From IMG/VR virus record IMGVR_UViG_3300020042_006612, positions 1 through 24,463 of that record: a stretch of 24,463 nt of DNA; one strand, given 5' to 3'. Numbering within the stretch: the first letter of the stretch is position 1; every line of letters starts with the position of its first letter. A program made the position numbers and the translations under genes. This document shows positions 1 to 24,463 of this stretch, in pieces. The stretch is from a virus (lineage: Duplodnaviria > Caudoviricetes). The notes below the pieces were generated by a model that saw only the letters and a list, made by a program, of their open reading frames with translations, searched no databases and had not been told where the DNA came from.

Positions 1-84
1 TATTTCAATCTCGGCTTTGTACTTATCAATCAAAGCTTGGAATTCTTTTCTAAATTCAGCTTCAATTTCCGCGCTCGTTTTCAT
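1..84 (-). CDS. Hypothetical protein, N-terminal part (runs off the window)
   Basis: Hand translation gives MKTSAEIEAEFRKEFQALIDKYKAEIEI. An AGGAG RBS lies upstream on the minus strand, and the ORF follows ssb in the same direction. Confidence 0.7.
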   Translation of the reverse strand, partial: MKTSAEIEAEFRKEFQALIDKYKAEIEI

Positions 85-109
85 ATCAATCTCCTGGTTT
101 ATGTATTTG

Positions 110-532
110 TCAAAAAGGAATCGAGTTTTCAAGGTCAAAGTCATCAGCAGATTGATTGTGTGCCGGTGCAACTGCTTTCTGATAAGCCTGCTGAGCTGCA
201 TCTGGTGCGCGTTGGACTGGCGCCAAGGCAAATTCAAGATAAGTATCATTCAAAACGATAGTTAAAATAACCCCATTCTGTCCGGTAAATTGTTTTATCT
301 TTTGGGTTTTCCCGCTAACTGTCACCACAGCACCTTCAACAAACATAGATGCGTAATAATCTATTTGAGCCTGTGCCTTTGCAAAAATAACAGCTTCGTA
401 ATTTGTCCATTCATCTTTTTTGGTTTCTCGATCGTAATACTTAACACCTCCGCGAATGCCAAAGCCAGTAGAATCACCGGCTTGGAATTGGTGGGCGGGT
501 TTTTGTAGTTTAAATGTGATTGTGTGACTCAT
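110..532 (-). CDS. ssb: Single-stranded DNA-binding protein
   Basis: 140 aa with an OB-fold-sized N-terminus (EWTNY, GAVVTVSG) and an acidic tail ending DDFDLENSIPF. It sits next to the recombination genes. Confidence 0.9.
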   Translation of the reverse strand: MSHTITFKLQKPAHQFQAGDSTGFGIRGGVKYYDRETKKDEWTNYEAVIFAKAQAQIDYYASMFVEGAVVTVSGKTQKIKQFTGQNGVILTIVLNDTYLEFALAPVQRAPDAAQQAYQKAVAPAHNQSADDFDLENSIPF

Positions 533-549
533 AGTATTTCCTAGGTTGG

Positions 550-1152
550 TTATTTAAATCTTAATTCAAGCGCGTCAAGTTCATCCAAAAATTTAACTAT
601 CTCGGCTTCCATTTCCGCTATCTTTTCATCATCACGCCAAACACGAACAGAATCAAACTGAAGTCTTTCTGGCAGTCTGTCATCGAATGAAACGAAGTCA
701 CACCACTTTCGACCAGTGCAAGCCATTTGCGCCTGCATTTGCCAAATGTATTTGCCGTCAGGTTTTTTGGTTGTGATGAAGTCGATATGCTGAGCCGTGT
801 TCGGGCATTTAATCTCTATCAACCCATCATTACCAACAAAGCCGTCAGGGGATGCGCCAAAGGCTTTTATCACCGGATGAAATACAAAGCTTGATTCTTC
901 AACCATGACATTATTTGCAGCCTCGTAAAACGATCTGGCAATAGGCTCAAGTTCGGTTCCGCGCTGCATTGCTAAAGAGTTAAATGATTCCTCACGCTTG
1001 CCTGTTAAGCGCTGGCAAAGCAGCTCCATCATGTAGTTTTTGCGGCTGGCAGCTTCACCAGATTTTGTTTTTGCCATTAGCTCGGCAACTCGAGAGCCCG
1101 TTACTTTTCCGAGTCGCATTAAGTGCCATTCGTTTGTGCCTTGTTCTATCAT
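550..1152 (-). CDS. YqaJ / lambda-exonuclease family recombination nuclease
   Basis: Motifs QGTNEWHLMRLGKVTGS, GTELEPIAR, ASPDG, LIEIKCP and QMQAQM..W.DFVSF. Confidence 0.95.
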   Translation of the reverse strand: MIEQGTNEWHLMRLGKVTGSRVAELMAKTKSGEAASRKNYMMELLCQRLTGKREESFNSLAMQRGTELEPIARSFYEAANNVMVEESSFVFHPVIKAFGASPDGFVGNDGLIEIKCPNTAQHIDFITTKKPDGKYIWQMQAQMACTGRKWCDFVSFDDRLPERLQFDSVRVWRDDEKIAEMEAEIVKFLDELDALELRFK

Positions 1153-1769
1153 GATTGCTCACCTAATTTCTTTTTCATTCTGTCTTTTTCGGCAGTGATA
1201 AAAGCAACTGCTTTTTTGTCTGCTTTGTATTTTGCAAACAATGTTCTGAATGATGCTGCAAGTTCGTCCATTGTTTTGCTGGAGCTTATAGCCAAAATTT
1301 CTTCAGCTAAATATGCGTCTGGGTCATCTTCATGAGTGCGGCTTTCTTCATCGTCGCCAGTCTCAAGGCAGAACGCTTTTAGTAATGCCGACTTGGTGGC
1401 GTAGGTGATGGCCTTGCCTGGTGCTTTATCGCCATTGTCTGCCGCGTGTGCCTGAATCGGGATGACAATTCTATCCTCTGGGTTGTCGATATTGACCAGA
1501 TTTATATTGTAGTTTCCTTCGTACAAGTGCATTGCAATATCGTTTGCTTTGTCTCGCTTAATGAGAATTTGTCCTGAAACCTGCTCAGGATATGAGACTA
1601 TCCCATGCTCAACCAACTTATCGCGTATAACAGCAATCAAGGCGTCATGACTAACTGCAGAATAGTTCTGTCCGCCGCCGGTGATCTTTTTGTCTTTTTG
1701 GATATACTTAACCGCTTGCTGAACTTTGTTCACTCGCTGATAAATGTTTGGTTTTATTTCTTCACTCAT
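1149..1769 (-). CDS. erf: ERF-family ssDNA annealing protein (recombinase)
   Basis: DKAPGKAITYATKSALLKAFCLETGDDEE matches the ERF signature. It has a 4-nt overlap with the exonuclease. Confidence 0.85.
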   Translation of the reverse strand: MSEEIKPNIYQRVNKVQQAVKYIQKDKKITGGGQNYSAVSHDALIAVIRDKLVEHGIVSYPEQVSGQILIKRDKANDIAMHLYEGNYNINLVNIDNPEDRIVIPIQAHAADNGDKAPGKAITYATKSALLKAFCLETGDDEESRTHEDDPDAYLAEEILAISSSKTMDELAASFRTLFAKYKADKKAVAFITAEKDRMKKKLGEQS

Positions 1770-1798
1770 ATAATTACCTGACTATTGATTGTTAAAGT

Positions 1799-2005
1799 TT
1801 ATTGTGAAGTCACAAGAAGACAATGAATTGGCACGAACTCAAGCTCCCTGTGTTCTGTCACCACAACCGCATAAGCTCGACCATCCGCAGCCTGACAATA
1901 TCCATCAATATATCCAAATCGCCATTTGTTAAGCGCCAATGGTTGATATATCGTAATATCGCTCTTTAGTTCTACTGCTGTTTTGCCTTCAATAATTACA
2001 TTCAT
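1799..2005 (-). CDS. Hypothetical protein (68 aa)
   Basis: ORF in the tightly packed leftward operon. Confidence 0.65.
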   Translation of the reverse strand: MNVIIEGKTAVELKSDITIYQPLALNKWRFGYIDGYCQAADGRAYAVVVTEHRELEFVPIHCLLVTSQ

Positions 2006-2255
2006 TTGTAATTCCAGTTGAATTTATACTTGCTAAATACTTTGGGTGAGCCCCAAAAGCTGCTTTAATCATCTGTGCCATAGTTTGATCTGAAACATCC
2101 AGGATCTCGCCAATGGATTTTACTATTGCTCTCGGAAACAATCGCTTCTGATAAGCAACTGCAACTAGCTCGGTCTTTGCAGGCGTGGGAAATGTACTGA
2201 CAGTATCAATGCCGCCAGCGCCGCGTTGTGAAACTTGTATTGAATATGTGGGCAT
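1989..2255 (-). CDS. Hypothetical protein (88 aa)
   Basis: ORF packed against its neighbours in the leftward operon. Confidence 0.7.
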   Translation of the reverse strand: MPTYSIQVSQRGAGGIDTVSTFPTPAKTELVAVAYQKRLFPRAIVKSIGEILDVSDQTMAQMIKAAFGAHPKYLASINSTGITNECNY

Positions 2256-2256
2256 G

Positions 2257-2445
2257 TTAATTCTCTAAAGTTGATTTTGTTTCTTTCATGTACTCTGATT
2301 TGATACATAGCTTGCAGTCAACGTAAGCCTTATGCGGCGTAACACAATCTCTGACATATCCGCACGCAGTTTGGTGACTATATTCATAGTTGGTCTGCCC
2401 TTGCGATCTTGCATCGACACCTTTTATCCTGAGATGCATTTTCAT
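2257..2445 (-). CDS. Hypothetical protein, possible Zn-binding (62 aa)
   Basis: HQTACG...VDCKLC Cys/His pattern; 1-nt gaps to both neighbouring genes. Confidence 0.65.
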   Translation of the reverse strand: MKMHLRIKGVDARSQGQTNYEYSHQTACGYVRDCVTPHKAYVDCKLCIKSEYMKETKSTLEN

Positions 2446-2446
2446 A

Positions 2447-2707
2447 TCAATTCTCCGGTGTTAAAAGATCAGGATGTACATTGTTTTCGTGAGCGTAGTA
2501 AACGACCATGGAAATAATCCCCATTAGCGCTTGCACCGGAGATAGCCCAGATGAATCTAGACTTATCTCTTCAATATGAGACTTGTGCTCAATACTTATC
2601 TTATCCGATGCGTGAAACTTGCCAGTTTTTGGGTCTCTGGTTATGTTCATTATTTCCCCTTGCGGCACTGTAAAAACCCGCAATAATTTTTGCATTTCAT
2701 AAATCAC
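2447..2707 (-). CDS. Hypothetical protein (86 aa), first gene of the leftward arm
   Basis: ORF adjacent to the divergent promoter, with an AGGTG RBS-like sequence at its 5' end. The true start may be the ATG a few codons in. Confidence 0.6.
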   Translation of the reverse strand: MIYEMQKLLRVFTVPQGEIMNITRDPKTGKFHASDKISIEHKSHIEEISLDSSGLSPVQALMGIISMVVYYAHENNVHPDLLTPEN

Positions 2708-2724
2708 CTGCGTTTTGTTTGTGT

Positions 2725-2821
2725 ACTGTCAATATATATCATTATAAAATAATGTAAACACAAATAGCGCAAAGATATGTAAATGCGTTGACATTAACTT
2801 ATAATTCTTTATAGTGTCAAT
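2725..2821. promoter_or_regulatory. Divergent sigma70-like promoter pair
   Basis: Plus strand: TTGACA(2788-2793)-16-TATAGT(2810-2815). Minus strand: TTTACA(2758-2753)-16-TATATT. The region is an AT-rich gap between divergent operons. Confidence 0.7.
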
Positions 2822-2848
2822 AACGGTAAATAGTCAATAGGTGATGTT

Positions 2849-3013
2849 ATGATAGTAAAAGAACTAATAGAAAAGTTGAATCAAGTGCCAGAAGATTCGA
2901 CTGTAAAAACTTGGGATGGATATTCTGACAATGAGACAGAAAATGTTGTGGTTAGTATAACAAATGATGGCGATGTATTTATAATGAATGTAGCTATAGG
3001 CGAACAGATATGA
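2849..3013 (+). CDS. Hypothetical protein (54 aa, not in the ORF track)
   Basis: MIVKELIEKLNQVPEDSTVKTWDGYSD..., with an AGGTGA RBS and an ATGA overlap with the next gene. Confidence 0.75.
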   Translation: MIVKELIEKLNQVPEDSTVKTWDGYSDNETENVVVSITNDGDVFIMNVAIGEQI

Positions 3014-3201
3014 CCAAAACCCAACTAATAAACCTAACCCGCCGAACGATTAAAAAGTTTGACTCTCAAGCCGCATTTGCACGAGAGATAGATATAGGCT
3101 GCGACGAGCTAAGCAACTTTCTGAGTGGGCATCGGAACCCACCAGCAAGACTATTGGCCTATATCGGCTACAAACCAAAAACGATTTACGAGAGGATTTG
3201 A
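3010..3201 (+). CDS. Cro/XRE-like helix-turn-helix regulator
   Basis: 63 aa with SQAAFAREIDIGCDELSNFLSGHRNP as the HTH pattern. Confidence 0.8.
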   Translation: MTKTQLINLTRRTIKKFDSQAAFAREIDIGCDELSNFLSGHRNPPARLLAYIGYKPKTIYERI

Positions 3202-3238
3202 GAATGAACGTTGCTCCTTCCTGCGATCTGGTGCCATC

Positions 3239-4000
3239 ATGAAAATGAAGCACTTAGATTTATTCAGTGGCATAGGCGGGTTTGCTTTAGCAGCAAGGTG
3301 GGTAAATATAGACACGATTGCGTTCTGTGAGATAGATCCATTTTGCCAGAAAGTATTGGCTAAAAACTTCCCAAACGTACTTATTCATAGCGACATTAAA
3401 ACTTTAAATGGTGAAGACTTTGCAGGAATTGATATTATTACAGGCGGATACCCGTGCCAGCCTTTTAGCGTTGCCGGAAGCCAAAAAGCGCAAGATGATT
3501 CACGCCACCTCTGGCCGGAAATGCGCAGAATTATTGCACAAGCAAAACCCACTTGGGCAATTTGCGAAAACGTTTATGGTCACATCGCATTGGGATTGGA
3601 CTGTGTGTTGCACGACATGGAAGCCATTGGCTACTCCTGCCAACCGTTTGTTATTCCAGCTCTCAGCACAGGTGCGGACCATAACAGGGAGCGAGTTTTT
3701 ATTGTGGCCAACTCCACAAGCAATGGATGCCATGAAAGCACGCCCACCGGAAGCAATGGCAAGACAAATGAATACGGCACGCAAGGGGCGCAAGAAAATA
3801 GCCACAATGAAGGACGCGGCCGTATACGGTTTGGAGTGGACTGGGAAGGCAATTCGATTGGGCGATGGGGAATTAAGCCCCCTGCGCTTAGAGTGGATGA
3901 TGAATTACCCAATAGGATGGACCGAAATAAGTCGTTAGGCAATGCGATTGACCCAATGGTGGCATATGAGATTTTCAGGGCAATCATAACAACAGTCTAA
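3239..4000 (+). CDS. DNA cytosine-C5 methyltransferase, catalytic (alpha) polypeptide
   Basis: Motif I DLFSGIGGF, IV GYPCQPFS, VI ENV, VIII HNRERVF and X LGNAI are present; motif IX is not seen in this frame. The start is more likely ATG 3239 or 3245 than GTG 3125. Confidence 0.93.
   Translation: MKMKHLDLFSGIGGFALAARWVNIDTIAFCEIDPFCQKVLAKNFPNVLIHSDIKTLNGEDFAGIDIITGGYPCQPFSVAGSQKAQDDSRHLWPEMRRIIAQAKPTWAICENVYGHIALGLDCVLHDMEAIGYSCQPFVIPALSTGADHNRERVFIVANSTSNGCHESTPTGSNGKTNEYGTQGAQENSHNEGRGRIRFGVDWEGNSIGRWGIKPPALRVDDELPNRMDRNKSLGNAIDPMVAYEIFRAIITTV
3408..3938 (+). CDS. Nested +1-frame methyltransferase beta polypeptide (target-recognition region and motif IX)
   Basis: 176-aa ORF lying wholly inside the MTase gene. 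It contains LWPTPQAMD and LSPLRLEWMMNYPIGWT (motif IX-like). The exact start is uncertain. Confidence 0.8.
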   Translation: MVKTLQELILLQADTRASLLALPEAKKRKMIHATSGRKCAELLHKQNPLGQFAKTFMVTSHWDWTVCCTTWKPLATPANRLLFQLSAQVRTITGSEFLLWPTPQAMDAMKARPPEAMARQMNTARKGRKKIATMKDAAVYGLEWTGKAIRLGDGELSPLRLEWMMNYPIGWTEISR

Positions 4001-4006
4001 TATTTC

Positions 4007-4035
4007 TTGACACCAATCCCAGTCAATACTAATAT
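4007..4035 (+). promoter_or_regulatory. Sigma70-like promoter
   Basis: TTGACA(4007-4012)-17-TAATAT(4030-4035). The predicted start near 4041 coincides with the first stem of the structured region. Confidence 0.7.
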
Positions 4036-4039
4036 TTAA

Positions 4040-4485
4040 TTATCTGCGGGGGTAAAACCTTGTGCCTCCTCCTTCCCTTTTTGGAGGAGGCCGCAGTCCG
4101 AAAGGGCAAGAGATAAAAAGGGCGGACTAGCGAGGGTACAAAAGGGTAAATCAAGGCATTCCTGCCAAAATTTCCCTGCTTTTTTATTTTGATAGCCCTA
4201 GTTTCGTCGTTTTTTACTTGCTGGAAGATATGTCCACTTGATCACTCACCGCCCAGCATTTTACGCCGAAGAAGAGGACTGCAAGCGGCAAACTGAGTTC
4301 GAGAGCCAGAACAGTGCAGCACTGATCAACATCGGGAAAGCTGGCAAGGTTGGTTAATGTTGAATATGCCAATCCACCATGATGACGGACGGCTCCGAGA
4401 GAGTTGGCGTCGGTGAAAGATCCTTGCTCATTAAATTGGGTTAGGGTTCTTTCACCGTTAATTCAGGACTCACCAAAAGAGTTAG
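4040..4485 (+). ncRNA. Putative large structured RNA or replication-origin element upstream of the helicase
   Basis: About 450 nt with no convincing ORF. Stems include 4064-4072/4083-4091, a GAAA tetraloop hairpin at 4096-4107, a long hairpin at about 4115-4215, and 4411-4420/4448-4457. Confidence 0.55.
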
Positions 4486-4494
4486 GGGGAAGCA

Positions 4495-5982
4495 GTGGAA
4501 CTAAGACAGCATCAAATCGAAGCAGTAGAGCAGATCCGACAAGCCATGCGGGAGGGCCACAAGCGAATCATGCTAGGCGCAAACGTATCATTCGGAAAAA
4601 CCATTGTGGCGGCTCACATGATGATGGAAGCACATGCCAAGGGAAAGCGAGGCGTTTTCATCTGCGACAGGATTCAGCTTGTAGAGCAAACGATTGATAA
4701 ATTTGAACAGGTTGGATTGAATTGTGGGGTTATTCAAGGTATCCACGAAAAGACTAATCCATCGGAACCGATTCAAATAGCAAGCATTCAAACATTGGCG
4801 CGCAGAAAGATGATGCTTGATTTTGACTTTGCGATAGTTGACGAAGCGCATACGCACTATGAAAGCCTAACCAAAATGATGGAGGCATTTAACAATGTGC
4901 CATTCATTGGATTGAGCGCTACACCATATTCAAAAGGACTTGGAAAACATTACTCAAAATTAATAGTTCCGATAACAACCAGGGAGCTTTTGGAAAAAGG
5001 GTATCTTTGCCCTGTTAAATATTACGCTGGCGAACAGCCGGACCTTGAGACAATAAAAATAAAAAGAGACTCACAGGGGATAGCTGATTACGATCCAGAC
5101 CAATTGTCACTTGCAATGCAAAAACCAAAGTTAATTGGTGATGCAGTTGAGACATGGAAAAAGCTTGGCGAAGACTCACAAACAATAGCATTCTGCCCGT
5201 CAATTGCACACTCCAGAGGTTTGGCTCAAGCATTCTGTGATGCTGGCGTAAAGGCAATGCACGTTGATGCATACACCGATTCCGAAATACGCAAAGATTT
5301 ATACAGACGACATAATGAAGGTGAATTCAAAATATTATCCTGTTCATCACTGTTAAATACTGGCTACGACTCGCCAAGCACCAGATGCATAATTGATTGC
5401 TACCCCACAAAATCTATCATCAGGTATGTCCAGAGGGTTGGTAGGATCATGAGAATATTTGAAGGAAAAACTCATGCAATTTATTTGGATCACAGCTCAA
5501 ATGTGTGTAGACATGGATTTGCTGAAGATATAGTACCCGAGAGCCTTCATGATGGAATTAAAGAATATTCCGAGCAGTCATTAACCAAAGAAAACAAAGC
5601 GAAAGAGCCAATAGTTTGCGAGTGCTGCCAATCAATAATGATTGCCGGAAAATGCGGAACTTGCGGACATGAGATAAAGCGCAAAAAATCAAATCTGGAG
5701 CAGGTTAATGGCGAACTAAAAGAGGTTGTTACAGTTAACCAGGACTTCTATTCAGGGCTTCTATTTCACGCTAAAGAGAAAGGCTTTTCATCTGGCTGGG
5801 CAAAGCACAAATACAAAGAGAAGTTCGGATCATGGCCGACAGGAGCAAAAGAAATACCCATAAAATCAGATACGGTTGCTGGATACATTAAGCACTTGAA
5901 TATCAAATACGCTCATTCCAAAAAGAAAAATGAAGCAAAAGGAAAAGAGACGATTGATAAAATTATGGGGATGTTTCAATGA
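4495..5982 (+). CDS. Superfamily 2 (DEAH/ResIII-like) helicase with C-terminal Zn ribbon
   Basis: Q motif LRQHQ, Walker A variant ANVSFGKT, DEAH, SAT, TGYD, QRVGRIMR and CxxC..CxxC. GTG start with an AGGGGG RBS. Confidence 0.93.
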   Translation: MELRQHQIEAVEQIRQAMREGHKRIMLGANVSFGKTIVAAHMMMEAHAKGKRGVFICDRIQLVEQTIDKFEQVGLNCGVIQGIHEKTNPSEPIQIASIQTLARRKMMLDFDFAIVDEAHTHYESLTKMMEAFNNVPFIGLSATPYSKGLGKHYSKLIVPITTRELLEKGYLCPVKYYAGEQPDLETIKIKRDSQGIADYDPDQLSLAMQKPKLIGDAVETWKKLGEDSQTIAFCPSIAHSRGLAQAFCDAGVKAMHVDAYTDSEIRKDLYRRHNEGEFKILSCSSLLNTGYDSPSTRCIIDCYPTKSIIRYVQRVGRIMRIFEGKTHAIYLDHSSNVCRHGFAEDIVPESLHDGIKEYSEQSLTKENKAKEPIVCECCQSIMIAGKCGTCGHEIKRKKSNLEQVNGELKEVVTVNQDFYSGLLFHAKEKGFSSGWAKHKYKEKFGSWPTGAKEIPIKSDTVAGYIKHLNIKYAHSKKKNEAKGKETIDKIMGMFQ

Positions 5983-6233
5983 TTGATTTAGAGCAATTTG
6001 TTGAAGGTTTTGTCGACGGTTTAAAAGACTCCGGACAATGGCTGGAAATGACAAAAGATCAAAAGCTTGAGGCAGGGAAAGAAGCGATACAATCAGGCGG
6101 TGAATTTGCTGCCGCATTCCGCATGATTTCAATGGTTGAGCGACAAACTACTGAGATTGTAAAAGATGCTGGATTTAAATCTTTGCAGGATTTAATTATT
6201 GCAGCTCATTACGGTAAAGTTTTGCAAAGATGA
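5979..6233 (+). CDS. Hypothetical protein (84 aa)
   Basis: ATGA overlap with the helicase stop. Confidence 0.75.
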   Translation: MIDLEQFVEGFVDGLKDSGQWLEMTKDQKLEAGKEAIQSGGEFAAAFRMISMVERQTTEIVKDAGFKSLQDLIIAAHYGKVLQR

Positions 6234-6243
6234 TGGTTTTATC

Positions 6244-6257
6244 GGTTAGCGCTAACC
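6244..6257. repeat. Perfect palindrome GGTTAGCGCTAACC, copy 1
   Basis: 14-bp palindrome identical to the core of 10033-10048. Confidence 0.9.
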
Positions 6258-6342
6258 ATAATTAGCATGTTCCAAGAACCAGAACCATCGCAATTAACAC
6301 AGGCAGAAATCGAAGATAAACAACGAGCGGAGAGACTAAGAC

Positions 6343-6654
6343 ATGGGCATAACTAAACATAAAATTGACGGCTTTGAAATTGAGGTATGGACAACAGATG
6401 TTTGTGATCCGCCATGTGTTGCGGTAAACATAACTGAGGCTCATAAAGCTTTGCATGGCCATGAGTTGACAGCAGAGGAGTTAAATAGCGTTACTGATTT
6501 GATGCTTGGCTACAGTCGTTATCTTGACGAAAGAAATCTAACTGGATATGGATCTACAGAGTTTTTGGCAATTGCTGACTTATTCGCTGGCGGAATTGCT
6601 GAATATCGAGACCTGAAGGAAACATTAAATAAAATGGCAAGGGATGGAATATGA
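6343..6654 (+). CDS. Hypothetical protein (103 aa)
   Basis: ORF with GGAGAG upstream, co-oriented with its neighbours. Confidence 0.7.
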   Translation: MGITKHKIDGFEIEVWTTDVCDPPCVAVNITEAHKALHGHELTAEELNSVTDLMLGYSRYLDERNLTGYGSTEFLAIADLFAGGIAEYRDLKETLNKMARDGI

Positions 6655-6746
6655 TTAACTGGCTACTATCAAAACTAGACAAGCACAAAATAAAGATATA
6701 TCGGGGATATGATTATGATGAATCAAGTCGAAATTGGGCAAATTAG
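6651..6746 (+). CDS. Small hypothetical protein (31 aa)
   Basis: MINWLLSKLDKHKIKIYRGYDYDESSRNWAN; ATGA overlap with the previous gene and fills the gap. Confidence 0.5.
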   Translation: MINWLLSKLDKHKIKIYRGYDYDESSRNWAN

Positions 6747-6748
6747 CT

Positions 6749-6922
6749 ATGAAAGAAACGTATGAAATGCCACACACAGATAAGGGCGCTTATCCTATGC
6801 GAACATGGCGCCATGAGTTTTTGACAGGGTATGTATATTTACCACATAAACCAAGGGTGAAATATACATATGCAAGGCAGGCAGGTACTTACCCGCTGTG
6901 CTTTTGGTTCCACAACACTTAG
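6749..6922 (+). CDS. Hypothetical protein (about 57 aa)
   Basis: In-frame ATG two nt after the previous stop (track ORF 6734..6922). Confidence 0.55.
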   Translation: MKETYEMPHTDKGAYPMRTWRHEFLTGYVYLPHKPRVKYTYARQAGTYPLCFWFHNT

Positions 6923-6949
6923 CCACCACTAACGAAACAGGTAAATAAT

Positions 6950-7156
6950 ATGACAATAGAGCTATTACCACCAACACCTAAATACCCCAATGAGTGGCAC
7001 ATAAGACCAAACTGTTGTGATTGTCACCCTGAGAATTGCTGCTGTAACGACTGGGCTGTACATGATCCAGTCGGTGAAAAAGACATTACTTTTTTCCACA
7101 AAAAAGACGCCCAAGATTGGGTTGAGTTTAAAAATTCTAAACAAACAGGTAAATAA
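6950..7156 (+). CDS. Hypothetical Cys-rich protein (68 aa)
   Basis: CCDCHPENCCCNDW motif; AGGT RBS. Confidence 0.7.
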   Translation: MTIELLPPTPKYPNEWHIRPNCCDCHPENCCCNDWAVHDPVGEKDITFFHKKDAQDWVEFKNSKQTGK

Positions 7157-7158
7157 AC

Positions 7159-7332
7159 ATGAACAACTGCGACGAAAGATATTTAAGCTATAACCCAAAA
7201 GACAAAGTAAGCGGAAACGCTAGGGTTTGCTATAACGAAATGCACAAATGCTGGATGTCACCGGGCAAGATTAAAATCACAGAGCGACAGGCTGAGAGGT
7301 TGCTGGTTAAGATGGCGGAGCTTATGAAATAA
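7159..7332 (+). CDS. Hypothetical protein (57 aa), possibly DUF1317-like; not in the ORF track
   Basis: MNNCDERYLSYNPKDKVSGNARVCYNEMHKCWMSPGKIKITERQAERLL...; AGGT RBS. The G-x(5)-Y-x(6)-W-x-x-PG..A.RL pattern recalls lambdoid DUF1317 (by eye only). Confidence 0.6.
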   Translation: MNNCDERYLSYNPKDKVSGNARVCYNEMHKCWMSPGKIKITERQAERLLVKMAELMK

Positions 7333-7334
7333 CT

Positions 7335-7362
7335 TTGATACACCACTGAAGTTTGGTAGAAT
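7335..7362 (+). promoter_or_regulatory. Possible promoter for the accessory block
   Basis: TTGATA(7335-7340)-16-TAGAAT(7357-7362) with an extended -10 TG. Confidence 0.45.
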
Positions 7363-7397
7363 CGGGTTTTGTATATAACATTTTTAGTGGGGGCGCC

Positions 7398-7901
7398 ATG
7401 AAGCATTTTTTATTATTGTTGTTATTCCTGACGGCTTGCTTTGCAACTGCCCAGGAGTATGGTGGCAGCTTATCCATCCCGAGCATTAATTGTTATCACG
7501 GCAGTGGGGGTGCAGGTATTTCAGTCGTAGCCCTCGGCACAGCTACAACCCAGACGATTCACCCTTCGATGGGGGAGGCTGTAAAGGCCGCCTCTAATCT
7601 GGCTTTAAGGTATCCTGGAAAACTTGTTATCATTACACCGGCGGTCATTTACTGTAGCGCGAAGTATGCAGCGGCACCAGGCACAGCATTAGTTCAATGG
7701 ACGCATCCAACAGAAAGAGAAAATGGACAGGCGCTGGCGATTTCGGAGATAGCAGGATATGAGATTAAAGACAATTCTGGCGTTTTGCGGGTATCATCAG
7801 CTCACACTTCAGCGCCAATCAGATATTCCGGTCAAACTGTAGAAATTGCCACAATTGACACTAACGGGCTATATAGTAACTGGATCACAGTAACAGAATG
7901 A
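7398..7901 (+). CDS. Secreted protein with C-terminal fibronectin type III-like domain
   Basis: The ATG at 7398 gives a signal peptide MKHFLLLLLFLTACFATA. The C-terminal ALVQWTHPTERENG...IAGYEI...IDTNGLYS pattern is FN3-like. Confidence 0.7.
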   Translation: MKHFLLLLLFLTACFATAQEYGGSLSIPSINCYHGSGGAGISVVALGTATTQTIHPSMGEAVKAASNLALRYPGKLVIITPAVIYCSAKYAAAPGTALVQWTHPTERENGQALAISEIAGYEIKDNSGVLRVSSAHTSAPIRYSGQTVEIATIDTNGLYSNWITVTE

Positions 7902-7910
7902 GGTTTTATT

Positions 7911-9149
7911 ATGGGCTGGTTATCATCATCAAAAACGCTTGTTGATGCGTGCAATTCGCTTGCAGGGTGGGCTGGGGCTGGTAGCGGATCCGTCACAATC
8001 ACGGATGCACCGGCATTATCTGGACAGGCTCAGGCATTACGAGTTTTATCCTCTGGTGCGCCGGGCGCAAACTATCAGATAACGCGTGACCTTACTCCAA
8101 CAGACTACGCAACAGGCTGGTATTCTCAGTGGGTTAGATTCCCTAATCTTGCAACAGCGAAAAATACCGGCCATTTTTTATGGCGCACTCCGTTTTCGTC
8201 GAATGGGTATTATCAGCGATTGGTTGATATTAACAGCCTTCCGGAAGAGACAATTGCATCAAACAACGAATGGATCAACATCATGTGGCTCGGCGGTGAA
8301 ATGAATGCTGCTGGCGGCGCTCCAGTATATGCATCAAATGCCACATGGTTTGCCAAGCTCTATCTGCGTACAACCAACATATCAACAGGTGGCGCTATAG
8401 ATTTTGGTGCTCTTTATGCGAAAGTAAAACAATCAAGGCCCGCTGTTGTTATTTCCTTTGATGATTCCAATGACACAGATTACACGATTGCATTCCCTTA
8501 TTTGCAGGCGCGAGGTCTAAAAGCAACAACTTACACGATTGCAGGGCAGATAAATCAGGCCAATTTTTTGAATTCGGCACAGCTTTTGGAGCTTAGAGCT
8601 GCGGGCTGGACGGTGGGGACTCATGGTGATTTCAGCTATACAACACTGACAAACCAAGAGCTGCGTGATGACCTAACATTGAACAAGAACTTTCTAACTG
8701 GGCTTGGCATAGACAGCTGGACTCACGTCAGTTATCCCTTGGGCGATTTTAATCCAAACACGGTTTCAACAATTAAATCAATGGGGTTTAAAACTGGCAG
8801 AACCACTATTTCACGCGCATACCCAATAACCCCAGAGCGCGGATATTTTCATCTGCAGGGTGAGGGCTCAAGTGCGTGGGCTAATGCAGCAGCAGGTATA
8901 GCTGCTGTGGACTCGGCTATAGCAAACGGTGGAACTTTGATAATATTTACTCACAGATTACAGCCAGGAGTAAGCCCAACGCATACAGACACCACACTCT
9001 GGCAAACTGTAATAGATTACATTGCAGCACAGCGCAACGCAGGGGCAATAGATGTTTTGACGATGGAAGAGCTTTATTCTGCATCTGCTGGTAATACTAT
9101 TTTGTCAGAATCTAATCAAGGTTTGGTAAAATATGGATTGGTGTTATAA
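7911..9149 (+). CDS. Polysaccharide deacetylase (CE4/NodB) with N-terminal beta-sandwich domain
   Basis: ISFDD (motif 1), GWTVGTHG, SYPLG (motif 3) and IIFTH (motif 5); GAGG RBS. Confidence 0.85.
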   Translation: MGWLSSSKTLVDACNSLAGWAGAGSGSVTITDAPALSGQAQALRVLSSGAPGANYQITRDLTPTDYATGWYSQWVRFPNLATAKNTGHFLWRTPFSSNGYYQRLVDINSLPEETIASNNEWINIMWLGGEMNAAGGAPVYASNATWFAKLYLRTTNISTGGAIDFGALYAKVKQSRPAVVISFDDSNDTDYTIAFPYLQARGLKATTYTIAGQINQANFLNSAQLLELRAAGWTVGTHGDFSYTTLTNQELRDDLTLNKNFLTGLGIDSWTHVSYPLGDFNPNTVSTIKSMGFKTGRTTISRAYPITPERGYFHLQGEGSSAWANAAAGIAAVDSAIANGGTLIIFTHRLQPGVSPTHTDTTLWQTVIDYIAAQRNAGAIDVLTMEELYSASAGNTILSESNQGLVKYGLVL

Positions 9150-9176
9150 TCTACAAATATTATTTAGGGGTTTAAT

Positions 9177-9467
9177 ATGCAAAAACTGATTATCACTAAA
9201 GCGCTTGGGGATTCGGTATCACAGCCCGCAACTGGAATAGATTTAAAGGCCGGTGACTCTATCGTAGTTAGCGGTTTGACAGGTGCGGAAGTCGCTGGAA
9301 TTTATGTTCTTGTAGGGACTACTTTTGTGGCGGTCAAAGAAAGCACCGGGACTGCGGTAGAATTAACAGCAGCGAGAGACTCGCTCACAATATCAGGCGC
9401 AGGTACTTATCAGATACAATGCGGCACTACAACCGGCGCCGTAATAATTTCAATCAATATTCCATAG
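9177..9467 (+). CDS. Hypothetical beta-rich protein, possibly virion-associated (96 aa)
   Basis: Rich in T/G/V/A; AGGGG RBS. Confidence 0.7.
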   Translation: MQKLIITKALGDSVSQPATGIDLKAGDSIVVSGLTGAEVAGIYVLVGTTFVAVKESTGTAVELTAARDSLTISGAGTYQIQCGTTTGAVIISINIP

Positions 9468-9476
9468 GAGAATATC

Positions 9477-9932
9477 ATGTTAGTTCCACGCACACATCTA
9501 ACGCCATCTCTAGAAAATTTGTATTCCTATCTTGACTCAATAGGCAGTTATCTATCGTCGTCTGTAGCCCAAGGAAGCGCCGTAGCATTAACATCAACCA
9601 CAGCGGCAAACGTCACTAGCATTACGCTGCCTGCCGGTGAGTGGGATGTGTCAGGTGTTTTAGCACTGATTCCTGCTGCTTCTACGTCAATTACCGTGGT
9701 TCATGGCAGTTCAAGTACCACTAGTGCAACAGTTGGTGATTCGGCTCAGGCGGTATCATTTGCACAATCTGCTGTCGTTCCTGGTGCTATAGCTCAGTCT
9801 TTTGTGATTCCTAATTATCGTGTTGTAGTTCCAACTAACACAACTCAAGTTATTTACTTGGTTGCTCGCTGCACCTTTACCGTCTCAACACTGGGCGCTT
9901 TCGGTACAATCCAAGCAAGACGCATTTCCTGA
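9477..9932 (+). CDS. Hypothetical beta-rich, tail-fibre-like domain protein (151 aa)
   Basis: AGGAG RBS; ANVTSITLPAGEWDVSG...IQARRI; rich in S/T/A/V. Confidence 0.7.
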   Translation: MLVPRTHLTPSLENLYSYLDSIGSYLSSSVAQGSAVALTSTTAANVTSITLPAGEWDVSGVLALIPAASTSITVVHGSSSTTSATVGDSAQAVSFAQSAVVPGAIAQSFVIPNYRVVVPTNTTQVIYLVARCTFTVSTLGAFGTIQARRIS

Positions 9933-9950
9933 TAAAGATTTGTAAGATTT

Positions 9951-9989
9951 AAGATCCGGTATCTGATTTATTTTGGATGCCGGATTTTT
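9951..9989 (+). terminator. Rho-independent terminator
   Basis: Stem GATCCGGTATCTGA/TTGGATGCCGGATT (with G-U pairs) followed by a T run. Confidence 0.7.
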
Positions 9990-10032
9990 CATTTTAGGAT
10001 GGATAAATGTAAAGATTCGCAAATGATCTTTT

Positions 10033-10048
10033 TGGTTAGCGCTAACCA
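10033..10048. promoter_or_regulatory. Perfect 16-bp palindrome TGGTTAGCGCTAACCA, putative operator (copy 2)
   Basis: Intergenic, about 57 bp upstream of ORF 10106, with a central CG as in LacI-family operators. Confidence 0.55.
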
Positions 10049-10105
10049 GTCTAATATGTACACATAAGCCAAGCAATAAAGAGAGGCAAAACACAGGTAA
10101 TCAAA

Positions 10106-10489
10106 ATGAACAAACAAACAAAGAATGCGCCGATACCACCATGGACTCCAAAATGTCAAAAATGCCTTTACATTTTAATGTCAGTTTCCTTGGCGGCTAT
10201 TATTTTTGCAATGATATTGTTCTCACCATCAGCAAAAGCAGACATCTACATCAAGATAGGATCAGGCTATAAGCTGGTCGAGACTGATCACATAGTACGG
10301 AATAACGGCGAGAAGGTTTATTTCCACACAGGCGGAAAGATAAGCGCCAGGATTGAGATAGGAAAAGAGCATGGCAATTGGTCTTACGGAGTTTCACATC
10401 ACAGCCAATGGGCAGCAGGGTTCCCGTTCAATGACCGTGATGAGCCCCAGAAAAGCGAGATTTTCATAGACTACAAATGGACTCTATAA
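10106..10489 (+). CDS. Exported small beta-strand (outer-membrane-like) protein
   Basis: Hydrophobic segment ending in AKA-D (signal peptidase-like site), then amphipathic strands and a C-terminal IFIDYKWTL. Confidence 0.65.
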   Translation: MNKQTKNAPIPPWTPKCQKCLYILMSVSLAAIIFAMILFSPSAKADIYIKIGSGYKLVETDHIVRNNGEKVYFHTGGKISARIEIGKEHGNWSYGVSHHSQWAAGFPFNDRDEPQKSEIFIDYKWTL

Positions 10490-10641
10490 TGCTATCCCAT
10501 CAAATTCTTATTGATCATCTGGAATATGATGAAATCACTGGCGTATTCACAAGGAAGATTGCAACAGCGAGATCAGTTTCTGCTGTTGTAACATCCGGCA
10601 CTTTAAGGCGTGGTGATGTTGTTAAAATGCATCGAGATTGA
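10489..10641 (+). pseudogene. Truncated HNH homing-endonuclease remnant (50 aa)
   Basis: MLSHQILIDHLEYDEITGVFTRK resembles the N-terminus of phage HNH_3 endonucleases (L.Y(D/N)..TG.F), but the ORF stops before any HNH motif. Confidence 0.55.
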
Positions 10642-10686
10642 TACACTATAACCTTGTGATGGGCAACCATTTAGCGAGGTAAATAT

Positions 10687-10998
10687 ATGTCCGGTAGTGG
10701 ATTATCAGCAGCAGATCGCAATAAAAAGATCAGGCAAGAGGCTCTAAGAGAGCAGCTTTCTAACTACAAGCTAGTTGAGAAAGTTATTGAAATTAATGGG
10801 AAAATGCAAGACTTGGCACAAGAGTTGCCACAAGAGCATGTTGCCCGTCTTAAGATAGCAATGGACGTTAATCTAAAGCTAATCAACAAATACTTGCCAG
10901 ACCTAAAACAGACAGAGCTTATAGGTGATCCTGATCAGCCAGTAGAGCACAGGGTATCAGTTTGGAATCTGGTAGGCGTTCCGGCCAATGGCAATTAA
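10687..10998 (+). CDS. terS: Terminase small subunit (putative)
   Basis: Helical 103-aa protein with KLINKYLPDLKQTEL, overlapping the terL start; GAGGT RBS. Confidence 0.7.
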   Translation: MSGSGLSAADRNKKIRQEALREQLSNYKLVEKVIEINGKMQDLAQELPQEHVARLKIAMDVNLKLINKYLPDLKQTELIGDPDQPVEHRVSVWNLVGVPANGN

Positions 10999-12406
10999 TG
11001 TCAAGGTTCCTGAAAAACTAATACCGCTGATCATAACGCCTAAGCCATTAAAGATTATGGTTGGCGGTAGAGGTTCATCAAAATCTGAATCTACTGCTCA
11101 GTGCATGTTAAAGTTCTGTGATGATGGCGAGCGTGTTTTATGCGCCCGTGAATTCCAGAACTCACTTGATGATTCCGTTCACTCATTACTAAAGCGCAAG
11201 ATAGATGAATTAGGTGTTTCCACACTTAATGTTCTGGCATCTGCTATTCAGTCTGCAAACAATGGCGAGATAATCTATAAAGGTCTTGCCAGGAACGTTC
11301 AATCAATCAAGTCTCTCGACTACATAAAAAAGGTGTGGATTGAAGAGGGGCAAACAGTTAGTCAAGAATCAATTGATACTCTATTCCCCACCATCCGGCA
11401 AAACGGCGCTGAGATATGGGTAACAATGAATCGTGGTTCTGTTACAGATCCTATTGCTGTTACCTATCTAAACAAAGCTGAATCAGAATTAGAGCGTTGC
11501 GGGTATTATGAAGACGACTACATGATAGTTGTCGAGATTAACTGGCGTGACAACCCGTGGTTCCCTGAGATACTTAACCAACAACGATTAAAGGCTTTGG
11601 CTGAGTGGGCTAGAGCTAAGTATGATCATATATGGGAAGGTAGATATGGTGATCTTATCGAAGATCCTATTATCCAGCCTGAGTGGTTTGAAGCCTGCAT
11701 TGATGCTCACTTAAACCCAAAGATTAGCTCAGCATTAAAAGCCAGGGGTGCAAGATTAGCAGCGTTTGATCCATCTGATACTGGAGATGCCAAAGGGTAT
11801 GCACAACGAATAGGGAATGTATTCACTGATGTTTGCGACAAGAAGTCAGGGGATTCTGATGACGGGATGATTTGGGCAACCGATAAGGCATTACAGTTTG
11901 GTTGTGATGAGTTTGTATGGGATTATTCCGGCATTGGTTCGGGGATGTTAGGAAGTATCAGGAAGTCATTCGCCGGAAAGAAAACAAAGCTGCAGGCCTT
12001 CAATGGCGGCGAGTCCCCGGACGATAAAGACAAGCCATATATCTCTGATGACGGCAAGAAAAAGACCGTAGGTGATGTGTTCATAAACAAACGTGCGCAG
12101 CGATATTGGCGACTATATGAACTGTGTTACAATACGTACCGGTGTATAGTCAAGGGTGACTATGTTGATCCTGATGATATGATCAGCTTTAGCTCTAACA
12201 TTAAGGATATGCAAAGATTAAGATCGGAGATTTGTAGAATCCCGAGAAAGCGCAGGGGTGATGGAGTTATCCAGATCATGACCAAAAAGGAAATGCTGAC
12301 TAAAAAGATTCCATCGCCAAACATGGCTGATGCTGTAATGATGTTGATATTTAACCCTGTCGTTGGGCAGGAATTTAAAGAAATAGAATTCGAGACATTC
12401 ACATGA
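10988..12406 (+). CDS. terL: Terminase large subunit (PBSX / Terminase_3 type)
   Basis: GGRGSSKS Walker A, CAREFQNS, WIEEG Walker B, INWRDNPWFP, and nuclease motifs AFDPS and SPNMADA. Confidence 0.95.
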   Translation: MAINVKVPEKLIPLIITPKPLKIMVGGRGSSKSESTAQCMLKFCDDGERVLCAREFQNSLDDSVHSLLKRKIDELGVSTLNVLASAIQSANNGEIIYKGLARNVQSIKSLDYIKKVWIEEGQTVSQESIDTLFPTIRQNGAEIWVTMNRGSVTDPIAVTYLNKAESELERCGYYEDDYMIVVEINWRDNPWFPEILNQQRLKALAEWARAKYDHIWEGRYGDLIEDPIIQPEWFEACIDAHLNPKISSALKARGARLAAFDPSDTGDAKGYAQRIGNVFTDVCDKKSGDSDDGMIWATDKALQFGCDEFVWDYSGIGSGMLGSIRKSFAGKKTKLQAFNGGESPDDKDKPYISDDGKKKTVGDVFINKRAQRYWRLYELCYNTYRCIVKGDYVDPDDMISFSSNIKDMQRLRSEICRIPRKRRGDGVIQIMTKKEMLTKKIPSPNMADAVMMLIFNPVVGQEFKEIEFETFT

Positions 12407-14487
12407 TTGAATTTGAAGATCACAAAGATGTAATGGCCGCCCGCGCAACCGCTCAAGAGATTGAGAAAGACCGAAGGGAAAAGATGCGTGAATGCCTAAA
12501 CTTTATCACAAAGGAGGATGGCCAATGGGAGGATGGGATCTATGCCAAGTTTGAGCAATATGGCCGTCCTCGCTACACATTCGACATCACAGGTACGATA
12601 GTCAACAAATATTATGGTGAAATGACGCAGAATGATTTCAATATCCGCGTTACTCCAATGGGTTCAGGCTCATCAAAAGATACCGCCAAGTTATTCGCCG
12701 GATTAATCAAAAACACAGAATCAATCTCACGGGCAACCAATGTTTATTCAATGGCTGCGAGGATGGAAATGATTGCTGGATTTGACTGTATTCGCATCGA
12801 CCAAGATTACGCCGATCCTGACTCATTTGACCAGGACTTATTCATCAGACATATTACTGACTCGTTGAATAGGGTTTGGTTCCTTGGCAACTACCAAGAA
12901 AGAACGTGTGAAGATGCTGACGGCGTGATTGTTGAGCACCTCATATCCGTTGAAGAATATGAAGAAAGATTTGGGTTGGAAGATGATGCAGTCCAATCTC
13001 TTGGTGATACTCAATGTCGAAACAGCTATTACTATAAGCGAGAAGGCGTTCGTGTTGGTGAGTTGATCTACAAAGAAAAACAAAATGTCACACTGTACCA
13101 ATTGCCTGATGGCACTGTGATGAGCGAGGAAGACTACAAAGCCTTGGGCGTTAAAGTCGAAGGCGTTAAGTCAAGAAAGAAAGAAAGCCAGAAGATTTGC
13201 GTCCGCTGGTTTGATGGCAATAAGTTTTTGACAGAATCAGAAGACACAGTGTTTGATTTTCTGCCAGTTGTCCCGGTGATGCCCAACTTTCTCATTGTGG
13301 AAGATAAGCCAATCACCCGCGGTGTTGTTGAGCCGTTAATGGATTGGCAAAGAGTCAGGAATTACACTGGATCGGCTTACGTAGAAGAGACAGCCCTCGC
13401 CCCTAAAGACGTTATTATGATGACAAGGGAGCAGTTAGCGGGGAACGAGAAGGACGCAGGAAGATTAAGTGTTGCTGGTCGCCCGATACTCACATACACC
13501 CACATTGACGGCCAGATTCAGCCATTTAAGCCCGGAGCTTATCAGTCAAACAATGGCTTGGCCAGCATGTTCCAGCTATCAGAGCAAGGCATCCAATCAA
13601 GTGCTGGTATGTTTGCCGCTGGTCTCGGTGATAACCCTGCCTTACAGTCTGGTGTTGCTATTGAGCGGCTGGACAATAACAGTAATCTTGGGTCAATTGA
13701 GTATTACAAAGCTCTCGAAGTTACCTTGGGTCACTTGGGTAAGGTGTTGGTTAACGCATACCCTAAAATATATGACACCGAACGCGAGCGCAGAATATTC
13801 AATGATGACGGAACGTTCGAGCTGATCACTGTTAACCAGAGAGGCCCTGATGGCGAGGCAATTAACGACCTGTCAAAAGGAATTTACGATGTTTATTGTG
13901 ATATTGGCAAAGCATTCCGCAATCGTCAGGAAGAGACTGCTGAGCAAATTGTCAAACTTGGTCAGGTTGACTCGATATTTGTTAGTGAGAACCAAGACAT
14001 TTTACTTTCTTCTCTGGATTCTCCCGGGATGGATCAAGCAGCAGAGCGCGCACGTGCAAGATTGATGAAAGCAGGTGCTATTCCTGAGTCGCAATGGACT
14101 GATGATGAGATTGCACAGGCGCAAGCAGCAGCTGAGGCAGCGGCGCAGAATCCTCCACCTGAAGACCCGATGATGATTGCAGCCAAGGCTGAAGATAAGA
14201 AGGCAGATGCAGCTCTTGCGGCTCAGGAAATGAAAGCTATCCAGCTCCAGCAAGCACAGCAGAAGCTAGACTTTGACCAACAGAAGCAGCAAATAGAGCT
14301 AATATCTAATGGTCAAAAGGATCAGATGCAGTTACAAAAAGACACAATGGACATGCTTGCCCAGATGGCGAACATACTCAAAACCATAGGCGAGTCTAGT
14401 GAAAAAGACGTAACGTTGACGCCTGATGCCCAGAAAGCTTATGACAAGCAAGCACAAAACGTAGTCAGTGTGCAAGAGAAATTGTAG
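12403..14487 (+). CDS. Portal protein, P22 gp1-like
   Basis: 694 aa directly after terL, with GQW, GRP, SGVAI, DLSKGIYDV and a Q-rich coiled C-terminus. Confidence 0.9.
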   Translation: MIEFEDHKDVMAARATAQEIEKDRREKMRECLNFITKEDGQWEDGIYAKFEQYGRPRYTFDITGTIVNKYYGEMTQNDFNIRVTPMGSGSSKDTAKLFAGLIKNTESISRATNVYSMAARMEMIAGFDCIRIDQDYADPDSFDQDLFIRHITDSLNRVWFLGNYQERTCEDADGVIVEHLISVEEYEERFGLEDDAVQSLGDTQCRNSYYYKREGVRVGELIYKEKQNVTLYQLPDGTVMSEEDYKALGVKVEGVKSRKKESQKICVRWFDGNKFLTESEDTVFDFLPVVPVMPNFLIVEDKPITRGVVEPLMDWQRVRNYTGSAYVEETALAPKDVIMMTREQLAGNEKDAGRLSVAGRPILTYTHIDGQIQPFKPGAYQSNNGLASMFQLSEQGIQSSAGMFAAGLGDNPALQSGVAIERLDNNSNLGSIEYYKALEVTLGHLGKVLVNAYPKIYDTERERRIFNDDGTFELITVNQRGPDGEAINDLSKGIYDVYCDIGKAFRNRQEETAEQIVKLGQVDSIFVSENQDILLSSLDSPGMDQAAERARARLMKAGAIPESQWTDDEIAQAQAAAEAAAQNPPPEDPMMIAAKAEDKKADAALAAQEMKAIQLQQAQQKLDFDQQKQQIELISNGQKDQMQLQKDTMDMLAQMANILKTIGESSEKDVTLTPDAQKAYDKQAQNVVSVQEKL

Positions 14488-14494
14488 CGATAGT

Positions 14495-14522
14495 TTGACA
14501 CTATCAGAAATGAGCGTATTAT
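14495..14522 (+). promoter_or_regulatory. Possible promoter for scaffold and coat genes
   Basis: TTGACA(14495-14500)-16-TATTAT(14517-14522) in the portal-scaffold gap. Confidence 0.5.
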
Positions 14523-14550
14523 TAACAACAGCGACCAATGAGGTTAAGCC

Positions 14551-15363
14551 ATGATTAGCGACCAAATCGACAACACCGAAGAGTTAGAAGTTGATGGATC
14601 TTTAGAGGCGGAGGATGAAACCGAAGCTGAAGAGATTGAGGAAGAGTCGGAAAGCAACGACGAATCCACCAATGACGAGCCTGAAAGTGATGCAGAAGAG
14701 GCCCCTGCGAAAAAGTCTGGGTATGTCGAATTCTCTACGCCCGAGCAAAAGGCCAGGGTTGCAGAGATAACCAGAAAAAGATATGAGGCTGAACGGGAAG
14801 CCGCAAAGCTTAAGCGTGAGTTAGAGCAATACCGGAAAGAGCCAGAGCCTCCAAAAGAAGTTCCCCCTCCTTCCGCCGACCCTGTGACTGATCCCGATGT
14901 TTACGCCAAGCAAGCGAGAGAACGCGAGGCATACATCAGAGAGGCCACAAAGTACGAAACTGAATCAGAGCAGCGCAAAAAGCAAAGCGCGGAATCCGAA
15001 CAGAAGCGTCAGGGTGCATTGCTTGAAACTTACAACAAGAACATTGAACGGCTGAAAGTTAACCCTAAGGTTTTAGCGAAAGCGGCAGATACCTGCACAG
15101 CTTATGGGATTAGCAAAGAGCTGGTTGAAGAGTTGCTTGAAGATGAGGACGGACCAGCAATTGTTGCCTACCTGGGCAATAACGTTGATGATCTAGCCGA
15201 AGTCACAAGCCTGTCAACAGCTAAAGCCGTGAAGTACATCGAGCGACAAATTCGTTCGAAAATACACAGTAAACAAACATCCAAGGCGCCACCGCCTCCA
15301 ACTCGGGTTAATGGGTCAAGACCAAAAGCCAGTGTTGCAGTAAATGGCACCACTTTTGAATAG
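14551..15363 (+). CDS. Scaffolding protein
   Basis: Acidic N-terminus, coiled coil, GPAIVAYLG and a SKAPPP tail; located between portal and coat. Confidence 0.85.
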   Translation: MISDQIDNTEELEVDGSLEAEDETEAEEIEEESESNDESTNDEPESDAEEAPAKKSGYVEFSTPEQKARVAEITRKRYEAEREAAKLKRELEQYRKEPEPPKEVPPPSADPVTDPDVYAKQAREREAYIREATKYETESEQRKKQSAESEQKRQGALLETYNKNIERLKVNPKVLAKAADTCTAYGISKELVEELLEDEDGPAIVAYLGNNVDDLAEVTSLSTAKAVKYIERQIRSKIHSKQTSKAPPPPTRVNGSRPKASVAVNGTTFE

Positions 15364-15374
15364 GAAGCTAAATC

Positions 15375-16643
15375 ATGGCTAACAATACAGATAGTAATAT
15401 TACCCTCAAGGTAGCGAAAGGCTTCCTGAAAGGGTTTGAATCAAACGTAGTTTTATTGAAAACTGTTGACACCCAAAAATTAGAGACTGCCGGGTTGGGC
15501 ACTCCTGATTTTGGTGAAACAATGAAGTTTAAGCGCCCAATGCAATACCGCAGCAAGAAAACCGCTGGTGGTGATATCTCTGCAGGCCCACGTCAAGATA
15601 TTGTAATGGGTAATGCGACAGGTACGGTGCAGAGTGTTTATACTGTTGATGTTGAATGGGGAATTCTCGAGGAGGCTTTGCGTCTGAATGAATTGGATGC
15701 TGCCCTTGAGCCTATCGCGTCTCAAATCATCACTGACATTGAGACTGATCTCGGTACATTCATGATCACTAACTCAGGTCTTACCTATGGTACTCCTGGT
15801 GTTGCTGTGACTGCATGGGATCATGTTGCTGGTGCTGGTGCACTGATGAACTCCATTGGCGTGATGGGCGAGAAAAACTATGTAATGAACCCATTTAGTC
15901 AAACCAATCTGGCAAAACTGTCTAACGGTCTTGCTTCTGGCGCGCCTAACTTGGTGACTAATGCATGGGAAGAAGCTCAAATCTCCACTAAATTCGGTGG
16001 ATTGCGCGCCCTTAGCTCTAATGCATTAAGTTCATACACCTCTGGTACTGCAACAGATCGTGTCGGTACTTTGTCAGCTACTCCAACTGCAACTTATGCA
16101 TCTGTTAAAGATTCCTACTTGCAAAACTGGGCTTTAACTGGACTGTCAGCGACTGGAACCATTACGTCGGGCGAGGTTATCGAAGTTACTGGCCGTTATT
16201 ACATCAACATGAAAACCCGTAAGGTTGTCATGGGTGCAAATGGCCTGCCTATCCCTGTTCGTGGAACTGTTGTTGTTGGCGGCACTGCGGTTGCTGGTGC
16301 GTTAACTGTTACCGTTGCCCCTGCAATGATTTTCGAGGCAAACGGACAGTATAACAACGTTAGTTCAGCGCTGACGTCTGGTGATGTTATTACCATCCTT
16401 GGATCAGCCTCTACCGAATATCAACCTAACCTGTTCTACTCTAAAGCGGCGTTCGGTGTTGGTTTCGTTAAGCTGCCAAAACTGTACAGCACTGATACCA
16501 TATTCACCACCAAAGACGGTGTTTCTATGCGTATCTGCCGCTATGCAGATGGTGATCGTAACCGCAACGTAGTCCGTTTTGACGCCTTACCAGCTTTCGC
16601 TTGCTTCAATCCTTTGATGGCAGGTCGTGGTTGGGGTGTTTAA
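15375..16643 (+). CDS. Major capsid protein, P22/Sf6 gp5-like
   Basis: 422 aa with a MANN start, KRPMQY and RFDALPAFACFNP; strong codon bias and an AGGA RBS. Confidence 0.93.
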   Translation: MANNTDSNITLKVAKGFLKGFESNVVLLKTVDTQKLETAGLGTPDFGETMKFKRPMQYRSKKTAGGDISAGPRQDIVMGNATGTVQSVYTVDVEWGILEEALRLNELDAALEPIASQIITDIETDLGTFMITNSGLTYGTPGVAVTAWDHVAGAGALMNSIGVMGEKNYVMNPFSQTNLAKLSNGLASGAPNLVTNAWEEAQISTKFGGLRALSSNALSSYTSGTATDRVGTLSATPTATYASVKDSYLQNWALTGLSATGTITSGEVIEVTGRYYINMKTRKVVMGANGLPIPVRGTVVVGGTAVAGALTVTVAPAMIFEANGQYNNVSSALTSGDVITILGSASTEYQPNLFYSKAAFGVGFVKLPKLYSTDTIFTTKDGVSMRICRYADGDRNRNVVRFDALPAFACFNPLMAGRGWGV

Positions 16644-16659
16644 TACCTGGTGTGACGGA

Positions 16660-16684
16660 AGCCTCCTTAACCGGGGGCTTTTTC
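16660..16684 (+). terminator. Rho-independent terminator after the coat gene
   Basis: AGCCTCC-ttaacc-GGGGGCT followed by TTTT; it overlaps the stop of the antisense gene. Confidence 0.8.
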
Positions 16685-16951
16685 GTATGGCTTAGGGCGA
16701 CTAAATCGTAATCTTCCATCTTCACCCTCAACCAATCCATAGCCATTTACTATTCTTGAGTGCATAGCAGCATCCATTCTTTCTAGCTGCTCATTCATGG
16801 CTGTCAAGACTCCAACTTTATAATCCATGACAAACTTTCCACCAAACCTGTCATGTGTAATCTCTACTGATCCATCCTCTCTCGCCGCCTCATAAACTTT
16901 TGCCGGGCATCGGCTGAATTGTTTTGCTGTGAATGTTTGTGGTTTGTTCAT
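16667..16951 (-). CDS. Phd/YefM antitoxin-like DNA-binding protein (orphan)
   Basis: N-terminus QTFTAKQFSRCPAKVYEAAREDGSVEITH fits the Phd beta-alpha-alpha-beta pattern; AGAGGTG RBS. Confidence 0.65.
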   Translation of the reverse strand: MNKPQTFTAKQFSRCPAKVYEAAREDGSVEITHDRFGGKFVMDYKVGVLTAMNEQLERMDAAMHSRIVNGYGLVEGEDGRLRFSRPKPYEKAPG

Positions 16952-17036
16952 CGCGCACCTCTGAATTGGTTGTTTGTAATATTTTTAGCATTTCGCGGCA
17001 ATCTATCAATTCGACCTGCTCGAGCTGTTCAATGTG

Positions 17037-17065
17037 ATAATAGTTTGCTAAAATCTGTGTGTCAA
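17037..17065 (-). promoter_or_regulatory. Promoter for the antisense Phd-like gene
   Basis: Minus strand TTGACA(17065-17060)-17-TATTAT(17042-17037). Confidence 0.6.
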
Positions 17066-17083
17066 ATACATTTTGGAGTTTTT

Positions 17084-17323
17084 ATGGTTATCTCAATGTT
17101 TGCTGGAGCCAAAGATGATTATGTTCAAGTTGTAGTTTTGCAGCCTCGTTATCATGAGAGACTGGAAGCTATGGGATGGGTGAAAGATCCTGAATTATTG
17201 CCAGATGAATTGCCAGTTGCTGAGCCTGCAAGGCCATCTGTTGAAAATTCAAAAAATGGTGTAGAATTGGCCATCAAACCAAGCAAATCGAAGGTGCCAA
17301 ATGACAGCGGAAGAACTGATTAG
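17084..17323 (+). CDS. Small post-coat hypothetical protein (79 aa)
   Basis: GGAG RBS before ATG 17084; LEAMGWVKDPE. It occupies the small-ORF slot between coat and gp4 seen in P22-like phages. Confidence 0.7.
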   Translation: MVISMFAGAKDDYVQVVVLQPRYHERLEAMGWVKDPELLPDELPVAEPARPSVENSKNGVELAIKPSKSKVPNDSGRTD

Positions 17324-17762
17324 AGACGCACTGCAAGAACTTGGCCAACAGGCGGCAGAACAGCCTGTTCAAGCTGATGAAATGCAGACCGGTATTCGAT
17401 ACCTTAACCGGTTGATGCGGGGATATGACTGGCTTGGGCTTGGCCACACAGTTATCACAAGTAGCTCGCAAACCGTTACCATTCCAACCTATGCCGAAGA
17501 GTGGGCGGTGTTCAAATTAGCTCTGCGACTTTCTGCGCAGTTTCCACCAACAGACCAGCTTTCGGTTATCTCTGCCAATGAGAAACAGGCATGGACAAAC
17601 CTTTTGCAGCAGCACCAAACACTACCAGAAATGTCATTCGATGATCGTATGCCTATCGGTTCTGGAAATGAAGATGGGAGTTATTCAGAGAAATTTTACC
17701 CGCCTAATGAAAATTCAATACTTACCGAAGGCGGCGACAACATTCTGCTTGAGGGTGCGTAA
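17301..17762 (+). CDS. Head-to-tail adaptor, P22 gp4-like
   Basis: TAEELIRDAL..LG, LALRL and MPIGSGN motifs, plus synteny. Confidence 0.85.
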   Translation: MTAEELIRDALQELGQQAAEQPVQADEMQTGIRYLNRLMRGYDWLGLGHTVITSSSQTVTIPTYAEEWAVFKLALRLSAQFPPTDQLSVISANEKQAWTNLLQQHQTLPEMSFDDRMPIGSGNEDGSYSEKFYPPNENSILTEGGDNILLEGA

Positions 17763-19243
17763 TGACTTCAAAAGCAGGCTTGTTACCACTTCCGTTCACT
17801 GGCGGTTTTTACCTATCCAGATCAAAGCCTTTGTCCTCACAAAGGTGCATCAACTGGTACCCTAACTATTCTGACTCCAATGCACTAAGTCCGGAGAATC
17901 TATTTCACTGCTCCGGGTTACGCCAAGTAACAACAGCGGGAACTGGAGTGAATCGAGGGATGCAGGTCATGGATGGAAAGTTGTATGTGGTAAATGGACA
18001 GCGGCTTTACCGGATAGACAGGGTTGTAAACCCAGACCTTACATACTCCTACCTGAGTGTTGATATAGGTGAAATACCCGGCTCTGGTCGCGTGCAAATG
18101 GATGCAAGCAGAACTCAACTGGCAATTGTTGTGCCAGGACTAAAATCTTACATGTGCAGCGAGACAGCAGGACTTCCCGCTCCGCCTCCGGAATTAGAAG
18201 AAATAACCGACCCTGATTTTAACGGCCCTGCCGATGATGTTGTTTTTATTGATGGTTACTTTGTCTTTTACAAGACAGGAACCAACGAGGTTTTTCACTC
18301 GCAGCCTAACGATGGACTAAGCTATTCTGCACTGGATGTTTACCCGGTTCCGCAATTAACATTGGTTAAGGGGCTTGGTGTTTTCCGCAATCAGCTTTAT
18401 GTGTTTGGCCAGAGTTTAACTGTACCATTTAACAATGTCGGCGGCCTTAATTTTGCATTTTTGCCCATCCCCAATGCTGTTATTGATACGGGGCTTGCCG
18501 CTCCATTCACAAAAACCAAATTCCGACAGTCTTATGTTTGGTTGGGTGCCGGTGATAATGCAGAAGTCAGTGTTTGGCTATACTCTGGGGGCGCACCTCA
18601 AAAGATTTCAACCGAGCCGATTGATTTTCTACTGCAGAATATGACGGATGATGAAATAAGCCGTGCGTTTATGTTAAGGCATTCACAAAACGGTGCCGAG
18701 TTTATCGTTTTGAATGTTGGCGATTATTGTTTGAAGTACGACTTGGCCGCATCTGGTCGCGCTGGCGTTCCTATATGGCATGAGCAAAGATCGAGAATTC
18801 CTGTTGGCGTTAATTATCAAGACTCGCCTTGGCGTGTCAACTCAATTGCCCAAGCTTACAACAAGGTTTTTGTTGGTGACGCAGTAGATGGGCGAATAGG
18901 TGAGATAACAGATGAGCTTGGCACAGAGTACGGAATAAACATGGCTTGTGTGGTGGATACTCCTCCATTGAGTAATATGGGCGTTAAATCCAAGGTGTGG
19001 GCGATTGAGGTGTTTACTGATGTTGGCGTCAGCGCTGATGATGGAATGAATCTTTCATGGTCTGATGACGGCGGATTTACTTATAGTAACAAGCTATCAA
19101 GATCACTTGGTGCAATAGGCGAATATGGGCGCAGGGTGATTTGGAATAGATTGGGTGCGTTTTCTATTGCCAGAAAATTAAGAATTGAATACTCTGGGCA
19201 ATACCCACGCGGCATAAATAAAGTCCAGGCGAATGCACAATGA
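17762..19243 (+). CDS. Tail hub / packaged-DNA stabilization protein, P22 gp10-like
   Basis: 493 aa beta-rich, with CINWYP, FIDGYFV, KIST and LSWSDDGG...GEYGRRVIWNRLG. Confidence 0.9.
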   Translation: MTSKAGLLPLPFTGGFYLSRSKPLSSQRCINWYPNYSDSNALSPENLFHCSGLRQVTTAGTGVNRGMQVMDGKLYVVNGQRLYRIDRVVNPDLTYSYLSVDIGEIPGSGRVQMDASRTQLAIVVPGLKSYMCSETAGLPAPPPELEEITDPDFNGPADDVVFIDGYFVFYKTGTNEVFHSQPNDGLSYSALDVYPVPQLTLVKGLGVFRNQLYVFGQSLTVPFNNVGGLNFAFLPIPNAVIDTGLAAPFTKTKFRQSYVWLGAGDNAEVSVWLYSGGAPQKISTEPIDFLLQNMTDDEISRAFMLRHSQNGAEFIVLNVGDYCLKYDLAASGRAGVPIWHEQRSRIPVGVNYQDSPWRVNSIAQAYNKVFVGDAVDGRIGEITDELGTEYGINMACVVDTPPLSNMGVKSKVWAIEVFTDVGVSADDGMNLSWSDDGGFTYSNKLSRSLGAIGEYGRRVIWNRLGAFSIARKLRIEYSGQYPRGINKVQANAQ

Positions 19244-20091
19244 TTCAAAACCCTCATAGAGACTTCCCAATTGTTAACACCCAAAGACTGGGTGAGAATG
19301 AGTTTATTGGATGGATTCAAAGCGTTACGGATCAGATTAATGCATTGCTAGCTAGCGGTGGCGGCTCAGGATCCGGCGGAGTAACAGATCATGGTGCTTT
19401 GTCTGGCCTGTCTGATGATGATCACGGCCAATACCACAATAACATAAGAGGCGACCTAAGATACTACACAAAGACATTACTGGATGCTGGCCAGCTTAAC
19501 TCACTTTACTACACCGAGACAGAAATTGACTTTTTTTTAGGCGGCAAAGCCAATAGCTCGCACGCTCATGTGCTATCAAATATTTCTGATGTTACGATGA
19601 CCGCCTCCAATATTAATAGTTTGGATGACGGTGCAAACTCTACGCTGCACTTCCATGATTCTGACAGATCAAGGGCCAATCATACTGGCACACAAACAGT
19701 ATCAACAATCAGTGATTTTCCTGAGGCGGTTGATGATCGAGTTAACGCCCTATTGGTTGCAGGGACGAACATCACATTAACCTACAATGACGTCGTCAAT
19801 ACCTTGACGGTTGACGCTGCCGGCGGTGGATCGTTAACAGAAGCAGAGATAGACTTTGGCAGCACGCCAACCAGATCAAAGAAATTTACGGTTATTGATG
19901 GATCGGTGACAGGGGCCAGTAAAATTACAGTCATGCCTTCTGGTAATGTTGGAACCGGCAGAGTTGGCGATGATTGGGAGTGGGATTCTATAGCGTTTGC
20001 AGCTGTAGCCGGAAGCGGTTCTTTTACCGTTTCTGCATTTGCATCTGGTAGAATAATGGGCAACAGAAAAATTTATTATTCGGTGACTTAA
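19240..20091 (+). CDS. Tail needle/fibre-like protein at the gp26 position
   Basis: Follows the gp10-like gene; contains fibre-type motifs DHGALSGLSDDDHGQY, HAHV and RANHTGTQ. Confidence 0.65.
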   Translation: MIQNPHRDFPIVNTQRLGENEFIGWIQSVTDQINALLASGGGSGSGGVTDHGALSGLSDDDHGQYHNNIRGDLRYYTKTLLDAGQLNSLYYTETEIDFFLGGKANSSHAHVLSNISDVTMTASNINSLDDGANSTLHFHDSDRSRANHTGTQTVSTISDFPEAVDDRVNALLVAGTNITLTYNDVVNTLTVDAAGGGSLTEAEIDFGSTPTRSKKFTVIDGSVTGASKITVMPSGNVGTGRVGDDWEWDSIAFAAVAGSGSFTVSAFASGRIMGNRKIYYSVT

Positions 20092-20919
20092 ATGGCAGCT
20101 TTAGAGGGTGGAGCATCAGGCGCAGTTGCTGATGTAGATAGTTTAACCAAAGCTCTTCGAACTTTCACGCCTCAGCGCAGAGTTTCTGGTGTTCTAGCTG
20201 CTATAAACGCAGAGCTTGTTTTGGATATAAACGGCGAATCCTCGGCAACAATTTGGATAAATGGAACCGGGACATTTAACGCCACCTACGCAATCCAAGG
20301 TTCTGCAGACGGCACAAATTATTTTGATTTGCTAGCTTATCCAATCCCTCAGGCGTGCGTGGGTGGGACAATCCCGCAAGCTGGCCAGCCCATTATCTCG
20401 GAGGCAGTTAACGCCGCCACAATTCAGAGATTTTTAGCGGTTGCGGTTGGTGGATTACAGAGAATAAGAGTTAGGTTGACTGCCTACACTGGCGGAACAT
20501 CAACTGTAAACATACAAGCAGACAATGCCGACAGCATCAGTCCTTACATTAAAGATCAAAAGGCTGCAACATTAATTGTAACTGCTTTAAGTGCTGCCGC
20601 TGCACCTTTGACGGCAACGATACCAGCAGTAGCCGGAATGAGACACTACATAGATAGAATTGACGTAACAAGATTTGCAACTGCAGTGTTAACTGCTGCT
20701 GCTGCTCCTGTTTCGGTTACGACTACAAATATCCCAGGCGCTCCTGCATTTTCATTCCCCGCTGAAGCGGCCGCGCAAGGAGTGGCAACACAACAAACGC
20801 TTGATTTTGGTGCGTCCGGGATGGCGACAACAGCACTAAACACAGCAACAACTGTAGTTTGTCCGGGTACAGCATCAATCATTTGGCGGATAACCGTTGC
20901 TTATAAATTGGGACTTTAA
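20092..20919 (+). CDS. Putative tail-associated structural protein (275 aa)
   Basis: Beta protein rich in A/T/G/V (IQGSADGTNYF, RIRVRLTAYTGG), abutting the previous gene. Confidence 0.65.
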   Translation: MAALEGGASGAVADVDSLTKALRTFTPQRRVSGVLAAINAELVLDINGESSATIWINGTGTFNATYAIQGSADGTNYFDLLAYPIPQACVGGTIPQAGQPIISEAVNAATIQRFLAVAVGGLQRIRVRLTAYTGGTSTVNIQADNADSISPYIKDQKAATLIVTALSAAAAPLTATIPAVAGMRHYIDRIDVTRFATAVLTAAAAPVSVTTTNIPGAPAFSFPAEAAAQGVATQQTLDFGASGMATTALNTATTVVCPGTASIIWRITVAYKLGL

Positions 20920-21467
20920 TGATAATTATTGATAATTTTTTGGAAAGCTACCAAGAATTAAAAGATTATTCTTTAGTTGCTGACTTTACTGGTATTACAA
21001 ACCATGTTGATGGTGTTACTTATCCGCACATAAATGCTGATATTCCTGAGGCCGTAAGAGCAGAGCTAACCAAAAAACTAAAAGAAATTTTCGGGCGAGA
21101 GCCAGAATCAGCAATGATGTTCATGCGCCAGTCCCCGAAAGGCTGTCATGCACCGCACATTGCCCATACTGATAATTCAATGGGAATCTATAGCTTAATG
21201 CTATACATGAATGATCATGAAGGTGGAACTGCATTCATTCGACACAAAGAAACCGGCATAATGTACGCACCTGAGTCACAAGAAATCGTAGAATTAGTGC
21301 AAAAAGATCAAAATAACCCTGAAAAATGGGCGGTTGTTGACATGGCACACATGAAAGAGAATCGGGCGGTAATATTTGACGCTGGGAAGTTCCATTGCGC
21401 TATGCCAATTGGTGGATTTGGTGAGGGTGCTGAATCCAGATGTGTTTTGACGGTATTTTTTTCATGA
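20919..21467 (+). CDS. 2OG-Fe(II) oxygenase-like protein
   Basis: IIIDNFL start, HTD (HxD), LYMN..GGTAF, NRAVIFD..FH and a distal R..L..FF. Confidence 0.75.
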   Translation: MIIIDNFLESYQELKDYSLVADFTGITNHVDGVTYPHINADIPEAVRAELTKKLKEIFGREPESAMMFMRQSPKGCHAPHIAHTDNSMGIYSLMLYMNDHEGGTAFIRHKETGIMYAPESQEIVELVQKDQNNPEKWAVVDMAHMKENRAVIFDAGKFHCAMPIGGFGEGAESRCVLTVFFS

Positions 21468-21955
21468 TTCGCACAGCAACTGAACAGGACTTTGAGCAAA
21501 TACTCGATATGTCGGCTAGATTCTGGCTCGAAACCCAGTTTGATGAGCCATTCGAGCGCGACCACACGCTAAATATGGTGAATATGGCATTCGATCATGG
21601 ATTGCTTGCAGTTGTTGAGATAGAAGGTCGATGCGTTGGCTTTTGTGCGGCGATAAAATCGTTTATACTGGGATCAACCAAGGCAATGTGCGCAACAGAA
21701 CTTGCATGGTTCGTCTATCCTGAGCACCGAGGCGGCAAAAACGGTGTAGCGCTTCTCCAGTTTATGGAGGGGTTAGTGAAAGAGCAAGGCATTAAATACT
21801 GGACAATGATCACAATGGTGTCATCCATGCCGGAACAAGTCGGCAGGATGTACGAGAAGTTGGGTTATGTCCGCTCTGAAACATGCTACACAAAGGTTTT
21901 TGATTATGGCAGCAGTCACATCGGCGGTAGTAGTCGGGGCATCAGCAGCCTATAG
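21464..21955 (+). CDS. GNAT-family acetyltransferase
   Basis: MIRTATEQD start (ATGA overlap), WFVYPEHRGGKNG acetyl-CoA motif and MYEKLGY. Confidence 0.85.
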   Translation: MIRTATEQDFEQILDMSARFWLETQFDEPFERDHTLNMVNMAFDHGLLAVVEIEGRCVGFCAAIKSFILGSTKAMCATELAWFVYPEHRGGKNGVALLQFMEGLVKEQGIKYWTMITMVSSMPEQVGRMYEKLGYVRSETCYTKVFDYGSSHIGGSSRGISSL

Positions 21956-23024
21956 CGCCAACAAACAAGCAAAATCTGCTGACAAATCCGGTAGGCTGCA
22001 GGCACAGGGCGTAGCCAATGCTCAAGAAGCATCAAGACTCGCATCAGAAAAGGCTCTACCATTAATTCAGCAGGGTTATCAAGACTCAATCGGGCAGATT
22101 AAATCCGGAGACGCCCTTGCGCAACAGAATTTATTGTCTGGGCAATCTGACGCTATTAATTCATTAACCGGCGGGTACGGTGCCGCAAGAGGTGATTTGC
22201 AAACTGGATTTGGCAATGCCGACACCATGCTTACCCAAGGCTACAATCAAGCCCAATCAACACTACAGCCAACAGCAACGCAAGGCAACCAATCCTCCGC
22301 GCTTCAGGCTGCTTTATCTGGTGCGATGGGGCCAGAGGCTCAAGCACAGGCTTATGCTAATTATCAAGAATCTCCTGGGCAGGCATTCCTTAGAAATCAA
22401 CAAGAGCAGTCTTTGCTTAGGAATGAGGCCGCACTAGGTGGTGGACTTTCTTCATCTGGCAGGGTCATGTCTGCCCTGCAAGAACAGGCTGCCGGACGCG
22501 CAATGACCGACTTTGATACAAACTTTAACCGGTTGAGTCAAATATCTGGCCGTGGCGATCAGGCAAATCAATCCATTGCAAATCTTCAGGCGGGACTTGG
22601 AGCTTCAAGATCAGGAATTCAGCAGCAACTTGCACAACTTTTGTCTGGCCTTTCATCTGCACAAGGACAGGGTGTTGCGGGTCTACAATCGGAAGGCTCC
22701 ATGAATATGGCAAACCTTAACCAATCTACGGCATCACAAATAGCACAGGCGCTTCAGAATCAGGGCGTCACATCTGGTAATGCGATAATTGGGCAAGGTA
22801 GCGAGCAAGCACAATTAGCACAGAATCTTGGGGTTGCAAGATCCACAGGGGCAATACACCGGGCAAATAACGCACCGGCTTTGTCTGCAGGCCTTAGCGC
22901 TGGACTTGGTGCTTATTCTGGCATGGGTGGCGGATTTGGCTCTATGCTTGGCGGAGGTGCAGGGGCAACTCAAGGTGGTTATACTGGCAGTGCTTATCAA
23001 AACTGGCTAGCGGGGCAAAAATAA
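21906..23024 (+). CDS. DNA ejection (pilot) protein, P22 gp7-like
   Basis: Likely start MAAVTSAVVVG at 21906; rich in Q/A/G/S, with ESPGQAF and SSGRVMSALQE; synteny. Confidence 0.75.
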   Translation: MAAVTSAVVVGASAAYSANKQAKSADKSGRLQAQGVANAQEASRLASEKALPLIQQGYQDSIGQIKSGDALAQQNLLSGQSDAINSLTGGYGAARGDLQTGFGNADTMLTQGYNQAQSTLQPTATQGNQSSALQAALSGAMGPEAQAQAYANYQESPGQAFLRNQQEQSLLRNEAALGGGLSSSGRVMSALQEQAAGRAMTDFDTNFNRLSQISGRGDQANQSIANLQAGLGASRSGIQQQLAQLLSGLSSAQGQGVAGLQSEGSMNMANLNQSTASQIAQALQNQGVTSGNAIIGQGSEQAQLAQNLGVARSTGAIHRANNAPALSAGLSAGLGAYSGMGGGFGSMLGGGAGATQGGYTGSAYQNWLAGQK

Positions 23025-24178
23025 TGGTATCACCACTTTCACCAATCCAAACACAGGCACAGCCTGATAGCACACTGCAAAATCTCTTGGCTGGACGTCA
23101 ATCTTATGAGCAGTCGCAGCTCAACAGGCAAACTATGCAGCAAAATCAAATGGCTATGGATCGCGCACCAGTGGTTAATGCACAGCGTGACGCTATGGCT
23201 CAACAAGATATTAGTAGGGGCGACTATGATCAAGCTGTGCAAAGACTTACGGTTATTAATCGTCTCGCAAGAAAAGCAAGGGAGCTGCCAGCAGAACAAA
23301 GGGGTGGTTTTGTTCAGTCTCTTAGGCCTGATATGCTTAAATCTGTCGGGATCGATCCTGCTCAAATCTCAAGTGTTCAACTTGACGACCGGTCTCTTGA
23401 TGCACTGATAACCCAGACTGGTGCAGCCATGCCTCAGGATTCAGGACAAAACCGTGTCCAGTCATCCCAAATACTTGAGGATGGAACTACTATTCAGCTT
23501 TTAGATAACGGCGTTACCCGTGTCACCGATCCATCAGGCAATGAAGTTACTGGTGAGGCTCGCCGCAAAGCCATTCAATCCGCCAATCAATACGGTGTCG
23601 ATATTCAATCACAACGGGCTGGGGGTAGAACTACAGCTGGCCTTGAGGCGCGCGTAGAGGGTGGTGGACAAGCTCAGTATGTAGAAAGCGTTGGCGCTGG
23701 CCGTGGCAAGAATGTTGCTGCCGCTGAGGGCAGAGCGGATGTGAGTAAAGAAACTGCTGTAGCGGCGCTTCCAGAGATTGACCGTAAAGCTGATCAAGTT
23801 ATATCACTTATTGATGAGCTATTGGCGCACCCAGGTAGAAATGCCGCAACTGGATCAACGGCTTGGGTACCGCCTATCCCTGGAACAGATCAAGCTGGAT
23901 TTATTAACCGATTTGAGCAGATCAAAGGGCAGGCATTCTTGCAGGCATTTGAAAGTCTTAAGGGTGCAGGTCAAATTACCGAAATGGAAGGCAAGGCGGC
24001 AACAAGTGCGCAGCTGCGAATGGATAGAGCGACCAGCGCAAAAGAATTCGACGCAGCAGCACAAGACTTCAAAGATGCTGTTAATGACTTGCGTGATATT
24101 GCTAGAAAACGTGCATCTGGCGGGGCTACCACACAAAAGCCTGCCGGCAGCAAATACACAATAGAGGTGATGGATTAA
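23024..24178 (+). CDS. DNA ejection protein, gp20 position
   Basis: 384 aa helical Q/A-rich protein coupled to the previous gene (TAATG); AFESLKGAGQITEMEG. Confidence 0.65.
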   Translation: MVSPLSPIQTQAQPDSTLQNLLAGRQSYEQSQLNRQTMQQNQMAMDRAPVVNAQRDAMAQQDISRGDYDQAVQRLTVINRLARKARELPAEQRGGFVQSLRPDMLKSVGIDPAQISSVQLDDRSLDALITQTGAAMPQDSGQNRVQSSQILEDGTTIQLLDNGVTRVTDPSGNEVTGEARRKAIQSANQYGVDIQSQRAGGRTTAGLEARVEGGGQAQYVESVGAGRGKNVAAAEGRADVSKETAVAALPEIDRKADQVISLIDELLAHPGRNAATGSTAWVPPIPGTDQAGFINRFEQIKGQAFLQAFESLKGAGQITEMEGKAATSAQLRMDRATSAKEFDAAAQDFKDAVNDLRDIARKRASGGATTQKPAGSKYTIEVMD

Positions 24179-24463
24179 TGCCGACTTATGTTGTGACAGA
24201 TCCAGCCACTGGACGTAAGGTTAAGCTTACCGGTGATACTCCGCCAACTGATCAGGATCTTGACGAGATATTTGCCTCCTTGCCTGCGCCAAAACAAGAG
24301 CAGCAGAAGCAAGATTACGAAAAGTCAATGTCAGAAGTTCCTATCACCGGATTTAATGGCGAACAAATTCCTGCAACTCCCGCGGAACCTTTTGTAGATC
24401 AGCCTGTGCCATATCAACCAACCGGAATTGATGCGGCAATCAGCTCCACTCCGATAATTGGTG
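24178..24463 (+). CDS. Probable large ejection protein (gp16 position), N-terminal part
   Basis: TAATG coupling; MPTYVVTDPATGRKVKLTGDTPPTDQDLDEIF... stays open to the window end. Confidence 0.65.
   Translation, partial: MPTYVVTDPATGRKVKLTGDTPPTDQDLDEIFASLPAPKQEQQKQDYEKSMSEVPITGFNGEQIPATPAEPFVDQPVPYQPTGIDAAISSTPIIG

Follow-up and report, generated by a model that had tools for sequence, protein, structure and literature searches.

RNA-based origins, guide-bearing RNAs and large phage RNAs

The R-loop origins of phage T4, oriF and oriG, which work with the SF2 helicase UvsW, combine a promoter with a persistent RNA-DNA hybrid and occur several to a genome, and we know of no need in them for a folded RNA or an internal guide. 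ColE1 has two G runs (G6 runs at 928 and 1175 of NC_001371), the first of which has its pairing partner in the template strand at the second. The IS110 bridge RNA and omegaRNA/HEARO are guide-bearing RNAs, and put RNA provides a precedent for control of transcription in cis. To our knowledge, the start of replication in lytic phages such as the Pakpuna- and Otagoviruses, and in many uncultured aquatic phages, is largely unmapped.

RNA II of ColE1/pMB1 is described as a promoter-driven, folded RNA of several hundred nt that forms a persistent hybrid at its 3' end and so primes replication, the trigger of such hybrids being called speculative there even for ColE1 (PMC5043065). The MRB origins, from marine Gammaproteobacteria, are described as plasmid-borne, with a 465-nt RNA II, no Rep gene and an abundant 68-nt antisense RNA I that has its own promoter and terminator (PMC3035462). 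ARRPOF, PAGEV and GEBRO are listed as motifs of 223-349 nt linked to plasmid replication, and GOLLD and ROOL as RNAs found near tRNAs in prophages (PMC5737381). ARRPOF is further described as 255 nt long, with helices P1-P8 and four pseudoknots, and HYER ribozymes as cutting DNA via a short pairing site (PMC12990946).

The DNA analyzed here (the window) is a whole phage record of 24,463 nt, by its look probably a partial genome, and the gap upstream of its helicase gene holds a conserved, base-paired and pseudoknotted element of about 270 bases (core about 270-300 nt), likely an RNA, as judged from related loci. With ColE1 RNA II, this element would share a promoter, a folded transcript of several hundred nt and a persistent hybrid at the 3' end; with MRB RNA II, the character of an origin transcript without a Rep gene; and with the T4 origins, a promoter, a persistent hybrid and several copies per genome. 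A short variable segment that matches a neighboring DNA site inside a conserved scaffold is common to the element, bridge RNA, omegaRNA/HEARO and HYER, while GOLLD, ROOL and OLE are, like it, large covarying phage RNAs, one paralogue of the element lying beside tRNA clusters. However, the element resides in phages, beside ordinary initiators, and its guide is a variable 8-16-mer, whereas the guide of ColE1 is a G run, which here pairs inside the RNA (pseudoknot PK1). It is set apart from the plasmid-borne MRB origins by giving no plasmid hits and, in a consensus scan, no sites for an antisense RNA I; in contrast to T4, the helicase is not tied to it; in contrast to the guide-bearing RNAs, it is accompanied by no cognate recombinase or nuclease gene, and its guide is internal and of the same sense as the 3' flank. 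GOLLD, ROOL and OLE measure 550-830 nt, and the element differs from them also in its flanking repeat and in giving no Rfam match. ARRPOF, PAGEV and GEBRO, whose models we take to be present in Rfam 15, differ in that Rfam gave no match for the window or for 23 loci, and in that the descriptions cited above for these motifs mention no self-matching guide.

ColE1 gave no match to models of the element, even with filters off; by eye, its stem-GGCTG-AAC-G-run resembles P4 plus linker of the element in one clade. Rfam detects RNAI in ColE1 itself and found none in the window or the homologous loci. Three plasmid sequences, p09022A, p23023 (50,000 of 52,527 nt) and pPA52 (5,800 of 6,281 nt), yielded neither a match to the models nor an Rfam hit and, having no Rfam hit, say nothing about MRB, PAGEV or ARRPOF.

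The non-coding gap and its sequence-only reading

The window encodes a P22-like portal, coat and terminase, an Erf/exonuclease/SSB block, a methylase (3125-4000) and, on the plus strand, an SF2 helicase (4495..5982; ResIII plus Helicase_C, phrog_16), which is a neighbor of the element but not an obligate partner. An earlier reading from the sequence alone had placed a single promoter-driven, multi-domain RNA of about 450 nt before the helicase gene, either as its attenuator leader or partner or as a primer that replaces an initiator and primase. A novel structured non-coding element, most likely acting as plus-strand RNA, has been borne out by compensatory changes and by the lack of an Rfam family, and an origin or primer role is still the guess that we favor; the single unit, the tie to the helicase and the replacement of initiator and primase found no support. 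The pseudoknots and the covarying direct repeat are absent from that reading.

The gap (4001-4494, 494 nt) is indeed the largest between the 36 called genes, the runner-up measuring 275 nt. The sigma-70-type promoter-like site at its start (TTGACA-17-TAATAT, 4007..4035, plus strand; predicted start near 4040) is present, with 10/12 consensus matches, but a scan gave 16 such sites against 12.4 expected. All proposed stems lie where they had been placed on the plus strand: TTATCT/AGATAA (4040 and 4111), CTGCG/CGCAG (4044 and 4092), GCCTCCTCC/GGAGGAGGC (4064 and 4083), a GNRA hairpin (4096), GGCGGACTAG/CTAGTTTCGTC (4121 and 4198), the hairpin GGCATTCCTGCC (4155), TGCTGG/CCAGCA (4219 and 4253), the hairpin CGGCTC..GAGTTG (4390) and CGGTGAAAGA/TCTTTCACCG (4411 and 4448). 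The gap region folds better than shuffles (z -2.75; 1/100 shuffles equally good). A plus-strand preference holds for separate domains (4040-4116, z -2.69 versus -1.36 on the minus strand; 4380-4490, -2.92 versus -1.51) but vanishes over 4040-4490 entire (-2.13 versus -2.11). The most conserved part, 4219-4380, does no better than shuffles (z +0.48) because it is pseudoknotted.

The longest stop-free frames in the gap reach 51, 36 and 48 codons on the plus strand and 53, 70 and 82 on the minus strand. No iteron-like repeat family lies within the gap, ARAGORN found no tRNA or tmRNA in the window, and an Rfam scan of the window placed no family over the RNA at gathering score or at E<=10. A consensus scan inside 4040-4494 gave no minus-strand promoter or terminator, as an antisense RNA I would have.

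Architecture of the conserved core

Among relatives, 4219-~4487 is the sole conserved stretch, so that the first two domains of the proposed 450-nt unit (4040..4116 and 4115..4215) form a variable leader outside the family core. The core, read on the plus strand, opens with P1 (4219-4224/4253-4258), which encloses two near-invariant motifs, GATATGTC (4227-4234) and CACTCACCG (4243-4251); their invariance is partly built in, because the search patterns impose some motifs, and in L361, L362/L370 and L390, which were found by other means, the first motif varies. Next, 4265..4319 contains P3 (4265-4268/4286-4289), read from the sequence, and the pseudoknot PK1 (4279-4283/4315-4319), together with a GAAGA motif and the segment CTGAGTT (4293-4299), which may pair with ACTCA (4244-4248) or AATTCAG (4460-4466), although neither of these pairings covaries. 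P4 (4305-4309/4341-4345), P5 (4322-4326/4331-4335) and P6 (4349-4354/4368-4373) come next, the loops of P5 and P6 forming a predicted kissing interaction (4326-4332/4357-4363). The 3' part holds repeat copy 1, the putative guide CTCCGAGAGAGTTGGCG (4393..4409), in a weak local hairpin; the long terminal hairpin P8 (4411..4457), which is rich in G-U and carries a U-tract on the 3' side; and repeat copy 2, the putative target CACCAAAAGAGTTAGGG (4471..4487), with the opposite strand of which copy 1 is predicted to pair. The likeness of a GATATGTCC motif to group I introns or RNase P was ruled out by topology and by the lack of an Rfam hit.

Covariation and constraint

Covariation between lineages is seen for the helices and the pseudoknot, and it extends to members found later. 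RNAalifold predicted 24 pairs from 26 sequences, 21 of them with two-sided change. In a 40-pair pseudoknotted model of 22 sequences, paired cells made up 91.2% versus 67.9% in shuffled alignments, all six pairs of the P5-P6 kissing loop showed two-sided change, and covariation reached 0.628 versus 0.194 (0/500; the shuffles ignore relatedness) and at most 0.144 in slid controls. An alignment-free test, in which the 5' arms of 18 representatives were matched either to their own 3' arms or to those of other members, gave 0/20000 for each of P1, P3, PK1, P4, P5, the kissing loop and P6, with counts of 5 for P8 and 33 for P2. In nine later-found members, P1, P3, PK1 and P4 again gave 0/20000 and P5 gave 1119, and the kissing loop was not retained in the Pseudomonas-phage group. 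GTC/GAC and ACTCA/TGAGT pairings could form in almost every member, yet neither the 18 representatives nor the 22-sequence model gave a covariation signal for them, and they stay unproven.

The core is also under strong constraint by comparison with the helicase gene in a 95%-identical relative (run X2). Over 4035-4799 this relative differs by 39 letters, 37 of them listed: 17 in the leader, two in the core (4219-4480), one at position 4485 and 17 in the helicase gene (4495-4799). The contrast between core and helicase has a Fisher p of 0.0016, or at worst 0.013, should the core contain the two unlisted changes.

It is very unlikely that the structure acts as single-stranded DNA, for example by signaling where a displaced strand is to be primed, or that it is a decayed gene. 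Covariation alone is said not to separate RNA from single-stranded DNA (PMC5737381), but a promoter-like site stands right at the 5' end, the loops are of GNRA and UUCG type, the pseudoknot helices are short, and the covarying helices contain 28 G-U cells versus three A-C, as expected for the plus strand. A decayed gene is ruled out by the lack of a long frame and by fewer changes in the core than in coding DNA. We hold with high confidence that the element is an RNA, transcribed from the sigma-70-like promoter and folding as it is made.

Distribution in phages

The closest helicase, L001 (74%), has an upstream region related to that of the window, and motifs common to both seeded pattern scans for relatives. 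An iterated nhmmer profile over the collected loci gave 113 hits from uncultured phages, which fall into 25 clusters; many of the hits are duplicates of a contig. A genome collection yielded 11 pattern matches with one true homologue (L324, in a metagenome bin), and this single case thus provides no evidence of a host or prophage for the phage of the window. A metagenome scan gave ten matches, nine of them true, and a further pattern scan 38 loci, of which 15 were true and all previously found. BLAST added homologues in seven cultured Vibrio phage records and in Pseudomonas myoviruses, and vB_PpuM-Amme-3, a phage of P. putida KT2440, is another carrier. Used as queries, the M5.1 copy matched 185 records (29 over 80% of its length) and the PAK_P2 copy 165 (125 over 80%), counts inflated by duplicate GenBank/RefSeq entries and by a small number of matches due to chance.

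With a covariance model built on the 5' domain of the element, copies of the Otagovirus type scored 41-51 bits (E<=2e-11, by a rough calibration). The model found a single copy in Vibrio phage 1.206.O; Vibrio phage 1.148.O gave no match, and neither did PAK_P3, so that the published ncRNAs of PAK_P3 are not this element. Two copies were present in each of five Otago- and Pakpunavirus genomes of 92-99 kb (phiPsa374, M5.1, Bitten, PAK_P2 and YS35), 33-36 kb apart in circular distance. Well-studied Pseudomonas phages (Pakpunavirus, Otagovirus) thus carry two copies each that no annotation records. The sequencing runs listed included no RNA holder.

No Rfam family covered the element in 20 homologous loci (E<=5) or in three Pseudomonas loci, and three queries against 72,556 plasmid records gave no match (best E 0.8). 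No published description was found; the element could be listed, uninterpreted, in the supplements of PMC10690425 or PMC5737381, and its core motifs are absent from six supplementary files of PMC10690425. It is apparently an undescribed but real RNA family with a covarying self-matching segment, and even without a mechanism it adds an uncatalogued large pseudoknotted RNA to more than 100 cultured-phage records.

The paralogues bring up a further reading, in which the element would be an abundant stand-alone structural RNA of the GOLLD, ROOL or OLE kind that acts in trans, its repeat serving for processing, dimerization or circularization. The promoter-like site of its own is in keeping with this, as are the two paralogues per genome, one of which heads a tRNA cluster in phiPsa374, in Bitten and, by position, in PAK_P4, a setting like that reported for GOLLD and ROOL. 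This reading is nonetheless quite improbable, as a direct repeat cannot pair with itself and has no internal partner, and the RNA-seq annotation of PAK_P4 has a single sRNA at 91,948-92,050 (PMC5563952), away from the gaps 28,952-29,393 and 89,162-89,512, the candidate places of the element. That sRNA1 was accordingly rejected as a record of the element, and a 13-nt 'sRNA' annotated inside the YS35 copy is without a stated basis.

A covarying direct repeat

A direct repeat of about 8-16 nt, first seen by eye, flanks P8, and its two copies change in step between lineages: AGCGTCATGAG occurs twice in phiPsa374, ATTCTGGATAG twice in M5.1 and ATCTGCATG twice in the second PAK_P2 copy. The spacing between copies is 73-88 nt in the main group and about 97-109 nt in the Pseudomonas phages. 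The repeat was assessed with one sequence per lineage (18 families), the abundant marine clade being kept apart. Similarity to the own flank scored 175 versus 140.6 +/- 3.9 when permuted (0/200000), symmetric segments scored 159 versus 93.4 +/- 6.0 (0/100000), and the own flank was strictly best in 13 families and best or tied in 16. Because the repeat had been noticed on these 18 sequences themselves, the 11 later-found members constitute the real test; they scored 107 versus 82.3 +/- 5.0 (0/100000). In this set the own flank was strictly best in only 3/11 and best or tied in 6/11, because paralogues share guides. The marine clade (five representatives) gave a weak signal, 32 versus 26.6 (2473/100000). 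The PAK_P2 paralogues L505 (88,390) and L502 (28,513) carry a nearly identical guide, ATCTGCAT, whereas the guides of the phiPsa374 and M5.1 paralogues differ within each genome.

The copies of the window differ at three sites, each with G in copy 1 and A in copy 2. Mismatches within the 18 repeats comprised 22 of this type, one of the reverse type and 22 others, versus 147 to 77 for the two G/A types in foreign pairs. Such mismatches would be tolerable as G-T wobbles solely in a pairing of copy 1, as RNA, with the strand complementary to copy 2. Half of the cases (11/22) are one recurring column, however, and the bias was not replicated in the later set (10 versus 12), in which three of the 11 segments lay off the by-eye repeat and most repeat cores are exact.

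No same-strand complement of the repeat occurs within 300 nt (own score 0.06 above foreign), which rules out an antisense system of the C4/CI type, and no convergent promoter for an antisense partner was detected (scores 6-9, control 6-9), leaving a convergent antisense RNA without a promoter signal. Since a direct repeat cannot pair with itself, we take the template strand of the DNA to be the likely partner, and copy 1 of the element probably pairs with its own template strand at copy 2. A natural guide-target pair that covaries means that one compensatory-mutation experiment in cultured phages can test the guide idea.

Gene context and independence of the helicase

The proposal that the element is a cis-regulatory leader or a dedicated partner of the SF2 helicase fits the window, L001, L349 and L296, where the helicase gene lies directly downstream, and it fits a leader arm of the window that can pair over the ribosome site of the helicase gene. 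As a function of the family, however, it is refuted by the scatter of helicases among carriers and seems hardly credible elsewhere: a helicase relative occurs in only eight of 29 carrier records and in none of the six complete ones; the helicase gene lies upstream of the element in L345, L359, L368, L372, L377 and L385; family models found no element before the helicases of L002-L004 (48-52% identity to that of the window); and Vibrio phage 1.148.O has none. A different GC-structured non-coding stretch, of about 400 nt, precedes the L003 helicase (L003:2580-2990) and also occurs in L002 and L004, before the helicase or before a preceding 150-160-aa ORF; it is unrelated to the family and matches no model.

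Neighbors of the element vary and include terminase genes, HNH genes, initiators, tRNA clusters and RNA ligase. As had been claimed, no initiator or primase was found among the 36 ORFs of the window, a 24,463-nt and probably partial contig. The scan of carriers covered 133 neighboring ORFs and 116 of the 296 ORFs of eight larger records, those presumed structural or already scanned being omitted. Initiator- or primase-like hits came from Vibrio 1.206.O, L349, L388, G001, G005, G007, G024 and G025; G008 gave none among 19 ORFs submitted. Several carriers thus encode initiator- or primase-like genes, and the idea that the RNA replaces them finds no support, nor does a ColE1-type primer replicon without initiator or primase. 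The helicase scatter and the carriers' own initiators and primases together indicate that the element is neither a helicase leader nor a general primase substitute.

Reverse transcriptases were absent from the 36 window ORFs, the 133 neighbors and the 116 ORFs of the larger records, and retron, DGR and group II intron RNAs were rejected for want of an adjacent one. HEARO/omegaRNA was likewise set aside, an HNH gene lying directly downstream in only three of 25 neighborhoods (L361, L365 and L378) and the neighborhoods listed containing no IscB or TnpB. RNA ligase or RtcB genes occur in the carriers G007 (L400:7443-8417), G024 (L405:13447-14667), L455 and L502, and near one copy in Pakpuna- and Otagoviruses, where they may represent unrelated tRNA repair.

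A possible accessory origin and its alternatives

The helices, PK1, the covarying direct repeat without a same-strand partner and the independence of the helicase are established by sequence comparison. Our best guess, a tentative one, is an accessory origin primed by a guide-anchored R-loop. Transcription would start at the sigma-70-like promoter, at a frequency of passage into the core that the 4040-4215 leader would set, and the RNA would fold while being made. The polymerase would melt the DNA of copy 2, which follows copy 1 at a distance of about 75-105 nt, and the folded core would present copy 1 to the template strand, giving a lasting hybrid. Trimming of this hybrid by RNase H or by the core itself could yield a 3' end or an opened A+T-rich stretch, at which host or phage replication proteins might load, alongside the ordinary initiator or primase of the phage. 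This proposal draws on the geometry of the guide and on the precedents of ColE1 RNA II and MRB RNA II.

Base composition agrees with an origin in part. The 40 nt from copy 2 average 0.66-0.68 A+T versus 0.54 locus-wide, but the window's own stretch downstream of copy 2, at 0.44, is not A+T-rich. The cumulative GC-skew minimum of M5.1 falls at 57,093, with an element at 57,095, and the detrended minimum of G008 falls inside the element. In three Pseudomonas phages, each of the six copies has a lower GC skew before it than after it, but those Pseudomonas copies that were checked lie where divergent genes meet, and skew shifts at such junctions in any case. Overall, skew does not mark out the locus: it rises across the element in only eight of 22 other loci, and in a codon-corrected origin fit 13 element positions ranked 0.40 on average (0.5 expected), two of them in the top 5%. 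The lack of a plasmid match speaks against an origin, since a self-sufficient replicon might be expected there, and so does the frequent presence in carriers of an initiator, primase or helicase of their own.

Pairing of guide and template could equally serve termination, nicking or mobility. With regard to nicking and mobility, the core may be a ribozyme or a binder of a nuclease or recombinase, copy 1 aiming it at the opposite strand of copy 2, so that DNA would be nicked for replication by rolling circle or recombination, or the element itself would be mobilized. Purine-rich motifs that are invariant and unpaired, in a core with several pseudoknots, would suit this reading, and the patchy presence, the shifting gene context, the HNH gene directly after the element in a few neighborhoods and the example of the HYER ribozymes would suit it as well. 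Yet no nuclease, transposase or reverse transcriptase travels with the element, Rfam offers no ribozyme match, and the target lies at a fixed distance with shared flanking letters, unlike a random insertion site; we regard this reading as unlikely.

Control of transcription in cis, by which the RNA would ride the polymerase and copy 1 would oust the nascent 3' end from its hybrid with the copy-2 template, is about equally unlikely. It would set the 3' end of the RNA or switch termination and antitermination of downstream genes, and it accounts for the missing same-strand partner, for the position of copy 2 where the polymerase would stand once P8 has folded, and for the usual place of the element at the head of a co-directional gene run. 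In L388, however, the next genes face the element; another promoter-like site comes after copy 2 in both YS35 and PAK_P2; and so large and invariant a core seems excessive for the task.

A broader formulation, more doubtful than the accessory origin itself, is that of a widespread class of phage RNA with a programmable internal guide that acts, without a dedicated protein, on the DNA strand of its own locus, either as an RNA-guided origin or as a DNA-nicking, primer-making ribozyme. If the guide is programmable, the element would amount to a compact RNA-only DNA-targeting module.

The variable leader and further observations

In Pseudomonas phages, a TTGACA-type promoter-like site stands immediately 5' of P1, which identifies 4040-4215 of the window as an add-on leader. 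Among main-group members with enough flank, 11 of 17 have promoter-like sites scoring at least 9 within 330 nt upstream of the core, a count made without a shuffle control. The multi-stem domain (4040..4116, plus strand) aligns only loosely to L001 and is missing from loci in which promoter and core adjoin. One leader pair is kept by a two-sided change, T4067C together with A4088G, in contigs of runs X2 and X3. The long interrupted hairpin with its terminal T run (4115..4215, plus strand; z -2.09) drew no call in a terminator scan and is a possible attenuator of read-through into the core; by eye, comparable leaders with a hairpin plus T run occur in L345 and L390. The leader arm 4063-4084 can pair with 4473-4494, covering copy 2 and the helicase ribosome site, at a predicted -20.9 kcal/mol versus -18.7 for its own hairpin, and may form a translational switch specific to the window. 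The promoter cassette (3997-4041) also fronts unrelated sequence in other contigs (e.g. run X4), and close relatives diverge just 5' of it, at a module boundary.

Many marine-clade contigs (L258-L321) end within about 700 nt downstream of the element, either at assembly breaks in a shared element or at genome ends. In the marine phage contig L113, a glutamine riboswitch (RF01739; L113:107-155) that scores 46.4 bits, more than the gathering score, precedes a short ORF and lies about 130 nt 5' of the element. Elsewhere in the window, the terminase genes are preceded by a gene (7911-9149) for a protein of 412 aa that has a polysaccharide deacetylase domain, and a 39-nt imperfect inverted repeat within 2724-2822 holds divergent promoter-like sites and separates leftward recombination genes from rightward early genes, as a possible operator region.
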